DNA from: Alphaproteobacteria bacterium | GTDB taxonomy: Bacteria; Pseudomonadota; Alphaproteobacteria; SP197 | Direction: 5' to 3' | NCBI GenBank assembly: GCA_965228895.1 | Contig: OZ245842.1 | Location: 832,001-896,000 of the forward strand | Length of the DNA stretch: 64,000 bases | Notes under the pieces: model-generated | The model's database searches: none | What the model saw: only the letters and a program-made list of their open reading frames with translations | What the model was told of the DNA's origin: nothing | Program-made: the position numbers and the translations under genes | Part shown: positions 1 to 64,000 of the stretch, piece after piece | Layout: every line of letters starts with the position of its first letter | Numbering within the stretch: the first letter of the stretch is position 1

Positions 1-300
1 TGGTTCGCCGAGATCGTCGCGACCTTCGGCCTCGTCTCAACCATTCTGATGACGCTGCGCTGGCGCCCGGATGCCGTGCCCTATGCGGTCGGCCTCTTCA
101 TCACCGCGGCCTACTGGTTCACGGCCTCGACTTCGTTCGCCAACCCGGCGGTCACCATCGCGCGCTCCTTCACCGACAGCTTCAGCGGCATCGCGCCCGA
201 CCACGTGCCCGCCTTCGTCATCTCCCAGTGCATCGGCGCGGCCATCGCCGTTGCGCTCGCCGCCTGGCTGCTACGCCCGGCGCGGGAGGAGGGTGAATAG
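1..300 (+). CDS. MIP/aquaporin family channel (AqpS-like), 5'-truncated by the window
   Basis: Frame open from base 1 (WFAEIVATFGLV...); second NPA-loop motif STSFANPAVTIAR; hydrophobic helices. Confidence 0.85.
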   Translation, partial: WFAEIVATFGLVSTILMTLRWRPDAVPYAVGLFITAAYWFTASTSFANPAVTIARSFTDSFSGIAPDHVPAFVISQCIGAAIAVALAAWLLRPAREEGE

Positions 301-313
301 TGTGCCGATTGTT

Positions 314-1321
314 CTACTGAGGACAGCCCAGAGCGCGCGCTTCGGTAAGAAGGTCCTCTCTCTTGTAGTAGACTTGGTGATCGTAAGCCTCACCATTCCA
401 ACGCAGAAGCATTTTGCTGCTGCATAGACTGACGTAGCCATCCACGGTCTCATTGATTACATGAAGGCTACTGCCTGGCATAAGGTAGGCCTCCTCCTCT
501 CCGTCCGCATCCAAAATCGGATCGAGAAAGCTCAGTTCCCCGATCTTGCGCCAAGCCGGTGGCTCGCCGTCCTCCGGGGGCTCCACTTCCAGAATGGCTC
601 CACGACAAGCAAAGCTGTCGCAGATCGGCAAGGAGATGATGTAGATGAATACCTCGTCACGGCCATCGCCGTTGACATCATAGGTTCCGACGCGAATGTC
701 ACTCAGCACCGTATCGAAAGGGACGATGTACGTGTCGTATTCCCAGCGAAAATACTCCGTCCACTCGGCGCCATTAAAACGGCAACCCCAAAAAGGCCAA
801 GGTATGTTTGTCATGGTGACGGACTGTTCGGCGCTGGTGATGAACCGCTCGTAGAGGGATGTCGTAAATGTCGTCCGTGTCTTTTCAACAAGACTCCAAT
901 CACACGGCGCGTCCATACTTCGATCTTTGACCACCGGCGAGAAGACGAAGAGGTCGCACAAATCGCCGTCGCATGTCGTGTCGTGATCGACAAGAACCAG
1001 CAAATCCTTGATCTCGTCACCATCAACGTCGGCAAATCCGGCAAAGAAGCTCTTTGCCGTCAAGTCTGGGTTGTTAAAGTGGCGCCCTTCCGGTGACGTT
1101 TGTAGAAACGCCTCGACCAGCGAGAAGTGCTCGCCGAGAAAGGGCACGATCAATATTTCATGGGCCTGATTGTCGTCATCGGCGGCCACGGGATGAGCCA
1201 CCGGAATCAAGGCCGACAAGATCACAAAAGCGACCACACGACGAATGGCCGAACCCCGCCCGACTACGACATCAGTGCCGCCAACGCTGGCCCAAGCGAA
1301 AGAAGATCTTAGTTCGGGCAA
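314..1321 (-). CDS. Exported DxDGDG/Cys-pair repeat protein, paralog 5 (start uncertain)
   Basis: Signal-like hydrophobic stretch; GFADVDGD...CDGDLC and GTYDVNGDG...CDSFAC; C-terminal LRWNGEAY shared with neighbours. Confidence 0.75.
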   Translation of the reverse strand: MPELRSSFAWASVGGTDVVVGRGSAIRRVVAFVILSALIPVAHPVAADDDNQAHEILIVPFLGEHFSLVEAFLQTSPEGRHFNNPDLTAKSFFAGFADVDGDEIKDLLVLVDHDTTCDGDLCDLFVFSPVVKDRSMDAPCDWSLVEKTRTTFTTSLYERFITSAEQSVTMTNIPWPFWGCRFNGAEWTEYFRWEYDTYIVPFDTVLSDIRVGTYDVNGDGRDEVFIYIISLPICDSFACRGAILEVEPPEDGEPPAWRKIGELSFLDPILDADGEEEAYLMPGSSLHVINETVDGYVSLCSSKMLLRWNGEAYDHQVYYKREDLLTEARALGCPQ

Positions 1322-2229
1322 CCGAGCTGCTCCGCCTCGTAATCGGGCACATAGAAGCGGATGTTATACGTCTCGCCGTTCCACCGCAGATAAGAGCCGC
1401 GGCTGCAGAGGCTGGCGTACCCATCTACCGTCTCGTCAATGACCAGCATGGTACGTCCCGGCCAAACATACGCCTCGTTCTCCAGAACGATGTGCATGGC
1501 CGGATCGAGGGAGTTGAGCTCGCCGATCCAGCGCCACGCGGGTTTCGATCCGTCTTCCGACGGCGACAGCTCCAGAATGGCGCCGCCACACTCATCCCGT
1601 CCGCAGATCGGTGGCGACACGACATAGATGAATATCTCGTCTTGGCCGTCGCCGTTAAGGTCGTACGTGCCGATGCGGACGTGGCTGAGCAAGATTTCGT
1701 CCGATTCGAATGTCGTATCGTAAAGTCGCTCGAAGTAGTTGCTCCAGTCCTCGCCCTCAATCTTGGCGGCCAACGCTGAAGGCCAACCCTTCAGCGTAAC
1801 CGTCTGCCCATTTGCGACGACGAAGCGCTCGTAGAGCGATCGTTTGACATCGCTCCGTGATGAGCTGACAAACAACCAATTGCACGGACTGTTGACGGTC
1901 GGGTTTTGCACGTCGGCCGAGAAGACAAAGACGTCACAGCGCTGATCCGTACAGACTGCCTCGTGATCAACCAGAAACACCAGGTTGTCGAGACCATCGC
2001 CGTCGACGTCGCCAAACCCGGCGTAGATGTCGCGTGAGGTCAGGGCGTCGGTTTCGAAGTACTGGCCGAACCACGCTGTCGCCATGTACTCCTCAACAAG
2101 CCAAAGGTACTCGCCGATGTCCGGCATCAGAAGCACCTCCTTGGGAAGCCTGTCGCCTCGCGCATTTGTGGTCTGGGCGAACGCAATCGAGAGGGCGATG
2201 ACGGCAAGCGACGATCTGAGCACGTTCAC
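1309..2229 (-). CDS. Exported DxDGDG/Cys-pair repeat protein, paralog 4
   Basis: Signal peptide; GFGDVDGDG...CTDQRC; GTYDLNGDG...CGRDEC; LRWNGETY. Confidence 0.8.
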   Translation of the reverse strand: MNVLRSSLAVIALSIAFAQTTNARGDRLPKEVLLMPDIGEYLWLVEEYMATAWFGQYFETDALTSRDIYAGFGDVDGDGLDNLVFLVDHEAVCTDQRCDVFVFSADVQNPTVNSPCNWLFVSSSRSDVKRSLYERFVVANGQTVTLKGWPSALAAKIEGEDWSNYFERLYDTTFESDEILLSHVRIGTYDLNGDGQDEIFIYVVSPPICGRDECGGAILELSPSEDGSKPAWRWIGELNSLDPAMHIVLENEAYVWPGRTMLVIDETVDGYASLCSRGSYLRWNGETYNIRFYVPDYEAEQLGCPN

Positions 2230-2292
2230 TCTGCCGTCTCCGTCTGGTTTGGTGGTGCCATGTCATCCGTTGCGTAGGGGCAAGCACAAGAG

Positions 2293-3276
2293 CTAGGGCA
2301 GGGCACAGCCATGATCCGAGAGGTCATAGGTCTCGCCGTTCCAGCTCAAGTGAAATTGCCGCGTGCACAGGCTAGGGTAACCATCGATCACTTTGTTCAG
2401 CACCTTGATGCGGCGCGCTGGATGAGACGAGATGTCGTCGCCGATAATAAGGTTGTCGGCGACGTAAAGGCCGAGCAGGTCGCCGATCCAGCGCCAGCCG
2501 GGTCTCCCGCCTTCCTCGACGGGCAACAGCTCCAGGATCGCGCCGCCGCACTCGTCGAACCCGCACATGGAAGGCGACACCGCATAAATGAAAACTTCGT
2601 CGCGGCCGTCGCCGTTGAGGTCGTAGGTGCCGACGCGAATGTCGCTCAGGCGTATCTCGTCACGCTCGACGGGCGTATCGTAGATCGCCGCGAAGTACTC
2701 TTTCCAGCGCTGCCCATCGAACCGGCCGTCAAAGGCGCCGATCGACAGGTGATGGTAGGGCTGGGTTATGTTGGTCAGGACGACCGTGTGTTCGGCGGTT
2801 TCCACGAACCGCTCAAACATCGATCGTTTGATCGGTGTCCGGGTCCGTTCGGCAGGCAGCCAGTTGCACGGGGCGGCCAGGCTCTGCCTCTGCCCATCGA
2901 CCTTGAAGGTGAAGACGTCGCACATGTCCTCGTCACATGCGATGGGGTGATCGACGGCGATCAGCAACTCGTCGACGCCGTCGCCGTCAAGGTCTGCGAA
3001 GCCGCCAAAGAAGTCCACTTCGATCAACGCACCGGTAGCGAACTCGTCACCGTAGGACGATGTCGGCATGTACTCTTCGACAAGCCAAAGATGCTCGCCG
3101 ATGTCTGGGGTCAGGTAGATGTAGTCGGCCGCGTTCAGATCTCGAGCAAGACCAAGAAGAGCCCATGTGCCGATCATCGCTGCCAGGCTGTGCCTTGCGG
3201 CCTGCCCCAATCGTTCGATGTTACGGCAGTGTCGGCGCCAAGGGGGTCCAGGCGCGTGTTGCTCTACGTGCGGCAT
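2293..3276 (-). CDS. Exported DxDGDG/Cys-pair repeat protein, paralog 3 (start uncertain)
   Basis: GFADLDGDG...CDEDMC; GTYDLNGDG...CGFDEC; LSWNGETY. Confidence 0.78.
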   Translation of the reverse strand: MPHVEQHAPGPPWRRHCRNIERLGQAARHSLAAMIGTWALLGLARDLNAADYIYLTPDIGEHLWLVEEYMPTSSYGDEFATGALIEVDFFGGFADLDGDGVDELLIAVDHPIACDEDMCDVFTFKVDGQRQSLAAPCNWLPAERTRTPIKRSMFERFVETAEHTVVLTNITQPYHHLSIGAFDGRFDGQRWKEYFAAIYDTPVERDEIRLSDIRVGTYDLNGDGRDEVFIYAVSPSMCGFDECGGAILELLPVEEGGRPGWRWIGDLLGLYVADNLIIGDDISSHPARRIKVLNKVIDGYPSLCTRQFHLSWNGETYDLSDHGCALP

Positions 3277-3281
3277 GGAGC

Positions 3282-3755
3282 CTACTCCGGGTCAGGCAGG
3301 ACGTTCTTGTACTTAAAATGAAAGTAATCGGGCCATTTGCGGCGATGCAGCGTGCACGCCATGTCCTCTTGCGGCGTCCCCAAGTGCTCATAGGGCAAGC
3401 GTTCAAGCCGAACGGTTTGCCCGCCGATGGTTACGGAGTTTTCGTCGAACGTCTGTCTGAACGGCCTGCGTTGCTCGTCGTAGAGCCGCCAGTCACAGGG
3501 ATAGTCGATATGTCGGTTCTCGACGACCAGCTCAAACAAGAAGACATCGCAGACGTCTCCATCACAAATCTCGTCGTGATCAAGCAGAATCACAAGATCG
3601 TCGCGTCCATCTTCGTTCGCGTCGACGAAGCCCCCATAAAACTCGAAACCGTCGGGAACGAGAAAGAAGCTCAAAGTGGTTGCCTCTCCACCGTGTACCG
3701 GTATGCCCGCGAGCAGCAGGCTCGCGGTCGCTAGGCGTTGCAGGTGACGGATCAT
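3282..3755 (-). CDS. Half-length paralog 2 of the same family (possibly truncated)
   Basis: Signal peptide and first repeat (GFVDANEDG...CDGDVC, PCDW); stops where the paralogs continue into the second repeat. Confidence 0.65.
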   Translation of the reverse strand: MIRHLQRLATASLLLAGIPVHGGEATTLSFFLVPDGFEFYGGFVDANEDGRDDLVILLDHDEICDGDVCDVFLFELVVENRHIDYPCDWRLYDEQRRPFRQTFDENSVTIGGQTVRLERLPYEHLGTPQEDMACTLHRRKWPDYFHFKYKNVLPDPE

Positions 3756-3794
3756 ATCAGCAAGCTTGGGTCATTGAGTGGCGGAGTCCACGTA

Positions 3795-3870
3795 TTAGCT
3801 CCGCAAGCCCGGGTCGTAGGTCTCGCCGTTCCAGCGCATATGTGGGCTGGGAAGCGCAGCGATTTTCGAC
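3795..3870 (-). pseudogene. Orphan C-terminal fragment of another paralog
   Basis: Minus strand reads MRWNGETYDPGLRS*, matching the conserved C-terminal RWNGExY of the array. Confidence 0.6.
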
Positions 3871-3942
3871 AACGGCACATGGCTTCTTCTTCAACGCCAA
3901 TCGTGCTCGGCTACACGTTGCCGAGCCCACGGCGGATCATTG

Positions 3943-4893
3943 TCAATCATGAGAGTACACGTCGGCGAACGACAAGAACGGACACCCTAAGAGTTTCGCA
4001 TCTTCCTCGCGAACGTGCTCGACGGCATAATTCTCGCCGTTCCAACGCATGATGTTTGTTGCGGCGCACATTGTGACATGTCCGTCGATTGTCTCTTCTG
4101 TGGCAACCAGTAACCTGGCGGGATAGGTCTCCGACAGATCATCGAAAACAAACCTCAAGTTCGGCACGAGGCGCGGCAGTTGGCCAATCGGTCGCCATGT
4201 CGGCAAGGATCCGTCATCGCTGGCGCGTACCTCCAAGATCGCACCGCCGCAATCACCGCGGTGGCAGGTGTCGGGCGAGTCGACATAGACGAAGACCTCC
4301 TCACTGCCGTCGCCGTTAACGTCGAATGCCCCGACACGCACGTCACGCAGGTCGATACGGCCACCGGCAGCGGGTCTTCCGTAAACCTGTTCGACATATG
4401 CGAGTTTGCCGCCGTCGCCTTCCGTCCAAGCCGGAAGGTCGGGCTTGCGCAGTAGAAGACGGTAGACTTTGCCGTCGACAAAGGCGAAACGCTCGAACAT
4501 CGCACGTTCAATGGGAACGCGTAGGCGTTCGACGAACATCCAATCGGTCCGGTTGTCGGCGGGAGTGTCCGTCTCGTCTGAAGCGAAGACGAAGAGGTCG
4601 CAATGGTCGCCATCGCACGCGGCCTCGTGATCGACGACCCAGATCAGGTCTTCTGTGCCGTCCTCACCGAAATCGGCGAACGCCCCGAAGATGTCCGCCC
4701 CCGTCACCGCACCGGTCTTATAGTTCCCGGAGAATCGCGATGACCGCAGGTAGTCGTCCACCAGCAGGTAATGATCGCCTATATACGGCAGCAGGTTGAT
4801 CTCTTGCGGCAGATTGTCGCTATGCGCAGTTGGCATCCGGACGGTCGCCGCCAGGAAGACAAGTGCCAGGCAGACAAGCGTACGGCTGATCAT
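3943..4893 (-). CDS. Exported DxDGDG/Cys-pair repeat protein, paralog 1
   Basis: Signal peptide; AFADFGEDG...CDGDHC; GAFDVNGDG...CHRGDC; MRWNGENY; ATGA overlap with the upstream gene. Confidence 0.8.
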   Translation of the reverse strand: MISRTLVCLALVFLAATVRMPTAHSDNLPQEINLLPYIGDHYLLVDDYLRSSRFSGNYKTGAVTGADIFGAFADFGEDGTEDLIWVVDHEAACDGDHCDLFVFASDETDTPADNRTDWMFVERLRVPIERAMFERFAFVDGKVYRLLLRKPDLPAWTEGDGGKLAYVEQVYGRPAAGGRIDLRDVRVGAFDVNGDGSEEVFVYVDSPDTCHRGDCGGAILEVRASDDGSLPTWRPIGQLPRLVPNLRFVFDDLSETYPARLLVATEETIDGHVTMCAATNIMRWNGENYAVEHVREEDAKLLGCPFLSFADVYSHD

Positions 4894-5870
4894 TCAGATG
4901 GTTCCGTCTCGTTGAGGGCCGGCACGTCATCGCTGGCATAGAGGGGAATGTTCTCGAATCCGATTAGCCGCTCTTCGACTTGTTCAAAAGCCTCTTTCTT
5001 TGTCCGGTCACCTGGAATGTCGTCAATGGGGAATGTCTCTGGGTCAGAAACCCATTCGTCGGCCTCAAGATGCTCGAAGTACTGCTTGACCCGTCCTTGA
5101 CCTTCGCGATGTGCTGCTGCGAGCAGTCCGGCCTCGGTCACTTCGAACGTAACGTCTCCTGCTTCGATCTCTTGTCCGACATATCGCGTCAATCCGTCCC
5201 CTTCAACGTAACCCCACATCTTTGTCAGATATGCCGCGAAGGCGAGGTTCTGAAGTTCGGGGTCTTGGAGAAACTCGTCGCCATCAGGGAAGGGGTGGCC
5301 GTGCCACTGCTCGTCGGCGGTCATGAGCCCGATGTCGAACAACGATCTCGGTAGAAGTTGATATCGTCCTGCGGCGCGTGACGAAGGATTCACCAAGTGC
5401 CATCTGTCGAACGACTTTTCGAAGATGTCGATGGTATCAGCGAACTCGCGCGAAACCGGGAAGAGTTCGTCGGCGCTCCAAATCTCGTTGATCTGCAGTT
5501 TCTGCGGTGTCGGCTTCGTTTGAGGAATGGGTGGTTCTATGTCGGTAGCCGCCTGCTCCGGCTTTCTTGCCGGAATCGGCGGTGTCGCCGCCGCATCGGC
5601 ATCCGCCCTCGCCGCGCGCCGCGTCGTCGCATCCGAGGTCGGAAAGATCCGCCGCGCCTGTCTGGCGAGCGGCGTTTCGCTGTCCGACGCGGCCTCGCGC
5701 TTCAGTTCGTCGGCGAAGGCGAACGCGATGTGTTCGCGCGATCCCATCGGGAACGGGTTGGCCTCGCCGCTGGCGACCATCCGGGTGATGGCGCCGGCGT
5801 CGGCGGCGATGGGGTTACGCGTGGTCTCGGTTTTGCGGTGTTGGCGTCGTGATGTCCGGCGTCGATTCAT
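4890..5870 (-). CDS. Lysozyme-like (muramidase/transglycosylase fold) protein with Arg/Pro-rich N-terminal region
   Basis: E...N...AAGRYQL, FLQDPELQ, RYVGQEI and VTEAGLLAAAH..G motifs typical of lysozyme-like superfamily domains. Confidence 0.65.
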   Translation of the reverse strand: MNRRRTSRRQHRKTETTRNPIAADAGAITRMVASGEANPFPMGSREHIAFAFADELKREAASDSETPLARQARRIFPTSDATTRRAARADADAAATPPIPARKPEQAATDIEPPIPQTKPTPQKLQINEIWSADELFPVSREFADTIDIFEKSFDRWHLVNPSSRAAGRYQLLPRSLFDIGLMTADEQWHGHPFPDGDEFLQDPELQNLAFAAYLTKMWGYVEGDGLTRYVGQEIEAGDVTFEVTEAGLLAAAHREGQGRVKQYFEHLEADEWVSDPETFPIDDIPGDRTKKEAFEQVEERLIGFENIPLYASDDVPALNETEPSE

Positions 5871-6152
5871 GATCGTGGGAACTCCCAGCTAAGGTTGGTT
5901 CCACCTCCCGTCCGTGAAACGTAGCACGAACAAACTGCGCAACCAAGGGTTTAATGTCTTGCCTTGAATTCGCCTGAATTCAGAGTTCGAGCGGCAACAC
6001 CCGCGGGCGCTGCGCTTGGGCCCGGTCAGCTATGCTGCAGTGCAAGAATCCCCTTGCGAATCGGCATGGGTGCTGGTTGTTTAGCGCCGACAGCCGCAGC
6101 TTCCCCAATTCAGCGTTGCGGGCCCCTTGAGGGGACCCGGAGGAGACCACCC

Positions 6153-8634
<2,482 letters not shown>

Positions 8635-8646
8635 AAAGACCGAACC

Positions 8647-9117
8647 ATGACCCGCCTCGCGACTGTCTTTGCACTCATGTTGGTTTGGACGCCATCGGTC
8701 CAAGCCGATGAACCCGAGCGCGGCACGGCGGAGGAGGCGCAGGCGATGGTGGAACGCGCCATCGCGCTCTACGACCAGGCCGGCATGGGTGATGCGTTTC
8801 GCCAGATCACCTTGTCGCCGGACCCCGGCTTTCGCGACCGCGACCTCTATCTCTTCGTCATCGATCAGGCCGGTTTCATGGCCGCCCACGCGCTCTATCC
8901 TGAGAGTGTTGGGACCAACGGCATCAACGCCGTGGATTCAGCGGGCACACGTTATGTCCGCGACATCGTCACGCATGCCAGTCCGGAAGGCGCCTGGGTC
9001 GACTATGTGTTCATCGATCCGTTGACCGGCGTTCCCGCGCCAAAGTCGACCTGGGTCGTCCTTCACGACAGGTTCATTTTTGCCTGCGGCATCTATGCCG
9101 GGGAGGTTGGGATATGA
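8647..9117 (+). CDS. Stand-alone exported single Cache-domain protein
   Basis: Signal peptide; RGTAEEAQAMV, FRDRDLYLFV, GAWVDY...P....PKSTWV, ACGIY. Confidence 0.8.
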   Translation: MTRLATVFALMLVWTPSVQADEPERGTAEEAQAMVERAIALYDQAGMGDAFRQITLSPDPGFRDRDLYLFVIDQAGFMAAHALYPESVGTNGINAVDSAGTRYVRDIVTHASPEGAWVDYVFIDPLTGVPAPKSTWVVLHDRFIFACGIYAGEVGI

Positions 9118-9581
9118 CGTATGGAGCCCTTAGCGGACTCGTGCTTTGCCTCCTGATTGGGAGCACCGCTACCGCTGCGGCCGACGATAACCAGCGCGGT
9201 ACGGCCCGTGATGCCCAGGACATGGTTGAGCACGGCATCCTACTGTTCGAGGACGAGGGCGCAGCCAACGCCTTTGCCGCCATCAACTTGGGGACGCCCC
9301 AGTTCCGACATCACGACCTCTACCTCTTTGTGCTCGATGCGCAGGACGGCCTTGTCGTGGCCGACGCGCTGCACCCTGATCGGGTCGGCGTCGACGCGCT
9401 GGCGTTGAAGGACGTCAACGGGACGACCTTCGGACGCAACATGATCGAACAAGCGACCAAGCACGGTGTGTGGGTAGACTACGCGTTCGAAAATCCGATG
9501 ACGGGTCAGGTCGAGCCGAAATCAAGCTGGGTCGTTCTCCACGACGGCTACGTGTTCGGCTGCGGTATCTACAACCCCTGA
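9114..9581 (+). CDS. Stand-alone exported single Cache-domain protein (tandem paralog)
   Basis: Signal peptide; FRHHDLYLFV, KDVNG, GVWVDY..NP....PKSSWV, GCGIY; ATGA overlap. Confidence 0.8.
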   Translation: MTYGALSGLVLCLLIGSTATAAADDNQRGTARDAQDMVEHGILLFEDEGAANAFAAINLGTPQFRHHDLYLFVLDAQDGLVVADALHPDRVGVDALALKDVNGTTFGRNMIEQATKHGVWVDYAFENPMTGQVEPKSSWVVLHDGYVFGCGIYNP

Positions 9582-9713
9582 CGTTCGGCAAGTTGGCATC
9601 ACATCGACTTGATGAACGGCTGTGATGATGATCACCATCAAGTAAATCCGCGAAACTTAATCCAGAAAGCCCGTATCGATGCCACTGATGACTGTTGTCA
9701 TGGGAATCCGTGA

Positions 9714-9732
9714 TGTTAAAGTGCCTTTAACA
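9714..9732. promoter_or_regulatory. Perfect inverted repeat TGTTAAAG-tgc-CTTTAACA containing TTAA-N7-TTAAC (CtrA-box-like)
   Basis: Read directly, 47 bp upstream of the sucC start. Confidence 0.45.
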
Positions 9733-9779
9733 CGCCAACAGCCGGCTGTTTCGATGATTATTGCCCCCAGGGCGCCCCA

Positions 9780-10946
9780 ATGAATTTGCATGAGTTCCAG
9801 GCCAAGGAGGTCTTGGCCGCGTACGGGGTTGCGATCCCGCACGGCAAGGTGGCGCGCAGCGGTGACGAAGCCGAACAGGCGGCGCAGGAATTAGGCGGCG
9901 ACCTCTGGGTCGTCAAAGCCCAGGTCCACGCCGGCGGGCGCGGCAAGGCAGGTGGTATCAAGGTCTGCCGGACCGGTGACGAGGTCCGCCAGGCCGCCGA
10001 CGCGCTGATCGGCACCAGCCTCAAGACCCATCAGACGGGACCCGAAGGCAAGCCAATCCATTCCGTCTATGTTGAAGAAGGCTCGTCGATTGCGCGCGAG
10101 CTTTATCTGGCGATGTTGGTTGACCGTGGCGCCGGCCGCATCGCGGTGATTGCCTCGACAGAAGGCGGCATGGATATCGAGGAGGTCGCAGCCAAGACCC
10201 CGGAAAAGATCCTGACGATCACGATCGATCCGGCGACCGGCTTGCAGGCCCATCATGGCCGGCGCATCGCGTTCGCACTGGGACTCGAAGGCGACCAGGT
10301 GAAGAAGGCAGGAAAGTTTGTTGCCGGTCTTTACAAAGCGCTCAACGAAACCGATGCGAGCCTATTGGAAATCAATCCGCTGGTCGTGACCGAGGACGGT
10401 GACCTTCTGGCGCTGGACTGCAAGTACAACCTGGACGACAACGCGCTCTTCCGCCACGCCGACCTCGCTGCCATGCGCGATGACGCGCAGGAGGATCCGA
10501 CTGAGCTGGAAGCAGCCGAAGTCGGCCTCAACTACGTCAAGCTGGACGGCAATATCGGTTGCATGGTGAACGGTGCCGGGCTTGCGATGGCGACCATGGA
10601 TATCTGCAAGCTGGCTGGTGGCGAACCGGCGAACTTTCTGGACGTCGGTGGCGGCGCGACCAAGGAACAGGTTGCCAGCGCCTTCAAGATCATCGTCTCC
10701 GACCCCAATGTGAAGGCCATTCTGGTGAACATCTTCGGCGGCATCATGCGCTGTGATGTCATCGCCGACGGCATTGTCGCGGCGGCCAAGGAACTGAACC
10801 TTGAGGTTCCCGTTGTCGTTCGGCTGGAAGGCACCAATGTCGACCAGGGCAAGGCGATCCTGGATCAATCGGGCCTGCAGATTACCTCGGCCGACGATCT
10901 GTCGGATGCCGCCGCCAAGGCGGTCGCCGCGATTGGAGCCGCCTGA
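9780..10946 (+). CDS. sucC: Succinyl-CoA synthetase beta subunit
   Basis: [42 protein letters not shown]. Confidence 0.97.
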
Positions 10947-11821
10947 TGGCCGTCCTCGTCGATAACAACACCAAGCTGCTGGTCCAGGGTTTCACAGGCA
11001 AGACGGCGACCTTCCACACCGAACAGGCGATTGCCTACGGCACCGACGTGGTCGGCGGTGTAACGCCGGGCAAGGGCGGTGGCATGCACCTGGATCTGCC
11101 GATCTTCGATACGGTGCAGGACTGCGTCGACAAGACCGGCGCGAATGCCTCCGTCATCTATGTGCCGCCTCCATTCGCGGCCGACGCCATCCTGGAATCC
11201 ATCGATGCGGGCGTGCCGCTGGTGGTCGCCATCACCGAGGGCATTCCGGTGCTCGACATGGTGCGGGTCAAACGCGCGCTTGACGGTTCTTCGACACGGT
11301 TGATCGGGCCCAATTGCCCGGGCGTCATTACGCCGGGTGAGTGCAAGATCGGCATCATGCCCGGCCACATCCACATGCGCGGCAAGATCGGTATTGTTTC
11401 GCGCTCGGGAACGCTTACCTATGAAGGCGTGCACCAGACGACCGCCGCCGGCCTCGGTCAAACGACCTGTATCGGCATAGGCGGCGACCCGGTCAACGGC
11501 ACTGACTTCATCGACTGCCTGGAAATGTTCCTGGCCGACGATGAGACCGAAGGCATCATTATGATTGGCGAGATCGGCGGCAGCGCCGAGGAAGACGCCG
11601 CGGACTTTATCAAGCACGAAAAACGCAAAAAACCGATTACAGGCTTCATTGCCGGTGTCACCGCGCCGCCAGGCCGCCGTATGGGCCATGCCGGCGCGAT
11701 CGTCTCCGGCGGCAAGGGTAAGGCCGAAGATAAAATAGCGGCCATGCAGGGCGCCGGTTTCCACATTGCGGATTCACCGGCCAGCCTGGGCACGACCATG
11801 CTGAAAGCCATGGGGGGATAA
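10946..11821 (+). CDS. sucD: Succinyl-CoA synthetase alpha subunit
   Basis: [27 protein letters not shown] phospho-His motif. Confidence 0.97.
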
Positions 11822-11866
11822 CGTCGAATGCAACTACGGACGCCTGGAGCGCCGAGGTAAAGGTCC

Positions 11867-14782
11867 ATGGGACAAACCGCCGACCAACTATCCTTTCTCT
11901 ACGGAACCAACAGCAGCTACATCGAAGAGCTGTACGCTCGCTACCTGAACGACCCCAACGCGGTCGACGAGAGCTGGCGGTCGTTTTTCGCCGAACTCAA
12001 CGATGACGAACGATCGGTGCTGGACGAACTTCAGCCGAGCCGCGATGCGCGCAAGATCGCCGATATCGAGTATGGCGATGACCACGATGAATGCCAGGCA
12101 GCACCGCAACCGCAACGGGGCGGTAATGGCGCAGCGGCCGTTCCGTCATGGGCGCCGGCGCCTGTAACCACCGATCCGGGCGTCTCCCACTATGCGGTCG
12201 CGCGCGACAGTATTCGTATCTTGATGATGATCCGCGCCTATCGTGTGCGCGGCCACCTGGCCGCCAACCTCGATCCGCTGGGTCTGGAAGGCGAGCGTCA
12301 TCACCCTGAGCTTGATCCCAAGAGCTACGGCTTTACCGATGACGATCTCGATCGTGAGTTCTTCGTCGACGGTGTGCTGGGTTTCCAGACGGCGACCTTG
12401 CGCGAAATTCTCAATGCGGTGCGCGAGACCTATTGCGGCACCATCGGCGTCGAGTTCATGCATATCCAGAGCCCGCAGGAAAAGGCCTGGATTCAGCGCA
12501 AGTTCGAGGGATCGAGAAGCCGGCCCGAACTGAGCGCCGAGGTCAAGCAGCGGACTCTCAACGAGCTCTATCACTCCGAGGGTTTCGAGAAGTTTCTCAG
12601 TATCAAGTATCCGGGCGCCAAGCGCTTTTCGCTGGAGGGCGCGGAAAGCACGATCCCGGCGATGGAAGCGATCATCCACACCGCCGCCAATCTTGGCGTC
12701 GACGATGTGGTGCTCGGCATGCCCCATCGCGGCCGCCTGAACGTTCTGACCACGGTCATGCGCAAGTCCTACATGGCGGTGTTCTCGGAGTTCCAGGGCG
12801 AGGCCGGCCATCCCGACGCGGTGCAGGGTTCGGGCGACGTCAAGTATCACCTCGGTACCTCGGCTGACCGCGAGCTTGAGAACGGCCGTATGGTGCATTT
12901 GAGCCTGACCGCCAACCCGTCGCATTTGGAGGCGGTCAACCCGGTGGTCGAGGGCAAGGTGCGCGCGAAACAGACGCTCCGTCCGCTCGAAGAACGCAAA
13001 TGCGTCCTGGGTATCCTGCTGCATGGCGACGCCTCGTTTGCCGGGCAGGGCTTGGTTGCCGAGACACTCGGCATGTCGGAGCTGCGCGGCTATCGGACCG
13101 GTGGCACGATCCATATCATCGTGAACAACCAGATCGGTTTTACGACCAGCCCCAGCTTCTCGCGGTCGTCACCCTATCCCTCTGATGTCGCCAAGATGGT
13201 GGCGGCGCCTATCTTCCATGTGAACGGCGATGATCCCGAAGCCGTCATCCATGTTGCGAAACTCGCTGCCGAGTTTCGTCAGGAATTCGGCCGTGATGTC
13301 GTGATCGACATCTTCTGCTATCGCCGCCATGGCCATAACGAGGGCGACGAGCCGGCGTTCACCCAACCGATCATGTACCGCACCATTGCTCAGCACCCGA
13401 CGACCCGTCAGCTTTATACCGAGCGACTGATCACCGAAGGCGCGATGACCGCCAAGCAGGCCGATCAGATGATCCAGGACTTCAACAAGCAGTTGGAGGA
13501 GGATCTGGAGGGGTCCAAGAGCTACAAACCCAACAAGGTCGACTGGCTCGAAGGCGCGTGGTCGGGCATGGAAGTGGCCGAGCGTGACGGTGCACGCCGC
13601 GGCAACACCGCGGTCAAGAAGGAGGAGTTGACGACGGTCGGCATGGCGATCTCGACGCCGCCGGAAGACTTCAACACCAATCGCAAACTGCTACGCATCA
13701 TGGGCCAGCGCCAGAAGATGATCGAGACCGGCGAGGGCATCGATTGGGCTATGGCCGAGGCGCTTGCCTTCGGCACCTTGCTCTATGAAGGCGCCAGTGT
13801 CCGTCTGTCCGGCCAAGACTGCGGGCGCGGCACGTTCAGTCAGCGCCATTCCGTGCTGATCGATCAGATTAACGAGGAGCGCTACATCCCGCTCAACCAC
13901 ATCAGCGACGATCAGGGCCGCTATGAGGTGATCGACAGCATGTTGTCGGAGGCGGGCATCTTGGGTTTCGAGTACGGCTACAGCCTGACCGATCCGAAGT
14001 GCCTGGTGTTGTGGGAGGCGCAGTTCGGCGATTTCTCGAACGGCGCCCAAGTCATCATTGATCAGTTCCTGGCCGCAGGCGAAAGCAAGTGGTTCCGCAT
14101 GTCAGGCCTGGTCATGCTGCTGCCCCACGGTTACGAAGGCCAGGGCCCCGAGCACAGCTCGGCGCGACCGGAACGCTATCTGCAGCTTGCCGCTGAGGAC
14201 AATCTTCAGATTGTCAACTGCACGACGCCGGCGTCCTACTTCCATGTGCTGCGGCGCCAGATGAAACGGAACTTCCGCAAGCCGCTGATCGTCATGACGC
14301 CGAAGTCGTTGTTACGGCACAAGCGTTGCGTTTCGTCGATCGAAGACTTCACGGGCGATACCCAGTTCCACCGCACCCTGTGGGAGCTGGATGACGCGAA
14401 ACGCGGCAAGGACATGAAGCGTGTCGTCATGTGCACGGGCAAGGTCTACTACGACCTCTTGGAGAAACGTGAGGAACTCGGCCTTGACGACGTCACCTTC
14501 ATTCGCCTGGAACAATTGGCGCCGTTCCCGATTGGCGCACTGAAGGAGGCCGTTGACTACTATCCGAACGCGCAGTTCATCTGGTGTCAGGAGGAACCAC
14601 GCAATATGGGCGCGTGGACTTATGTTTCCGACCAGATCGAACAGGAAATGGATGCCCACAAGTCGACCGCCAAGTACCCGCGCTATGTCGGGCGTCCCGA
14701 TGCTGCATCGCCGGCTACCGGTTTCATCAAGGTACACCAGCGCGAACAGGAAGCGCTCGTTATGGAAGCGCTGACCGGATGA
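11867..14782 (+). CDS. sucA: 2-oxoglutarate dehydrogenase E1
   Basis: [39 protein letters not shown]. Confidence 0.97.
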
Positions 14783-14819
14783 CGGTGGGCGTCCGCTTTA
14801 TCGCCAGAGGACAGGCACG

Positions 14820-16121
14820 ATGACAGTCGACATCACGGTTCCACAGCTTGGTGAGTCGGTGACGGAGGCGACGGTCGCCAACTGGTTCAAGAAGCAGGGT
14901 GACGCCGTCAAGATGGACGAAGCCTTGGTGGAATTGGAGACCGACAAGGTCACCATGGAGGTCTATGCGCCGGCCGACGGCGTGCTGGCCGAAGTCGTTG
15001 CCGATGAAGGCGCCGATGTCGAGGTGGGTGCTTTGTTGGCGCGACTCAACGAGGGTGCGGCAGGTGCCGCGTCAGCAGAAGAAGCGCCGGCTGACGCGCC
15101 TGCTGCGGAGGAGCCTGCCGCCGCGCCAGCCGCGGCCGAACCGGCGGTTGAGGAGAGCAAGGCCAATGGCGCCGACCTGCCGTTGTCACCGGCGGTCAGC
15201 AAGCTGATCGAAGAGAACAACCTTGATCCCAGCGCCATAAAGGGTACCGGCAAGGACGGTCGCCTGCTGAAAGGCGATGTGCTGGCGTTCATGGAGACCA
15301 AGGAAAGCGCGCCGGCAACGGCGCCGAAGGCCGATGAAGCAGCGCCTGCGGCAGCCGCGCCGGCAGCCGCCGCACCGCAAAAGACGAAGACGGTCGTACC
15401 GCCGACGCCGGCTGACCCCGAAGGCCGGGAAAAGCGCGTCAAGATGACGCGGCTGCGCCGCAGCATCGCCGAGCGCCTGAAGGCTGCTCAGGACAACGCG
15501 GCCATGCTGACGACCTTTAACGAGGTCGACATGTCAGCCGTGATGGCGGCGCGCAAGGAATACCGCGACCGCTTCGAAAAGAAGCACGGCGTGCGCCTGG
15601 GCTTCATGTCGTTTTTTGTTAAAGCTGCGGTCCAGGCACTGAAGGACATTCCCGCGGTCAACGGCGAGATCGCGGGCGATGAGATCGTCTACAAATACTA
15701 CTACAATATTGGCGTTGCCGTGAGTTCGCCGCAGGGCCTGATCGTGCCGGTGCTGCGCGATGCCGACCAGATGTCGTTTGCCGGCGTCGAACAGACGATC
15801 AATGAGATGGGCCGCAAGGCGCGCGAGGGGGAGCTGACGACGAACGATTTGATCGGCGGTACGTTCACCATATCAAACGGCGGCATCTTCGGTTCCATGA
15901 TGTCGACGCCGATCCTCAATCCTCCTCAGTCGGCTATTCTGGGTATGCACAAGATCCAGGAACGCCCCATGGTGGTGGATGGTGCCATCGAAGCGCGCCC
16001 GATGATGTATCTGGCGCTGAGCTACGATCACCGCATCATCGATGGCCGCGAAGCCGTCACCTTCCTGGTGCGCATCAAAGACGCGATTGAAGATCCCCAG
16101 CGCCTGCTGCTGGACATCTGA
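14820..16121 (+). CDS. sucB: Dihydrolipoamide succinyltransferase E2
   Basis: Lipoyl ETDKV, E3-binding GTGKDGRL, catalytic DHRIIDG. Confidence 0.97.
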
Positions 16122-16298
16122 CCGACCGCAAAGCCGCCCAAACACGTGGCAATGCGCGGATTCCGCGCACAATGCCGATCATGGCCAATAACCGCTTCCG
16201 CTCTGGTCTGCCGGCAATCGCCACGTGTCGGCTCTGGTGTGGATCATGGCGCCAAGGCCGGGTATGACTCGACAGAAGACGCGGAGGGATGAAGTGCC

Positions 16299-17705
16299 AT
16301 GAGCGAACAAGAGTTCGACGTCGTTGTCGTTGGTGCCGGACCGGCTGGTTATGTCGGCGCCATTCGTTGCGCGCAGTTGGGCCTGAAGACGGCGGTGGTC
16401 GAAAAGCGCAAGACGCTAGGCGGCACATGCCTGAATGTAGGCTGCATTCCTTCCAAGGCCCTTCTGCAGTCGTCCGAGCTCTATGAGCAGACAGCCGCGC
16501 ATCTGGGACACCACGGCATTGCCGTGAAAGGCGTCGACCTTGACCTCGCGACCATGATGAAGCGCAAGGACAAGGTCGTGGATACGCTGACCAAAGGTGT
16601 CGCGGGCCTGTTCAAGAAGAACAAGATCACGACGTTCTACGGCGCGGCAAGCCTGACCGGCAAGCAGACGGTCGCGGTTGCCGATGACGGCGAAAGCCAT
16701 ACCTTGAAGGCCAAGAACATCATCATCGCGACGGGATCGGAACCGGTCAGCCTGCCGGGTATCGAGATCGACGAAGAACGCGTCGTGTCGTCGACCGGTG
16801 CGCTGGCGCTCAATCACGTGCCCAAGCACATGATCGTCATCGGCGCCGGCTACATTGGTCTGGAAATGGGCTCGGTCTGGCGGCGCCTGGGTAGCGACGT
16901 CACCGTCATCGAGTTTCTCGATCGCATCACGCCGACCATGGATGGCGATGTCGCCAAGGAGTTCCAGAAACTCCTGAAGCGCCAGGGCATGACGTTCCGT
17001 CTTGGCACCAAGGTTACCGGTGTCGAGGCAACGAAGAATGGGTTGAAGGTTCAGGTCGAACCGGCCGATGGCGGCACCGGCGAAACCGTCGAATGCGACG
17101 TGGTTCTGGTTGCCGTCGGCCGTCGCGCCTATACGGCCGGCCTTGGTCTTGAAGACGTTGGCGTTGTGCTCGACAGCCGCGGCATGGTCGAAATCGATGA
17201 TCACTTCCGGACCAATATCGATGGCATCTACGCGATCGGCGATTGTGTGCGCGGGCCCATGTTGGCGCACAAAGGCGAGGACGAAGGCGTCGCCGTCGCC
17301 GAGATCGTTGCCGGCCAGGCGGGCCACGTGAACTACAACGTCATTCCCGGCGTGGTCTATACCGACCCGGAAGCCGCCGGTGTCGGCAAGACCGAGGAAG
17401 AGCTGAAGGCCGATGGTGTCGACTACGTCGCCGGCATGTTCCCGTTCCTGGCCAACAGCCGGGCGCGTACCTATGACCAGACAGCGGGCTTCGTTAAGAT
17501 ACTTGCCGATGCCAAGACCGACCGGGTGCTTGGTGTGCACATCATCGGCGCCAACGCCGGCGAGCTGATCGCCGAGGCGGCGGTGGCGATGGAGTTCGGC
17601 GGTTCAGCCGAAGACATCGCGCGCACCTGCCATGCACACCCGACGTTCTCCGAAGCGGTCAAGGAAGCTGCCTTGGCGGTCGGCAAACGCGCTATTCACA
17701 TTTAA
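16299..17705 (+). CDS. lpdA: Dihydrolipoyl dehydrogenase
   Basis: GAGPAG, GGTCLNVGCIPSK, HPTFSE. Confidence 0.97.
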   Translation: MSEQEFDVVVVGAGPAGYVGAIRCAQLGLKTAVVEKRKTLGGTCLNVGCIPSKALLQSSELYEQTAAHLGHHGIAVKGVDLDLATMMKRKDKVVDTLTKGVAGLFKKNKITTFYGAASLTGKQTVAVADDGESHTLKAKNIIIATGSEPVSLPGIEIDEERVVSSTGALALNHVPKHMIVIGAGYIGLEMGSVWRRLGSDVTVIEFLDRITPTMDGDVAKEFQKLLKRQGMTFRLGTKVTGVEATKNGLKVQVEPADGGTGETVECDVVLVAVGRRAYTAGLGLEDVGVVLDSRGMVEIDDHFRTNIDGIYAIGDCVRGPMLAHKGEDEGVAVAEIVAGQAGHVNYNVIPGVVYTDPEAAGVGKTEEELKADGVDYVAGMFPFLANSRARTYDQTAGFVKILADAKTDRVLGVHIIGANAGELIAEAAVAMEFGGSAEDIARTCHAHPTFSEAVKEAALAVGKRAIHI

Positions 17706-17722
17706 TGTCTTAGGAGGCGGTC

Positions 17723-19729
17723 ATGCGCCTGAAAACCATACTTATCGCCCTTGTTGGCCTGGTCGTCGCGGTTGTCGTCGGCCTCGTCATCGCGGTAGCC
17801 ACGGTCGATCCCAACGACTATCGCGAGGATATTCAACAAGCCGTTCATGACGCGACGGGGCGCCAGCTTACCCTTGGCGGTGATCTGGAACTTGGGATCT
17901 CGCTCTCCCCGACCATCGTCGCCAAGCAGATTGCCCTGTCGAATGCCGACTGGGGTACCGAGCCCGAGATGATGAAGGCCAAGGAGCTCGACATCAAAGT
18001 CGCGCTTTTGCCGTTGATCAGCGGCGACATCCACATCGTGAGTTTTATGCTTGATGGCGCCGAGATCCTGCTGGAGACCAACAGCGACGGGGTCGGCAAC
18101 TGGCAGTTCGGTGCGCAAGAGGCCGACGACGAGGTGGCGACCGACAAGATGCTGCTGCCGCGCATCGACAGCCTCACGATCAGCGATGCGAAGTTCACCT
18201 ACCTCGATGGCGAAACCGGTGAGAAGCGTAGTGTCGACGTTGAGACCATCCAGCTGAGCACGGACTCGCCCTCGGGTCCCCTCAACGTCGATGTCAAGGC
18301 GACCTCGGATGACGAGGGGCTGACGGTCAGCGGTGTCGCGGGCAGCCTGGACGCGCTGATGGGTAACGACTCAGCGCCCGTCGATCTGTCTATCGCTGCC
18401 TACGGCGTGACAATGACGCTCAAGGGCACGGTGGCCGACGTGTCGTCGGCGCCCCAGCTCGACCTTGATCTAGACGTCGCCAGCGACGATCCGTCCAAGG
18501 CGGCGGATGTGGCCGGCATCACCCTGCCTTTCGATGGTGCCATCAAAGTTGTGGGCCATATCAAGGGAACACCCGAAACCTTCGACCTGACGGGGTTAAC
18601 GGCCGATGCCGCCGGTATCAAGGCAACGGGCGATATCTCGGTCGATCAGTCCGGCGACCGCCCGTCTGTCAGCGGCAAACTGGCGATCGATACGCTCGAC
18701 GTCTCGGCGTTTGGTGGCGCTGACGGAGAAGCATCGTCCGGATCGTCGGACAAGGTCTTCCCGTCCGACCCGTTGCCCGTCGATGGTCTGAAGGCGGTTG
18801 ACGCGGATATCGAGGTAACGATCACGACGCTCAAGACGCCGGTCATGGTCGCCAGCAATGTCGTGGTGCCGATCAAGCTTGCTTCCGGCGACCTCAAGAT
18901 CGACGGCATGACGGCGACGGTTGCCGAAAGCAGTGTTTCATCGTCGCTCGACCTCAATGCCAGTTCGTCGACACCCGCCATGGTGCTGAAACTGGACGCC
19001 TCAAACTTGAACGTCGGCAAGATGCTGAAAGAGGCCGACGTCACCGAAATGTTGTCGGGTACCGGAGACCTCAAGGTCGAGGTCAACGGTCAGGGCGAGT
19101 CGATCGCGGCGATCATGGCGTCACTCGGTGGTGATGCCTCGCTCCTCATGGAAGGCGGTTCCCTGGACGCCGGCAGTCTGTCGCTTCTGATGGGTGGCAC
19201 CAACGCGCTGGTCGGCACCATGTTCGCCAGCGGTTCAGAAGCGGCATCGCTCAACTGTCTTGCGATCGATTACGACATCAAGGACGGCATAGCCGAGCAG
19301 AAGGTTTTCCTGGTCGACACCCAGTTTTCGACTTTGGTGGGTGAAGGGTCAATCGACCTGGGCAAGGAAACGATTGACCTCCTGATTACGCCGAAATCAA
19401 AGGGCGTGTCGCTCAGCGTCGCCGTACCGGTTCGGGTCGGCGGAACGTTGGCATCGCCAAGCTTTACGCCTGACGAAGCGGCCCTGGCGCTCAAGGTCGG
19501 TGGTCTGCTGGGCGCGACACTGTTTCCACCTGCGCTCCTGCTCAGCCTTGGCGATCTCGGCGGCGGCGACCACGGCTGCGTCACCGCCAACGCCAATACA
19601 GACGGCTCGGGCGACAGCGGTGGCGGCGTCGCCGGTGAGGCCGGTGAGGTGGTCGACGATGCGGCCGGCGCCGTCGGCGATGCGGTTGACGACATCGGCA
19701 ACGAGATCGATAGCCTGTTCGGCGACTGA
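17723..19729 (+). CDS. AsmA family protein
   Basis: N-terminal TM then DPNDYR...ATGR.L...G, LSNADW; beta-rich body; VPVRVGGTLASP. Confidence 0.85.
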   Translation: MRLKTILIALVGLVVAVVVGLVIAVATVDPNDYREDIQQAVHDATGRQLTLGGDLELGISLSPTIVAKQIALSNADWGTEPEMMKAKELDIKVALLPLISGDIHIVSFMLDGAEILLETNSDGVGNWQFGAQEADDEVATDKMLLPRIDSLTISDAKFTYLDGETGEKRSVDVETIQLSTDSPSGPLNVDVKATSDDEGLTVSGVAGSLDALMGNDSAPVDLSIAAYGVTMTLKGTVADVSSAPQLDLDLDVASDDPSKAADVAGITLPFDGAIKVVGHIKGTPETFDLTGLTADAAGIKATGDISVDQSGDRPSVSGKLAIDTLDVSAFGGADGEASSGSSDKVFPSDPLPVDGLKAVDADIEVTITTLKTPVMVASNVVVPIKLASGDLKIDGMTATVAESSVSSSLDLNASSSTPAMVLKLDASNLNVGKMLKEADVTEMLSGTGDLKVEVNGQGESIAAIMASLGGDASLLMEGGSLDAGSLSLLMGGTNALVGTMFASGSEAASLNCLAIDYDIKDGIAEQKVFLVDTQFSTLVGEGSIDLGKETIDLLITPKSKGVSLSVAVPVRVGGTLASPSFTPDEAALALKVGGLLGATLFPPALLLSLGDLGGGDHGCVTANANTDGSGDSGGGVAGEAGEVVDDAAGAVGDAVDDIGNEIDSLFGD

Positions 19730-19743
19730 CAGCCGGGCACGTC

Positions 19744-20961
19744 ATGTTCCGAAATCTGCGGCCGGTAACACTGGTCGCGGTCATGTGTGTCATCCAGGTG
19801 CTCGGCATGACGGGCTTTGCGACCTACTGGTCGCTTCAGCCGATCCTGCAACCGGCCTGGGCGCTTTCCAACGAACAAGCCGGGTGGATTAGCGGGACTC
19901 TGTTCGCCGGCTACATGGTGGCGGTGCCGCTGTTGGCCGCGATCACCGACCGCGTCGACGCCCGGCTGATCGTTCTGATCGGCATGGCTTTCGCCGCGCT
20001 GGGCCTGATCGGCTTCGGATTGTTCGCCGAAGGTTTCTGGGGTGCGATCCTGTGGCGTTTTGTCGCCGGCATTGGCCTGGCCGGTACCTACATGCCCGGC
20101 CTGCGCGCCCTTACCGATCGCATCAGCGATCGGCTGCAGGCACGTGCGGTTGCTTTCTATACGTCGTCGTTCAGCATCGGGTCGGCGGTGTCATACATGC
20201 TTGCCGGTTATGCGTTGGAGCTGGCGGGCTGGCGCATGGCTTTTTTGATCGCAGCCTTGGGACCGATCATCGGCGGCGCGCTGCTGTGGCTCTGCCTGGC
20301 GCCGCGAAGCATCGAGATGACGGCGAAACCGGCAACCCATCTGCTCGACTTTCGCCCGGTCTTCGCGGACCGGCATGTGATGGGTTATGTCCTTGCCTAT
20401 GCCGGTCACACGGCGGAACTGTTCGCCATGCGCTCCTGGCTGGTGCCGTTCCTGGTCTTCAGCGCAGCGATAGGGCCGACGATCGGCCGCTCGGACGTCG
20501 ACGCGACCGTGATGGCGACGTTGGTTTCGTTGATCGCGGTCGTTTCCAGTGTCGGCGGCAACGAAATCGCCATGCGTGTCGGACGCCGCCGCTTCGTGTT
20601 GGCGGCACTCGGGATTTCGTTTGTCGTCAGTTTGGTCGTCGGGTTTTCCGCGGCGCTGCCGTTCTGGGTCGCTGTCGTCGCGTGCATGGTCTATGCCCTG
20701 ACCATCCAGGCGGACTCAGCGTCGATTACTGCCGGTGCGGTCGCCGCGGCGCCACCGGGTTATCGGGGCGCGACGCTGGCGGTGCACTCGACATTCGGCT
20801 TCGGTGCCGCCTTCCTGTCGCCGACCTTGGTCGGCGTGGTCCTGGACAGTGCCGGTGGTGCTATCACGGTCACCACCTGGGCGTTCGCCTTTGCCACCAT
20901 GGGCGCCATGGGTTTGGTTGGTTTGGCCGCGCTTCTGCTTCTGGGCCGGCGCAGAACTTAG
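19744..20961 (+). CDS. MFS transporter
   Basis: About 12 hydrophobic helices; TDRVDAR and RVGRRR loop motifs. Confidence 0.9.
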   Translation: MFRNLRPVTLVAVMCVIQVLGMTGFATYWSLQPILQPAWALSNEQAGWISGTLFAGYMVAVPLLAAITDRVDARLIVLIGMAFAALGLIGFGLFAEGFWGAILWRFVAGIGLAGTYMPGLRALTDRISDRLQARAVAFYTSSFSIGSAVSYMLAGYALELAGWRMAFLIAALGPIIGGALLWLCLAPRSIEMTAKPATHLLDFRPVFADRHVMGYVLAYAGHTAELFAMRSWLVPFLVFSAAIGPTIGRSDVDATVMATLVSLIAVVSSVGGNEIAMRVGRRRFVLAALGISFVVSLVVGFSAALPFWVAVVACMVYALTIQADSASITAGAVAAAPPGYRGATLAVHSTFGFGAAFLSPTLVGVVLDSAGGAITVTTWAFAFATMGAMGLVGLAALLLLGRRRT

Positions 20962-21848
20962 GCGCGCGGGTGCGCGTTGCGGTAAATTTTCATTAGGTTG
21001 TCGGCGTCGACATCGGTGTAGCGCTGCGTCGTCGAAAGGCTGGCATGGCCCAGCAGTTCCTGGATCGTGCGCAGATCGGCGCCGCCCCCCAGCAGATGGG
21101 TCGCGAAACTGTGCCGCATCGCATGCGGTGTCGCGGTGGCGGGTAATCCTAGCGCGGCGCGCAAGTGGCGGAACCGTCGTTGCACAACACCGGCCTGCAG
21201 GCACTTTCCGCGAACGCCGACGAACAGCGGCTGGGCCTTGTCGCCGGCAAACGGGCGGCGTTCCAGGTAGTCGTCCAGCGCCTCGCGGACCACAGGCAGC
21301 AAGGGCACCAACCGTTCCTTATCGCCCTTGCCGCGAACGACCAGGATATCCCGGCCGTCATTCACCTGGCCGATGGTGAGGCCCAGAACCTCACCGATGC
21401 GCATGCCGCAGCCATACATCAACAGCATGATCGCGACATCGCGGGCGGCGACCCAGGGTTCATCGGTCAGTGTCTCGGCCAGCTCGACCATCTCGCCGGC
21501 TTCCGCTTCGTTAAGCGGGCGCGGCACTTGGCGGGGCAGGCGGGGCGAGCGCACCGCGCCAATCGCAGCGTTCGCGACCAGGCCTTCGCGCTCAAGAAAA
21601 CGGAAGAAGCCGCGCACGGTCGACAGCGCCCGCGCCGTCGACGTCTTGGCGCGCCCATCCCGGCTGCGCTTGGCGAGCCAGGCGCGGAAATCGGCCGGAC
21701 TGAGCATCGCCAACGTGGCAAAATCGGGCTCGGCGCCTTGGTGCTCGATCAGGAAGGCGAGGAACTGGGTGAGATCGGTTTGGTAGGCCTGGACCGTGTG
21801 GTCTGACGCGCGGCGTTCGTCGTTCAGACGATCGCGCCACAGGCGCAC
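20958..21848 (-). CDS. xerC: Tyrosine recombinase XerC (start may be CTG at 21881)
   Basis: YGCGMRIGE, GKGDKER, TPHAMRHSFATHLL, LGHASLSTTQRYT; downstream of a DUF484 gene. Confidence 0.92.
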   Translation of the reverse strand: MRLWRDRLNDERRASDHTVQAYQTDLTQFLAFLIEHQGAEPDFATLAMLSPADFRAWLAKRSRDGRAKTSTARALSTVRGFFRFLEREGLVANAAIGAVRSPRLPRQVPRPLNEAEAGEMVELAETLTDEPWVAARDVAIMLLMYGCGMRIGEVLGLTIGQVNDGRDILVVRGKGDKERLVPLLPVVREALDDYLERRPFAGDKAQPLFVGVRGKCLQAGVVQRRFRHLRAALGLPATATPHAMRHSFATHLLGGGADLRTIQELLGHASLSTTQRYTDVDADNLMKIYRNAHPRA

Positions 21849-21877
21849 CGCCTCGTCCAGATCGTGGGGCCGCCCGG

Positions 21878-22597
21878 TCAGATGCGCAGGCCCAGTTTCT
21901 TGCGCAGGCAGCGGTCGAGCATCATGGCCAGGAAACGGTAAAGCTCGACCGGGTCGCCGGCACAGAAGTGATCGTCACGCCGCGAGCCCAACGCCAGAAT
22001 GCCGTTGGGCAGGTCGGCTTCGCCGCCGAAGCGCGCGAGCGCCTCGGACCGAACGAGTGGCGCGGCGCCCGCAAAAAGACGCTCATCAGCATCGTCGGTC
22101 GTGCGCAGGATGACGTCGCGATCGTCTTGCATGATGTCCATCACCGTGCCCGGTGTCAGACAGCGCACACCGGCCGTCATCCTGGCGGCGCCGTGAATGG
22201 CTTCGGTTTCGACACACAGATTGACAACATCGACGCCGAGCAGGATCGAAACATCGGCGTTGACGATCTCGACCAGGTGATCCAGATCGACCGCGCTCAT
22301 CAATGTCAGCGATGCCGCGTGGACGCGGTCTTGCAGGGAGCGGTGCCGGCGCGTGCGCTCGACCAGGGCACCTTGCGCTTCACGCATGTCGTCCTTGTCG
22401 GCCTTCAACCGGTCGATCAGGAAGACCTGCCAGTCGGCGACGTTGTCGCCGAGGTCGCGCGACGGCGCGGCGATCTGACGCAGCAACTCAGGCCGTTGTG
22501 CCAGGAAGTCAGGATGATCGCGAAGAAACCGTTCGACACGTTCCGGCGTCACGTCGTCCGCTTCGTTGAGCCTGGCGCTATCCGGTTTTGTGTCCAT
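21878..22597 (-). CDS. DUF484 family protein
   Basis: V..FLRDHPDFL..RPELL, LALGSR; conserved position before xerC. Confidence 0.85.
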   Translation of the reverse strand: MDTKPDSARLNEADDVTPERVERFLRDHPDFLAQRPELLRQIAAPSRDLGDNVADWQVFLIDRLKADKDDMREAQGALVERTRRHRSLQDRVHAASLTLMSAVDLDHLVEIVNADVSILLGVDVVNLCVETEAIHGAARMTAGVRCLTPGTVMDIMQDDRDVILRTTDDADERLFAGAAPLVRSEALARFGGEADLPNGILALGSRRDDHFCAGDPVELYRFLAMMLDRCLRKKLGLRI

Positions 22598-22613
22598 GGT
22601 CCCTTCCTGTGAC

Positions 22614-23270
22614 CTATAAAATCGCCTGACCTGTCTTCTGCCAGTCAGCCAAGAAGGCTGCGAGGCCCTTGTCGGTCAGGGTGTGACCGGCCAACTTCCG
22701 CAACACGTCCGGCGGAACGGTCGCGACGTCGGCACCGATCATGGCCGCCTGTTTGACATGCATCGGTGACCGGATTGAGGCGACCAGGATCTCCGTATCG
22801 ATATGGGCATAGTTGTCGTAGATCGTTTTGATCTCGGCGATCAACTCCATGCCGTCATGGCCGATGTCGTCCAGGCGGCCGACAAAGGGCGAGATGAAAC
22901 TGGCCCCGGCCTTGGCTGCCAGGAGTGCCTGGTTGGCGGAGAAACAAAGTGTCACGTTGACCTTGGTGCCATGCTGCGAAATTGCCCGGCAGGCCTTCAG
23001 GCCGTCCCAGGTCAACGGCACCTTGATGGTGACGTTCTCGGCGACCTTGGCAAGTTTCTTGCCCTCCGCGATCATACCATCGGCATCGGTCGCGGTGACT
23101 TCCGCACTGACCGGCCCGGCGACGACCGAACAGATTTCTTTTAAGACCTCCATGAAATCGCCGCCCGATTTGGCGATAAGCGACGGGTTGGTGGTCACAC
23201 CGTCCAGGAGTCCGGTATCGGCGAGATCGCGGATCTCCGCCACATCGGCTGTATCAACAAAGAACTTCAT
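22614..23270 (-). CDS. tal: Short transaldolase (TalC/FSA family)
   Basis: [19 protein letters not shown] Schiff-base Lys, SPFVGR (Phe indicates transaldolase type). Confidence 0.9.
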
Positions 23271-23335
23271 GGGCTTTTATAGCACTCCCTTCCGGGCTGG
23301 ACGAATGAACGGCATTTGATGTCAAAGTGTAGCGG

Positions 23336-25537
23336 ATGCACGCCGGTGACGCCATAACACCCCAGGATGAGGCTAGCAGCGAAAGTGTCAGCGTGCTGCT
23401 GCCGCTGCCCATACACGCGCTCTATGACTATTTGGTGCCCGAAGACGTTGATGTTGTAGCGGGCAGCTACGTCATGGTGCCGCTCGGTGGGCGCAGCGTG
23501 CTCGGTGTTGTCTGGGGCGCGCCGTTGGGCGATGTGGCGCCCGAAAAGATGAAGCCGATCCTGGAGGCCAAAGCGGCGCCGCCGCTGTCGCCGGTCATGC
23601 GCGACTTCGTCGATTGGGTTGCCCGCTACACGGTCAATCAACCCGGCGCCGTCTTGCGTATGGTGTTGCGTGTCAGTGAAGCGCTGGACCCGCCGCGCCC
23701 GCGCCTGGCCTATCGGCGCGGCGGTGACCTGCCGCCGCGCATGACGCCGGCGCGACAACGTGTCGTCGGTTTGCTGAGCGACGGGCCGCCGCTGGAAAGA
23801 GCGGACATCGTGCGCGAAGCCGGTGTCGGCGCGTCTGTCGTCAAAGGATTGGTTGAAGCCGGCACGGTCGAGATCGTCGAGCTTCCCGCCGCGCCGCGTA
23901 TACCGCGGCCTGATCCGTCGGCCCAGGGCCCGGTGTTGTCGGACGATCAATCGGTTGCGGCCGACGCCCTGATCGGCCAAGTCAAGGCGGGCGGATTTGC
24001 AACGACGCTTCTGGAGGGCGTGACCGGTTCGGGCAAGACCGAGGTCTATTTCGAGGCGGTTGCCGAAGCACTGCGTCATGATAGGCAGGTTCTTGTGCTG
24101 CTGCCGGAGATCGCCTTGTCGGCGCAGTTCCTGCGCCGCTTCGCCGAACGGTTTGGCGCCGAACCTGTGGTCTGGCATTCCGATGTGCCGCGAAAGAAGC
24201 GGCGCGATGCCTGGCGCGCCGTCACCGACGGCACCGCCCGGGTTGTTGTCGGCGCCCGTTCAGCGCTGTTCCTGCCGTTTGCCAAGCTCGGCCTGATCGT
24301 GGTTGACGAGGAACACGACGGCTCGTTCAAGCAGGAAGACGGCGTCTGCTACAACGCGCGCGACATGGCGGTTGTCAGAGGCCGGTTAGAGGACCTTCCG
24401 GTCGTTCTGTGCTCGGCGACGCCGTCTATGGAGACCTTGGTCAATGTCGAACAGGGCCGGTACCGCGGCTTGGCGCTTGCCGAGCGCCATGGCGGTGCGG
24501 CTCTGCCGGATGTCGCGGCGGTCGATATGCGCAGCGCGGGAACCGAACGCGGGCACTGGCTGTCGCCACCTATGGTCGAAGCCTTCCAGACCGCGCTTGA
24601 AGCCGGTGAGCAGGGGTTGTTGTTCCTCAACCGTCGGGGCTATGCGCCGCTCACCCTGTGCCGCACCTGCGGGCATCGCTTTGCTTGTCCCAATTGTTCG
24701 GCCTGGCTTGTCGAGCACCGTCATTTCGGACGGCTGCAATGCCATCACTGCGGTTTCAGCGGTTCGGTTCCCGAGAGCTGCCCGACATGTTCGAACACCG
24801 ATAGCCTGGTTGCCTGTGGGCCAGGCGTCGAACGGCTTCTGGAGGAGGTCGAGCAACGCTTTCCCGATTGTCGCACCGAGGTCATGTCGTCGGATACGCT
24901 TGCCGGGCCCGACGCCGCCCAGGAACTGATCGCCCGGTTCGAGGCGCGCGAGATCGATCTCCTGATCGGCACGCAGGTCGCGGCCAAGGGCCATCACTTC
25001 CCCATGCTGACGGTGGTCGGCGTGGTCGACGCGGATCTGGGTTTGGAAGGCGGCGATCTCAGGGCCATGGAGCGGACCTGGCAACTGCTTCATCAGGTCT
25101 CCGGACGAGCAGGGCGGGCCGAGCACCCGGGCCGGGTGCTGCTGCAGACCTATGACCCTGAGAACCCGGTGCTCGCCGCACTGGTTTCCGGCGATCGCGA
25201 GGGTTTCCTGCGTTATCTGAAGGAACAGCGCCGTGCCGCCGGCATGCCGCCCTTTGGCCGGCTCGCCGGCATCATCCTGTCGGGAACCCGCGAGGCAGAC
25301 GTCCGACACCTGGCCCGCGAGCTCGCCCGCCACGGGCCGCGCGGCGACGGTATCCAGACTTTGGGACCGGCGCCGGCGCCGCTCGCCCTGCTCAGGGGGC
25401 GCTACCGGTGGCGGCTCCTGGTTCACGCCCGCCGGGACGTTGACCTGCAGGGCGCCATCCGGACCTGGCTCAAACCGGTCAAGCTGCGCGGCACCATGCG
25501 GCTGCAGGTCGACATCGATCCCTACAGCTTCTTATAG
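23336..25537 (+). CDS. priA: Primosomal protein N'
   Basis: GVTGSGKT, DEEH, four CxxC pairs, QVSGRAGR, VDIDP. Confidence 0.97.
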   Translation: MHAGDAITPQDEASSESVSVLLPLPIHALYDYLVPEDVDVVAGSYVMVPLGGRSVLGVVWGAPLGDVAPEKMKPILEAKAAPPLSPVMRDFVDWVARYTVNQPGAVLRMVLRVSEALDPPRPRLAYRRGGDLPPRMTPARQRVVGLLSDGPPLERADIVREAGVGASVVKGLVEAGTVEIVELPAAPRIPRPDPSAQGPVLSDDQSVAADALIGQVKAGGFATTLLEGVTGSGKTEVYFEAVAEALRHDRQVLVLLPEIALSAQFLRRFAERFGAEPVVWHSDVPRKKRRDAWRAVTDGTARVVVGARSALFLPFAKLGLIVVDEEHDGSFKQEDGVCYNARDMAVVRGRLEDLPVVLCSATPSMETLVNVEQGRYRGLALAERHGGAALPDVAAVDMRSAGTERGHWLSPPMVEAFQTALEAGEQGLLFLNRRGYAPLTLCRTCGHRFACPNCSAWLVEHRHFGRLQCHHCGFSGSVPESCPTCSNTDSLVACGPGVERLLEEVEQRFPDCRTEVMSSDTLAGPDAAQELIARFEAREIDLLIGTQVAAKGHHFPMLTVVGVVDADLGLEGGDLRAMERTWQLLHQVSGRAGRAEHPGRVLLQTYDPENPVLAALVSGDREGFLRYLKEQRRAAGMPPFGRLAGIILSGTREADVRHLARELARHGPRGDGIQTLGPAPAPLALLRGRYRWRLLVHARRDVDLQGAIRTWLKPVKLRGTMRLQVDIDPYSFL

Positions 25538-25708
25538 GCGTTTCCGATGGATACGCAGGGGGAGTCTTGTTGCAACGCGAAAGGGCCTGTGCTAGCTACA
25601 GCCTGCCCTTCGCCAGGGCATCTGAGGACCCTTTTCGGGGGGGTTCCTTGGATACAAAAAATCCAATGCAAACAGTAACTTAGAAGGCGACAGCGAGGAC
25701 AGTCTCTG

Positions 25709-26268
25709 GTGGCCACCGACGACAGTGTTGTAACCGGCCTTTCGGGCCGCTACGCGACCGCTTTGTTCGACCTTGCCGACGAGAGCAAGGTGCTGGACGA
25801 GGTCGCCGGCGACTTGCGTACGCTGCAGGCCGCACTGGATGAATCCGACGATCTGGCGCGCCTCGTTCGCAGCCCGATCGTCTCCCGCGACGAGCAGGGC
25901 CGCGCCATGGCGGCGGTTGTCGAGGCCATGGGCCTGGGCGAACTCACGCGCCGGACCGTTGGCCTTCTGGCGCAGAAACGCCGGCTGTTCGCCATCAGCG
26001 ACATTATTCGTGACTACACCAAGCTTCTGGCCGCCCATCGCGGCGAGACGACCGCCGAGGTGACTTCGGCGCGTGCCCTGTCTGAGGGCGAACTGAACAA
26101 ACTCACCGCTACCCTGAAGAACGTGGTCGGGCGCGATGTCGCGGTCGAGCCCCGCGTCGATCCCGACCTTCTGGGTGGTCTGGTGGTTCGAATTGGCTCG
26201 CGGATGTTGGACAGCTCCATCCGCACCAAACTGCAACGGCTTGAAATTGCAATGAAGGGGGCTGGCTG

Positions 26269-26269
<1 letters not shown>
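25709..26269 (+). CDS. atpH: ATP synthase F1 delta subunit
   Basis: [25 protein letters not shown]; GTG start. Confidence 0.95.
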
Positions 26270-27801
<1,532 letters not shown>

Positions 27802-27836
27802 TCGCGGTGACCGGAACGGCAGGTCGGATTTAGTCG

Positions 27837-28733
27837 ATGGCGAATCTCAAAGCACTGCGTATGCGGATCAACTCGGTCCGCTCGACACGCAAGATCACCA
27901 GCGCCATGAAGATGGTCGCGGCAGCCAAGCTGCGCCGCGCCCAGGAAGGCGCCGAAGCAGCGCGTCCTTACGCCGAGCGTATGGAACGCATGATGGCGTC
28001 CCTGGCGTCGGGCTTTGTCGGACGCGAGGACGCGCCCAAACTGTTGGCGGGGTCGGGCAGCGACAACGTTCACCTGATTGTTGTTGTGTCATCCGACCGC
28101 GGCCTGTGCGGCGGCTTCAACACCAACATCGCGCGTGCCGTGCGGCGCCGGATCGACGAACTGCGTCAGGACGGCAAACAGATCAAACTGCTGTGCGTCG
28201 GCCGCAAGGGCCGCGATGCTCTGCGCCGCGATTACGGCGACATGATCGTCGACTCGATCGAGGGTATCGACAAAGGTGGCCTCGGTTTCGACAAGGCGAC
28301 TGAGCTTTCCGAGCGCATCGTCACCATGTACGAGGCCGGCGAGTTCGATGTCTGTACTGTCATCTATAACCGCTTCAAGTCGGTTATTGCCCAGATCGTG
28401 ACCTGGCAGCAGTTGGTGCCGTTTGGTGGTGATGAAGATGAGAGTGACGAGGTTGATGTCAGCGACGACATGGGCGGCGCCGTCTATGACTTCGAGCCCG
28501 ATGAGGCAGAGATGCTCGAAGTTCTGATGCCCCAGAACATGGGCGTGCAGATGTACCGCTCGTTGCTGGAGAGCCAGGCATCGGAGCATGCCGCGCGCAT
28601 GACCGCCATGGACAACGCGACCCGCAACGCGGGCGATATGATCGAGCGCCTGAATCTGGTGTACAACCGTACCCGTCAGGCCGCGATTACCAGGGAAATT
28701 ATCGAAATCGTGTCGGGCGCCGAAGCGCTCTAG
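27837..28733 (+). CDS. atpG: ATP synthase F1 gamma subunit
   Basis: KITSAMKMVAAAK, DRGLCGGFN, RQAAITREI. Confidence 0.98.
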   Translation: MANLKALRMRINSVRSTRKITSAMKMVAAAKLRRAQEGAEAARPYAERMERMMASLASGFVGREDAPKLLAGSGSDNVHLIVVVSSDRGLCGGFNTNIARAVRRRIDELRQDGKQIKLLCVGRKGRDALRRDYGDMIVDSIEGIDKGGLGFDKATELSERIVTMYEAGEFDVCTVIYNRFKSVIAQIVTWQQLVPFGGDEDESDEVDVSDDMGGAVYDFEPDEAEMLEVLMPQNMGVQMYRSLLESQASEHAARMTAMDNATRNAGDMIERLNLVYNRTRQAAITREIIEIVSGAEAL

Positions 28734-30182
<1,449 letters not shown>

Positions 30183-30197
30183 GGAGTTTCGTTGACC

Positions 30198-30602
30198 ATG
30201 GCCGACGACAAGGTCAATTTCGAACTGGTCAGCCCGGAGCGTCTCTTGGTCTCCGAGGCCTTCGACATGGTCGTCGTGCCGGGCAGCGAGGGCGATTTCG
30301 GCGTCTTGCCCGGCCACTCGCCCTTCATCTCAACCGTTCGCCCCGGCGTCATCGACATTCATGAGGGTGGCAAGATTGCCCACCGCGTCTTTGTCGGTGG
30401 CGGCTTTGCCGAGGTGACCCCGGACCGCTGCACGGTCTTGGCCGAAGATGCCGCCATGATAGAGGATATCGATACCGCCGATGTCGACCGGCGTATCCAA
30501 GACGTCGAACTTGATCTGAGAGACGCGGAAAGCGACAGCGAACGAGCCCGCGCTGAAGCCCGATTGGTGGTTCTGCGGGCTATGCGGGAAGCTGCCGCCT
30601 AG
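30198..30602 (+). CDS. atpC: ATP synthase F1 epsilon subunit
   Basis: FELVSPER, EGDFGVLPGH, GGFAEV. Confidence 0.95.
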   Translation: MADDKVNFELVSPERLLVSEAFDMVVVPGSEGDFGVLPGHSPFISTVRPGVIDIHEGGKIAHRVFVGGGFAEVTPDRCTVLAEDAAMIEDIDTADVDRRIQDVELDLRDAESDSERARAEARLVVLRAMREAAA

Positions 30603-30824
30603 GACCCCTACCTCGACGCCATCGCGAAGCGATTGTGGCAAGACGAGATCTGCTCCAGGGCGGTTTCTTTCCACAGGATTGAGATTTCTATCGTCCGGCT
30701 CAACTATAGGACGTTGAATTCGGTCGCCTCAATCTTGTCCAAGGCTATCGGTTAGACTACATAGTAAGGCGAAGGGGTGTAGGCAGCCGTTCGTTGGCTG
30801 AAGCGCGAGGAGCGGGGACTCAAA

Positions 30825-31646
30825 ATGCGACACTGGACCCTTGATGATATCAATTGGGGTGCGTTTGACAGGTCGAAGACCGATGAAGACACGGTCCGGA
30901 TCGTCAAGGCCGCGAGTCTGGTCGAATTCAATGGCAACGACTACGCGCGTTACCTTGAGAGCGTGTTTGCCGGTGATGCCGAGTTTATCAAGGCCGCCTG
31001 GGACTGGGCCGAGGAGGAAGTGCAGCACGGCGAGGCCTTGCGTCGCTGGGCTGAACTGGCCGATCCCGAATGGGATTTCCATGACGCCTTCAAACGCTTT
31101 ACCGAAGGATTCAGCTTGCCGTTTGATGCCGACGCGTCGGTGCGCGGTTCGCGTTGTGGCGAGTTGATCGCGCGCTGCGTGGTCGAGGTCGGCACGTCGT
31201 CTTACTACAGCGCGCTGCGTGATTCGACGGATGAACCGGTCCTCAAGAAGATCTGCGCCAACATCGCCGCCGACGAGTTCCGGCACTACAAGCTCTTCTT
31301 TGATCACATGAAACGCTACCGCCAGGCGGAAAAACCTTGGCTGGTGCAGCGCATGAAGGTTGCGGTTGGACGCCTGATCGAAGGCGAAGACGACGAGCTC
31401 GCCTATGCCTATTACACGGCCAACAAGATCCAGGGTCCCTATGACCGCAAAGCTTGTATTGCAGCCTACGGCAGCCGTGCCTTGCCGCACTATGAGCGCG
31501 GCCATATCAAGCTGGCGACCAACATGGTTATCAAAGCGGTCGGTTTGAGACCGCAAAGCCGGGTCGGCCAGTTCTCCAACCGTCTGGCGTGGCGCGTCTT
31601 CGACCGCCGTCGACGCCAGATGCAGGAGGCTGCGCCGGGCTTTTAG
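30825..31646 (+). CDS. Ferritin-like diiron protein
   Basis: Two ExxH motifs (EEVQH, DEFRH) plus upstream Glu ligands. Confidence 0.8.
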   Translation: MRHWTLDDINWGAFDRSKTDEDTVRIVKAASLVEFNGNDYARYLESVFAGDAEFIKAAWDWAEEEVQHGEALRRWAELADPEWDFHDAFKRFTEGFSLPFDADASVRGSRCGELIARCVVEVGTSSYYSALRDSTDEPVLKKICANIAADEFRHYKLFFDHMKRYRQAEKPWLVQRMKVAVGRLIEGEDDELAYAYYTANKIQGPYDRKACIAAYGSRALPHYERGHIKLATNMVIKAVGLRPQSRVGQFSNRLAWRVFDRRRRQMQEAAPGF

Positions 31647-31661
31647 GCGCCTGTTTTCGGA

Positions 31662-32129
31662 TTAGGTCAGCAGACCTCTGAACTCATTGAAGACCTGCCG
31701 ATAGACATCGCGCTTGAACGCGATGATTTGCTCGGCCAGATCGTCCGCGCGCATCCATGACCAGCCGCCGAATTCGGGATGGTCAACGCCCTGGACGTCG
31801 ATGTCGTCGTCAGTGCCGGCGAACCGCATGGCGAACCATTTCTGCGTCTGCCCGCGGTAGCGGCCCTTCAACGCCTTGCCGATGAGTTCGTCGGGCAGGT
31901 CATAGGTTAGCCAGTCGGCGGTCTCGGCGACGATGTCGCCCTTGTTGGTGCCGATTTCCTCGGCCAGCTCGCGCAACGCGGCATCGCGCGGCGTCTCGCC
32001 CTTGTCGATACCGCCCTGGGGCATCTGCCAACCCATACCGTCGATGCGGCTGCCGGCAAAAACGAGGCCGGCGCGGTCAATCAGGACCACGCCGGCACAG
32101 CGTCTATAGGGTAGGTCGCCCGTCGGCAA
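31662..32129 (-). CDS. rppH: RNA pyrophosphohydrolase (Nudix)
   Basis: [33 protein letters not shown]. Confidence 0.93.
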
Positions 32130-32135
32130 CGTCGC

Positions 32136-33485
32136 TCACTGACCGTTCTGCGCGACGACGTCCTGGAGCAGGTAGAGACCTTCCAGAAGATCGAGGGCAC
32201 GATTGAGCTGGTAGTCTTCGCGCGCCTGCTCGGAGCGTCCGGACTCTTCGAACGCCGCTTCTTCTTCGGAGATCTCCTCTTCGATGTTCTCGTCGAGAAC
32301 CTCTTCGCCGACCGCGTCGTCGATGTCTTCTTCCGTACCTTCGGCGTCCAAGGAGTTTCTGAGGTCGGCCTCGTGTCGCTCAAGGCTCTCGTCGAGCGCA
32401 TCGATCGTGGCCGTCGCGACATAGATATCCGGCACGATGCCCTTGGCCTGGATCGAGACCCCGGACGGCGTGTAGTAGCGCGCCGTCGTCAGGCGCATGG
32501 CGCCGTGGCCGGGCAGTGGAATGATTGTCTGGACCGAGCCTTTGCCGAACGAGTCCGTGCCCATGATGATTGCGCGACGGTGGTCCTGCAGCGCACCGGC
32601 AACAATTTCCGATGCGGATGCGGAACCGCCGTTGATCAGCACGACGATCGGTAGGCCTTCGGCCAAATCACCGGCGCGGGCGTTGAACCGCTGCGAGCTA
32701 TCCGGACGCCGGCCACGGGTCGAGACGATCTCGCCTTGATCCAGGAAGGCGTCGGACACGGCGATGGCTTGGTCGAGCAGACCGCCCGGATTGTTGCGCA
32801 GATCCAGCACGATGCCTTGCAGCTCATCGCCCAGTTCGGCCTTGATCTCTTCCAGGGCCTCCTGGACACCCTCATCGGCCTGTTCGTTGAACGAGGTAAT
32901 ACGGATATAGCCAACCTTGTCTTCGATGCGCGAACGCACGGACTGGATGACGATGATATCGCGCGTGATGGTGATCTCGAGCGGCTCGTCAGCACCCTCG
33001 CGCAGCACGGTCAGGACGATATCGGTGTTGACCGGACCGCGCATGCGGTCGACCGCGTCGCCAAGCGTCATGCCAAGGATCGGTTCGCCGTCGAGATGGG
33101 TGATCAGATCACCGGCCTCGATGCCGGCGCGGAAGGCTGGCGTGTCGTCGATCGGTGACACCACCCGAACAAACCCGTCTTCCATGGTGACCTCGATGCC
33201 CAGCCCGCCGAACTCGCCGCGGGTCTGAACCTGCATCTCGCCGAAGCTTTCCGGATTGAGATAGCTGGAGTGCGGGTCGAGCGAACTCAGCATGCCGCGG
33301 ATGGCCGCTTCGATCAGCTCTTCGTCGGAGACTTCTTCGACGTATTCGGCACGCACGCGTTCAAACACGTCGCCAAACAGGTTGAGCTGTCGATAGGTAT
33401 CGGTACTGGCCGCATCGACATGGGTCGCGTGGGGTGCAAATAAGGCAAGAACCAAGCCCGCCACCAAAACAATCTTTTTCATCAT
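32136..33485 (-). CDS. ctpA: S41 carboxyl-terminal protease
   Basis: LDPHS, PDZ GLGI, DLRNNPGG, SASASEI, FGKGSVQ; ATGA overlap with the upstream gene. Confidence 0.93.
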   Translation of the reverse strand: MMKKIVLVAGLVLALFAPHATHVDAASTDTYRQLNLFGDVFERVRAEYVEEVSDEELIEAAIRGMLSSLDPHSSYLNPESFGEMQVQTRGEFGGLGIEVTMEDGFVRVVSPIDDTPAFRAGIEAGDLITHLDGEPILGMTLGDAVDRMRGPVNTDIVLTVLREGADEPLEITITRDIIVIQSVRSRIEDKVGYIRITSFNEQADEGVQEALEEIKAELGDELQGIVLDLRNNPGGLLDQAIAVSDAFLDQGEIVSTRGRRPDSSQRFNARAGDLAEGLPIVVLINGGSASASEIVAGALQDHRRAIIMGTDSFGKGSVQTIIPLPGHGAMRLTTARYYTPSGVSIQAKGIVPDIYVATATIDALDESLERHEADLRNSLDAEGTEEDIDDAVGEEVLDENIEEEISEEEAAFEESGRSEQAREDYQLNRALDLLEGLYLLQDVVAQNGQ

Positions 33486-34693
33486 CCATTCACCTTGTTG
33501 TCGCCAGCCGCAAGCCACGGCAGCGGATTAATAGGTTCACCATTGCGTCGAAATTCGACATACAAGCGTTGAGGGTTATTGACCCCCTCCGCCATGACCC
33601 CAACGGGTTCACCGGCCAAGAGCCATTGGCCCAGTACGGCATCGACACGCGAAAAGCCAGCCAACACCGTATGGTATCCCTCGCCATGCGCGATGATCAA
33701 CATTAGCCCATAGTGCCCAAAAACGCCGGAATACACGATTCGGCCGTCATAGGGCGTTACCACCTGCGCGCCGCCGGCTGTTGCGATGACAATGCCTTCG
33801 CTACGGGCACCGTCTTCTATGGCGGCGTTGAAGTTGGTGACGATCTCGCCGCGCACGGGAAGCGGCAGGTCGCCCTGGGCGGCCGTGAACGTCATGGTGG
33901 CAATCGCGCCAGCCGCCGCGACACTTTCGGGACTGGCGCCCTCGGCCCGCTCGGCGGCGGCCTGCTCGGCCAATTGGCGCAGCAGATCGCGTAGATTGCC
34001 TGCCTCGGCCGTCAGCGCTTCGTTTCGCGCGGTCAGTGTCGCCTGTTCGCTATGCAGCCCCGACAGAATTGCCTCTTTGCGCGCGACCAGGCCGGCGACG
34101 ACCTCATGTTGTTCTTGAACACGGGCGCGGACCGCCTCCAGTTCCTCGCCCTGTTCGGCAATTCGCGCCTTCAGCGCGTTCAAGGTCTGGATGTCGCTGG
34201 CAATCTGCTCTGCCTGTTCGTCCAGATAGGGTGTGATGGACGCCAGCAGCATGGCGGTGCGGTGCGTATCGGTCGGCGAGCGCGGCAGGGCAATCAACAT
34301 GTCGGCAGGCTGACGCGCAATGCGCTGCAACGCCGATAAGACCAAGGCCAACTCGTCGCGCCGGGCATCAAAGTCTGTGCGGCGATCGTCAAGCTCTGCG
34401 TTCAAGCTGATAAGGGTGGCGCTGAGTTCTTCGGCCGACTGTTCGTGGTCTCGGATCCGGGTGGCAGTCGCCAGCATCGCCTGGCGCAGTTCGTCCAACT
34501 CGTTGGCGATTGTGGCGGCTTCCTCGCCGAGCGCTTCGCGCGCCTCACGGGTCTCGTCCAACTCCCGTTCTACGGATTCCAACCGCAAACCGGGATCGTC
34601 CGGCTCGTCCTCGGCCAAAACAGCCGGCACGACGAGGATGAGAGTAAGTGCGCCTGTTGCGACGACCATGGCGAAACGGCTAGCCCGCCGCAC
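33482..34693 (-). CDS. envC: Murein hydrolase activator EnvC family (coiled coil plus degenerate M23)
   Basis: Signal/TM, long coiled coil, LPVRG...YG..LIIAH...LYVEFR...PINP; between gpmI and ctpA. Confidence 0.85.
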   Translation of the reverse strand: MRRASRFAMVVATGALTLILVVPAVLAEDEPDDPGLRLESVERELDETREAREALGEEAATIANELDELRQAMLATATRIRDHEQSAEELSATLISLNAELDDRRTDFDARRDELALVLSALQRIARQPADMLIALPRSPTDTHRTAMLLASITPYLDEQAEQIASDIQTLNALKARIAEQGEELEAVRARVQEQHEVVAGLVARKEAILSGLHSEQATLTARNEALTAEAGNLRDLLRQLAEQAAAERAEGASPESVAAAGAIATMTFTAAQGDLPLPVRGEIVTNFNAAIEDGARSEGIVIATAGGAQVVTPYDGRIVYSGVFGHYGLMLIIAHGEGYHTVLAGFSRVDAVLGQWLLAGEPVGVMAEGVNNPQRLYVEFRRNGEPINPLPWLAAGDNKVNG

Positions 34694-36236
34694 GTTCCTG
34701 CCTCGCGGCTATCAGCGTATGACCGGTCATCTCGCGAGGCTGCTTAAGATGCAGCAGATCCAAAAGGGTCGGCGCAATGTCGCACAAGCGGCCCGGCTCA
34801 AGGACGATGCCCGGTTCGGCGCCCACCAAGACCAAAGGCACCGGGTTCGTCGTGTGGGCGGTGTGGATGATTCCGGATTGGGGATCGCGCATGGTCTCGA
34901 TGTTGCCGTGGTCGGCGGTAATCAACAAAAGCCCGCCAGCATCGCTCACCGCATCGGCGATCCGGCCCAGGCACGTATCAACCACCTCGACGGCTTTGAT
35001 GGCGGCGGCCAAGACACCGGTATGGCCGACCATATCGGGGTTGGCGAAGTTGCAGATAACTACGTCGAAACTGCGCTCACGGATCGCCGCCACCAGTTTG
35101 TCCGTCACTTGCTCCGCCGACATTTCCGGCTTCAGGTCATAGGTTGCGACCTTGGGCGAGGGTACGAGAATGCGGTCTTCACCTTCGAAGACATGCTCCT
35201 CGCCGCCATTGAAGAAATAGGTGACGTGGGCGTACTTCTCCGTCTCCGCGATCCGAAGCTGGCGAAGGCCAGCCTCAGCCACCAGACTGCCCAAGCTCTT
35301 GGCCACGTTCTGCGGCGCGAACAGCGACGGCAACAGCGGATCAAGGGCATTGGAATAGGAAACCACACCGGCCGCGGCCGAGAATGTGATCCGGCGTGAA
35401 CGCTCAAAACCGTCGAAATCCGGGTCAAGCAGCGCGTTCAGTAACTGGCGCGCGCGATCGGCCCGGAAGTTCGCCATGACCAGGCCATCGCCGTCATGCA
35501 TGCCGTCATAGTCACCGATCACAAACGGCTCGGCGAACTCGTCGGTTTGGCCGTTCTCATAGGTTTGATGCACGGCATCCAGCGCGTTCGCGGCGGCGTG
35601 GCCGCGCCCGGTGACGATCGCGTCAAAGGCGGGCCCAACCCGCTCCCACCGCTTGTCCCGATCCATGGCGTAATAGCGCCCGATGACGGTCGCAAAGTTC
35701 GCCTTGGGTGCGGCAGATGAGAAGGCCGCGATAAAGTCTTCGGCGCTTGACGGCGGCGTATCGCGCCCATCGAGGATGGCGTGCACCATGACCTCGATGC
35801 CGTGTTCGGCCAGGATGTTGGCCAGCGCGGCCATGTGGTCTTGGTGGCTGTGGACGCCGCCCGGGGACAGCAGGCCCATCAGGTGACAGCGGCCGGTGCC
35901 GCGCTTCACACCGTCGATCAGGCTCCCCAGGACCGGATTGGTGGCAAGCGAGCCATCTGCCACGGCGCGGTCGATACGCGGCAGGTCCTGCATCATGATG
36001 CGCCCGGCGCCCATGGTCAGGTGGCCGACCTCGGAATTGCCCATTTGACCGCAAGGCAGGCCGACCGCCTCGCCGGACGTGTCGAGCCGGGTATGGGGCG
36101 CCGATGCCATGAAACGCCGCCAGACCGGGGTCTGGGCGGCACGTATCGCATTATCGGGCGTATCGGGGCCGCAACCCCAGCCGTCCAGAATGCACAAGAC
36201 GACGGGGCCTGGCCGGGTCGATTGGTTCATAGGCAC
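34680..36236 (-). CDS. gpmI: 2,3-bisphosphoglycerate-independent phosphoglycerate mutase
   Basis: LDGWG, GQMGNSEVGH, ETEKYAHVT, DMVGHTG, TADHGN. Confidence 0.97.
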   Translation of the reverse strand: MPMNQSTRPGPVVLCILDGWGCGPDTPDNAIRAAQTPVWRRFMASAPHTRLDTSGEAVGLPCGQMGNSEVGHLTMGAGRIMMQDLPRIDRAVADGSLATNPVLGSLIDGVKRGTGRCHLMGLLSPGGVHSHQDHMAALANILAEHGIEVMVHAILDGRDTPPSSAEDFIAAFSSAAPKANFATVIGRYYAMDRDKRWERVGPAFDAIVTGRGHAAANALDAVHQTYENGQTDEFAEPFVIGDYDGMHDGDGLVMANFRADRARQLLNALLDPDFDGFERSRRITFSAAAGVVSYSNALDPLLPSLFAPQNVAKSLGSLVAEAGLRQLRIAETEKYAHVTYFFNGGEEHVFEGEDRILVPSPKVATYDLKPEMSAEQVTDKLVAAIRERSFDVVICNFANPDMVGHTGVLAAAIKAVEVVDTCLGRIADAVSDAGGLLLITADHGNIETMRDPQSGIIHTAHTTNPVPLVLVGAEPGIVLEPGRLCDIAPTLLDLLHLKQPREMTGHTLIAARQERAAG

Positions 36237-36314
36237 CTTATATCAGCGGCTTGGCTGGCCTTGTAGTGCGCACAATCCTTGCTTCGCGCACAACCGTGTC
36301 ATCTGTGGGGCAGG

Positions 36315-36767
36315 TCATTCGCGGTGATAGGGGTGGCCGGTTTGGATGGTGTGGGCGCGGTAGAGTTGCTCAACCAAAAGCAGCCGCGCCAGCATGTGGG
36401 GCCAGGTCATGCGGCCCAGCGACAGCACCAGATCGGCCTGGTCGAGAACCGTGTCGCCGTGGCCGTCGGCACCGCCGATCAGGATGGCCACGTCGCGCTG
36501 GCCATCGTCGCGGCGCTTGGCCAGCCAATCGGACAGTCCTTCGCTGGTCAGACCCTTGCCGCGCTCGTCGAGCGCGATGACGCCGGCGCCATCAGGTACC
36601 GCTGCCAGCAGCGCGGTTGCCTCGTCGTCTTTACGCCGGCCCGGTTGGCGTCCTTCTGCGATCTCCCGGGTCGTCAGGTCCCAGGGCAGGCGCTTGGCGT
36701 AGTCGCTGATCAGGTCACGGATCGGTCCGTTGCGCAGGCGGCCGACCGCCGCAATCGTGATCCGCAT
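36315..36767 (-). CDS. rlmH: 23S rRNA m3Psi1915 methyltransferase
   Basis: MRITIAAVG, IGGADG, TWPHML, EQLYRA...GHPYHR. Confidence 0.95.
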   Translation of the reverse strand: MRITIAAVGRLRNGPIRDLISDYAKRLPWDLTTREIAEGRQPGRRKDDEATALLAAVPDGAGVIALDERGKGLTSEGLSDWLAKRRDDGQRDVAILIGGADGHGDTVLDQADLVLSLGRMTWPHMLARLLLVEQLYRAHTIQTGHPYHRE

Positions 36768-36774
36768 GGCACGA

Positions 36775-37203
36775 TCAGGCGTGCGCTTCCATGCGCTCGG
36801 TTGGCGGCAAAGCGACCGACCACATCTTCTCCAGATTGTAGTGCTCGCGCGTTTCGGGCCGGAAGATGTGCAAGATGACATCGCCAAGGTCGACCAGGAC
36901 CCAATCGCCTTGCGACCGACCTTCGACGCCGATCGCTTTGCGACCGGTTTCCTTCAACGCCTTGATCACGCGTTCGGTCAACGCGAGAACTTGGCGCTGG
37001 GAACCGCCGCTGGCGATGATCATTCGGTCTGCGATGCTGGTTTTGCCGGCAAGATCAATCTCGACGATATCGTCGGCCTTGCCGTCTTCAAGGGCGCTTA
37101 TGATGAGTGCCGCTATGGTCGGGGCTTCGGCCCCGCGGGGACGTTTGCTTGCTATCGGGATGCTCCCTTCACTGTTGTCGCTACATTCGTTAACCATATT
37201 CAA
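36775..37203 (-). CDS. rsfS: Ribosome silencing factor (start uncertain)
   Basis: LEDGKADDI, DWVLVDLGDVILHIF..E.REHYNLEKMW. Confidence 0.93.
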   Translation of the reverse strand: MNMVNECSDNSEGSIPIASKRPRGAEAPTIAALIISALEDGKADDIVEIDLAGKTSIADRMIIASGGSQRQVLALTERVIKALKETGRKAIGVEGRSQGDWVLVDLGDVILHIFRPETREHYNLEKMWSVALPPTERMEAHA

Positions 37204-37823
37204 GTTCCGGCGTGCCGGAACTTGGCCTGACCCGTCCTGATCGCGGTTGCCGATGCCGGGTGGCGCGGGCCCATTATATAGGTCCAGGCCGGCGCCTCCT
37301 GGTCGGCCAGATCGCGTGCTTTAAGCGGCGCGATCCTGCTGCGGCGGAATCGAATAGCCGCCGGACTGGCCAGACAACTTAAAGAATAGGGAGACCGATC
37401 AAAAACCGCAACGGGGACAGTTGTGAAGATTCGATGCCATTCGTGCCAATGATGGATGGTGGCCAGGTTATCGGCACCCATCAACCATACGAAACGCGTG
37501 GTTGGACTGCGTCTGCGCAGGCGGCCCAAGGTATCGGCGGTATAGCGCGTGCCAAGCCGATCCTCGATATCCGTCACACGAACCCGCGGCAGATCAACAA
37601 ACGCCGTGGCGTTCGCGAAGCGCACGTCAAGCGGCGCCATGTCCGATGTCGATTTCGATGGGTTCTGAGGCGCGACCAACCACCAGACTTCGTCCAGGCG
37701 CAGCAAGCGTAGCGCCATATTCGTGACAAACAGGTGACCTTCGTGGGCCGGGTTGAACGAGCCGCCCAGCAGGCCGATCTTGCGGCCCGCCGCCGAGGTC
37801 AGAAGCGCCAGGTCCGAAGTCAG
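37200..37823 (-). CDS. nadD: Nicotinate-nucleotide adenylyltransferase (start uncertain, possibly CTG)
   Basis: GGSFNPAHEGH, WLMGADN, SATAIR; between proA and rsfS. Confidence 0.9.
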   Translation of the reverse strand: MTSDLALLTSAAGRKIGLLGGSFNPAHEGHLFVTNMALRLLRLDEVWWLVAPQNPSKSTSDMAPLDVRFANATAFVDLPRVRVTDIEDRLGTRYTADTLGRLRRRSPTTRFVWLMGADNLATIHHWHEWHRIFTTVPVAVFDRSPYSLSCLASPAAIRFRRSRIAPLKARDLADQEAPAWTYIMGPRHPASATAIRTGQAKFRHAGT

Positions 37824-39112
37824 GGTCTGGTCTGTCCGTTGCCGCGCACGACATACTTGAATGTCGTGAGCTGATCGACACCGACCGGACCGCGCGCATG
37901 CAATCGGTTGGTCGAAATGCCGATCTCCGCGCCCATGCCGAACTCGCCGCCGTCGGCGAATTGGGTCGAGGCGTTCCACATGGCGATCGCACTGTCGACC
38001 GATGCCAGGAAGTGTTCGGCGGCCGCGGCGTCTTCGGTGACGATGGCATCGGTGTGATCCGATCCATGCCGGGCGATGTGCTCGAGGGCACCTTCCACGC
38101 CATCGACCTCGCGGACCGAAAGGATCGTGTCCAAGTGCTCGGTATCCCAGTCCTCGTCGCTGGCCGGTTGAACGCGGGGATCAAGACGCATGGCAGCGGT
38201 ATCGCCGCGCAGTTCACAGCCAGCATCCAACAGCGGGGCCACGATCAGCCGGCGGGTGTCGTCGTCCAAACGCCGGTCGAACAGCAGAGTCTCCATGGCG
38301 CCGCAGATACCGGTGCGCCGAAGTTTGGCGTTAAGCGCGATGTCGCGGGCCATCTCAGGATTGGCGGCTGCGTCGACATAGGTATGGCACAGGCCCATCA
38401 GGTGGGCGATCACCGGAACACGGCTTTCGTCCTGCACACGTTCGACCAGCGTCTGGCCGCCGCGCGGCACAATGATGTCGATCCAGCGCGTCATCGTCAG
38501 CATTTCGCCGACCGCCGCGCGGTCGGTTGTCGGCACCAGTTGAACCGCCGTTTCCGGCAGGCCGGCTTCGCGCAGCCCTTGGTGCAGGCACGCGGTGATG
38601 ACGTGGGATGAATGAAAACTCTCCGATCCTCCACGCAGAATGGCCGCGTTGCCGGCCTTCAGGCACAACCCGCCGGCATCCGCGGTCACGTTGGGCCGGG
38701 ACTCATAGATGATGCCGATAACGCCCAGCGGCACCGCGACGCGGGCGATATCCAGGCCGTTCGGTCGTTGCCAGCGCGCGAGTTCGCGTCCAACCGGATC
38801 GTCCAAGTCGGCAATGGCCTCAAGACCCGCTGCCATCGCTTCGATCCGTTCGGGATTGAGCGTCAACCGATCCATCAGCGCTTTCGACAAGCTTCGCTCA
38901 CGCCCAACGGCGAGATCGGCCTTGTTCGCATCGATCAGCGCGGACTCGCGGTCGCGCAAAGCCGCCGCCGCCGCGCGAAGCGCCGTGTTCTTGGTCTCGG
39001 TTGCCGCTTGGGCCAACGCGCGCGACGTTTCGCGCGCGGCGCGGCCCATCTCGTCCATCACCGTGGCGATATTGTCCTCAACCAGGTTTTGCGCTGTCGA
39101 TAACGCGGTCAT
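37820..39112 (-). CDS. proA: Glutamate-5-semialdehyde dehydrogenase
   Basis: IYESRPNVT, NASTQFADGGEFGMGAEIGIST. Confidence 0.97.
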   Translation of the reverse strand: MTALSTAQNLVEDNIATVMDEMGRAARETSRALAQAATETKNTALRAAAAALRDRESALIDANKADLAVGRERSLSKALMDRLTLNPERIEAMAAGLEAIADLDDPVGRELARWQRPNGLDIARVAVPLGVIGIIYESRPNVTADAGGLCLKAGNAAILRGGSESFHSSHVITACLHQGLREAGLPETAVQLVPTTDRAAVGEMLTMTRWIDIIVPRGGQTLVERVQDESRVPVIAHLMGLCHTYVDAAANPEMARDIALNAKLRRTGICGAMETLLFDRRLDDDTRRLIVAPLLDAGCELRGDTAAMRLDPRVQPASDEDWDTEHLDTILSVREVDGVEGALEHIARHGSDHTDAIVTEDAAAAEHFLASVDSAIAMWNASTQFADGGEFGMGAEIGISTNRLHARGPVGVDQLTTFKYVVRGNGQTRP

Positions 39113-40224
39113 GACAACACCAAATCATCTCTATGAATTAACTCTTCGCGGCCACGGTAGCCCAGCAAATCGCCGATTTCACCGCTTTTATGCCCGGCGA
39201 TGCGGCGTGCGTCCTGGCACGAATAGGCGACCAGGCCGCGGGCGATCTCGCGCCCGTTCGTGTCTTTGACCAAAACGGCATCCCCCTTTTCGAAACGTCC
39301 CTCAATGGTCGTAACGCCGGCCGGCAACAGGCTTTTGCCGGCGGCAAGCGCCTTGCGCGCGCCATCGTCGACGATCAGCGATCCCGTGGGTTTGAGCGAC
39401 CCGGCGATCCAGCTCTTGCGTGCGGCGCGTGGCGTCGAGGCAGCGACGAACCAGGACGATGGCCCACCGTCCAGGATATGGCGTAGCGGATGATCGTGGT
39501 GGCCGTTGGTGATCACCATGTGACAGCCGGCAGCAACCGCTATTCGGGCGGCGGCCAGCTTGGTCTCCATGCCGCCGGAGGAATCGCCCGGCGGTGCCTT
39601 GCCGGCCATGGCGGCGACCTCATCGGTGATCGCGGTGACCTCCGGGATAAGATTGGCATCCGCGCGCTTGCGTGGATCGGCATCATAGAAGCCATCAATA
39701 TCCGACAGCAGGACAAGCACGTCGGCGCTGGTCATGGCCGCGACGCGGGCCGCCAGCCGGTCGTTGTCGCCAAACCGGATCTCGGTCGTGGCGACCGTGT
39801 CGTTCTCGTTTACGACAGGCACGGCGCCGACCCTTAGGAGACGGTTGATGGTGCCAAGCGCGTTCAGGTAGCGACGCCGCGCTTCAGTGTCTTCGAGGGT
39901 CAGCAGGACCTGCGCGACACGGATATCGTGATGGCCAAGCGCTTCTTCATAGGCATGGGCCAAATGGATTTGGCCACACGCTGCGGCGGCCTGGCTTTCG
40001 TCCAACCGCAGTGTTCCCTTCGACAGTCCCAGCCGGCGGCGGCCCAGCGCGATTGCACCGGAGGTGACGATGACGACCTCCTGGCGTTCTGCCCGCATGG
40101 CTGCGATGTCGGCGGCAAGTGTCTCCAGCCATGATCGGCGGATGCGACCGTCCGTATCGCCAACCAGAAGCGCCGAGCCGATCTTGACAACGACGCGCCG
40201 TGCTTTCTTCAAACGGCTGGCCAT
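39109..40224 (-). CDS. proB: Glutamate 5-kinase
   Basis: VVKIGS, NENDTV, FGDNDRL, GGMETK; C-terminal PUA domain. Confidence 0.97.
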   Translation of the reverse strand: MASRLKKARRVVVKIGSALLVGDTDGRIRRSWLETLAADIAAMRAERQEVVIVTSGAIALGRRRLGLSKGTLRLDESQAAAACGQIHLAHAYEEALGHHDIRVAQVLLTLEDTEARRRYLNALGTINRLLRVGAVPVVNENDTVATTEIRFGDNDRLAARVAAMTSADVLVLLSDIDGFYDADPRKRADANLIPEVTAITDEVAAMAGKAPPGDSSGGMETKLAAARIAVAAGCHMVITNGHHDHPLRHILDGGPSSWFVAASTPRAARKSWIAGSLKPTGSLIVDDGARKALAAGKSLLPAGVTTIEGRFEKGDAVLVKDTNGREIARGLVAYSCQDARRIAGHKSGEIGDLLGYRGREELIHRDDLVLS

Positions 40225-40227
40225 AGG

Positions 40228-41238
40228 TCAGGCCTCGACCAATGGCTGGCGCGCCATCTCGATATGGCGCATTAGCGCACGCAGGATGCCATCGACGCCT
40301 TCGCCGGTGACGCCTGACATCATGGCAATCTCGGGGCCGGCGACCGCGCTGAGTTCATCGCGTTGCATGGCGCGCAGTTCAGCGTCGAGCGCGTCGATTT
40401 TGTTCAGCGCGACAATCGTCGGTTTATCCGCGAGACCATGGCCATAGGCCTTGAGCTCGTTGCGGATTGTCGTGTAGTCGCCGGCGACGTCGTCGGCCGT
40501 GCCGTCAACCAGATGCAGGACGACGGCGCAGCGCTCGGCATGGCCGAGGAACCGGTCGCCCAGGCCGACGCCCTCATGGGCACCAGCGATAAGCCCAGGA
40601 AGATCGGCCAGCACGAACTCCTGCTCGTCGATGCCGACGACGCCAAGTTGGGGATGCAGCGTGGTGAACGGATAGTCGGCGACCCGTGGTTTGGCGCGGG
40701 TGACGCGCGCCAGAAAGGTCGACTTGCCCGCATTGGGCAGGCCGATCAGACCGGCATCGGCGATCAGTTTCAGGCGCAGCCAGAGCCAGAGCTCTTCGCC
40801 CGGCCAGCCGGGGTCGGAACGGCGTGGCGCCCGGTTGGTCGACGACTTGAACCGCGTGTTACCGCGTCCGCCGTCGCCGCCCTTGAGCAGCACAACGCGG
40901 TCGCCCGGTTCGGTCAGGTCGGCCAACAGGGTCTCACGGTTTTCGCCGAGCACCTGGGTCCCTGGCGGCACCTGCATGACAATTGGGGCGGCGCTTGCGC
41001 CGGTCCGGTTGCCGCCCTCGCCGGGGCGTCCGTTCTTGGCCTTGAAGTGCTGGCGATAGCGGAAATCGATCAGGGTGTTCAGGTTGGGAACACATTCCAC
41101 GACCACATCGCCGCCGCGCCCGCCATCGCCACCGTCGGGCCCGCCGAATTCGACATACTTCTCACGCCGAAAGCTGACAGCACCGGCGCCGCCGTTGCCG
41201 CTCTTGACGAAGACCTTGGCTTCATCCAGGAACTTCAT
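40228..41238 (-). CDS. obgE: GTPase Obg/CgtA
   Basis: [39 protein letters not shown]. Confidence 0.97.
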
Positions 41239-41696
41239 GGCACGATCCTTCCCGTTGCCGAAGGATCGTCGAAGCTGCGCTCGCCGAGATCCTGGCAAAA
41301 GCGCAGAAGATAGCCGTCCGGGTCCTGCACCAGGAACTGGCGCTGTCCATAGCTGCGATCAGCACCGGCGTACCAGACTTCCTCCGGCTCTCGAAACAGC
41401 GGATGGTCGATGGCGGCGAGGGCATCAAGCAAGGCGGTCAGATCACCGGTTTCGATCTGCAGGTTGATGCCGCGCCCGAACGGCAGTTCAAGCGGTGCGG
41501 TCAACCATCCGTCCGGTTCGGTCTGATCCAACATGATCTGACTTCCCTCGCGCTCAAGGTAGGCGAAAGGCGGGTCACTGCGGCCGTAGAGACGCTCGAA
41601 GCCCAGCACATCACAATAGAACGTGAGACTGGCCGCGACATCGCGGCACAACAGCTCGGGTACCAGAGCATTGAAGTTCAGATCTCGTTCGGTCAT
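41235..41696 (-). CDS. VOC/bleomycin-resistance family protein
   Basis: LVPEL...[33 protein letters not shown]. Confidence 0.88.
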
Positions 41697-41720
41697 CGCC
41701 GTGTCGTATGCCTCGCATAC

Positions 41721-41750
41721 AAAAAAGGGGGAATGGCGCGCCATTCCCCC
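41721..41750 (-). terminator. Intrinsic terminator after rpmA
   Basis: Minus strand GGGGGAATGG-CGCG-CCATTCCCCC hairpin followed by a T run. Confidence 0.85.
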
Positions 41751-41780
41751 TGGTCAATCCGTTTGTCTGGGGCGGAGCGC

Positions 41781-42050
41781 CTATTCGGCAGCCTCCGCGG
41801 CCGGGACCACGTCGATGAACATGCGCCGCGCGTTCAAGCGCCGGAACCGCACGTGGCCGTCGGTGGTCGCAAAAATCGTATGGTCCTTGCCCATGCCGAC
41901 ATTCTCGCCGGGATGGAACTTGGTGCCGCGCTGGCGCACGATGATGTTGCCGGCGATGACCTGTTCGCCGCCGAACTTCTTCACGCCCAGCCGTTGACCC
42001 GGTGAGTCGCGCCCGTTACGCGAGCTGCCGCCTGCTTTTTTATGAGCCAT
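41781..42050 (-). CDS. rpmA: 50S ribosomal protein L27
   Basis: [25 protein letters not shown]. Confidence 0.98.
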
Positions 42051-42053
42051 GGA

Positions 42054-42545
42054 TCAATCCTCCTGGCTATCGGAGCTATCGGTTTTGGGCGCCGCGGCCT
42101 TCTTGGCGGCGGCCTTTTTCGCCGGCGCCTTCTTGGCAGCGGCCTTTTTGGCCGGTGCCTTGTCCGCCGCTGCGTCGTCGTCCGCCTTCTTGGCCGGCGC
42201 GGCTTTTTTGGCCGCTGCCTTGGGCTTGGCGCCCTTGGCCAGAATCTCGGTGATCTTCAGAACCGTGTGTTCCTGGCGGTGGCCGGCGTGACGGCGATAG
42301 TGCTTGCGCCGTTTCTTCTTGAAAATCAGGATCTTGCGGGCCCTGGTCTGGTCCACGACCTCAGCCGTGACCTGGGCGCCATCAAGCACGGGGGCGCCGA
42401 TTTCGACGTCCTCGCCGCTGCCCATCATGAGAACACGGTCAAACGTCACCGATTCGCCGGGATCGCCGTCCAGGCGCTCCACGGTCACGATGTCGTTTTG
42501 GGCGACGCGGTACTGTTTGCCGCCGGTTTCGATAACTGCGAACAT
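42054..42545 (-). CDS. rplU: 50S ribosomal protein L21 with Lys/Ala-rich tail
   Basis: [23 protein letters not shown]. Confidence 0.97.
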
Positions 42546-42714
42546 AAGAAAAGGCCTTCTTTTTTGATCCGCGCACGGCCCAGATCGGCCTGATCGGGCG
42601 GGCGGAGCCGCGAACTATATGTATCCGCGTCCCGATGTCAACCGGATGCGACACGACTGGAGAACGACCGATAGATTCGGCTGAAATCGAGGCCCCAGGC
42701 GGCTGTCGTGCGGT

Positions 42715-42891
42715 TCAGCCGGTACGCCTGGGGCGCCTCAGAAGCTCGCCGCCGCAATTGGGGCAGGTGCCGTCCATGGCGTGGTTGCAGGAATCGCAGA
42801 ACGTACACTCATAACTGCAGATATAGGCCTCGCCATCGGCTGCCAGCGCGGTCTGGCAGCGCTCGCAGGTAACGCGCATCTCAAGCGCCAT
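42715..42891 (-). CDS. DUF1272 family small Cys-rich protein (58 aa, below the ORF-track cutoff)
   Basis: Hand translation MALEMRVTCERC...AYICSYECTFCDSC...CPNCGGELLRRPRR. Confidence 0.85.
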   Translation of the reverse strand: MALEMRVTCERCQTALAADGEAYICSYECTFCDSCNHAMDGTCPNCGGELLRRPRRTG

Positions 42892-42914
42892 GGCGGGCGA
42901 TCAGCGCCGGGACG

Positions 42915-43331
42915 TCAGCGATAGAGTTCGTCCCACAGGAAAATCGTGGTGAGTTCATAGAGCAAGACGGCGAACAGCGTCATGGTCAGGATTTCAGCGG
43001 GATAGCAGCCCAGAACGTTGGTGCGCCCACCGCTATCGGTGCCGAACATGATGGTCGGGTGGCTCACCTCACCACGGTTGGCCAACACGTAGGCCAACAC
43101 CAGAATGCCGCCCAAGAAACCATAGAGCGCAACGCTTTCGAGACCGACCGCGTGGAGAATAGCGGGCGGGACGACCGAGAACATGAAGGCGAGCACCGCC
43201 ATCCAGTTGGGGTTCATTTCGGTCGGTTTGGCCAGCCCACGGCACAACACCGAAAGTACCAGGGCGAGCACGAAGCCCAGGGCCAGCAATGCCGCTACCG
43301 ATACGCCGCCAATTCCGCCTTCTTCTTCCAT
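42915..43331 (-). CDS. Hypothetical membrane protein
   Basis: About 4 hydrophobic segments; SD-like GGAGAG before ATG. Confidence 0.6.
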   Translation of the reverse strand: MEEEGGIGGVSVAALLALGFVLALVLSVLCRGLAKPTEMNPNWMAVLAFMFSVVPPAILHAVGLESVALYGFLGGILVLAYVLANRGEVSHPTIMFGTDSGGRTNVLGCYPAEILTMTLFAVLLYELTTIFLWDELYR

Positions 43332-43545
43332 CGTGTCTCTCCGGCTCTATTTCTTGATTACCGCGCCCCAGGACCGGTGCGCGATTATAGGTGGCCGTTG
43401 CAAGCGCTGGCAAGATGCGCCGTTTGGTGGGCCAGGGAGCGCGAGCGATGGGTCTTTCCAGGTGCCGAGATGGGGGTCTTGCCGCTGGGGCAGAGCAGGG
43501 GGTATGGTCCCGCGCCCTCGAACGAGGCCACGATACCCATCATGC

Positions 43546-43634
43546 GGAGGGGTGCCGGAGTGGTCGAACGGGGCGGTCTCGAAAACCGTTGTGCGCTCTG
43601 CGTACCGAGGGTTCGAATCCCTCCCCCTCCGCCA
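43546..43634 (+). tRNA. tRNA-Ser(CGA)
   Basis: Acceptor GGAGGGG/CCCCTCC-GCCA; anticodon loop CT-CGA-AA; long variable arm; GGTTCGAATCC T-arm. Confidence 0.96.
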
Positions 43635-43891
43635 TATTTTAAACAGTTGCTAATAAGGGATAAATTGATTGCCAGGGCCAGGCAATTTCATCCCACATTT
43701 CCGAGTCTTGGCCTGGCATCCGTTTGTCCACGAGGTTTCGGGAGACCGATCGGGTCCCACGCTTGTCAGCTCATAGCCTCAGTTATCTCTCAGGGTCGAT
43801 TTTTTGGTACCTGAAAGGGATGCGGTTTCGGGGTCTGTCTTAAGAGAGGTGCCTAGTACCTGAGAAGGCTAAGAATGACTTGAGAGATGTC

Positions 43892-45613
43892 TCAGTCGAT
43901 GCCCAGCCGTTCGCGCTGTTCGCCCCAGGTGAGAGGTAGGCGCGACGCGCTCTTGAGTGTCGACGCTTTCATATCCGCCGGCTGCGCACCGTTGGCGATT
44001 TTGGTGACGATGTCGGGTGCCAGATACGCGAGACGGAGCGCGCGTGTGAAGTAGGAACGCGTGACGCCCTCGTCCTTGCAGATGTCCATGATTGATCGAC
44101 CCCGGGCGTTCAGCAAGAGTTGGTGATAACGCTGGCCAGTCAGGACCAGTCGCACGAGGCTTCGGTCTGGTTTCGGCGCCGTTCTGAATGAGCCGCCGCC
44201 ATCGACAATCATCCGTGTTTCCATACCGGCGCGCTTGAGCCGCGCGGGGACGCTGAACAATCGCGTCGGACCATCCGTATCCGGAGGTTGGGTACACTCG
44301 CCAAGGCTCAAATCGGCAATCGCGTTCTGCCGGACCCGGATGTCGACCTGCTCAGACGTCACATCGATTCGGACAATCAGGGTCAGGAGAATTCGCCTCA
44401 ACTTGGCGGGTTCCAATCTCGACCACGCGATTGCAACTTCTCGAAGCCGCTCCATCAGCTGCTGTTGTTTCGCCGTATCTTGGGTTAGCGCCTGAATCGC
44501 TGCCAACGCGTTCTGCTCGTCCTCAATAAGCTGTTGCATGCACTCAATGACAATCCGCTCAATCTCGGCGGCTGGGGTTCGCCATCCCGTCTTTGATGTA
44601 CATTTTCGATCCGTCGTCAGGTGCCGCGATACGTAGTAACGGTAGCGCTTGCCGCTCTTTACCGCATGTGTCGGTGTCATGCGTTGACCGTCGCCGTCGA
44701 AGATCAGCCCGGTGAGCAGACTGGGATTGGAGGATTGCGAGCAAGTCCGGCGTTCGACCCGATTTCGGTCGAGCATCTCCTGCACAGCGTTCCACATGGG
44801 TTCGGGGACGATCGCCTTGTGAACGCCCGGATAACTTTCGCCCTTATGTGTGATCTCGCCCCGGTAAGTCCTGTTTTGGAGCAGATGGTAAAGCGCACCG
44901 CGATTGAATGGTTTGCCGCCTGTCCTCCGGCCGCTTTCGCTGACGCGCTCCTTGCTGACGACACCTTCGGCCCGAAGTACGTCCAGCAGGCTCAATACGG
45001 AGCCTAAGTCGACATAACGCTGGAAGATGTAGCGTACCGTTCGAGCTTCCTGCTCGTTGACGACAAGCTTGCGGGCTTCAACGTCGTAACCCAGAGGCGG
45101 CACACCGCCCATCCACATCCCCTTTTTCTTTGATGCCGCAATCTTGTCGCGGATGCGTTCTGCCGTGACCTCGCGCTCGAATTGGGCGAACGACAGCAGA
45201 ACGTTCAACGTCAGTCGTCCCATGGAGGTAGTGGTATTGAACTGCTGGGTGACCGAGACAAAGGAGACGCCGTGCTCGTCGAAGGTATCGACGATCTTGG
45301 CGAAGTCCGAGAGTGACCGGGTCAGGCGGTCAACCTTATAAACAACGACCACGTCGACACGTTTCGTCGAGACGTCATCAAGCAGCCGTTGCAAGGCCGC
45401 GCGATCCATGGTCGCGCCTGAGATACCGCCATCGTCGTAGTAGTCCGACAAGGCCGTCCAACCCTCGTGCTTCTGGCTGGCGATGTAGGCCTCACAGGCC
45501 TCGCGCTGAGCGTCGAGACTATTGAAGTCTTGTTCCAAGCCCTCTTCGTGGGACTTCCGCGTGTAGATCGCGCAGCGGAGAACGCGTGGAGGTGTTTCCT
45601 TGCTACGTGGCAT
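43892..45613 (-). CDS. Large serine recombinase
   Basis: CAIYTRKS catalytic motif, DGGISG, YKVDRLTRS, FAQFERE, PLGY, RYY. Confidence 0.93.
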   Translation of the reverse strand: MPRSKETPPRVLRCAIYTRKSHEEGLEQDFNSLDAQREACEAYIASQKHEGWTALSDYYDDGGISGATMDRAALQRLLDDVSTKRVDVVVVYKVDRLTRSLSDFAKIVDTFDEHGVSFVSVTQQFNTTTSMGRLTLNVLLSFAQFEREVTAERIRDKIAASKKKGMWMGGVPPLGYDVEARKLVVNEQEARTVRYIFQRYVDLGSVLSLLDVLRAEGVVSKERVSESGRRTGGKPFNRGALYHLLQNRTYRGEITHKGESYPGVHKAIVPEPMWNAVQEMLDRNRVERRTCSQSSNPSLLTGLIFDGDGQRMTPTHAVKSGKRYRYYVSRHLTTDRKCTSKTGWRTPAAEIERIVIECMQQLIEDEQNALAAIQALTQDTAKQQQLMERLREVAIAWSRLEPAKLRRILLTLIVRIDVTSEQVDIRVRQNAIADLSLGECTQPPDTDGPTRLFSVPARLKRAGMETRMIVDGGGSFRTAPKPDRSLVRLVLTGQRYHQLLLNARGRSIMDICKDEGVTRSYFTRALRLAYLAPDIVTKIANGAQPADMKASTLKSASRLPLTWGEQRERLGID

Positions 45614-46112
45614 GGATTTGCTCGCGCCGGCGCCCGGCCAGACCGAAGAACCTTGGCCCTGACCACCGGACGCCGGTAATCTCGCGTGCGATCGCGGAGA
45701 GGGATTGATAGCGTTTTCCGTTGTACTCAAAGCCTTCCTCAAGAACGGTGACCGTGTAGGCCTTGGCCCGCCATTCGCGAACAACTTTGGCGCCGGGCTT
45801 GAGGGTAGGACCTGTGACGAAAGCGCCGCGTTTGCCTTCGTTCAGGTAGCCTGCCATCGTTTTGAGTCTGCGTTTCGTCGATTGGCTCAGGCCACCAAGC
45901 GCCTGTTCCTGAAGTTTGTAGCTAATGCCTCGACTAAGAAGGTCCCGACTCATGCCCCGAGGCGTGGGCACGTTGAATACTCTTGCCCAGTGTTTGCGCA
46001 ACTCGGGCATCGACAGGTCGCCAAGTGCCATGATCTGGCGTTCCATTTCTGATGGATGAGATGTCGCCGGGGTATTACCGGAGACTCTACTGGGGATCAG
46101 TCCTCCGTTCAT
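45603..46112 (-). CDS. DUF2924 family protein
   Basis: YKLQEQALGGL, LKPGAKVVREW, SLSAIAREITGVRWSGPRFFGL; overlaps the recombinase start. Confidence 0.88.
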   Translation of the reverse strand: MNGGLIPSRVSGNTPATSHPSEMERQIMALGDLSMPELRKHWARVFNVPTPRGMSRDLLSRGISYKLQEQALGGLSQSTKRRLKTMAGYLNEGKRGAFVTGPTLKPGAKVVREWRAKAYTVTVLEEGFEYNGKRYQSLSAIAREITGVRWSGPRFFGLAGRRREQIHAT

Positions 46113-46324
46113 TGCGTGGCATCCTCACTGATGCGATAGACGCTCACACCCGCGTCATTCTGCGTACGCGTGATGTCATAGCCATTCTTTCTGAGATCGG
46201 TGAGGGAAGCTCGCACACTATGCGGCTGCCAGCCGGTCGGTTTCTGAAGCTGGGCAATGGTCGCGCCTTGCCGGCGCTTCAAGAGCTTGAGAATGGTTGC
46301 AGTTTTCGTGGTTCTGGCGGTCAT
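46109..46324 (-). CDS. DUF3489 family (wHTH-like) protein
   Basis: LLKRRQGATIAQL...TGWQPHSVRASL...YRI; SD GGAGG. Confidence 0.88.
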   Translation of the reverse strand: MTARTTKTATILKLLKRRQGATIAQLQKPTGWQPHSVRASLTDLRKNGYDITRTQNDAGVSVYRISEDATQ

Positions 46325-46518
46325 GTTTGCCTCCGTTCTAGGCGCCTCACGGATTGCGAAGCGCTTCCACCGCACTAGGCCCGGCCAAATGCAAGATCAG
46401 GTCCGGGCGGGTGGTGATCGGAGGTCCTGGATAGACCTTTGAGCGTTCACCGCACGCTCACAGTACTGCTCTGTTGAGCGCCAAAGTCCAGTTGTTTGCG
46501 ATTGGAAAGGCGGGGCGT

Positions 46519-46734
46519 CTAGCAACTCGTTTTCTTAACCTGTTCGACCAGCTCTCGGATGACGTCTGCCAGGACCTCAAGGTCGTGTGTTGCCGATAGG
46601 AGGCGCCTAACCGCCGCTAGATAAGCCGCTGGACTTTTGTCATGAGCCTGGCCATCGCACGAGGCAAGGTGTGCCGCTTCGGCAAGCGATGTTGCCGTTG
46701 CGAACAACCGCGTGATGATCTCGCGCTGGCTCAT
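46519..46734 (-). CDS. Small helical hypothetical protein
   Basis: 71-aa ORF preceded by the same upstream motif as the DUF3489 gene. Confidence 0.5.
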   Translation of the reverse strand: MSQREIITRLFATATSLAEAAHLASCDGQAHDKSPAAYLAAVRRLLSATHDLEVLADVIRELVEQVKKTSC

Positions 46735-46886
46735 GACCAAGGTGTCGCTCCACGATTGGGAAACCACTGACGCTTCCTTTGGGCAAAGAGTCCAGTCTTC
46801 CGTTCACGCACTTATGCTTCCGATCGTGTGAGGAGATCCCGACGATAAGTGCACATTCGGTCAGGCCTCCATTGGTCGGAGAACTC

Positions 46887-47843
46887 TCACCCGACCTTCT
46901 GGATCAGCCAGTTGAAGAGCCCTGCGTCCAGCGCCAGTTCTGAGAGACGCTCGGGTCCGACTAATGTCACCCGTGGATCCTCCGTCGCTACCGGACCGGA
47001 TGCCGTATCGTAGGCATAGAACATACGGGCACCGGGAACCTCGTCCATACGCGCGACGTAGTCGTCGACTTGGCTTTGGCTGGTCGCAGACTTGACCTGA
47101 ACGAAGGCGTGTTCGCCGGTGCTGGGATGCTCCAGCTCGATGTCGACTGTCCGTTGCGTACTGCCTGTCTCACCGACCTGGCGCCAGCCGCTTTGCACAA
47201 AGACGAGGTCGACCACAAGCTCAAAGTCCTGACAGGTCAGGTGGTTCATGAGTGCCTGAATGGACGCTAGTGCTGTGGCCCTGGCCGCCTTGGCTTTGCC
47301 GATCACTGGCAAATCCTCGTCGTTGATCTTGGCGAGGAGATGGTCGAGCGTGCCGACATCGCAGATGGTCGCCCGATAGGCGGCAGTGCGAGTTAGTCGG
47401 CCGTTGAGCTCTCGCTGGCGCAGAGGGCGGCCGCCGATGCTGGCGCTGTGCCAGCTGTCCACGGTCCGGCGCAGCCGGCTGCCGTCAGGGAATGCCTCGC
47501 GGTCGTGACCCAGGAGTTCGACCTCGGGCTTGGCCTGGCACCACCACAGATGCCCGTTGTGGAAGGTGATCCAAACCGTGTCAGCGGGTGCATGGTAGAA
47601 GTCGATGACTTGGCGGGCTTGATCCGACGCCGCCCCTTTGGCTAGCCCGAGATTGCGATAGGTCTCCCTGATGCCGTTTCTATTGCCGGCAAGGGCCATT
47701 TCGTGTGGTGCCTCGTAGTACGCAAGCCGCAGCGCACCGTCTTCGAGGCAGAGCTCCTCCCAAGCGCCGCCTTCGCCGAGTTTGATGAACTTCGCCGAAG
47801 ATGCGCTGACGCCCTGGCTTGACGATGGTGGTGCCGTATCCAT
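46887..47843 (-). CDS. Mrr-like PD-(D/E)xK restriction endonuclease family protein
   Basis: C-terminal DFE.VV..VF...GW...VDI......FVQVKS motif. Confidence 0.75.
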   Translation of the reverse strand: MDTAPPSSSQGVSASSAKFIKLGEGGAWEELCLEDGALRLAYYEAPHEMALAGNRNGIRETYRNLGLAKGAASDQARQVIDFYHAPADTVWITFHNGHLWWCQAKPEVELLGHDREAFPDGSRLRRTVDSWHSASIGGRPLRQRELNGRLTRTAAYRATICDVGTLDHLLAKINDEDLPVIGKAKAARATALASIQALMNHLTCQDFELVVDLVFVQSGWRQVGETGSTQRTVDIELEHPSTGEHAFVQVKSATSQSQVDDYVARMDEVPGARMFYAYDTASGPVATEDPRVTLVGPERLSELALDAGLFNWLIQKVG

Positions 47844-48375
47844 ACGCCAAGACAGCCGTGGCACGTCCGCGAAGTCAACGACAATGAGGCCCCGACAGTT
47901 TCCCGATGTTTCTGTTGAAGGGCAGACGACCTGACAAGTTCATAGAGCGCCAGGAGCGCGTTAATCATAGAACTGTGCGAAACGAGCATGGCGTCGATCT
48001 ACGCAAGCTAACCGATGAACAGCTTCATACTTTGTCCGGCATCGCTAGATCGTTATCAATACCGAAGGAATCTACGTGACTGGTGTTAAATTTGATCTGC
48101 TCGATCCATTAGGCTGAGTGGTTGCACGAAGGCGCCAGCGAATTCTGCGACTGAAAACTAGTTTCTGTAGGCGGTTTCCAACGGTGACACTCTTCCGCTT
48201 ATCCGATTGGGGCGAATGTCTCAAATGGCCGCAGAGACGTAATGGTGCTTGGCGCGCTCTAGGTCCAGATGCGTGTCGTCAGGAGGTCCAAATGATCGCG
48301 TTCTTCAAAAACCTGTTGCGCGGTTCAAGCAATGGTGAGAATTGACCCAGAGCATACGCCTTGCACGAGAATTCT

Positions 48376-49124
48376 ATGCTTTACCAACCATTCGAAGGGC
48401 CACTCCTGAAGGTTGAACGAGCAAAAAGCCACATTGAAAGCTTAAGCATAACTTTGTCACGGTATAATGAACGCGTCGAGTACGGCTTCATTGAGGTTAG
48501 CCAGCCGAACCCGGGAATAGTCGAGCTCAGGTTCGAGTTCTCCGAACCGCCTCCCAATGACTTGCCACTTCTAATTGGTGACGCGATTCACAATTTGCGG
48601 TCAGCACTTGACCTCATGGTGTGCGATATTGCGCGCACTCGAAATGCCGATGCGGAAAAGTAGCATTTGCATTTGCGAGCAGTGAAGAGACATTTTCGAA
48701 AGCAGTTCGGGATCGCGACGTCCGAAAGCTAGGCGAGGATCTTGTCGAAAAAATCACCGCGTTGAAACCGTATGGTAGCGGAAATCGAGTGCTCTATGCG
48801 ATCAATGCTCTGGATATCACCGACAAGCACAAGATGGTGATGCCAGTCTTTCAGGCTGTTCCTTTCGCTGAGCTTAAGCTCGGAAGTTTCGGGGTTGGTG
48901 GCACCGCATTCATGATCCCGGGTGCCACTATCCATGTTAGGCGTGGTGTGCCAATCCAAATGCGACGCAAAGGAAACGTGATAGCTGTTTTTCTTGGAGA
49001 CTCACTACTGCCCCTTGAGCCAGAAATGGAGAGGCTCAACGAAATGTCGCTAGTGGTTGCCGATGTCATCAGATCGTTTAGGCAACATGTTTGCCCTAGA
49101 AGTGCAGGCGCGGCGCCCCGGTAA
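48376..49124 (+). pseudogene. Frameshifted hypothetical gene (HEPN-like motifs)
   Basis: KVERAKSH...GDAIHNLRSALD in one frame continues as F....KPY...DITDKHK in another; adding one A in the run at 48656-48659 fuses them. Confidence 0.6.
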
Positions 49125-49160
49125 CGGCGCAGTTGACTCAGGCAAGCTCAGTTCGCACGA

Positions 49161-49500
49161 TGGCCTGCTCTGGCTAATCGGTCCGATCCGAATATTAGCT
49201 CATGATGTGCATTTCGTCCGCCGGGACGTTGGTTCCTGGTGCTTGCAGACTGTAGCCAGGCACCGAGTGAGGCCGCATCGTTTTGCGCTAGGACTCACAC
49301 GTCTCAGTGATGGTTCAGGTCTCCCTAGGGCGTAGAAGATCTCGCCGTTGAGTAGCCCCTCGCGAAAGCGGCTATCAAAGCTCTGAATTAGACATTCTCC
49401 CAAGGTGGGCGTGGCTCGACATAGGTTGTCATGGCTCCGGCAGGTTGATCGGTGTCCGCCCGGCTTCGGCGACGAAAACGCTGCTACAGTCGCTATTGCT
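49161..49500 (-). mobile_element. Degenerate IS3-family transposase 3' remnant
   Basis: Broken frames resembling YIEPGSPWEN..ESFN...LLNGEIFY and RPHS.LGY; end-like TGGCCTGC at 49161. Confidence 0.7.
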
Positions 49501-49751
49501 TCGCTACCTAGTCTTCCGGTTGCGTCCGAATCGAGCTATACTACCTGGCATCTGGGTCGGATGGCTCGCTCGAATGGAAAATGACGGTTGATACTTAGTC
49601 CTTTCTGTGCGGATGGAGTTCGCCGAGGCAGCCGCAGAATAAATGGGGCTTCGCACCAAGTGTTGGGGACGTATATGAACAGCTGCCCATGTTAGGAGGC
49701 GTCCGAGGCAGATAGAAAGCCGCATAGACCTGATTTGGGGGAGGTTTTGCG

Positions 49752-50495
49752 ATGAAGCTAAGAGGGGTCCTTGCATTTCTGTGCATCACACTGGCTGCGT
49801 GCGAGGCGGTACCAAACACGGGTTTAAATGGTGCGAGTTGGGCCTCGGTGAGTTCAACAAATGACCCGGGCGTGTATCGGGACTTCGACACCCAAGCGGT
49901 TTTTGATGGGACGGACCAGGTTGGGGAGGCAATGTTCCGAAGCACTCATCCCGGCGCGAGCGATGGAGGGCTAGGGACAACAGACTGGGTCTATGTTCGT
50001 ACGGTAGAGCTTGATTACGCTGCAATTGTTTCCGGCGCGTACAACCTATCGCCAGAAATAGTCAGGTTCTTTCGGGAGTGCGCACCGGCCCTCGATCCGA
50101 CCAATCCTGAGGATCAGTTCCGTTCAGGCCGTCTGGGCGACACGCCTGATGCACGTCTGGTTTTGACGCGTGTCACTTGGCGCACCGAAATCGGACCAGG
50201 GCCGCAGATCTACTCGACGGCTCGTGTGGCCGATGCAAATCTACAGGTATTCGGTGCCAGCGCTAAGCTGCAGCGTCCCCTGTCTCTCAGCGTGCTGCTC
50301 TCAGTTGAGCCGGGTCGGAGCTTTGAGCCAGCATCTCCGATTATTAATCGGACTGTCAGCAACATCCGCACCGGAGACGTCACAGCAAACTGCACGGACC
50401 AAACCCTCGAGACGGCGCACATCGCAATTGGAGAGTCCGGCTGGTTCCCCGGAGGGGATGTTTACAACATCGTTGTGGAGATCATCGAGGAATGA
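49752..50495 (+). CDS. Hypothetical lipoprotein
   Basis: SD GGAGG; MKLR + hydrophobic core + lipobox LAAC. Confidence 0.75.
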   Translation: MKLRGVLAFLCITLAACEAVPNTGLNGASWASVSSTNDPGVYRDFDTQAVFDGTDQVGEAMFRSTHPGASDGGLGTTDWVYVRTVELDYAAIVSGAYNLSPEIVRFFRECAPALDPTNPEDQFRSGRLGDTPDARLVLTRVTWRTEIGPGPQIYSTARVADANLQVFGASAKLQRPLSLSVLLSVEPGRSFEPASPIINRTVSNIRTGDVTANCTDQTLETAHIAIGESGWFPGGDVYNIVVEIIEE

Positions 50496-50821
50496 GTTTT
50501 GCGACGTCGTCACAGCAGCCCGGTTCCCCCTTGAACTTCCGTGTCCGCGTTAGCAAGGCAAAGGGCGACAAGGCCCTTTGGGGTGGCGCAGGCATAGATA
50601 ATCCTCTAACTGGCACAGATGCCTACATTTTGGTTCGCGTGGATGAGCGGGGAGAGCCGATCGAGCTTTTCAAGCAGCCTACGCGCGGTTCACCACCGAA
50701 GCTAGTAGCAAAACTTGAGCCTGGCGAGACTTTCCTCGTGGCAATCGACAAGGCCGTTGCCATCACGGCACGCTGCGCGAAAGACACTTTCGTGGACTGT
50801 GCTTTCGTAGCTAAGGGTTGA
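50492..50821 (+). CDS. Small beta-rich hypothetical protein
   Basis: ATGA overlap with the lipoprotein gene; 109 aa. Confidence 0.65.
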   Translation: MSFATSSQQPGSPLNFRVRVSKAKGDKALWGGAGIDNPLTGTDAYILVRVDERGEPIELFKQPTRGSPPKLVAKLEPGETFLVAIDKAVAITARCAKDTFVDCAFVAKG

Positions 50822-50830
50822 GAGGAACAA

Positions 50831-52216
50831 ATGACGATTCAGGCAAAGGTCCGCACTCTGCGTGCTCGCGCAAGCCAATCCGCGGATCTGAGTTTCAACA
50901 TGGCGGGCGTTATCGCAGCGCGGAACTATGATTTCGCGACAGACAATGGAACGGCTCATCTTGGTAAGGTGGCGCTCCGGTTCGACATTAAGACAAACTT
51001 GTACGATCACTTGGGGGAAACAGAACCTGGGTCCGGACCGATCATCGCAAATTCGCGACTGAAGTATGGTGCAGGGTCGATTGCGCAACTCTTCATATCG
51101 CCGAAAGGGTCTAATCCAGCACCGTACCTGTTTGAACTGCGGAACGAAACGCTTGGAGCTGCCCTCGATCAGGCAATCTCCAAACGAGAGAACGCCTATT
51201 TGGAGAGGTACAGACATGTAGCGCAAATTGCGGCTAGGCTGCGGCACAGCTACCCTGAGATCACGAAACATTTGACTAACCTCGTCGCTAACACGCAGGC
51301 GCGGTTTGACGCACTCGACGCAGAGTACGCAACTGATGGGATTGCAGTACGAAAGGCGACAGTCAGCGAGCAGTCTGTGAGTGCTGACTATGCGGTTCAA
51401 ACAGAAAACGTGACCAAGTCAACGACATTGGCGACCTGGAACTCAACCATGCCGAATGGCAATCCTTCCGGCGACGCAATGATTACTGAAATCAAGGATC
51501 CGGATGGCAAGGTGCTTCAGAAGCACGAGACGCCAAATGCCGGCAGTCTCCCTCGGATTCTGAACGCTGCAGGGCAATGGGAGTTAGTAAGTACTCCGGA
51601 CTTCACCAGCCAGAAGGTCGAGGCAAAAACCACCTCAGATGGGAAGCAAATCACCGAGACATTCGATGCGCGATACGCCCACCCGCGATTGGAAAATGAA
51701 ATTGAGTATCGCCAGGCCAGTCAAGCGCTCCATAGTGAACTGATCAAACAGGAACTCGCCACTCATAGATTGCCGCATCTAGAGCGGATCATGGAGAATG
51801 AGCTGAAGGCGATAGATCTCGAGATTCGGTCCCTTCAGTTGAACTTCGCTCACACCTACCTAACTGCTCCGTTCGACGGAGTGGTAACAGCCCTTTACAA
51901 AGATATCGGAGAGAGCGTGGAGGCCGGTGAACCAATACTTCGTCTCGAGAACGACACTGTGCTTCTAATTGTTGGCCAGGTGCAGGCCGTAGGCTCTGTT
52001 CGACTTGGTGCCCAAGTGACAATTACATTCGACCTGGATGACACTGGCGCAATGAAGCAATTGCCTGGCCACATCGTTTCGGTTCGCGGCCATGAGGCCG
52101 ACAACGACGAGTGGGACCTGATAATACAAGCTGATAACCCTGCTGACGGTGGGGGACGGCTGGTGCCCCTCAACTATCAGTTCGATCCTGATTCCTCGGT
52201 TGTGGTCATCATGTAA
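50831..52216 (+). CDS. Atypical HlyD/membrane-fusion (periplasmic adaptor)-like protein
   Basis: ADLSFNMAGVI and LTAPFDGVVTALYKDIGESVEAGEPILRL lipoyl-like halves, coiled coil, C-terminal beta-barrel-like region; SD GAGGA. Confidence 0.7.
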   Translation: MTIQAKVRTLRARASQSADLSFNMAGVIAARNYDFATDNGTAHLGKVALRFDIKTNLYDHLGETEPGSGPIIANSRLKYGAGSIAQLFISPKGSNPAPYLFELRNETLGAALDQAISKRENAYLERYRHVAQIAARLRHSYPEITKHLTNLVANTQARFDALDAEYATDGIAVRKATVSEQSVSADYAVQTENVTKSTTLATWNSTMPNGNPSGDAMITEIKDPDGKVLQKHETPNAGSLPRILNAAGQWELVSTPDFTSQKVEAKTTSDGKQITETFDARYAHPRLENEIEYRQASQALHSELIKQELATHRLPHLERIMENELKAIDLEIRSLQLNFAHTYLTAPFDGVVTALYKDIGESVEAGEPILRLENDTVLLIVGQVQAVGSVRLGAQVTITFDLDDTGAMKQLPGHIVSVRGHEADNDEWDLIIQADNPADGGGRLVPLNYQFDPDSSVVVIM

Positions 52217-52899
52217 TGTCAGTACCGCGTCCAAACCCCCCACGTTTGTGGGGGAGTAACCCCACTGAATTGGAGGAATCGCGCGGTGTCACAAACTTGA
52301 GGTTAACTTGGGACCGCGTCGCAGGGGCTTCAGGTTACGACTTGAGAATTGATGGCGGGACTATAATGCCGGTGCAGCCTGACGTAACACCAGGCGGGTT
52401 CGGTCCCAATACCCTTCACAGCTTTGAAGTGCGAGCTAAAGTCGGAACCGACGTCTCTCTGTGGTCAGGGGCATTCGAAACGGTGACACGCCCGCCAACT
52501 CCAACTCTGCCCAAACAAGATGCGGCAAGTGTGAGTATCTGGGGTGTGGCCCTTTTGTGGAATGAAAGCGCGAGCCTTCCCGGTGCATACATTGATGTTT
52601 GGCGAAGGTTGGGAGGCGTCGAAAACAGGCTCAACGAAGGCCAGCCATTACCACTTCTTGGCGGTTGGCTCGATGAAACAGACCCCTCGATGTCCGATAA
52701 GGCATTCTGGTTGCAGTTGGTCGTGCCGGCTTTATCGGTTCCGGGTGACCGGCTACCTGGCGATAACGTCTCATTTTTTGGCCCTGAGATCCAATTGAGT
52801 GGGCCGGTTGTTCGCCGCGCGGTAATCCCTCCGCGCAGTGTTCGGTCTTCCGATCAATTATGGCATCGACAGTACGGTCGTGCAGGACGGCTGTTGTGA
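52216..52899 (+). CDS. Fibronectin type III-like domain protein
   Basis: LTWDRVAGASGYDL...PNT.HSFEVRA...SLWS; TAATG overlap. Confidence 0.65.
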   Translation: MSVPRPNPPRLWGSNPTELEESRGVTNLRLTWDRVAGASGYDLRIDGGTIMPVQPDVTPGGFGPNTLHSFEVRAKVGTDVSLWSGAFETVTRPPTPTLPKQDAASVSIWGVALLWNESASLPGAYIDVWRRLGGVENRLNEGQPLPLLGGWLDETDPSMSDKAFWLQLVVPALSVPGDRLPGDNVSFFGPEIQLSGPVVRRAVIPPRSVRSSDQLWHRQYGRAGRLL

Positions 52900-54365
52900 T
52901 CGCCGGCTTGCCAGAGCGAGCTCTTTGGGAAAGAGCCGGAGAGCAAAGTTCACGAGAGCGCACTGTACGAGAAAGGCGAGCCGTCGAAATCTGGGGTCGC
53001 CGACATTCGAAGCCGAGTGTATTTGATGATCGTCCCGAACGTGCCCGGCCTGGGACAGAAGGATGGCGAATGGTCTCTACCTCAGCCGCTCAGGCAAATA
53101 CGACCACGGGCTCAACAACGTTCAGGTCGCCGCCCTATAGCGAGGCATGGGAACCGCGAGGCGAGAAAGCACGAATGTCGGGCGGAGTGTTTCCGTCTCC
53201 GCCCTGGGCTGGCGGAGGTGTCGAGCCCCCCTCGTCTCGCGAAGTTCCCGAAGTGAGGCGCGAAGGGCCAGTATTCGGTCGAAGGGGAAACATATTCGGA
53301 AACTACTTTGGTTGGGGTGAGGCCCTGGACGATCCGCTAAGTCCGGCAAGCCCGGTTGACTTGGTCGCTTGGTATCATGACCAAGAGTATGGAGCAATCC
53401 AACGGAAGTACGGAGCAAGCTCTGATCCTGTTGAGGCATACTTTGAGCCTTTCACACGTTTTGATCGTCCGGAGTTCATGTATGACTTGGCGATGGCAGA
53501 CCTTCGATTCAATGAGAACTCTTGGAGTTTTATTGGTCAAGCCATGGATCAAGGCTTCTATCGCGGCGCCGCTGAATTGTTGGCTGCCGACATAGTAATG
53601 TCTTCTCTCGCTTGGGTGTTTCACACTGCGCTCGCGGGCGTGAGACTTGCAGTCTACGGGACGCAGGTTGTCTTTGGTGGACTTTACAAAGTGTTCGCTG
53701 GAGAGATGTCGATCGGTAATTACTTAGTGAGCATAATGGAGGGAGGGGCAAAAATACTTGCCGCAGTAGGATACTTCATCGCCGGCACGGTTCGCGGAGT
53801 ATGGAACTTCGGTGCGGCGACGTTGCGTGGGATAGCGCGAGACCCTGTGCGGGGCTTATCGGGTGTTGCGCTCGGTGCGGCCGCCGGTAGCGTGTTCGGT
53901 CCAATAGGAACTGTTGTCGGAGGTATCATCGGGGGAGCGATTGGTGGCGGTGGCGGATGCTTTATCACGACTGCTGTGTGTGAGGCACATGGTTTGCCCG
54001 ATGAGCACGAGTTGCTTGTAGAGTTACGTCGATTCCGTGACGGCTACATGTCCCGAGATCCCTCGGCGCGGAGTCTGGTCGAGGCCTATTACCGTGTATC
54101 ACCGCTGATCGTTGCTGAATTCGCTCTAAGGCCAGACAAAGACGACATCTACCGCGAGCTGTTTGCACGTTATCTGGTTCCTGCGTTCAATATGGTCCGT
54201 CGAGGTCGTTATAGAGCAGCGCTAAGTGTGTATCGCGCAATGTTGCTTCGCGCAGCTTCGAAGGCAGGGCTGCGTCATGAGTTAGACCGTTTCCCGGCCA
54301 TTGATCGCTATCGATCCTTGCCGGATTGGGATCCTTCGACGACGGGAATTCTGACAGCTACGTAG
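52896..54365 (+). CDS. Phospholipase A2-motif protein with hydrophobic/glycine-zipper region and CFI-box C-terminal domain
   Basis: YFGWG, DLVAWYHDQEY, ADLRF; GxxxG zipper; GGGGCFITTA...LRRFRD...YYRVSP; GTGA overlap. Confidence 0.7.
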   Translation: MIAGLPERALWERAGEQSSRERTVRERRAVEIWGRRHSKPSVFDDRPERARPGTEGWRMVSTSAAQANTTTGSTTFRSPPYSEAWEPRGEKARMSGGVFPSPPWAGGGVEPPSSREVPEVRREGPVFGRRGNIFGNYFGWGEALDDPLSPASPVDLVAWYHDQEYGAIQRKYGASSDPVEAYFEPFTRFDRPEFMYDLAMADLRFNENSWSFIGQAMDQGFYRGAAELLAADIVMSSLAWVFHTALAGVRLAVYGTQVVFGGLYKVFAGEMSIGNYLVSIMEGGAKILAAVGYFIAGTVRGVWNFGAATLRGIARDPVRGLSGVALGAAAGSVFGPIGTVVGGIIGGAIGGGGGCFITTAVCEAHGLPDEHELLVELRRFRDGYMSRDPSARSLVEAYYRVSPLIVAEFALRPDKDDIYRELFARYLVPAFNMVRRGRYRAALSVYRAMLLRAASKAGLRHELDRFPAIDRYRSLPDWDPSTTGILTAT

Positions 54366-54419
54366 GATGAGACTCAGGCTTTCTGCGTGTTTGCCGTATC
54401 TCCTGTTCTGCACCGAGAC

Positions 54420-54788
54420 CGCCGGAAATATGTCGGCCAGTAGAGTACGCGGCTTGCAGACATAGATTCTAAGCTGAGGAGCTGAGGATTCTACGCGCAG
54501 AAAGACAAGGAAACTGCGCGCCTCGCGGATATCGGTTTCGTGTTGTGGGACGGCAAGAGTGCGGGATCGGTGGCCAATATTCTTGAGCTGTTGAAGAAGG
54601 ACAAGAAGGTTGTCGCCTACTACGCGCCCGGCAAGCAGTTCCACAATCTGTGTTCGATCGAGGATGTTGAACCCCTATGTCAGAAATGCGAGCCGGATAC
54701 CTTTGATACGATCAGCCGCAAGGTGCGGCTGTCAAGCTCACTGCGCGACATGCGAAACGGCAGGCATACGATGTTCCAGCCGCTCTAA
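54420..54788 (+). pseudogene. Degraded gene of a SLOG-like family
   Basis: In-frame FYAQKDKE.A.LADIGFVLWDGKSAGS.AN preceded by stops at 54441 and 54483. Confidence 0.5.
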
Positions 54789-54892
54789 CAGTGCAGTCTT
54801 GAGCGAACTGCGTCGCTCACTCAGACGCTAAGCTTAGCAGTACCATCGTAATGGGAGCGTAACAGCATGGTACAGACCGTAACATCCTATGC

Positions 54893-54921
54893 TTGACAAG
54901 ATTAGCAGCGCTAAGTACAAC
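54893..54921 (+). promoter_or_regulatory. Sigma70-like promoter with a palindrome in the spacer
   Basis: TTGACA-17 bp-TACAAC; TTAGC-agc-GCTAA at 54902-54914. Confidence 0.5.
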
Positions 54922-54928
54922 AAGCACT

Positions 54929-55288
54929 ATGACAGAATCTACTGAAAAACTCGGTACGTTTCTGGCGTCGACGCGCAACAAGCTCGGACTCACATTGAGG
55001 ACTGTTGAAAAGCAGGTTGGGATTTCCAACGCGTATCTGAGCCAGTTGGAGCACGGAAAAATCAAGATGCCCGCTCCGCAGAACCTGCACAAGCTAGCCC
55101 AATTGTATCGGTTGCCCTACGAGCTCTTGATGGAGCTGGCCGGGTATCCGGTACCAAGGCCGAAAGCGGGGAGCGCAAGACAAAAGCTGGATTCATTATC
55201 GGCGAGAATTGGATCGGTGAGCAAAGAGGAGGAAGAGGCGCTTGTAGAATATCTGCAGTTCATCCGGTCAAGAAAGCGGAGGCGATAG
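54929..55288 (+). CDS. XRE-family HTH transcriptional regulator
   Basis: R.KLGLTLRTVEKQVGISNAYLSQLEHGK...P. Confidence 0.9.
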   Translation: MTESTEKLGTFLASTRNKLGLTLRTVEKQVGISNAYLSQLEHGKIKMPAPQNLHKLAQLYRLPYELLMELAGYPVPRPKAGSARQKLDSLSARIGSVSKEEEEALVEYLQFIRSRKRRR

Positions 55289-56230
55289 ATGCGATGGTCG
55301 TACTCCGCAAGCCGTTCATTTCGTCAATGCCAGCGTCAGTGGTACTTCAAGAACATCGTGGCCAGCGCGAAGGCGAAAGACCCGCTACGAAAACGCGCCT
55401 ATCTTCTGAGCAAGCTGCAAAGCGTGAGTGCTTGGCGGGGCCGGATTGTGGATGACGTCATATCAAACGTCATTGTTCCCTGCATTAACCGAAACACCTG
55501 CATAACGCTAAAACAGGCCAAGGAGCGTGCCCGGAATCTGTTTGAAAGGCAACTCGCCTTTGGGCGGCGCCATCCAATTGACGACCTGAACCTTCGCGTG
55601 TCTGAGCAGGGGGAAGATTTCGCCGCCTTCCACGCCATGGAGTACAATCGCGGACTTTCACAAACAGAGATAGACCGGGCATGGTCCGAGATTGAAACCG
55701 CGTTGGAAAACCTCTTTAGGCTGCATGATCTCAAGCGCATCATGAAGTCTTCCGACTACATTGTAACGCAGCGAGCACTCCAGTTCCCGCTCATGGACGG
55801 AATAACCGTTCTTGCCTATCCTGATGCCATAGCTTTTCAATCTGGCTCGTCGCCAATCCTCATTGATTGGAAGGTTCACGTCTTTGGGAAGAATGACGCT
55901 TGGCTGCAGCTAGCGATCTATGCGATAGCGCTGCAACGGTGCAAGCCCCATGCGGATTTTCCGGCGCTGCCGGAAGCCCCTCTTCAGGACATAAAACTCT
56001 ACGAGGTACAACTCCTAACAAACGTTGTGCGCGAACACGCTCTTGATGCCGATCAGTTTATTGAGGCTGAGGAGTACATGATCGCGTCTGCATACGAGAT
56101 GACGTGTCTTACGGAAGGAGAGAAGTACGCCAGGCTGGACATGGAAGACTTTACGCCAGCCTTGCATGCGCAAACATGCCAGCGCTGTGCGTTTCGGAAA
56201 TTGTGCTGGAAGGATGAGCATGTCCATTGA
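55289..56230 (+). CDS. Cas4/AddB-like PD-(D/E)xK nuclease
   Basis: WSYS......C, YPDAI, IDWK, QLAIY, C-terminal CQRCAFRKLC (1+3 Cys). Confidence 0.85.
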   Translation: MRWSYSASRSFRQCQRQWYFKNIVASAKAKDPLRKRAYLLSKLQSVSAWRGRIVDDVISNVIVPCINRNTCITLKQAKERARNLFERQLAFGRRHPIDDLNLRVSEQGEDFAAFHAMEYNRGLSQTEIDRAWSEIETALENLFRLHDLKRIMKSSDYIVTQRALQFPLMDGITVLAYPDAIAFQSGSSPILIDWKVHVFGKNDAWLQLAIYAIALQRCKPHADFPALPEAPLQDIKLYEVQLLTNVVREHALDADQFIEAEEYMIASAYEMTCLTEGEKYARLDMEDFTPALHAQTCQRCAFRKLCWKDEHVH

Positions 56231-58592
56231 ATCGAACTGTTTTCGCATTAACGGGCTGGGCAATCTTCGTGCCGAGTACCGGCTGTTTCAAATCGCGGGA
56301 TTGCAGCGGGAAACGCCCGAATACTATGCGAATGTCCAGCGCATTGTTCGTCAATTGAGCTACCAGATGAAAGCGCCGGTGACGACTTACGACCTAGATC
56401 GGCAAACGTCTCTGGTTGTGCCCAAAGGTTTCGGCGATCCGCCGGATCATGTGACGCTGGTAGGTGCAGTGGCTGCCCTGAAGGACACCGGTGAGGCGAT
56501 TGAACTAAACTTTAAAAGGCCCTGCGCTGAGCTGGATCCCGTCAGGCTGCGGTTTCTGCAGTTTGTGTTTCAAGACCCGCTTTGGAACAACCCGCAGCTA
56601 TGGCAACCGAGCGCTGGCAAGCCGTTCTTTTTCAAGAAGCCGGCAAAGCAACTCGGAAAGCTCGATTTGTATGAAGGCTTCACCATAAGGGTGACGCCGC
56701 ATCCGGAAGGCGGCTTTGGGATCACGCTCGATTTGCGCAGGAAGTTGGTATCAAGATCGGCGCTTCCGGCAAACATGTCGCGGGAACAGGCCAACAAATT
56801 CAAGGGAAGGTCCTGCCTCTATAAAATGGGTCATGTCTGGTACGAAGTGAGCATTGCCGGGCTTGCGGACCTGAATATTGGGGAGCCGTCGATTCCGTTA
56901 AGCGGAAAGGCGGTGAGCTTGGTTGACTATCTTCACAGCAAGTCGCCAAAACCCGTTCCGTCCTCGATCGCCAACCTGTCTCCTGACGGCGCTGCAATCT
57001 ACTACAGGACCACCGGTCCGGATCAGAAGGCTGCACCGGCGCAGCTCTGTTATCTGGTGGAAGACACGCACGACCGGGAAGGAGCGCGGCATCAACCGGA
57101 AACCGTAATCGGGCCGTTTGATCGTCATCGGCAAATCGGCAGCATTGTTCGGCGCTTTCTCTCAAGTGTTTATGTTGGCGGCGCGAATTTGTCGGTTTCG
57201 GAGACTCCCGCGCGCATACGAACCAAACCGTTCGAAGTGCCAAGTTTGCTGTTGGGCAACAACACCGTGCTCTCGCTCGATAAGTCTGATCGCGGGATCG
57301 TGGCCGCGATAAAGGATTATGCACGAAGCCGACTGAATCTGCTGGATGATGAAGCCGCCGGGTTCTACGAGCGGAGCCTTCTGGACCGGCAGTACATCAT
57401 CTTGCCAAAAAGCATCGCGAACAGCAGCGGACAGCAGTTCCTCACTGAGCTCATGGCGCGCGTGGACGCGCTTTATCCCGTCGGAGGGGATTACCAACCC
57501 GAGTTGATTGTCTATGACGATCTCAGCCAAAGTAGGGACTTTGTAGGTCAGTCGCGAGCGATAAAGGAGGCCATTGAAGCCTCCGGGGTAAAGCCCGGAT
57601 ATGCGCTTATCATGGTGCACCGTTACGACCGCCGCGCCAGATCGGCAGACCAATTGGCCGCCTGGGTTGTCAAGGAGTTTGCACGGCAGTTTGAAGTTAA
57701 GGCATCCGTGGTTCACACCGACGTTATCAGGAAGTCCTACACGGGCGTGACCCGCGATGGTGAAACCAAATACGTCGTCAAAGCAGGTCAGCAGAAGCGG
57801 TTGTCAGGTTATCTGCGCAATGTTGCTCTCAACAAAGTGCTCCTTGCGAATGGGAAATGGCCGTTCGTGTTGAACTCATCTCTTCACGCGGATGTGGTGA
57901 TAGGGATTGATGTAAAGAACAGCACCGCTGCTTTCACGCTCATCGCGAATGGCGGAAGGATCATCCGGTTTTCTACAAGCCCGTCTAAGCAAAAAGAACA
58001 ATTGCTGAAAAATCAGGTTGCAAAGTTTGTAGGCGAACTCATTCGCAAGGAATCTTCGTATTTCGACAAGCCGCCTAAAGAGATTGTCATACATCGGGAC
58101 GGACGAGCTTGGAGATCGGAGATCGCCGGGCTGCACGAATCCTGCAGGAGCCTTGCTAGAGATGGATATCTGGATGCGGGTTGGCGGCTCACGGTGCTCG
58201 AGATTGCGAAAACCGCTCCGGCTCCGTTGCGGCTTTTCAATGTCAAGCCATCAAACAGAGGCGCCGGACTCTATGTTGAGAATCCGCTGGTGGGCAGCTG
58301 GGCAGAGATGTCCGAAGATGAAGGATTTGTATGCACGACGGGCAAGCCTTTCAGAATTCCTGGTACGGCAAACCCTTTGCACGTGCGGCGTGTCGCCGGA
58401 ACGATGCCGATGGAAAAGTGCCTGTCGGACGTGTTTTCCCTGAGCTGTTTGACATGGACACGCCCTGAAGGGGCCATACGCCTTCCAATCTCAATAAAAC
58501 TCTGTGACCGGAGCTTGTTTGACGAGGCCGCCGAATATGACGAGGACGCCATTAAGTTTGACAATGACAATTTGGCCGGGGCGATGAAATGA
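56220..58592 (+). CDS. ago: Long prokaryotic Argonaute (about 790 aa) with apparent DEDD catalytic tetrad
   Basis: PIWI motifs IGIDV, KEQL, IHRDGR, LEIAK, NPLVG, GTANPL, RLPISIKLCD; length fits N-L1-PAZ-L2-MID-PIWI. Confidence 0.88.
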   Translation: MSIESNCFRINGLGNLRAEYRLFQIAGLQRETPEYYANVQRIVRQLSYQMKAPVTTYDLDRQTSLVVPKGFGDPPDHVTLVGAVAALKDTGEAIELNFKRPCAELDPVRLRFLQFVFQDPLWNNPQLWQPSAGKPFFFKKPAKQLGKLDLYEGFTIRVTPHPEGGFGITLDLRRKLVSRSALPANMSREQANKFKGRSCLYKMGHVWYEVSIAGLADLNIGEPSIPLSGKAVSLVDYLHSKSPKPVPSSIANLSPDGAAIYYRTTGPDQKAAPAQLCYLVEDTHDREGARHQPETVIGPFDRHRQIGSIVRRFLSSVYVGGANLSVSETPARIRTKPFEVPSLLLGNNTVLSLDKSDRGIVAAIKDYARSRLNLLDDEAAGFYERSLLDRQYIILPKSIANSSGQQFLTELMARVDALYPVGGDYQPELIVYDDLSQSRDFVGQSRAIKEAIEASGVKPGYALIMVHRYDRRARSADQLAAWVVKEFARQFEVKASVVHTDVIRKSYTGVTRDGETKYVVKAGQQKRLSGYLRNVALNKVLLANGKWPFVLNSSLHADVVIGIDVKNSTAAFTLIANGGRIIRFSTSPSKQKEQLLKNQVAKFVGELIRKESSYFDKPPKEIVIHRDGRAWRSEIAGLHESCRSLARDGYLDAGWRLTVLEIAKTAPAPLRLFNVKPSNRGAGLYVENPLVGSWAEMSEDEGFVCTTGKPFRIPGTANPLHVRRVAGTMPMEKCLSDVFSLSCLTWTRPEGAIRLPISIKLCDRSLFDEAAEYDEDAIKFDNDNLAGAMK

Positions 58593-58957
58593 GCGATTTG
58601 AGCTTGTTGAGCGGGGTTTATGCGAATGTCGAGGAGTACGCGACCCTCGTTGATCGCGTTATTGAGCTCTTGAGGACAGCAGGCTCTGATCCGCGTAATC
58701 AGGATCAGAGCAAGCTCGCTCAGCTTCTCATCGACGCGGGCGACCAAGGGCTTACGTCGCAATCATATGAAGCATTGATGCTGGATAGCCTGCTGCGCTC
58801 AAGCACAGGCGAACCAGTGCTCAATCTTAAGCTTCTCGGCGAGCGTCTCCAAAGCCGCGAGGTTGATGCGATCTATCAAAAACAGCTTGAGATGCTCGCA
58901 TCGGAGTTGGAAGCGGAACGAGCAGAGGTGGCAAGCCGCCTCCGGGGACGTAAGTGA
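58589..58957 (+). CDS. Small Leu-rich helical hypothetical protein
   Basis: ATGA overlap with ago; 122 aa. Confidence 0.75.
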   Translation: MSDLSLLSGVYANVEEYATLVDRVIELLRTAGSDPRNQDQSKLAQLLIDAGDQGLTSQSYEALMLDSLLRSSTGEPVLNLKLLGERLQSREVDAIYQKQLEMLASELEAERAEVASRLRGRK

Positions 58958-60105
58958 TTGAAACCTACCTCATTGGCTCGATCAACCAGTCTTTGGAGAG
59001 AATACGCCAGCTCCGTCAAATCATTCAGGGACAATACCCGCGCGAATATGACGGGTTGCGGCAGGTCTGCTTAACCCGGCTTGACGCGGCGCAGGCCGAT
59101 CTCAAACGGCTGGCGCAGGAACCGGTGGTGGACAAGGGATTGCAAACGCCGCGCCGGATAAGAGAGTTCAAACGCGTGGTTGAACACCTTAACGCAGTTG
59201 AAGGCGTCGGCGTGTTTGCGCTCAAGAGGACGAGCGCCGAAGATCATGTTCTGAATTTCTTGATTACCGAACTGTGCCAAGAAATTCGGTACCCGCTTGT
59301 TCCCCCGGTGATTAGTCAGATGTCGCAAGATTATTTTCACATCTATCCGGAGTTCAATTTATTGTGCGTTCCCCTCATCGAAGGGCGCTTTCTTTTGCAC
59401 TTGCCGGATATCTATCACGAACTTTGCCATCCCTTTCATCGTGCGCAGCATACGGACTTGCCGACGCTCGAAGCCTATCACGCCTGTTTCAAGAACAGCC
59501 TGTTTGCGATGGTGGAGCACTTCCAGATTGAAGCCGTCGCGGCAGACCGTCTGCGCAAGCCCGAAGGTAAGCGTTTTCAGATACAACTCTGGAAAACTTG
59601 CTGGGTGAAATACTGGATGGAGGAATTGTACTGCGATCTGTTCGGGGTGCTGACTGCGGGGCCGGCCTTTGTCTGGTCGCACTATCATCTCTGCATCAAG
59701 CGGGGCGGCAATCCGTTTGAAACGCCTCTGACGTTCGCGGCAACACACCCTGCGGACGATGCGCGCATGAAAGCTATGCTGAAGATGCTGGCCCAGATGG
59801 ATGGGTATGACCCTGAAGCAGGGTCGATCAGGGATGCCTGGAGCGATTTTCTTCAGACAATGAGCTTCAGGCAAGAGCCGGAGTACCGGCAATGCTATTC
59901 CGATGATCTGCTTTCCGTCATTGTGAAGGAAGCCAAGAGCGGCGTGGAGAAGGTCGGCATTGAGACGGCCGGAAAAGACTCTCCGACCATGATCGTAAGC
60001 CTGCTCAATGATGCGTGGCGGGAGTTCTGGAAAAATCCGCAACGCTATCAGTCCTGGGAAGGTCAGAAGTTGGCCTGCCTGCAAAAGAGCATCGCCAAAA
60101 CCTGA
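58954..60105 (+). CDS. Putative HExxH zinc metallopeptidase (M48/Lit-like motif order)
   Basis: HELCH, EELYCDLFG, THPADDAR; GTGA overlap. Confidence 0.7.
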   Translation: MIETYLIGSINQSLERIRQLRQIIQGQYPREYDGLRQVCLTRLDAAQADLKRLAQEPVVDKGLQTPRRIREFKRVVEHLNAVEGVGVFALKRTSAEDHVLNFLITELCQEIRYPLVPPVISQMSQDYFHIYPEFNLLCVPLIEGRFLLHLPDIYHELCHPFHRAQHTDLPTLEAYHACFKNSLFAMVEHFQIEAVAADRLRKPEGKRFQIQLWKTCWVKYWMEELYCDLFGVLTAGPAFVWSHYHLCIKRGGNPFETPLTFAATHPADDARMKAMLKMLAQMDGYDPEAGSIRDAWSDFLQTMSFRQEPEYRQCYSDDLLSVIVKEAKSGVEKVGIETAGKDSPTMIVSLLNDAWREFWKNPQRYQSWEGQKLACLQKSIAKT

Positions 60106-60195
60106 GCGACGTTGCTCAAGGCATTTGACCATTCAGGAGAATACTGGACGCTTTAATACCTGTCTATTCGGCCAAACGAAATTTCGGAGCTTTAA

Positions 60196-60228
60196 GCGGG
60201 TGAGGTCTTGTTTTTTGACCTCATCCGC
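60196..60228 (+). terminator. Hairpin downstream of the Argonaute operon
   Basis: GCGGGTGAGGTC-ttgtttttt-GACCTCATCCGC inverted repeat; no clear downstream U tract. Confidence 0.5.
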
Positions 60229-60266
60229 AGTTGACCTTCACCCCTGAAACATCTCCGCTTTGAGGT

Positions 60267-60595
60267 TAGAGCGCTTTCCGATCAGTCGCGGTCATATCCT
60301 TGCACTCCTAGAGCGTGAAAGTGTCGATGGTTCGGGCGATGGCGTCCGAGAGATCATCGACGGTGCGTGCGGCGAGCTTCTATAGGAAGGCCCTGAACTT
60401 AGCGAAGGCAAGTTCGGTAGGATTGAAGTTGGGGCTGTAGGACGGCAGAGAGCGCAACTCGGCGCCGGCCGCCTCGATGGCCTGCCGGACGGCGGCCGGC
60501 TTGTGCGCCGGCAGGTTGTCCATGACGACGATGTGCCCCGGTGACAGTGTCGGCACCAGCACTTGCTCGACCTAGGCGAGGAACGCCTGGCCCCG
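60267..60595 (-). mobile_element. IS630-family transposase remnant
   Basis: [25 protein letters not shown] motifs with in-frame stops; ends in ...GGAAAGCGCTCTA. Confidence 0.85.
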
Positions 60596-60807
60596 CATTG
60601 TGCTGGGAATAAGTCACCACGGTCAATAACTTAGCCGACTGCTTTGACGACTAACGATGTAAATGATGATGTAGTGATAATGGTTTTGCGACTCTGGATG
60701 ACCACAGCCAATCATAAGTTCCAGCTCCCAGGTTCTAGTGGGAGGCGCGCAAACCAACTACCGATATTGGCCTTGAAAGTGGCGGTGTGACGATCCATGG
60801 GGCATCC

Positions 60808-61731
60808 TCACATCCGCTTGACGCTGCCGTCACCTGCGACGCAGATTACCGGCTCGACGAGTTCATACTCAGTCGCGTTTCGCTCAAAAGTCCCGATTCT
60901 TTCCTGTGAAAGTTCAAAGCTCATCAAATGCATGTCGGTCGTTTGATGATTGCCTTCGGCGGAGAACCCTGCATCAACGGCGATACCGCCACGTTCGGTG
61001 AGCAGATAGCGGGCATGGAAGTCCGCGCCGCCATTCTTCTGTCGCCAGCAGAAAATCGAGACACTAAGGCCGGCGGGAACGACACCGGGGAAAAGATTGT
61101 TGGCTTCCCGCTCCAGGTCTTCGTTCGTCGTCTTGTTGTCGTGATAGCGATAATGGATTTCGCAGATAGCATCCGGATTTTCGCCGCCGATGATGTTCAG
61201 ACACTCCCGCAACGTGTTCTTGTAGCGCTGGTTGAAGGGATCAAAGAACGGATCAACAAACAGGATGTGTGAGGCAGACCGGAGCATTTCCTTCATCGCT
61301 GCGGCGAGCGAAGGCGCGTCGCGTGTGATCGCACAATCATGTGGCACAGCCATGAGCGGGTGAAGCTCATCGAGGTCTTCGGCCAGTAAAACGGTATCGC
61401 TGCCGTCCGGATTCTGAGCCGCGATGATGGCCCGAAACGGATCGCGTTGTTGCTCAGTCAATGCGTTGTACAGCCAGTCGCCGGCGTCACGGTCATACGG
61501 ACGGCGCCTGCGCACCACCTTGTTCTTCCTTGCCAGATTAAGCGCTTCTTCGATGCGCTTTTTCTGGACCGGCGGCAAGCCGGCGGTCGCATCGTAAACT
61601 TCGCGGAACCATTTCTTCGGGAACTCAGATATCAGCCGGCCTTTATCGAAACCGAATTTCTCGATGACATACCGAAAGGTAGCCCAACTTGATCCAATCG
61701 CCTGCGGCTCTACCGCGTACTCGTAAAGCAT
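60808..61731 (-). CDS. Hypothetical protein coupled to the ATPase (C-terminal DP../H.R PLD-like motifs)
   Basis: TGATG overlap with the ATPase; FVDPFF and FHARYLLT..GG...D.GF. Confidence 0.7.
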   Translation of the reverse strand: MLYEYAVEPQAIGSSWATFRYVIEKFGFDKGRLISEFPKKWFREVYDATAGLPPVQKKRIEEALNLARKNKVVRRRRPYDRDAGDWLYNALTEQQRDPFRAIIAAQNPDGSDTVLLAEDLDELHPLMAVPHDCAITRDAPSLAAAMKEMLRSASHILFVDPFFDPFNQRYKNTLRECLNIIGGENPDAICEIHYRYHDNKTTNEDLEREANNLFPGVVPAGLSVSIFCWRQKNGGADFHARYLLTERGGIAVDAGFSAEGNHQTTDMHLMSFELSQERIGTFERNATEYELVEPVICVAGDGSVKRM

Positions 61732-63530
61732 CAGAAAAGCTCCCCGGCACGCTCCTCGAAGAAGCCATGAGGCCACTGGTCGCGGAATTCTCCGTGTTCA
61801 TCGATGCCAAGGCCGCGAAATTGCACGCCGTCAGGACCGCCCTCGACATAGATCACCGAGAGGTCGTCGGCGGTCAGGCCGTGTACGCCCGGCGGCAGCT
61901 CTTTCTCTGTCGTCTCCCTGATGCGCCGCAAGAGCCGCAGCATGATGTGCTCGCTGTGTGTCTCGACCAGCAGGCTGCGCTCAGGACCGACGGCGGGCTG
62001 CATTAAGGTAGTGGCTTCGATAAAAAGATCGCCGAGCCCGACCTGGATAGCGGGATGAATATGAAGCTCGGGCTGTTCGATAGCGATAAGGCCGTCGGGG
62101 TCCATCAGGCAAGCGACCACGACCGGGATCATTTGGGAAATGCCGACGCCGACATCGCCCGGCGCTACCACCAGACCTTTTTCAAGATCGAGCAGACCGA
62201 AATCCGTTACGGTATTCAATGATCCATAGAGCTCTTGAAGCTCGCCGAGATCATCATCGTCAATGCCCCGTTGGAATAGCTGATGAAAACGGCTCGTGTT
62301 AGGGATTTGCTTAAAGACAGTATTCTGCAGTTGATAGCCGGTGTGCAGTTTCATCTCTGATGATAGCCATTCATTCACCTGGTCCAAGAGCGCATCAGAT
62401 ATCTGCGTGTGAAGAACATCCCATGCCGCCAGGCCCTGCGCCCACCGTGATTCATCAGGAGACAGACGTGGCCTGTATCCTCGTGTCGGGATTTCCCGCA
62501 GCGGCCCGATATAGGTGAGCGCCTTGAGGTAGTCCCGCACGATGCGAACCGGCCCAAGCACGATTTCATCGAGCAGGGTGCTCAGACCAGCCCGGCGAGA
62601 GCTTTCTAATTCATATTCATCAGCGGCCCGCCACTCATCATTCTCGGACACCCGCAACACCGCAGCGCCGCGCGCATAGCGCATGCGTATTAGATTCTTG
62701 TCGGGTTCAACCAGATCGAGAACGAGCGGACGGTCGAGATCAGGTAAAGCCCCAAAATCGGTATCAACCTTGGCGCGGAAGCGAACACGCTCGTTGACCT
62801 GCCTGTCCGCAACGATCTGCCGGGATAGCTCATAGAGCTCATTGCCCAGCGGGGTTTTGAACGGATCGCCGTGTTCGTCGTCCTCTTCGGTCTCAACCAT
62901 GACCGGAGGGCTTTCCAGCACTTCAAAGGTATCGTCATCGGGATCGATAAGCTCTTGCAACAGGCGATGTTCCCAGTTGATCCCAGTCAGCTCAGTGAGT
63001 CCTTCCTGCGGCGGTGATCGGAGCTCGGCAAGCCTCTCGCCGTCCAATTCGATCGCTACGTTCGATACGTAAGGACCCTGGATGAGATCGCTCCAGGACA
63101 CCTCGATGCCAACACCAACGTCCTGCACGACGGCGTATTCTTTGAGCTCAGTATTTTCGCCGGCCAGATAGCGGACACGCAGATTGTTGAACTGCGTATC
63201 GAGCAAGTTGCCGCCCGAGTTCAGCGGCAGCCGTTCGTTGCCTTGGTCGTCCGTCAGGTCGATCCGAACCATGATGCGGATTACCCTGCCCAGCTCATGA
63301 CTATGAACGAGGCTCGCAAAGCCGCCTAAATCGATGAGTCCGCCGGCGATCGTTTGATCGGGGTCAGGATTTTGACGTTCAAGAATTTCGCGTAAGTAAT
63401 GCAGGGCCTGAAGGACTGTGCTCTTGCCGGCGCTGTTCGGGCCGAAAAGCAGAGTGATCGGTTTGAGGTCGATCGACTGTGTTTCGCCGATGCCTTTGAA
63501 GTTTTCGATTTCGATCTGGCGTAAGCGCAT
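61731..63530 (-). CDS. ABC-type (AAA_15/AAA_21-like) ATPase with DUF3696 C-terminus
   Basis: IENFKG, Walker A GPNSAGKS, GVGISQ, IEQPELHIHP, ETHSEH, WPHGFF. Confidence 0.88.
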   Translation of the reverse strand: MRLRQIEIENFKGIGETQSIDLKPITLLFGPNSAGKSTVLQALHYLREILERQNPDPDQTIAGGLIDLGGFASLVHSHELGRVIRIMVRIDLTDDQGNERLPLNSGGNLLDTQFNNLRVRYLAGENTELKEYAVVQDVGVGIEVSWSDLIQGPYVSNVAIELDGERLAELRSPPQEGLTELTGINWEHRLLQELIDPDDDTFEVLESPPVMVETEEDDEHGDPFKTPLGNELYELSRQIVADRQVNERVRFRAKVDTDFGALPDLDRPLVLDLVEPDKNLIRMRYARGAAVLRVSENDEWRAADEYELESSRRAGLSTLLDEIVLGPVRIVRDYLKALTYIGPLREIPTRGYRPRLSPDESRWAQGLAAWDVLHTQISDALLDQVNEWLSSEMKLHTGYQLQNTVFKQIPNTSRFHQLFQRGIDDDDLGELQELYGSLNTVTDFGLLDLEKGLVVAPGDVGVGISQMIPVVVACLMDPDGLIAIEQPELHIHPAIQVGLGDLFIEATTLMQPAVGPERSLLVETHSEHIMLRLLRRIRETTEKELPPGVHGLTADDLSVIYVEGGPDGVQFRGLGIDEHGEFRDQWPHGFFEERAGELF

Positions 63531-63539
63531 CGCGGCACC

Positions 63540-64000
63540 TCAAAGTTCACCGCGGAAGGCGCGAACAGATAGGCTTCCGAAAAGCTTTTCGCTTTCAGCG
63601 TAGCTGTCACGTAAACGCGCTGTCATTGCATTGATTTGTATGAATAATTCTCCAAATTTCTCTTGCTCCTCCTCACTGGGTCGCAGAAATTTAATCTCCT
63701 GGAATTTGCCTTTGCTAACCATTCCTTTCATCGAATTGGTTGAGTTTAACTGGATTAGATTTTTACTGACTAGAAATTGGGTATACAGAAAATACGGATT
63801 GACCGTGTCGTTGGGTATGACAGCATTTATTTGCTGATTGAATGCAACCTCACGGTCTGAAATAGCTGCGTTCCCAATAACGCTGGGGCTTCCCGCAATG
63901 CAAGTCACTAACGTTGATCCCGCTGGAGCTAGCCGTCCAAGCAGCTTCCCTGAATCACTTAAGTATTCTTCGGCTTTAGTCAGAAAATGGTCGGGCGTGT
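63540..64000 (-). CDS. hsdS: Type I restriction-modification specificity subunit, C-terminal part
   Basis: IGNAAI...AFNQQINA, P..EEQ.KF conserved helix, SL..RAFRGEL end; frame open to the window edge. Confidence 0.88.
   Translation of the reverse strand, partial: TPDHFLTKAEEYLSDSGKLLGRLAPAGSTLVTCIAGSPSVIGNAAISDREVAFNQQINAVIPNDTVNPYFLYTQFLVSKNLIQLNSTNSMKGMVSKGKFQEIKFLRPSEEEQEKFGELFIQINAMTARLRDSYAESEKLFGSLSVRAFRGEL

What the first reader, a model, noticed from the sequence alone, without database searches (positions are those of the whole stretch)
314..5870. Lysozyme-like gene followed by a tandem array of five paralogous exported proteins: candidate cell-wall toxin plus poly-immunity locus
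Seen: the lysozyme-motif ORF (4890-5870) overlaps (ATGA) the first of five co-oriented paralogs. Each has a signal-like N-terminus, DxDGDG loops followed by a Cys pair, and (except the half-length copy) a terminal WNGExY. They diverge strongly between motifs. Established: peptidoglycan-targeting effectors are typically followed by periplasmic immunity genes that expand into divergent arrays. Inference: this is an unnamed muramidase/inhibitor family. The enzyme has no signal peptide but has an Arg-rich then Pro-rich (PPIPARKP, PPIPQTKP) N-terminus, so its export route is unknown.
Basis: partly seen in the sequence, partly recalled or inferred. Interest (0 to 1): 0.75.

Follow-up and report, generated by a model that had tools for sequence, protein, structure and literature searches.

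The report
Cell-wall toxin with immunity gene array
A chromosomal operon in a marine-type alphaproteobacterium encodes a lysozyme-like enzyme with no export signal, followed by five exported calcium-loop proteins, and its evolution looks like a swappable toxin cassette with matching and left-over immunity genes, from protein families that have no name yet.

Summary
Six co-oriented minus-strand genes are present. One encodes a 326-aa enzyme candidate; five encode paralogs with signal-like N-termini, one of them half-length.

- **Enzyme fold.** Residues about 126-326 model as a lysozyme or lytic-transglycosylase fold (MltC Z 8.2, MltE Z 8.0). A near-invariant Glu (E151) and a GRYQ motif are present. 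No Pfam or NCBIfam model matches.
- **Relatives.** A profile search finds 1222 representative proteins sharing the catalytic domain. Of 50 scanned, 19 carry an N-terminal peptidoglycan-binding domain.
- **Paralogs.** Each is an internally duplicated FG-GAP-like protein with a calcium-type loop.
- **Linkage.** Genes for the two families are adjacent in two genera of this family and in 9-10 of 15 places in distant alphaproteobacteria.
- **Cassette behaviour.** Within the genus, flanks and the first ~88 codons are 82-98% identical, but the catalytic part is 47-67% identical (dS 1.76). The gene overlapping the enzyme's stop codon changes with the catalytic type. Older paralog classes persist downstream under purifying selection.

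This is the pattern of a polymorphic toxin with a cognate immunity gene and orphan immunity genes. Toxicity, inhibition and delivery are unproven. No T6SS (VipB) or T4SS (VirB4) core gene was found in the six carriers checked. I rate it a new variant of a known kind, interest about 0.6.

The parts
4890..5870 (-). Enzyme gene (326 aa), with no hydrophobic N-terminal segment. Its stop overlaps the next gene's start (ATGA).
   Evidence: ORF; overlap read; hydrophobicity index. Only 12 close homologs among 5.8 billion clustered proteins.
5805..5870 (-). Arg-rich, low-confidence N-terminus (aa 1-22).
   Evidence: Translation. pLDDT below 50 for residues 1-22. A basic M-N-R-x-R start is seen across the close family.
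5592..5798 (-). Conserved small helical N-terminal domain (aa 25-93), the constant part of the mosaic. A delivery or targeting role is inferred, not shown.
   Evidence: Helices 25-33, 45-61, 67-75 and 80-93 in the model. Many invariant columns. 89-95% identical within the genus while the catalytic part is 49-56% identical.
5496..5591 (-). Pro-rich disordered linker (aa 94-125). The recombination breakpoint lies here.
   Evidence: pLDDT below 50 for residues 96-120. DNA identity to two same-genus genomes falls from 82-98% to 47-67% at codons about 89-103. Contigs of two other runs break at about 5584 and 5616.
4893..5495 (-). Lysozyme / lytic-transglycosylase-like catalytic domain (aa 126-326), the variable cassette. 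Candidate catalytic Glu E151 is the codon at 5418-5420.
   Evidence: VIA-align: MltC Z 8.2 (rmsd 3.8, 132 aa), MltE Z 8.0 (130 aa), phiKZ gp144 Z 7.2 (153 aa). E151, G168, Y170, Q171, H254 and R255 are invariant or 90%+ conserved in 51 diverse domains. 1222 representatives match at E <= 1e-3.
3943..4893 (-). Paralog p1 (316 aa), coupled to the enzyme and the proposed cognate immunity for this genome's catalytic type A.
   Evidence: Its orthogroup with the second array gene of genome G004 is supported 100/100. dN/dS 0.29. AF2 model pLDDT 81.5, mostly beta.
3795..3842 (-). Vestige of a lost paralog's 3' end (reads H-M-R-W-N-G-E-T-Y-D-P-G-L-R-S-stop).
   Evidence: Frame translation and a 24-nt, 96% match to the 3' end of p3 (E 6e-7).
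3282..3755 (-). Half-length paralog (157 aa; one repeat unit). It is a conserved gene, not a fragment.
   Evidence: Present and intact in G004, G005 and metagenome contig L015, always directly before a p3-class gene. dN/dS 0.31. In G005 and L015 it is the gene overlapping the enzyme's stop.
2293..3276 (-). Paralog p3 (327 aa as listed; the true start is probably later). Proposed orphan immunity here.
   Evidence: FG-GAP Pfam hit of 23.8 bits against a cut-off of 22.1. p3 orthogroup across the window, G004, G005, P0024 and further metagenome proteins. dN/dS 0.40.
1309..2229 (-). Paralog p4 (306 aa). Proposed orphan immunity.
   Evidence: dN/dS 0.16. Absent from G005.
314..1321 (-). Paralog p5 (335 aa as listed; the true start is probably later). 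Proposed orphan immunity.
   Evidence: dN/dS 0.18. Absent from G005.

Best explanation
The locus is a polymorphic antibacterial toxin-immunity system that targets peptidoglycan.

**The enzyme.** It has a constant N-terminal module (basic tail plus a ~70-aa helical domain), a Pro-rich linker, and an exchangeable C-terminal lysozyme / lytic-transglycosylase-like domain. That domain would cleave the glycan strands of the cell wall once it reaches a periplasm.

**The cognate immunity gene.** The gene whose start overlaps the enzyme's stop (here p1) encodes an exported FG-GAP-like protein with calcium-type loops. I propose it binds and blocks that particular catalytic type.

**The orphan immunity genes.** The half-length copy, p3, p4 and p5 would be immunity genes kept from earlier or foreign catalytic types. 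They would protect against relatives that still make those types.

**What is shown here:**
- the fold class of the enzyme domain;
- the conserved adjacency of the two families;
- the conserved stop/start overlap;
- the mosaic and breakpoint in the enzyme gene;
- co-variation of catalytic type with the following gene;
- purifying selection on all the paralogs.

**What is inferred:** enzymatic activity, toxicity, inhibition by direct binding, and the periplasmic location of the paralogs.

**Delivery is unknown.** The T6SS and T4SS marker genes searched were not found. My favoured sub-hypothesis (about 0.3) is a diffusible bacteriocin of the colicin/pesticin type, imported by the constant N-terminal module. 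In that case the immunity proteins would also guard the producer against its own leaked enzyme.
For: 1. **Fold.**
   - In the search of 48,161 PDB representatives, the top ten rows are lysozyme-superfamily enzymes or T4-lysozyme fusions. MltC scores Z 8.2 (rmsd 3.8, 132 aa), MltE Z 8.0 and gp144 Z 7.2.
   - In the second look at Foldseek's matches, rows 1-41 of the 50 shown are all peptidoglycan lytic enzymes.
   - The top rows of the Foldseek PDB and BFVD searches are likewise SLT, LT_GEWL or tail-lysozyme entries.
2. **Peptidoglycan context of relatives.**
   - 19 of 50 scanned relatives carry PG_binding_1, 14 of them above Pfam's cut-off.
   - 4 of 18 scanned relatives hit phrog_27932, 'baseplate hub subunit and tail lysozyme'.
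   - tblastn of one relative finds 30 phage records.
3. **Active-site-like conservation.** E151 and the G-R-Y-Q motif are conserved in 51 diverse domains.
4. **Signal asymmetry.** The enzyme, and 143 of 147 representative relatives, lack an N-terminal hydrophobic segment. All five paralogs have one.
5. **Linkage.**
   - Enzyme plus 1-6 paralogs in the window, G004, G005, G002 and G001, and in metagenome contig L015.
   - In other alphaproteobacterial families, a paralog-profile ORF lies beside the catalytic-domain ORF at 9 of 15 places at E <= 1e-5, and at 10 of 15 at E <= 0.01.
   - The same profile hits nothing else among 48,508 ORFs of the window's genome.
6. **Coupling.** The enzyme's stop overlaps the next gene's start ((A/G)TGA) in 5 of 5 intact loci read, whichever paralog class follows.
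7. **Mosaic structure**.
   - Window vs G004 and G005: N-domain 89-90%, catalytic domain 50-56%.
   - Window vs P0002: N-domain 52%, catalytic domain 73%.
   - L015 vs G005: N-domain 49%, catalytic domain 69%.
   - The DNA breakpoint lies in the Pro linker. dS of the catalytic part is 1.76, against 0.11-0.58 for the first 88 codons and the paralogs.
8. **Co-variation of catalytic type with the following gene.**
   - Type A is followed by p1 (window).
   - Type B is followed by a separate paralog class. This is seen directly in G004; that class also shares contigs with the type-B enzymes P0004 and P0006.
   - Type D is followed by the half-length copy and then p3, in both G005 and L015, although their N-domains differ.
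9. **Turnover of an accessory locus.**
   - Arrays of 2, 5 and 6 genes lie between the same flanks.
   - A vestige of a lost copy remains in the window.
   - G001 has a frameshifted enzyme and G003 only an enzyme remnant, each beside an open paralog frame.
   - Distribution is patchy: 6 of 33 genomes in the family, 10 of 401 in the class.
   - GC is 55-60% (62% in one bin), against 64-67% for the genes upstream.
10. **Maintained genes.** All five paralogs have dN/dS of 0.16-0.40 against their G004 orthologs.
11. **Literature parallels.** Orphan immunity arrays left by effector replacement are described for T6SS loci (PMC9796082, passages read). A signal-less lysozyme-like effector with a periplasmic Ca2+-binding propeller-like inhibitor is described for Xanthomonas (PMC10933484, passages read).
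Against: - **No activity data.** No toxicity or binding has been measured.
- **Fold scores are middling.** Z is about 8, where the tool warns that Z under 8 can be a common arrangement. The best Foldseek E-values are 0.12 (PDB) and 4.5e-3 (BFVD), none at or below 0.001. The enzyme model is only moderate: mean pLDDT 69.8, with the other four models at 42-54.
- **The Glu is not placed.** Superposition of E151 on a known catalytic Glu was not checked residue by residue.
- **No route to a target cell is evident.**
  - The enzyme has no signal-like segment.
  - No VipB or VirB4 was found in the window's genome (98.7% complete, one contig) or in five other carriers.
  - No lysis gene, phage gene or transporter gene was seen among the neighbours scanned.
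- **The paralog fold is uninformative.** It has no strong match to any known inhibitor (best Z 5.3-6.3, to pieces of propellers).
- **No orphan toxin fragments** were found in the array, unlike many Rhs/CDI loci.
- **Not visibly mobile.** The locus sits at the same chromosomal place in three species of the genus.
- **Thin co-variation data.** The evidence rests on few loci from related genomes. For two type-B cases only shared contig length, not adjacency, is known.
- **The N-terminal domain was not found fused to any other toxin domain.** Only 5 close relatives were found, in a search limited to proteins of 179-571 aa that share exact words with the query.
Confidence: 0.62

Rival explanations
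1. An endogenous cell-wall remodelling enzyme (autolysin or space-making lytic transglycosylase) with dedicated periplasmic regulators. The enzyme reaches the cell's own periplasm by an unrecognised route. The paralogs tune or restrain it for the cell's own physiology, not for competition.
For: - The locus occupies the same chromosomal place in three species, next to housekeeping genes.
- No secretion system was found.
- Immunity proteins of Xanthomonas X-T4SS effectors act mainly against self-intoxication (PMC10933484, passages read).
- All the genes are under purifying selection.
Against: - A housekeeping enzyme is not expected to carry a catalytic domain that is 50-56% identical between species whose flanks are about 90% identical, with a sharp breakpoint.
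- It is not expected to change its downstream partner together with the catalytic type.
- It is not expected to be absent from 27 of 33 genomes of the family.
- It is not expected to decay to pseudogenes while the partner gene stays open.
Confidence: 0.15
2. The paralogs are not inhibitors. They are exported helpers or targets: calcium-dependent glycan-binding (lectin-like) proteins that recruit, export or activate the enzyme, or that shield the peptidoglycan substrate rather than the enzyme.
For: - The best structural neighbours include FG-GAP-type propeller lectins that bind GlcNAc (Psathyrella lectins, Z 5.0-5.2, 108-109 aa) and integrin alpha chains.
- The FG-GAP and calcium-loop motifs are general binding scaffolds.
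- The conserved stop/start coupling would fit any stoichiometric partner.
Against: - Five divergent helpers for one enzyme are hard to explain.
- Partner class tracks the catalytic type, not the constant N-terminal module.
- Paralogs persist where the enzyme is broken or gone, which fits protection better than assistance.
Confidence: 0.1
3. A phage-related conflict system. The enzyme derives from a virion lysin. The exported paralogs are a defence array that neutralises the tail or ejected lysozymes of incoming phages, in the manner of the T4 Spackle protein acting on the gp5 lysozyme.
For: - The catalytic domain family is found in phage baseplate-hub tail lysozymes and in N4-like virion proteins.
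- PDB entry 7cn7, whose title describes the Spackle-gp5 lysozyme complex, appears among the structural matches (Z 5.1). Only the entry title was seen.
- The protein-atlas search places the enzyme nearest to viral clusters (score 0.91).
Against: - No phage genes were seen in the flanks scanned, here or in seven other loci.
- No PADLOC defence model matches.
- This reading does not explain why an intact, coupled enzyme gene is kept upstream and co-varies with the next gene.
Confidence: 0.06

Closest known systems
Pesticin / Pim of Yersinia (a colicin-type bacteriocin with a lysozyme activity domain and a periplasmic immunity protein)
   Same: - The protein has no signal peptide, an N-terminal uptake part and a C-terminal lysozyme-fold activity domain that acts in the periplasm.
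- The immunity protein resides in the periplasm and is specific for the activity domain.
- There is no lysis gene, and most of the toxin stays in the producer.

Source: PMC3390615, abstract and passages read.
   Different: - The activity domain here is nearer to GH23 lytic transglycosylases (Z about 8) than to pesticin (Z 3.1-3.5).
- The N-terminal part is much smaller. No TonB box or receptor has been shown.
- The locus is chromosomal and carries an array of five paralogs rather than one immunity gene.
- The immunity candidates belong to an unrelated FG-GAP-like family.
X-Tfe(XAC2609) / X-Tfi(XAC2610) of the Xanthomonas bactericidal T4SS
   Same: - A lysozyme-like effector without a detectable signal peptide is paired with an exported inhibitor.
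- That inhibitor has a conserved acidic Ca2+-binding loop and a propeller-like beta fold.
- The inhibitor protects the producer's own wall.

Source: PMC10933484, passages read. PDB 4qtq_A is among the paralog model's structural matches (Z 4.8, 103 aa).
   Different: - No VirB4 was found in the six carriers checked.
- The catalytic domain here is C-terminal, where X-Tfes carry their secretion domain.
- The structural match is weak and there is no sequence match to 4QTQ.
- The paralogs have no lipobox by eye.
T6SS peptidoglycan effectors with orphan immunity arrays (e.g. the Pantoea agglomerans T6SS1 islands; Tse3/Tsi3)
   Same: - A cell-wall effector is followed by a signal-peptide immunity gene and then by orphan immunity genes.
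- Those arrays are explained as left over from rounds of effector replacement.

Source: PMC9796082, abstract and passages read. Tse3-Tsi3 (4luq) appears at Z 4.7 among the enzyme's matches.
   Different: - No VipB/TssC was found in the six carriers checked.
- No PAAR, VgrG or other T6SS-associated Pfam domain was found on the enzyme.
- The locus is not in or near a secretion cluster.
Family 1 lytic transglycosylases (MltE, MltC, Slt70) and phage phiKZ gp144
   Same: - The fold of residues about 128-317 matches.
- A conserved Glu sits early in the domain and is followed by a G-x-Y-Q-type motif.
- gp144-like architectures (PG_binding_1 followed by the catalytic domain) occur among relatives.
   Different: - There is no match to the Pfam SLT model and no sequence match to any PDB chain.
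- There is no signal peptide or lipobox.
- The gene is coupled to a partner gene.
- Whether the reaction is hydrolytic or forms 1,6-anhydro ends is unknown.

Membership tests
Lysozyme-like superfamily / GH23 lytic transglycosylases (Pfam SLT, PF01464) | Lysozyme-type alpha-helical fold of the catalytic domain | tested here: met
   VIA-align gives MltC Z 8.2 (rmsd 3.8, 132 aa), MltE Z 8.0 and gp144 Z 7.2 (153 aa). Rows 1-41 of the second look are all peptidoglycan lytic enzymes. The scores are middling and the model's mean pLDDT is 69.8.
Lysozyme-like superfamily / GH23 lytic transglycosylases (Pfam SLT, PF01464) | Match to the family's sequence model | tested here: not met
   No Pfam family at E <= 1 for the enzyme. 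No Pfam family on the catalytic part of the 50 relatives scanned at E <= 0.01. The protein atlas lists an SLT-bearing cluster only at score 0.89.
Lysozyme-like superfamily / GH23 lytic transglycosylases (Pfam SLT, PF01464) | Catalytic Glu at the start of the domain | tested here: inconclusive
   E151 is invariant in the 13 close sequences and at least 90% conserved in 51 diverse domains. Its superposition on MltE E64 was not checked residue by residue.
Lysozyme-like superfamily / GH23 lytic transglycosylases (Pfam SLT, PF01464) | Cleavage of the MurNAc-GlcNAc bond | not testable with these tools
   Needs a peptidoglycan digestion assay.
T6SS effector-immunity pairs (Tge/Tgi, Tse3/Tsi3) | A T6SS in the genome | tested here: not met
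   PF05943 (VipB/TssC) gave 0 matches in the window's genome (98.7% complete, one contig) and 0 of 5 in carriers G001, G002, G004, G005 and G080. Only this one marker was searched.
T6SS effector-immunity pairs (Tge/Tgi, Tse3/Tsi3) | Exported immunity gene directly downstream of the effector | tested here: met
   ATGA overlap with p1. Signal-like N-termini on all five paralogs by a crude hydrophobicity index.
Xanthomonas-type T4SS effector/immunity (X-Tfe/X-Tfi) | A VirB/VirD4-type T4SS in the genome | tested here: not met
   PF03135 (VirB4 family) gave 0 matches in the window's genome and 0 of 5 other carriers.
Xanthomonas-type T4SS effector/immunity (X-Tfe/X-Tfi) | Immunity protein homologous to X-Tfi XAC2610 (propeller-like, with a Ca2+ loop) | tested here: inconclusive
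   4qtq_A scores Z 4.8 over 103 aa, rank 6 of the wide search. It does not appear in the sequence-profile search of the PDB.
Colicin-type bacteriocins (pesticin/Pim as the peptidoglycan-degrading example) | N-terminal uptake part, C-terminal activity domain, no signal peptide | tested here: inconclusive
   The layout is compatible: a disordered basic tail, a 70-aa helical domain, a linker and a C-terminal lysozyme-like domain. No uptake function, TonB box or receptor was tested. The conserved I-T-x-M-V stretch resembles a TonB box only by eye.
Colicin-type bacteriocins (pesticin/Pim as the peptidoglycan-degrading example) | Domain shuffling of the activity-plus-immunity cassette against constant N-terminal parts | tested here: met
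   Discordant identities of the N-domain and the catalytic domain. Breakpoint in the linker. The following gene changes with the catalytic type.
Colicin-type bacteriocins (pesticin/Pim as the peptidoglycan-degrading example) | Activity domain of the pesticin (T4-lysozyme-like) family | tested here: inconclusive
   Pesticin chains align at only Z 3.1-3.5. Both belong to the wider lysozyme superfamily.
FG-GAP / VCBS repeat proteins (PF01839, PF13517) | Match to the repeat model with the D-x-D/N-x-D-G loop | tested here: met
   p3 scores 23.8 bits against the cut-off of 22.1. The other four are below cut-off (E 0.0003-0.17) or unmatched. The PDB profile search hits only FG-GAP-like repeats of 6mlt. 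Atlas neighbours are named 'VCBS repeat-containing', score 0.95.
FG-GAP / VCBS repeat proteins (PF01839, PF13517) | Closed seven-bladed propeller | tested here: inconclusive
   There are only two repeat units per protein. The model aligns to two or three blades of propellers at Z 4-6. Oligomerisation into a propeller was not tested.

The most novel reading that the evidence does not exclude
This is the type locus of an unrecognised class of secretion-system-independent, diffusible lysozyme bacteriocins of Alphaproteobacteria. A small constant N-terminal module would carry an exchangeable glycan-cleaving domain across a rival's outer membrane. A new family of calcium-loop half-propeller proteins would serve as type-specific periplasmic immunity. 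The same two-family module, found beside unrelated genes in distant lineages, would then mark a widespread and so far unannotated cell-wall warfare system.
Probability: 0.3. Interest if true: 0.75.

Novelty: new variant of a known kind. Interest (0 to 1): 0.6.

Why it matters
- **Two unnamed families get a testable function.** The lysozyme-like domain has more than 1200 representative sequences, mostly without export signals. The FG-GAP-like exported proteins also lack any family name.
- **It widens the known range of this kind of system.** It would show that cassette-type toxin-immunity evolution occurs in bacteria where neither a T6SS nor a T4SS marker gene was found. That points to an unknown delivery or uptake route.
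- **It offers a natural specificity panel.** At least three catalytic types with matched partners are available, useful for studying how proteinaceous lysozyme inhibitors achieve specificity.
- **It improves annotation.** Similar islets in marine and host-associated alphaproteobacteria could be annotated.

Tried and rejected
- **Complex prediction.** The enzyme (residues 121-326) with p1 (residues 24-316) returned 'no answer', score 0.00 in both runs, and the controls were not run. This says nothing for or against binding.
- **Family libraries.** PADLOC gave no hits for the six proteins. PHROGs gave none at E below 0.05. NCBIfam gave none at E below 0.09.
- **PDB by sequence.** Nothing meaningful for the enzyme, for the catalytic profile, or for the paralog profile beyond FG-GAP-like repeats.
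- **N-terminal domain on other toxins.** The search for the N-terminal domain (residues 20-100) fused to other toxin domains found only 5 close relatives. It was limited to proteins of 179-571 aa that share exact words with the query, so absence is not shown.
- **Public collections.** The genome contigs and metagenome-contig scans gave only 1 and 2 loci.
- **Orphan toxin fragments.** None found within window 1-6000 at E below 0.29.
- **Promoters and terminators.** 0 promoter-like sites. The 2 terminator-like sites lie inside genes and are fewer than in shuffles.
- **Expression.** No RNA holder was listed among 16 runs, so expression could not be examined.
- **Earlier findings of this scan.** Nothing near the place or like the sequence.
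- **Tat signal.** I considered one for the Arg-rich start and rejected it by eye, because no hydrophobic stretch follows (index 1.1).
- **T1SS export.** I considered it because a distant cousin elsewhere in the genome sits next to ABC and HlyD genes. Nothing links that system to this enzyme, so it remains only a lead.
- **Paralog similarity to known inhibitors.** Tsi1 (Z 4.0-4.2), BLIP-like proteins and cystatins (Z 3.7-4.4) are too weak to use.
- **Literature.** Searches for FG-GAP with 'immunity protein' and peptidoglycan or lysozyme-like terms returned 0 papers. One search call failed on a term that was too long and was re-sent in shorter form.

Full report
**1. What is there**

The first 5.9 kb of the window carry six genes on the minus strand:
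- an enzyme candidate at 4890-5870 (326 aa);
- five paralogs at 3943-4893 (p1, 316 aa), 3282-3755 (half-length, 157 aa), 2293-3276 (p3, 327 aa), 1309-2229 (p4, 306 aa) and 314-1321 (p5, 335 aa).

The enzyme's TGA shares three bases with p1's ATG. The operon lies between a divergently transcribed aldehyde dehydrogenase followed by malate dehydrogenase, and a convergent MIP-channel gene. Its G+C is 55-60% (62% in one 500-bp bin), against 64-67% for the genes upstream.

The paralogs align end to end at 24-38% identity to p1. They share invariant Asp-loop and Cys-pair columns, and the four full-length copies share the terminal WNGE-x-Y. Each full-length copy is an internal duplication: hhalign of N-half against C-half gives probability 94.7%, E 6e-8. 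The half-length copy is a single unit.

By a simple hydrophobicity index of my own, all five paralogs have a signal-like N-terminal segment and the enzyme has none.

**2. The enzyme**

Pfam, NCBIfam, PADLOC and PHROGs give nothing for it. Only 12 close homologs exist among 5.8 billion clustered proteins.

The AlphaFold model was built from a 13-sequence alignment. Its mean pLDDT is 69.8, and the other four models score 42-54. It shows:
- a disordered basic tail (residues 1-22);
- a four-helix N-terminal domain (25-93);
- a disordered Pro-rich linker (96-120);
- a C-terminal domain (about 126-320).

Fold searches of the C-terminal domain point one way.
- Against 48,161 PDB representatives, the best rows are MltC (Z 8.2, rmsd 3.8, 132 aa), MltE (Z 8.0), phiKZ gp144 (Z 7.2, 153 aa), MltF, Cj0843, destabilase, the phi6 lysin and Slt70.
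- In the second look, rows 1-41 of the 50 shown are all peptidoglycan lytic enzymes.
- Foldseek E-values are weak, 0.12 against the PDB and 4.5e-3 against BFVD, but the top rows are the same kinds of protein.

A profile of the close family finds 1222 representative proteins at E <= 1e-3 among 1.84 billion. Beyond about ten full-length relatives, they share only the C-terminal domain.
- I scanned 50 of them, chosen mostly among the longer ones of the 150 listed. 19 carry PG_binding_1 ahead of the catalytic domain, 14 of these above Pfam's cut-off. None has a Pfam model on the catalytic part.
- 4 of 18 hit phrog_27932, 'baseplate hub subunit and tail lysozyme'.
- tblastn of one relative finds 30 phage records.
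- In 51 diverse domains, E151, G168, Y170, Q171, H254 and R255 (full-length numbering) are invariant or at least 90% conserved.
- Only 4 of 147 representatives have an N-terminal hydrophobic segment.

I conclude that the fold and the peptidoglycan context are well supported. The chemistry (hydrolase or lytic transglycosylase) is open.

**3. The paralogs**

The model of p1 is good: mean pLDDT 81.5, mostly beta. It has no strong structural neighbour.
- The best matches are two or three blades of propellers: Nup133 at Z 5.3-6.3, integrin alpha and the GlcNAc-binding Psathyrella lectins at Z about 5.
- X-Tfi XAC2610 (4qtq, Z 4.8) and Tsi1 (Z 4.2) appear in the list, but at scores the tool says can be chance.
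- Pfam gives FG-GAP above cut-off for p3 only.
- The PDB profile search finds only FG-GAP-like repeats.
- The protein atlas finds clusters named 'VCBS repeat-containing', of about 160 aa, at score 0.95.

**4. Linkage**

The two families travel together.
- **Within the bacterial family.** 6 of 33 genomes have the enzyme, all from two genera (3 of 3 and 3 of 3, counting the window's own genome). It is absent from 0 of 27 genomes in three other genera.
- **Array size.** The enzyme is followed by 5 paralogs in the window, 6 in G004, 2 in G005 and 1 in G002. G001 has 1 paralog, with the enzyme split over two frames. G003 keeps a 70-aa enzyme remnant containing a stop, beside an open paralog frame.
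- **A metagenome contig.** L015 has the enzyme, then a half-length-like copy, then a p3-class copy.
- **Across the class.** In a sample of 401 genomes, 10 have the catalytic domain. I examined 15 distinct places in nine other genomes. A paralog-profile ORF lies beside the catalytic-domain ORF at 10 of them at E <= 0.01, and at 9 at E <= 1e-5. Some carry arrays of 2-4. The five places without one were short loci of 1.8-3.4 kb, or weak enzyme matches.
- **Specificity of the profile.** It matches only the five known paralogs among 48,508 ORFs of the window's genome.
- **Neighbours.** At those distant places the neighbours are unrelated housekeeping genes and a few transposases. I saw no phage or secretion genes.

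**5. Cassette evolution**

Within the genus, identity between the N-domain (aa 31-93) and the catalytic domain (aa 126-326) is discordant:

| Comparison | N-domain identity | Catalytic domain identity |
|---|---|---|
| Window vs G004 (P0003) | 89% | 56% |
| Window vs G005 (P0009) | 90% | 50% |
| Window vs P0002 | 52% | 73% |
| P0008 vs P0010 (same 7.9-kb contig) | 85% | 42% |
| L015 vs G005 | 49% | 69% |

- **Breakpoint.** DNA identity to G004 and G005 is 72-98% through the upstream genes and the first ~88 codons. It drops to 47-67% from the Pro linker to the end of the gene. It returns to 90-95% in the shared paralogs.
- **Age of the catalytic part.** Its synonymous divergence is 1.76, against 0.28 for codons 1-88 and 0.11-0.58 for the paralogs. 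The catalytic part is an old allele that was swapped in, not a fast-evolving local one.
- **Independent contigs.** Contigs of two further runs break at about 5584 and 5616 and carry replacement sequence of different length there. They may come from the same species as G004 and G005.
- **Paralog classes.** The paralogs fall into orthogroups that are older than the species.
- **Co-variation.** The class that directly follows the enzyme changes with the catalytic type.
  - Type A is followed by p1 (window).
  - Type B is followed by a separate class. In G004 this class sits first and pushes the p1 ortholog to second place. Members of that class also share contigs with the two other type-B enzymes.
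  - Type D is followed by the half-length copy and then p3, in both G005 and L015.
- **Coupling.** In 5 of 5 intact loci read, the enzyme's stop overlaps the next start ((A/G)TGA), whichever class follows.
- **Maintenance and loss.** All five paralogs are under purifying selection (dN/dS 0.16-0.40, against 0.05 for malate dehydrogenase). A vestige of a lost copy's 3' end lies at 3795-3842.

**6. Mechanism**

The simplest reading is a polymorphic toxin with a constant N-terminal module and an exchangeable peptidoglycan-cleaving domain. A cognate exported inhibitor would be made in step with it. The downstream genes would be orphan immunity genes kept against relatives' toxins.

Orphan immunity arrays of this kind, and their origin by effector replacement, are described for T6SS loci (PMC9796082, abstract and passages read). 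What differs here is delivery.
- The T6SS and T4SS markers searched are absent from the window's closed genome and from five other carriers.
- I saw no lysis, phage or transporter gene among the neighbours scanned.
- Pesticin shows that a lysozyme-fold bacteriocin without a signal peptide or a lysis gene can work, with a periplasmic immunity protein (PMC3390615, passages read).
- X-Tfe/X-Tfi shows that such immunity can chiefly guard the producer against its own signal-less enzyme (PMC10933484, passages read).

I therefore favour a diffusible, colicin-like route using the constant N-terminal module. That step is inference only.

**7. Rivals**

- A housekeeping autolysin with its own regulators fits the stable chromosomal position. 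It does not fit the swapped catalytic cassette, the patchy distribution, or the decayed enzyme genes beside open paralog frames.
- A helper or lectin role for the paralogs fits their fold neighbours. It does not fit five divergent copies, or their persistence where the enzyme is broken.
- A Spackle-like anti-phage shield is possible as an additional role. It leaves the coupled enzyme gene unexplained.

**8. Limits**

- Nothing was measured. Fold scores are middling and the enzyme model is moderate.
- The signal-peptide call is a crude index of my own.
- Alignment A3, used for the p1 model, contains three stop-to-stop translations with a few extra N-terminal residues.
- The co-variation rests on six loci from related genomes plus shared-contig information.
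- The contigs of most database homologs could not be read.
- The literature check for prior description of these families consisted, in a library of open papers only.

**9. Verdict**

The delivery route is open and activity is unproven. It is a new variant of a known kind of system, built from two protein families that currently have no name.

Noticed in passing
L041:8933-11131 (= G000:C1:4227932-4230130, minus strand; outside the window): This is a second, distant member of the lysozyme-like domain family in the same genome (E 1.7e-9). It is a 732-aa protein with the domain at its N-terminus, followed by four ~120-aa repeats joined by (GDPGT)n linkers. It lies directly upstream of an ABC exporter (L041:7081-8790) and a HlyD-family protein (L041:5750-7084), which looks like a type I secretion operon.
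   Followed up: partly
window 3795-3842 (minus strand): The 188-bp gap between p1 and the half-length copy contains an in-frame relic ending in M-R-W-N-G-E-T-Y-D...stop. This is the 3' end of a lost paralog. It has a 24-nt, 96% match to the end of p3.
   Followed up: yes
window 2293-3755; L001:12828-14290; L011:4294-5753; L015:1077-2595: The half-length copy and a p3-class copy are always adjacent, 6 nt apart or less in the window. They occur as a pair in all four loci that have either one. They may work as a two-gene unit or be a split three-repeat protein.
   Followed up: partly
L013 (G001:C258) 5018-6016; L014 (G003:C47) 11076-11297: In two genomes of the sister genus the enzyme gene is broken. 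In G001 it is split over two frames near residues 74-85. In G003 only a ~70-aa C-terminal remnant is left. In both, the adjacent paralog frame is open. Assembly errors in these draft genomes are not excluded.
   Followed up: partly
L035:6341-6988 and L036:7857-8900: At two distant loci, insertion-sequence genes sit inside or between the module's genes. An IstB_IS21 match lies in the same stretch as the paralog-like ORF. A DDE transposase lies between the catalytic-domain ORF and the paralog-like ORF.
   Followed up: no
Proteins P0041 and P0046 (relatives of the catalytic domain): Some long relatives combine an N-terminal PG_binding_1 domain, a conserved G-D-T-x-L-A-H...N-P-D-T-G-L-P-E-F-F stretch, long Gly/Ser-rich and Pro-rich regions, and the C-terminal catalytic domain. 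This layout suggests extended virion-associated or surface-associated lysins.
   Followed up: no
window 1-6500 as laid on run X8: A 9-kb contig of another organism lacks p4 and p5 (joint 292 to 2323). It carries two p3-like stretches. It replaces 3784-5616 (p1 plus the catalytic part) with 732 other letters. This is another array variant between the same flanks.
   Followed up: partly

Follow-up and report, generated by a model that had tools for sequence, protein, structure and literature searches.

A small protein and a predicted latent HExxH peptidase are fixed members of a PliAgo-group Argonaute cassette

When an operon carries a prokaryotic Argonaute (pAgo) with an intact catalytic tetrad, together with a nuclease and a regulator, what do a small protein and a HExxH protein encoded at its 3' end contribute? 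The operon in question lies in a stretch of 64,000 nt (hereafter the window; contig OZ245842.1, positions 832,001-896,000 of the forward strand, Alphaproteobacteria bacterium, GCA_965228895.1); positions below are those of the window. Its five closely coupled genes, all on the + strand, span 54929-60105 and encode an XRE regulator, a nuclease, the pAgo, a small protein (Small) and the HExxH protein. Read from the sequence, the XRE and nuclease genes abut (TAG directly followed by ATG, 0 bp), the nuclease and pAgo genes overlap by 11 bp, and the pAgo/Small and Small/HExxH junctions are ATGA and GTGA, respectively, exactly as a first-pass annotation of this DNA had described them. GGAGG-type ribosome sites are found 5' of the nuclease and pAgo starts. 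The hairpin that had been placed past the last gene is also present (60196-60228, + strand; 12-bp stem, 9-nt U-rich loop), 91 nt beyond the HExxH stop codon; its folding energy is -25.9 kcal/mol (z = -4.43), and 0 of 200 shuffled sequences were as stable. No U-tract follows the stem and the consensus terminator scan did not call a terminator there. The order of the genes is conserved across related loci, in agreement with the proposal that the five form one unit; since dozens of unrelated genomes show the identical order, chance comes nowhere near accounting for the arrangement.

The first gene (54929-55288, + strand) encodes the XRE regulator of 119 aa. Its start was assigned to the ATG at 54929 because 23 related loci have the same ATG immediately 3' of a conserved promoter. 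This promoter/operator (54893-54928, + strand) was read from the sequence as TTGACA (54893-54898), a TTAGCA box (54902-54907) and a -10-like TACAAC (54916-54921), followed by the XRE ATG; with this layout of elements, and with no ribosome site upstream of the start, the XRE transcript is predicted to be leaderless or near-leaderless. The layout is common to loci from several phyla. TTGACA-N3-TTAGCA itself was present in 33 of the 91 loci having both an XRE gene and upstream DNA, mostly those of closer relatives, and has a single occurrence in its own 5.5-Mb genome, at the XRE promoter (a control pattern gave 0 matches); the list returned by a generic promoter scan did not include this promoter/operator. 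The protein has a CapH-like layout, that is, an N-terminal HTH, a linker and an acidic/amphipathic C-terminal helix which is conserved in an alignment of the XREs. It was matched by HTH_19, HTH_31 and HTH_3 of Pfam (3.5e-11 to 2.2e-10) and, in PADLOC, by HTH_VI (4.4e-9) and capH (2.6e-6, profile positions 5-91 of 103); XRE homologues from distant cassettes match capH at 4.6e-11 and 1.9e-10, and the closest PDB entry is 8bny, an immunity repressor (1.2e-4). Repression of the operon by XRE from its own conserved near-leaderless promoter is a well-supported prediction.

The second gene (55289-56230, + strand) encodes a PD-(D/E)XK nuclease of the Cas4 family (313 aa), which matches the PADLOC model Aga_Cas4-like_Nuc (PDLC02406) over its full length at 4.5e-124 and Pfam PDDEXK_1 at 1.2e-10; a search of PDB gave no sequence match at E <= 1. 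Ten cassette nucleases share C14, D179, D193-W-K195, Q207, C297, C300 and C306 as invariant positions. The protein consequently displays both D...DxK and the cysteines of the Fe-S 'iron staple' (one near the N-terminus, three near the C-terminus) that are given as features of the Cas4 family, ACE nucleases included, in PMC12094033. The PADLOC match and these conserved residues bear out its initial description as Cas4-like, and by its length and its match to Aga_Cas4-like_Nuc it appears to be a pAgo-associated, ACE2-like enzyme. By analogy with ACE1, it would most likely supply the pAgo with small DNA guides.

The start of the pAgo gene (56220-58592, + strand; 790 aa) was placed at the ATG at 56220 and not at the first ATG (56166) because the alignment with PliAgo begins at 56220. 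In a phmmer search, residues 1-786 were aligned with residues 1-785 of PDB entries 7r8f, 7r8k and 7r8h (E 1.5e-208), which we take to be PliAgo, the residue match being in agreement. The protein also scored 1043.7 bits with the PADLOC pAgo_II model PDLC02382 and 6.1e-9 with Pfam Piwi, and is 33% identical to the characterised RslAgo over 793 columns. Its tetrad D564/E593/D627/D763 is intact and aligns with the catalytic D563, E592, D626 and D762 of PliAgo (PMC9360449). Alignment of 12 cassette pAgos shows no variation at D564, D627 and D763 and hardly any at E593, and in five closer ones all four, as well as K566, are invariant; the D-E-D-D candidates proposed earlier from the motifs GID, KEQ, RDG and LCD are these same conserved residues. 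With the tetrad intact, assignment to the long-B pAgo/BPAN type (inactive PIWI plus effector nuclease; PADLOC label 'Class II') was rejected. Similarity to PliAgo and the intact DEDD instead place the protein in the 'D-R' class defined in 2022, in which DNA guides are used to cut RNA. According to PMC9360449, members of the PliAgo group take DNA guides and RNA targets in vitro, with no cutting of DNA; the DNA interference proposed in the first-pass annotation is therefore probably a wrong reading of a pAgo from an RNA-targeting group. As its relatives do in vitro, the protein would slice complementary invader RNA using DNA guides. D-R pAgos, the sole known nucleases to use DNA guides strictly on RNA, are under development as RNA tools, and the same paper states in its Discussion that the natural role of the group is unknown.

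How much of this cassette has been described before? A conserved operon in which the pAgo is preceded by a distant Cas4-related PD-(D/E)XK nuclease and accompanied by an HTH regulator was reported in 2022 (Lisitskaya et al., PMC9360449). The PliAgo and RslAgo operons have the same full-length pAgo with DEDD and K566, the nuclease and the HTH regulator in common with the window cassette, and RslAgo (WP_013921749.1) is surrounded by the same five genes. The main text of that paper names the nuclease, the regulator and a sigma factor only; the two downstream genes are unmentioned there, as is any peptidase, though its Fig. 1b or supplements may draw the genes with no label. The claim that the system was undescribed thus stands for the last two genes, for which PADLOC, Pfam and NCBIfam hold no model, and falls for XRE, nuclease and pAgo, a combination known since 2022 of which the last two components are already modelled in PADLOC as Aga_Cas4-like_Nuc and pAgo_II. 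APACE systems (Bobadilla Ugarte et al. 2025, PMC12094033) likewise combine an active long-A pAgo with a Cas4-family nuclease showing D...DxK and 1+3 cysteines, and the 313 aa of the window nuclease equal the reported mean length of ACE2. The characterised APACE1 systems, however, are cyanobacterial, consist of two genes and cut DNA, unlike the window cassette, and ACE1 belongs to a different clade, so that the comparison with cyanobacterial Cas4 nucleases drawn at first was misplaced. APACE2 is explicitly uncharacterised, and the APACE descriptions given in that source include neither XRE nor small protein nor peptidase. The new part is Small and the 383-aa HExxH protein as fixed members of the cassette.

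The evidence for their membership comes from searches in both directions. Searching species genomes with the HExxH protein as the seed yielded 47 loci in which the match was confident and the upstream DNA extended for 3 kb or more: a pAgo gene was found in 39 (in one frame in 34, interrupted in 5), a remnant in 2 and none in 6. In metagenome loci seeded with pAgo (counted where there was enough flanking DNA, some duplicates being included), the HExxH gene was present in 46/49, Small, following pAgo, in 52/58, the nuclease in 56/56 and XRE in 50/52. Pairwise identities of pAgo and of the HExxH protein across 31 loci are correlated (r = 0.986; 0 of 999 permutations as high), and this co-divergence reaches down to about 24% identity. 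The suspected tie of the last two genes to pAgo is confirmed by these figures, which make Small and the HExxH protein integral, co-inherited and well-linked parts of the cassette. Since the D-R cassettes examined, that of RslAgo among them, carry Small and a peptidase-like gene, studies confined to the pAgo miss two of the five genes.

Exceptions to the five-gene arrangement do occur. The triad XRE-Small-HExxH is intact, with nuclease and pAgo deleted at differing junctions, in L003, L012, L011/L020 and L013, and stands alone, nuclease and pAgo being absent, in L039. The deletion junctions imply that triads derive from five-gene ancestors, and their survival is in part an ascertainment effect, as the HExxH-seeded search is blind to cassettes that have lost the peptidase. 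Pairs of Small and HExxH genes with no XRE were seen in L009, L052 and L203, the second of these in a defence-type neighbourhood. A search of 25 relatives, two of them congeneric, did not turn up the HExxH gene; in a sample of 401 genomes of the phylum, the pAgo model PDLC02382 had a match in G000 only; and cassettes also occur on plasmids. That the cassette is a horizontally acquired, accessory and mobile defence operon is well supported.

Small (58589-58957, + strand; 122 aa), encoded between the pAgo and HExxH genes, has a conserved N-terminal MSDLSLL and a C-terminal RLRGR-type tail. It had no match in Pfam, PADLOC, NCBIfam or PHROGs, none of the 244 proteins of its family is named, and homologues are present in both XRE-type and sigma-type cassettes. 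The latter are sister cassettes in which an ECF-type sigma factor and an XRE-like protein are found and the HExxH gene likewise follows pAgo. The protein of 180-200 aa encoded after the sigma factor in four such cassettes aligns with 43 XREs (hhalign probability 76.7%, E 2.1e-5) over XRE residues 6-113, the C-terminal helix included, the sigma side of this comparison consisting of four sequences; it follows that an XRE-like protein accompanies the peptidase in both groups of cassettes.

The last gene (58954-60105, + strand; 383 aa) encodes a predicted cytoplasmic zinc metallopeptidase, in which no transmembrane segment was found and which matched nothing in Pfam, NCBIfam, PADLOC or PDB. A helical N-terminal region of ~100 aa precedes H155-E156-x-x-H159 (the HExxH motif noticed at first sight, here HELCH), E224-x3-D228 and H265-P266-x4-R271, and the motif residues are invariant in alignments of 26 and of 48 sequences. 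All 228 relatives have HExxH, and 226 of the 228 fit the extended pattern H-E-x-x-H-x(30,140)-H-P-x(4)-R. The longer pattern is that of M48 peptidases and Lit, where the plug histidine is a fourth, inhibitory zinc ligand (PMC7950410), and presence of this histidine implies latency here too. The glutamate ligand of M48 (BepA, HtpX) and Lit (U49, e14) is predicted in the window protein as well, and Lit resembles it further as a cytoplasmic peptidase with a defence context. Unlike them, the window protein has the added helical N-terminal domain and matches neither PF01435 (M48) nor PF10463 (U49), and neither model matched any of 48 diverse members of its family at E <= 1. With hhalign, E224xxxD is placed on E-x-x-A-D and THPxDxxRM on THPxxxxR of M48, at a probability of only 4.3%; the value for E. 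coli Lit is 1.3%, and with M78 only a 19-column helix of the E-x-x-A-[ND]-x-F-A type is aligned, similar to that which carries the third zinc ligand, a glutamate, in CapP. For a homologue with 57% identity (P0108), the Atlas model (pTM 0.81) has M48, U49, YgjP/SprT-like, MPTase and DUF6782 structures as neighbours, all under the tool's bar (TM 0.26-0.37 by query, 0.18-0.52 by target), and among the named Atlas clusters Peptidase_U49/M48 come closest (scores 0.77-0.79, TM up to 0.52). In some relatives the module is fused to a CHAT caspase-like domain (P0128, 4.3e-9; P0142, 2.4e-4) and in others to a second HExxH domain; the family is widespread, with 633 clusters at 50% identity. These features fit a cytoplasmic gluzincin with the M48/Lit signature, predicted to be a latent peptidase.

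What, then, might such a peptidase cut? A proteolytic output, whether abortive infection or derepression, was suggested in the first-pass annotation and is kept here as a prediction. An XRE repressor with a C-terminal helix and a latent HExxH peptidase are likewise combined in one defence operon in CapH/CapP, ImmR/ImmA and DdrO/IrrE, and it is the C-terminal helix of CapH that is cut by the peptidase (10.1101/2022.04.27.489752). The best reading of the cassette, which we put forward as tentative, is that the latent peptidase, with Small as a partner, cleaves the XRE-like regulator. The plug, probably along with Small, would keep the peptidase inactive until infection switches it on, whereupon the regulator would be cut in, or close to, the conserved helix at its C-terminus; for the sister cassettes, the predicted substrate is the XRE-like protein encoded after the sigma factor. 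The operon would then be derepressed and a guide-dependent or stress signal converted into a transcriptional burst, with a logic like that of CapH/CapP or BlaR1/BlaI and a peptidase of another family. In favour of XRE as the target are the capH match across its whole length, the conservation across phyla of a promoter/operator that is unique in the genome, the presence of an XRE-like protein alongside the peptidase in both groups of cassettes and the survival of XRE-Small-HExxH where nuclease and pAgo are missing. On the other hand, the peptidase matches no CapP, ImmA, IrrE or M78 model, has no detectable GAF domain, differs from CapP in its ligand spacing (65 residues versus 29) and has an M48-type HPx4R plug. 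While capH and capP are adjacent, XRE and HExxH lie at opposite ends of the operon, 3.7 kb apart, flanking cargo and with Small in addition. Pairs of Small and HExxH lacking XRE, the low hhalign probabilities for M48 and Lit and the basis of four sequences for the XRE-like sigma partner also count against cleavage of XRE, and fusions to CHAT or a second HExxH domain suit an effector at least equally well.

The effector possibility has a model in Lit, which reportedly cleaves EF-Tu on a phage cue. Here the unlocked peptidase would cut an essential host protein and growth would stop, as a second line of defence in which XRE only sets the level of expression and Small is an adaptor or inhibitor, unlocking being due to a phage cue or to target-bound pAgo. 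We regard this as possible though rather doubtful. The M48/U49 signature and plug are shared with Lit, which is named as a prophage cell-death peptidase in PMC7950410, and the nearest named Atlas clusters point the same way, as do the fusions in relatives, the location of the gene as the last in an operon under repression, which suits a dangerous protein, and the Small-HExxH pair alone in the defence-type neighbourhood of L052; the addition of an effector to a pAgo that is itself catalytically active also has a precedent (PMC11442185). Yet the match to E. coli Lit is very low, the named structural neighbours are all under the bar, no substrate is named, and the retention of an XRE-like protein in both types of cassette is left unexplained.

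A third reading, which we consider unlikely, couples the peptidase directly to the Argonaute: binding of target RNA by a complex of pAgo, Small and peptidase would open the peptidase, which would cut an XRE-like or anti-sigma protein, or Small itself, and set off a transcriptional or dormancy programme. The analogue is Craspase (Cas7-11, Csx29, Csx30 and RpoE) of type III-E systems, where Csx29, once activated by target RNA, cuts Csx30, a binder of the sigma factor RpoE (PMC9825189). Both have a guide-directed RNA nuclease, a latent protease and small accessory proteins; the sigma factor is matched in the sister cassettes, whose ECF-type sigma and XRE-like protein mirror the type III-E makeup, and the module is fused to CHAT in two relatives. 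The window cassette differs in its predicted DNA guide, in the Argonaute and in having a putative metallopeptidase rather than the caspase-like TPR-CHAT. The link to pAgo is near-obligate both ways, the genes are co-inherited, and the stop/start overlaps from pAgo through Small to HExxH suggest stoichiometric co-production; against this, triads lacking pAgo persist, and pAgos of the PliAgo group are multi-turnover slicers in vitro that need no effector (PMC9360449). The notion that XRE-Small-HExxH is a self-standing unit (tripartite toxin-antitoxin-like or stress-related) that stabilises the island, has no part in interference and had the nuclease-pAgo pair carried into or beside it is very improbable, for although triads stay intact after independent deletions or stand alone (six loci) and the cassette is accessory and plasmid-borne in places, retention of the peptidase in 46/49 pAgo-seeded loci with co-divergence to ~24% identity is unusual for a passenger and the junctions point to five-gene ancestors.

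Among M48/Lit-like enzymes, the HExxH family would represent a previously undescribed branch, for which E156, H265 and E224 are clear mutational handles. The gene content of these cassettes suggests a part for proteolysis in the working of D-R Argonaute systems. Should the peptidase prove to be a switch or a regulated output, proteolytic signalling would be added to Argonaute immunity, the occurrence of a regulator or a sigma factor in D-R operons would be explained, and a protease could be programmed by a DNA guide by way of its RNA target. We think it rather improbable that D-R cassettes are the Argonaute counterpart of Craspase, in which invader RNA, once recognised by the DNA-guided pAgo, unlocks a peptidase restrained by its HPx4R plug and Small, and this peptidase cuts the XRE-like repressor, an anti-sigma or a host protein; were this true, the conversion of nucleic-acid sensing into a proteolytic signal would be a first for Argonautes.

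The first-pass annotation had described five abutting or overlapping genes followed by a hairpin, and the ORF map, the junction sequences and an RNA fold bore this out. Genes for an XRE regulator (54929-55288), a Cas4-like PD-(D/E)XK nuclease (55289-56230), a prokaryotic Argonaute (pAgo; 56220-58592), a 122 amino acid protein (hereafter Small; 58589-58957) and a 383 amino acid HExxH protein (58954-60105) follow one another on the forward strand; their junctions, read from the sequence, are a TAG directly followed by ATG, an 11-bp overlap, ATGA and GTGA. Genes 2 and 3 each have a GGAGG-type ribosome site ahead of them, gene 1 has none, and G+C is uniform across the region (0.52-0.57). The 12-bp hairpin (60196-60228, forward strand; -25.9 kcal/mol, z = -4.4) lacks a U-tract, and a terminator scan made no call there.

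The third gene encodes a long pAgo, whose best PDB match, whole length (7r8f/7r8k, E 1.5e-208) and named by its depositors only 'Argonaute', we take to be PliAgo on the basis of published residue numbers. The GID, KEQ, RDG and LCD residues (D564, E593, D627 and D763) align with D563, E592, D626 and D762 of PliAgo in the numbering of PMC9360449, so that the catalytic residues proposed at first pass are indeed retained. Among 12 cassette pAgos, three of the four never vary and E593 hardly does, and the five closer ones show no variation at any of the four positions. A Long-B/BPAN reading, prompted by a PADLOC 'Class II' label, was ruled out by the intact tetrad. PliAgo, RslAgo, PnyAgo and HpeAgo use DNA guides and cut RNA and not DNA (PMC9360449). 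Given the intact tetrad and this activity of its relatives, the pAgo should be active but its target is likely RNA, which speaks against the DNA interference suggested earlier.

The second gene encodes a Cas4-family nuclease (PADLOC Aga_Cas4-like_Nuc, 4.5e-124). A D...DxK motif and 1+3 cysteines are invariant in an alignment of ten cassette nucleases, and this combination is the signature of ACE proteins in the accessible part of PMC12094033. Gene 1 encodes an XRE-family HTH protein (Pfam HTH_19/31/3). The promoter 5' of it, GCTTGACA-N3-TTAGCA...TTAGCA-ATG, is kept across phyla; its core was found in 33 of 91 loci, chiefly closer relatives, and occurs once in its own genome. Cross-phylum conservation and this single occurrence fit a dedicated autoregulator that would act on a near-leaderless transcript.

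Neither Small nor the HExxH protein had a match in Pfam, NCBIfam, PHROGs or PADLOC, in line with the first-pass annotation, which knew of no described system joining such genes to a pAgo and a Cas4-like nuclease. A PDB sequence search with one HExxH-family profile (A1) gave no match at E <= 10, and all that a second profile (A2) picked up was coiled-coil noise over the first 120 residues. Clustered at 90%, the HExxH family comprises 405 proteins; among the 120 of these that were listed, none had a Pfam domain or a name except 'hypothetical'. Clustering at 50% gave 633 representatives, and none of 48 diverse members matched a consistent Pfam family. None of the 244 members of the Small family is named.

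Linkage of these two genes to the pAgo was analysed from both ends. A search seeded with the HExxH protein, limited to one genome per species and annotated by tblastn, ORF maps and HMMs, yielded 56 loci (L-numbers denote cassette loci in other genomes, metagenomes or plasmids). An upstream pAgo in one open frame was present in 34; it was interrupted or frameshifted in 5 (L001, L005, L018, L021 and L026), reduced to a remnant in 2 (L003 and L012) and absent from 6 (L009, L011, L013, L020, L039 and L052), while upstream DNA was shorter than 3 kb in 5 loci and the HExxH match was weak or partial in 4. The HTH-nuclease-pAgo-small-HExxH order and the gene sizes are kept down to 21-25% HExxH identity (L034-L053). 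Conversely, a pAgo-seeded search of metagenome contigs yielded 79 loci, duplicates among them; where flanking DNA sufficed, the HExxH gene was found in 46/49, Small in 52/58, the nuclease in 56/56 and XRE in 50/52. The exceptions are L101, L138/L139 (truncated pAgo), L127-129 (a gap in which a divergent small ORF may lie), L146, where no Small was found, and L100 and L117, which lack an XRE. Separately, in L001, L005, L007 and L022, cassettes that are otherwise intact, the nuclease, pAgo or HExxH gene is broken up by an insertion of ~0.9-1.6 kb.

Pairwise identities of four cassette proteins from 31 intact loci were strongly correlated (r = 0.94-0.99), and the value for pAgo versus HExxH protein (r = 0.986) was reached by 0/999 permutations. 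This shows co-inheritance as a unit and is not proof of interaction, since kinship alone can produce such coefficients. One member of the group is a characterized enzyme: the gene for RslAgo (WP_013921749.1; PMC9360449, Methods) lies on a conjugative Runella plasmid, flanked by genes for an HTH protein and a PD-(D/E)XK protein and by two genes annotated 'hypothetical', whose products of 125 and 378 amino acids are homologues of Small and the HExxH protein. The co-occurrence of the last two genes with pAgo and Cas4-like nuclease, proposed as a check at first pass, was thus found in genomes, in metagenomes and at this locus. Genes annotated as multiubiquitin-domain protein, ThiF adenylyltransferase and DUF6527 adjoin the Runella cassette (L147:7450-9629), and a multiubiquitin-domain gene adjoins the cassette on a Spirosoma plasmid (L202:1-488); they suggest a neighbouring defence-type system of ubiquitin-like character.

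The regulator differs between groups of these pAgos with DNA guide and RNA target (D-R), being an HTH protein in the first and a sigma-70 factor in the second (PMC9360449). The second PADLOC model, PDLC02383, matched in 4/351 genomes sampled from one Bacteroidota class, and the sister arrangement was found at two loci, L064 and L065, and on one plasmid each from Spirosoma and Emticicia. It consists of genes for an ECF-type sigma factor, a 180-200 amino acid protein, nuclease, pAgo, a small protein of 128-147 amino acids and an HExxH homologue of 375-387 amino acids with all motifs present. The 180-200 amino acid protein follows the sigma gene (L064:5350-5946, L065:5445-6053, L202:1482-2027 and L204:1371-1913). 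An earlier hhalign comparison with XRE from two sequences was not significant; from four sequences, against a 43-sequence XRE alignment, the alignment took in XRE residues 6-113, C-terminal helix included (probability 76.7%, E 2.1e-5). The protein thus looks like a diverged homologue of XRE that carries an N-terminal extension of ~55-65 amino acids, and the idea that the regulator had been swapped in this group was given up. If the alignment holds, an XRE-like protein, nuclease, pAgo, Small and peptidase would be common to both D-R groups. The XRE-like protein occupies the position expected of an anti-sigma factor.

Among 48 HExxH-family sequences (23-59% identity) E83, H155, E156, H159, W217, E224, D228, G236, H265, P266, R271, W296 and W355 are invariant. 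For comparison, the accessible part of Bryant et al. (PMC7950410) gives H136, H140 and E201 of BepA as its zinc ligands, together with H246 from an 'active-site plug', whose HPX4R motif is kept across PF01435, and reports that in E. coli the M48 enzymes and Lit (U49) are singled out by the pattern H-E-x-x-H-x(30,140)-H-P-x(4)-R. The protein in the window fits this pattern exactly (H155-E-x-x-H159 and H265-P-x4-R271, with E224 between), as do 226 of 228 full-length relatives. Against 28 M48 domains, hhalign matched E224xxxD to E-x-x-A-D of M48 and THPxDxxRM to its THPxxxxR, at a probability of only 4.3%; against 22 M78 (ImmA/IrrE) domains just the 19-column ligand helix aligned (68.6%). These profile comparisons are weak but consistent. 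In the ESM Atlas, the model (pTM 0.81) of a homologue at 57% identity has neighbours with target-normalised TM up to about 0.5, the named ones being M48, M48/U49, YgjP/SprT-like, MPTase-PolyVal, DUF6782 and one unrelated dehydrogenase, all below the naming bar. The protein in the window and its relatives show no hydrophobic stretch indicative of a membrane anchor. On the basis of motif pattern, profile alignments, Atlas neighbours and this lack of a membrane segment, the protein is predicted to be a cytoplasmic, probably latent, M48/Lit-like gluzincin outside current family models, and we stop short of assigning it to M48. Two relatives, P0128 (4.3e-9) and P0142 (2.4e-4), carry a C-terminally fused CHAT caspase-like domain with a visible His/Cys dyad. 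Pyrinomonadaceae-type forms of ~780-800 amino acids (P0143, L028:416-2764, L031:503-2854 and L032:409-2826) have a ~400 amino acid extension with a second HExxH (LHEFLH). A search for longer fused forms gave only five, all of the 711-799 amino acid type and free of Pfam domains.

The cassette is accessory. The PADLOC pAgo model PDLC02382 matched in a single genome (G000) among 401 sampled from the phylum; the HExxH gene was found in 0/25 relatives and on 5 plasmid records, and no HExxH relatives were found on viral contigs. Directly after the cassette, a 599 amino acid ABC-type ATPase (Pfam AAA_21/AAA_15; PADLOC NsnB 2.1e-39, PDC-M55A 1.5e-38, HEC-03B and AriA) and an overlapping 322 amino acid partner of no family (60808-63530, reverse strand) look like a second defence-type pair. 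Between the cassette and this pair lie short stop-interrupted ORFs (60380-60626, reverse strand) that by eye resemble a DDE/IS630-type transposase fragment. Upstream of the cassette, a run of five abutting ORFs, all in one direction (49752-54365, forward strand; 247, 109, 461, 227 and 501 amino acids), had no PADLOC match, and the sole family match was HlyD_3 (8.1e-11) for the 461 amino acid ORF.

Loss of nuclease and pAgo has left the XRE-Small-HExxH triad intact in L003 and L012 (Latescibacterota), L011/L020 (Gemmatimonadota) and L013 (Caldilineaceae). These deletions are independent, with different junctions: either the first 17-92 nuclease codons are fused to the pAgo 3' end or both genes are gone. 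L039 is a stand-alone triad. As a clue to the peptidase's role this persistence is suggestive only, because the HExxH seed is blind to reverse losses.

DNA-guided RNA slicing has been demonstrated for relatives of the pAgo (PMC9360449). By analogy with ACE1, the nuclease would make the guides. XRE would repress its own operon, and the peptidase, probably latent, may cut the XRE-like regulator as CapP cuts CapH. We tentatively prefer this cleavage to the alternatives below. The PADLOC capH profile is matched over nearly its whole length by gene 1 (2.6e-6) and by counterparts in distant cassettes (4.6e-11 and 1.9e-10); CapP, which ssDNA stimulates, cuts CapH between F82 and R83, within the C-terminal helix of the repressor (10.1101/2022.04.27.489752). 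That the peptidase is instead a Lit-like abortive-infection effector is somewhat less likely. The motif pattern is shared with Lit, and hhalign of profile A2 against E. coli Lit gave a probability of 1.3%. The Peptidase_U49 profile matched 0/301 genomes of the phylum, but control genomes were silent too, so that this count carries no information. We consider unlikely a protease switch gated by the pAgo, analogous to Craspase, in which Csx29, activated by target RNA, cuts the RpoE-binding Csx30 (accessible part of PMC9825189); its substrate would overlap with that of regulator cleavage. A hitch-hiking three-gene module is very improbable.

This class of pAgo was known before, as were the nuclease and regulator that go with it, and the earlier claim of an undescribed five-gene system fails for the first three genes, whose arrangement had been described (PMC9360449), and appears to stand for the last two. 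Small and HExxH genes are unmentioned in the main text of that paper; they are likewise absent from the accessible parts of Ryazansky 2018 and Bobadilla Ugarte 2025 (PMC12094033), and a 2025 preprint on protease-effector modules mentions neither Argonaute nor metallopeptidase outside its references. Judged by titles and abstracts, only PMC9360449 appears to treat the PliAgo operon, and literature searches for pAgo with metalloprotease or peptidase, with most subscription journals outside their scope, showed nothing relevant among the matches listed. The result lends itself readily to experiment, and the connection that it suggests of Argonaute immunity with regulated proteolysis is plausible but unproven.

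Follow-up and report, generated by a model that had tools for sequence, protein, structure and literature searches.

The window analysed here, a 64,000-nt stretch of an alphaproteobacterial contig, carries on its forward strand a cassette of five translationally coupled genes: an XRE-family HTH regulator, a Cas4-like nuclease, a PliAgo-type Argonaute (pAgo), a 122-aa protein and, last, a peptidase. The regulator (54893..55288) matches Pfam HTH_19 (4.4e-11), HTH_31 and HTH_3; the listed start, a TTG, is probably placed too early, and the ATG at 54929 is the likely one. In PADLOC it matches HTH_VI (5.5e-9) and, weakly, capH (E 3.4e-6, profile positions 5-91 of 103), and its orthologues share a conserved internal Met, a strongly conserved AGYPVP linker and, beyond this linker from the HTH, a conserved C-terminal helix. 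The nuclease (55289..56230) is of the Cas4-like PD-(D/E)XK type (Pfam PDDEXK_1, 1.2e-10; PADLOC Aga_Cas4-like_Nuc, 4.5e-124) and is followed by the long pAgo (56166..58592; PADLOC pAgo_II, E=0, 1043.6 bits), which likely starts at the ATG at 56220. The peptidase gene, an accessory gene, sits among other defence genes and turned up in none of the 30 relatives searched. Of two DNA sequencing runs, one yielded contigs that cover the whole stretch and the other only short pieces at low depth.

The pAgo belongs to the PliAgo group, with PliAgo as its best PDB sequence match (7R8K, E 9.1e-209; 7R8F, E 1.6e-208; both from query residue 19). Residues D582/E611/D645/D781, in the numbering of the listed open reading frame (ORF), align with the published DEDD tetrad of PliAgo, D563/E592/D626/D762 (PMC9360449). 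By sequence it is a PliAgo-type, DNA-guided RNA cutter with its catalytic tetrad intact, an aspect of the cassette that the initial annotation had passed over, and with an intact slicer site an effector may not necessarily be needed. In operons of DNA-guided, RNA-cleaving (D-R) pAgos, a Cas4-like PD-(D/E)XK nuclease and an HTH regulator come before the pAgo (Lisitskaya et al. 2022, PMC9360449), and both genes lie upstream of the pAgo here, in the arrangement of a PliAgo-type operon whose pAgo matches PliAgo at the level of E 1e-208 and keeps the DEDD residues. The text of PMC9360449 names a regulator or sigma factor, a nuclease and the pAgo only; the two genes 3' of the pAgo, which here are the peptidase and its partner, go unnamed and uninterpreted in that text, and Fig. 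1b or Supplementary Fig. 1 of the paper may show unlabelled arrows. The same text poses as questions what DNA-guided RNA-cutting Argonautes do in the cell and what their operon partners contribute. RslAgo of Runella slithyformis has been studied biochemically (PMC9360449), and the plasmid that encodes it carries the same five genes. All five plasmid matches, this one included, are cassettes of nuclease, pAgo, small protein and peptidase. Among the literature matches listed, no paper describes a peptidase linked to pAgos; the words peptidase, protease and zinc do not occur in the main text of Ryazansky 2018, and operon, protease and accessory do not occur in the MbpAgo 2026 paper.

The last gene (58954..60105) encodes a soluble 383-aa protein of an unnamed family with a gluzincin-like HExxH motif. 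The start codon (GTG) overlaps, as GTGA, the TGA stop codon of the 122-aa ORF just before it. Three motifs lie where the initial annotation had placed them. HELCH (H155-H159; 59416..59430) holds the predicted zinc ligands H155 and H159 and the predicted catalytic base E156. EELYCD (E223-D228; 59620..59637) supplies E224, expected to be the third zinc ligand, as part of an ExxxD 64 residues past H159, and THPADDAR (T264-R271; 59743..59766) is a conserved HPxDxxR that may serve as a transition-state or substrate-binding element. With only 0.03 HExxH motifs expected by chance from the protein's own composition, the motif is evidently not a chance occurrence. In 27 relatives (26-63% identity) no change is seen at H155, E156, H159, E224, D228, P266, D268 or R271, and the same residues together with C227 and H265 are invariant in eight sequences at 22-25% identity, members of sigma-70-type operons among them.

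In the full-length AlphaFold model (mean pLDDT 90.4), DSSP places helices at residues 2-24, 30-55 and 61-91, so that the N-terminal helical region noted earlier takes the form of a three-helix bundle (residues 1-93; 58954..59232), on which the small protein is predicted to dock. The catalytic domain (residues 93-383; 59230..60102) is modelled as a backing helix (95-110), a three-stranded sheet (119-124, 129-131 and 136-140), the HExxH helix (152-162) and a Glu-bearing helix (204-235), on which E224 sits within the invariant ExxxD. Hydropathy is consistent with the claim that the protein has no signal peptide: the highest Kyte-Doolittle 19-residue window reaches 1.14 (residues 136-154) and the N-terminus is polar.

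Searches retrieved 405 homologues, none of them named and none with a Pfam domain; the family comprises 934 clusters (50% identity) at E<=1e-3 and 256 at E<=1e-30. Rare members carry a fused CHAT caspase-like domain in which the His and Cys motifs are retained, and others are fused to a second HExxH module; we count such fusions as effector-like behaviour. The C-terminal extension of the double-HExxH proteins had no Pfam match and gave hhalign probabilities of 0.1-0.3% against Lit and against the family's own domain. A metagenome scan for CHAT fusions returned one locus that matched the CHAT part only and two unfused relatives.

The peptidase itself had no usable family match in Pfam (E<=1), NCBIfam, PADLOC or PHROG. 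Against PDB sequences, phmmer gave one row at E 2.1 and a profile search none at E<=10. Foldseek, a check proposed with the initial annotation, returned nothing at E<=0.001 from the PDB for either the full model or the domain model, and nothing at that threshold from viral predicted structures. A structure search with the whole model was filled by three-helix bundles that matched residues 1-93 (Z up to 12.4) and was uninformative on the enzyme domain, so the catalytic domain was folded alone (pLDDT 94.1, pTM 0.93). When this domain (290 aa) was compared with 48,161 chains, only 13 reached Z>=5 and the best ten were all zinc peptidases of the gluzincin type, at Z 6.1-7.9: BepA (7.9; 143 residues aligned at 4.3 A), Zmp1 (7.8; 184 residues), PepO (7.5 and 7.5), neprilysin (7.5), ECE-1 (7.3), ZMPSTE24 (7.0), 3c37 (6.9), 6row (6.9) and Ste24p (6.1). 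A repeat ranking was again led by Zmp1, PepO and BepA (Z 7.8, 7.5 and 7.5), with all values below 8, a range that can reflect merely a common arrangement. The matches also include the repressor-cleaving gluzincin BlaR1 (Z 4.8). In the model, the HExxH on a helix that follows a small sheet and a backing helix is the gluzincin arrangement, and the overall likeness of the modelled domain to solved gluzincins is there at modest Z with Foldseek silent. The zinc-peptidase (gluzincin) fold and motif set that the initial annotation had proposed are supported by the invariance of the motifs and by these predicted structural matches.

Placement in a known family is another matter. M13 enzymes are two-lobed proteins of about 650-700 aa with an ExxxD about 60 residues past the HExxH and a later His...Arg element. 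The peptidase shares the HExxH and the downstream Glu and resembles M13 in the spacing of its ExxxD and in a later His...Arg element, and M13 and M48 enzymes are its best structural neighbours over 143-184 aligned residues, which bears out the M48 resemblance suggested earlier. Unlike those enzymes, it is soluble and cytoplasmic, with neither the second lobe seen in M13 nor the membrane barrel or TPR part that M48 enzymes have, and it has a three-helix bundle of its own and a trans-acting partner. Membership in M13 was rejected, with no Pfam match at E<=1 and with a length of 383 aa, a single catalytic domain and fold-level likeness only; so was membership in M48, again with no Pfam match at E<=1 and with BepA as the top match over just 143 residues at 4.3 A.

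Two more specific placements put forward by the initial annotation were not supported. Lit (Peptidase U49), the phage-exclusion protease of the e14 prophage, is likewise an HExxH enzyme tied to defence, and an ExxxD lies downstream of its HExxH. The peptidase has no match to PF10463, BLASTP against E. coli Lit gave no alignment with E below 5, and hhalign against 21 Lit-family sequences reached a probability of 9% over 41 columns that covered the HExxH turn only. The Glu follows the HExxH by 16 residues in the Lit-family alignment and by 64 here. The nearest Atlas clusters with any Pfam annotation carry U49 or M48 on 12-25% of their members, at a score of 0.78-0.79, and offer no more than a lead. 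The M78 peptidases of the CapP/CapH, ImmA/ImmR and IrrE/DdrO systems cleave an XRE-type repressor, and a putative zinc peptidase and an XRE regulator likewise share one defence or mobile-element operon here. However, no Pfam and no PADLOC family was found for the peptidase, and IrrE/PprI (8sln) ranked 34th in the structural comparison (Z 4.2, 90 aligned residues), a match to the shared zincin core only. In contrast to the M78 systems, the peptidase gene is not adjacent to the XRE gene, it occurs also with sigma-70 or with no regulator, and its product has a dedicated small partner that is predicted to lie in the cleft.

The partner is the 122-aa protein encoded directly upstream (58589..58957), acidic (pI 4.68) and helical, whose gene overlaps the pAgo stop as ATGA and the peptidase start as GTGA. 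Pfam, PADLOC, NCBIfam and PHROGs assign it to no family, and an Atlas search gave no usable match. Among its aligned orthologues M1, S2 and D22 are invariant, and a start candidate that reads Met-Ser is seen in 47 of 48 small ORFs, with the N-terminal motif conserved in both operon types. We predicted the complex of the two proteins in three runs, with controls and with alignments built in the present analysis. The pair scored 0.90, 0.91 and 0.90 against 0.18 for the best control; 116 of 157 solved complexes attained the mark for this score, as did 2 of 215 mismatched pairs. At least 92% of about 100 contacts are common to the runs, with partner pLDDT of at least 87. Since the PDB contains no sequence similar to the peptidase, a solved complex memorised by the predictor is an unlikely source of this score.

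The predicted interface takes in residues 60-81, 126-133, 156, 159, 223-224 and 264-265 of the peptidase and residues 1-12 of the small protein, with peptidase R70 paired to D22; M1, S2 and D22, the invariant positions of the partner, all fall inside it. The conserved N-terminus of the small protein is thus predicted to lie in the catalytic cleft. We consider it probable that the peptidase binds the small protein, as plug-type inhibitor or as substrate, and the predicted complex would fit either. Adjacent, coupled genes whose products bind each other are what is expected of a protease-inhibitor pair, and the genes here are adjacent and coupled and the binding is predicted. The small protein as a tight predicted partner of the peptidase does not appear in the initial annotation. 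A motif apparently shared by its N-terminus and the XRE linker (DSLSARIG and SDLSLLSG) was discarded, as it is not conserved in orthologues. TIMPs and serralysin inhibitors are N-terminal plug inhibitors of metalloproteases. As in these, the N-terminal segment of the partner is predicted beside the zinc ligands in the cleft, and an invariant Ser follows the initiator Met of the small protein. The likeness ends there, given that no relation of sequence or fold is seen and that the small protein is cytoplasmic, all-helical and co-translated with the enzyme.

The association with pAgo extends well beyond this genome. We compared 44 related loci, each with at least 4,300 nt upstream of the peptidase. 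In every one of them a small ORF terminates no more than a few bases from the peptidase start. Immediately upstream, 36 have a pAgo at >=90% coverage and three more have pAgo remnants; a Cas4-like nuclease at >=80% coverage is found in 30, and an XRE is present in 39. The pair of small protein and peptidase also stands 3' of sigma-70-type (PnyAgo-like) Argonaute operons, in which sigma-70 is the first gene, and it follows Argonaute operons with no adjacent regulator; it has diverged along with both Argonaute groups. Seven loci have lost the nuclease and pAgo or retain remnants of them; each of the seven still has an intact peptidase ORF, usually together with an XRE, and six pAgo-less loci retain XRE, small protein and peptidase (L003, L010, L011, L012, L019 and L028). 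Five loci have neither a full pAgo nor remnants, with an XRE in L010, L019 and L028 and a small ORF in L008; L051 is a 73-residue fragment. Cassette order and synteny together support the initial assignment of the peptidase to the pAgo operon, and a zinc-peptidase fold dedicated to the PliAgo-type Argonaute cassette is, in our view, very probable. The tie between Argonaute activity and the peptidase is one of gene order alone.

These observations point to the small-protein/peptidase pair as the constant tail of RNA-cutting Argonaute operons and to a possible protein-cutting step in this defence system. We propose that the peptidase is a soluble zinc endopeptidase of the gluzincin type, which would bind zinc through H155, H159 and E224 and use E156 as base, and that it is co-translated with the 122-aa protein, which would keep it latent. 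The helices of the small protein would dock on the three-helix bundle of the peptidase, and its invariant Met-Ser-Asp N-terminus would plug the cleft against E156, H159, E224 and H265. As a fixed 3' module of operons with DNA-guided, RNA-cleaving Argonautes, both the PliAgo type and the sigma-70-linked PnyAgo-like type, the pair would act as their proteolytic output arm. Detection of an invader by Argonaute and nuclease may displace or trim the plug, and the freed peptidase would then cleave cellular or invader proteins, with growth arrest or interference as the result. Taken as a whole, this latent-effector scheme, with a plug-inhibited protease as Argonaute output, is tentative, and we rate it somewhat below an even chance.

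A narrower reading, to which we give less credence, is that recognition of invader RNA by the pAgo frees the gluzincin from its plug and that the enzyme then cuts the XRE, the sigma-70 partner or host proteins; it is possible but doubtful. It would make the system an Argonaute counterpart of the CRISPR protease cascades, built on an unrelated and unnamed peptidase family. In type III-E Craspase, Csx29 cuts Csx30, and CalpL cuts CalpT, with CalpS as a further component. Those systems may be analogous to the present one in that an RNA-targeting, guide-dependent effector is combined with a protease, a small partner and a transcription factor. Their proteases are CHAT and Lon-like whereas the enzyme here would be a gluzincin, and the families are unrelated, although rare members of the peptidase family also carry a CHAT domain.

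Among the alternatives to the latent-effector scheme, the one that survives best is a regulatory protease, which cuts the regulator of its own operon on a signal (XRE here, the sigma-70 partner in the sister operons) and so switches the cassette on, with the small protein as its sensor or brake. Peptidase-repressor pairs of this kind include CapP/CapH, ImmA/ImmR and BlaR1/BlaI. The XRE is found in most related loci, survives beside the pair in the six pAgo-less loci, matches the capH profile and has its conserved linker between HTH and C-terminal helix; the sister operons also begin with a transcription factor, and the repressor-cleaving BlaR1 is among the structural matches. On the other side, XRE retention is weak evidence because internal deletions keep a promoter-proximal XRE by default, and the occurrence of the same pair behind operons whose regulator differs, or that have none next to them, weakens the earlier idea that XRE is cleaved when DNA fragments are sensed. 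No similarity to XRE was seen in the 180-aa proteins encoded next to sigma-70, the peptidase has no sequence relation or close fold relation to ImmA, IrrE or CapP, and a co-translated plug is not obviously required by a specific regulatory protease. We regard this reading as rather unlikely, and the small protein as substrate as less probable still. Under the latter, the pair is pre-formed and the N-terminus of the small protein is cut when the Argonaute fires, the trimmed product or the loss of the protein being the signal. Its 12 N-terminal residues are predicted to follow the cleft and edge strand 126-133 in the manner of a substrate, their motif is kept in both operon types (47 of 48 Met-Ser), and RNA-targeting effectors with proteases use dedicated small substrates, Csx30 and CalpT, that may offer a parallel. 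However, the removal of a few N-terminal residues would be an odd signal, and some 100 contacts over a helical interface suggest a stable complex and not a transient one.

The seven pAgo-less loci fit a regulator-linked or a self-standing module at least as well as the latent effector. That the two genes form a self-standing protease-inhibitor module, similar to a toxin-antitoxin system, which merely travels with the Argonaute island or stabilises it, agrees with the order of inhibitor gene and enzyme gene, with their stop/start overlap and with the intact peptidase ORF in all seven. We nevertheless hold it to be very unlikely, since across the 44 loci the pair was never found away from Argonaute cassettes or evident deletion derivatives and has diverged with both Argonaute groups, and since the dN/dS of pAgo-less pairs (0.14 and 0.23, against 0.09-0.16 in intact loci) cannot date selection after the deletion. 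Least probable of all is that the protein is no protease and that its HExxH serves another hydrolysis or binds metal only, with the protein as a scaffold for Argonaute or nuclease: family-level peptidase matches are missing and the structural Z is modest, but deep divergence has left the whole catalytic set unchanged, general-base Glu and ExxxD included, and all top structural neighbours are peptidases.

PliAgo, RslAgo and the PnyAgo/MbpAgo group have been studied as RNA tools. Two of the most constant genes in the operons of such RNA-cutting Argonautes appear to encode a zinc protease and its partner. If this is true, the natural system has a proteolytic step that is invisible to experiments with the Argonaute alone, a protease arm would be added to Argonaute immunity, and the enzyme would represent a new gluzincin family of more than 900 sequence clusters, possibly together with a new type of inhibitor, a cytoplasmic N-terminal plug.

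The cassette runs along the forward strand from an XRE HTH gene (listed at 54893-55288; Pfam HTH_19, 4.4e-11) through an upstream Cas4-like PD-(D/E)XK nuclease gene (PADLOC Aga_Cas4-like_Nuc, 4.5e-124), an 808-aa ORF for a long pAgo (listed at 56166-58592; PADLOC pAgo_II, 1043.6 bits) and a 122-aa small ORF (58589-58957), which overlaps the stop of the 808-aa ORF as ATGA, to the peptidase ORF (58954-60105). The listed XRE and pAgo starts are probably too far upstream: alignment with orthologues favours ATG 54929 for the XRE, and alignment with PliAgo favours ATG 56220 for the pAgo. The closest solved relatives of the pAgo are 7R8K (E 9.1e-209) and 7R8F (E 1.6e-208), structures of PliAgo, the founding DNA-guided RNA-cleaving 'D-R' pAgo according to the accessible part of PMC9360449. 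The PliAgo DEDD residues given there (D563, E592, D626 and D762) correspond to D, E, D and D of the window pAgo, so that the operon holds a catalytically intact RNA cutter. In the same portion of that paper the D-R operon consists of a regulator (or sigma-70 factor), a nuclease and a pAgo, and the role of the neighbours is left open. We found no description of the small-ORF and peptidase genes in the literature searched; drawings in PMC9360449, a source available in part, may show them unnamed.

The peptidase has 383 aa (44 kDa, pI 6.5) and a GTG start that overlaps the stop of the 122-aa ORF as GTGA. The motif order noted in the initial annotation is present on the forward strand, with HELCH at 59416-59430, EELYCD at 59620-59637 and THPADDAR at 59743-59766; given the composition of the protein, chance would yield 0.03 HExxH motifs. 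A hydrophobic segment is absent (19-residue hydropathy maximum 1.14). The HExxH, the Glu of an ExxxD 64 residues downstream and then HPxDxxR form, at the sequence level, a gluzincin pattern. Neither of the family memberships first proposed was borne out. For Lit there is no Pfam or BLASTP match, hhalign reaches 9% and aligns just the HExxH turn, and the Lit family alignment has its ExxxD 16 rather than 64 residues past HExxH; for CapP/ImmA, neither Pfam nor PADLOC gives a match.

More broadly, we found no usable match for the peptidase in Pfam, NCBIfam, PADLOC or PHROGs and none among PDB sequences, by single sequence or profile. It nevertheless belongs to a large family. A word-seeded search returned 405 homologues, the best 120 of which share 55-67% identity, all of them without a Pfam domain and either unnamed or labelled 'hypothetical'. 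A profile search of 1.84 billion representatives gave 934 clusters with E<=1e-3, of which 542 have E<=1e-10 and 256 have E<=1e-30; most members are about 380 aa long. The high-score Atlas clusters near the peptidase (0.97-0.99) are likewise all unnamed, and those partly annotated as U49 or M48 score 0.78-0.79, a lead only. Residues that do not vary among 27 sequences (26-63% identical to the query) include E143, D152, H155, E156, H159, W217, W221, E224, D228, G236, P237, W241, H243, P266, D268 and R271. When members from sigma-70-type operons (22-25% identity) are added, in an alignment of eight sequences, H155, E156, H159, E224, C227, D228, H265, P266, D268 and R271 are invariant and H243 is not.

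Some family members carry additional modules. Two homologues, P0126 (609 aa) and P0147 (632 aa), end in a CHAT (caspase-like) domain that retains its His and Cys motifs, scoring 4.3e-9 in the former and 21.1 bits, under the 24-bit cut-off, in the latter; such members are rare. Forms of 711-799 aa in Acidobacteriota (loci L033:419-2764, L040:506-2854 and L042:445-2826; proteins P0153 and P0343-P0348) have a C-terminal extension of ~400 aa with a second, conserved HExxH that reads HEFLH or HEFIH and, in most, has DYDAD after it. The extension has no Pfam match, and no relationship could be detected with either Lit or the domain of the family itself. In Bradyrhizobium sp. DASA03120 (L021) the peptidase gene appears interrupted, with residues 1-50 adjoining the small ORF and residues 51-379 resuming ~1.4 kb on, an insertion-like split.

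The full-length AlphaFold model (25-sequence alignment; mean pLDDT 90.4, pTM 0.87) has an N-terminal three-helix bundle (helices 2-24, 30-55 and 61-91), then a helix (95-110), three short strands (119-140), the HExxH helix (152-162), a long helix (170-199), a helix bearing E224 (204-235) and further helices. The Foldseek check suggested in the initial annotation, run with this model against the PDB, returned nothing at E<=0.001 and offered only hints in ECE-1 (rank 2, E 0.54) and neprilysin (rank 21). When the whole model was used for an exhaustive VIA search, three-helix bundles that align with residues 1-93 crowded the results, and residues 93-383 were therefore folded alone (27-sequence alignment; pLDDT 94.1, pTM 0.93). 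With this model, the first ten places among 48,161 chains all go to zinc peptidases: BepA (6sar; Z 7.9, 143 aligned residues, rmsd 4.3 Å), Zmp1 (3zuk; 7.8, 184, 4.4 Å), PepO (9kn2; 7.5, 181, 4.4 Å, and 4iuw; 7.5, 175, 4.0 Å), neprilysin (4cth; 7.5, 179, 4.4 Å), ECE-1 (3dwb; 7.3, 176, 4.2 Å), ZMPSTE24 (6bh8; 7.0, 157, 7.7 Å), a putative Zn-dependent peptidase (3c37; 6.9, 152, 6.1 Å), a Haemonchus glycoprotein complex that we take to be M13-like (6row; 6.9, 174, 4.0 Å) and Ste24p (4il3; 6.1, 166, 7.1 Å). We assume that these entries belong to MEROPS families M13 and M48. Lower matches include M1 aminopeptidases, the minigluzincins abylysin, jannalysin and selecase, BlaR1 and thermolysin, with PprI/IrrE at rank 34 (Z 4.2), and the leaders were unchanged when the candidates from Foldseek were re-examined. 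No chain reaches Z 8, below which a match can reflect mere common arrangement, and just 13 have Z>=5; the fold case hence rests on the enzyme-class enrichment, the secondary-structure order and the invariant catalytic motifs together. The most fitting description of the peptidase is a new gluzincin family, with M13 and M48 as the closest families in the shape of the core.

With a pI of 4.68, the 122-aa partner is an acidic protein; it matches no family in Pfam, PADLOC, NCBIfam or PHROGs and has no usable Atlas match. Its consensus begins MSDxGLxxGxY and ends LExLAxxLExER...RGR, and only M1, S2 and D22 are invariant across 20 orthologues; a Met-Ser start candidate is found in 47 of 48 small ORFs, sigma-70-type loci included, the exception being archaeal (L050). 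Three predictions of the partner in complex with the peptidase scored 0.90, 0.91 and 0.90, against 0.00, 0.18 and 0.00 for three controls. Of the solved complexes, 116 of 157 attain this mark, as do 2 of 215 mismatched pairs, counts that calibrate only roughly here, as the complex was predicted from custom alignments. Contacts agree between the runs to at least 92%, partner pLDDT is at least 87, and no solved complex in the PDB resembles the pair by sequence. In the predicted complex, the partner helices (residues 15-29, 53-74 and 101-119) lie on peptidase bundle helix 3 (60-81), with invariant R70 against invariant D22, and also pack on peptidase helices 179-191 and 208-220. Partner residues 1-12 contact the sheet edge (124, 126-133), E156, H159, 162-164, 223-224, 227 and 264-265, which in the model is the catalytic cleft. 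All three invariant partner residues fall within the predicted interface, a consistency check rather than independent proof because the predictor saw the alignments. Most simply, a co-translated partner whose N-terminus is modelled as filling the cleft would be an inhibitor. An N-terminal plug is the mode of TIMPs and serralysin inhibitors, to which the partner is likened by analogy only. Alternatively, the partner may be a pre-bound substrate.

Scanning one genome per species gave 51 peptidase loci from many phyla and one archaeon; the gene is absent from all 30 relatives searched. In 44 of the loci the sequence extends at least 4,300 nt beyond the peptidase gene on its upstream side; of these, 36 have a pAgo (>=90% coverage) directly upstream, pAgo remnants occur in three (L003, L011, L020), and five have no pAgo (L008, L010, L019, L028 and the fragment L051). 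The XRE is present in 39 of these 44 and the nuclease, at >=80% coverage, in 30; five Dehalococcoidia loci without the nuclease keep XRE, pAgo, small ORF and peptidase. The small ORF ends at or a few bases from the peptidase start in 44/44 loci surveyed for it (L016, L020, L021, L031, L032, L049 and L051, with broken or cut matches, were left out), most commonly with a 1- or 4-base overlap.

No peptidase relatives were found in the phage records searched. All five plasmid records with a relative have it in a nuclease-pAgo-small ORF-peptidase cassette, one being Runella slithyformis pRUNSL03, the RslAgo of which was characterised in PMC9360449. On Emticicia and Spirosoma plasmids the order is sigma-70, a 180-aa protein, nuclease, pAgo, small ORF and peptidase, operons that we take to be the PnyAgo (second) group, going by the available portion of PMC9360449. 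On these two plasmids, the operon begins with a sigma-70 region-4 protein and the 180-aa protein (L053:1775-2913, L054:1880-3027), which has no family and no similarity to XRE and might be an anti-sigma partner. Next to the cyanobacterial plasmid cassette (L055) there is no regulator. The pair therefore accompanies the Argonaute and nuclease core irrespective of the regulator.

Just after the window's cassette, a 60-aa DDE_3 (IS630-like) transposase remnant (60380-60562, reverse strand; Pfam 7.6e-14) marks the 3' border; an intact IS630 transposase lies upstream of the cyanobacterial plasmid cassette. The surroundings 3' of the peptidase are a defence island. Two overlapping reverse-strand genes (60808-63530) probably make up a two-gene defence system of their own: one encodes a 322-aa protein without family, the other a 599-aa AAA_15/AAA_21 ATPase whose tail is DUF3696 (best PADLOC matches NsnB 2.1e-39, PDC-M55A 1.5e-38 and HEC-03B 5.4e-32). 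A type I restriction-modification specificity-subunit fragment (63540-63998, reverse strand; Methylase_S 4.4e-8) is cut by the end of the window. On the Emticicia and Spirosoma plasmids, too, a 'hypothetical + AAA family ATPase' pair of similar kind comes after the cassette. Another defence-type gene set, a multiubiquitin-domain protein with a ThiF-family adenylyltransferase, adjoins the cassette in the Runella (L052:8450-10629) and Spirosoma (L054:1-1488) plasmid islands. Upstream, a forward-strand run of unnamed genes (49752-54365; ORFs of 247, 461, 227 and 501 aa) appears unrelated to the cassette: among the latter three, searched against Pfam, the 461-aa protein has an HlyD_3 domain (8.1e-11) and the 227-aa and the glycine-rich 501-aa ORF, with its hydrophobic stretches, have no match.

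Nuclease and pAgo are deleted in several phyla (L003, L011, L010, L019, L012, L028 and L008), and the losses look repeated because the breakpoints differ; L003 and L011 join ~17-20 nuclease codons to the last 70-90 pAgo codons. The pair is constant, co-translated and kept even there, with the small ORF and an intact HExxH-bearing peptidase ORF in 7/7 and the XRE in 6/7 (not L008). This retention of XRE beside the pair would suit a peptidase that cleaves its operon's own regulator, as would the weak capH profile match of the XRE and the position of a transcription factor as first gene in both operon types. We rank this reading second and consider it unlikely, however: the regulator differs between operon types, the peptidase has no M78 relation and the plug itself speaks against it. 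Those seven intact peptidase ORFs could also mean that the pair is self-standing, a reading that we regard as highly improbable, since every occurrence of the pair that we saw was in an Argonaute cassette or an evident deletion derivative of one.

Cells keeping a peptidase plugged usually guard against it, and added CHAT or second HExxH modules are typical of effector arms. Because the peptidase is plugged in the model and such modules are added in family members, we place first, tentatively, the reading that it is a latent effector, which would be released on Argonaute sensing.
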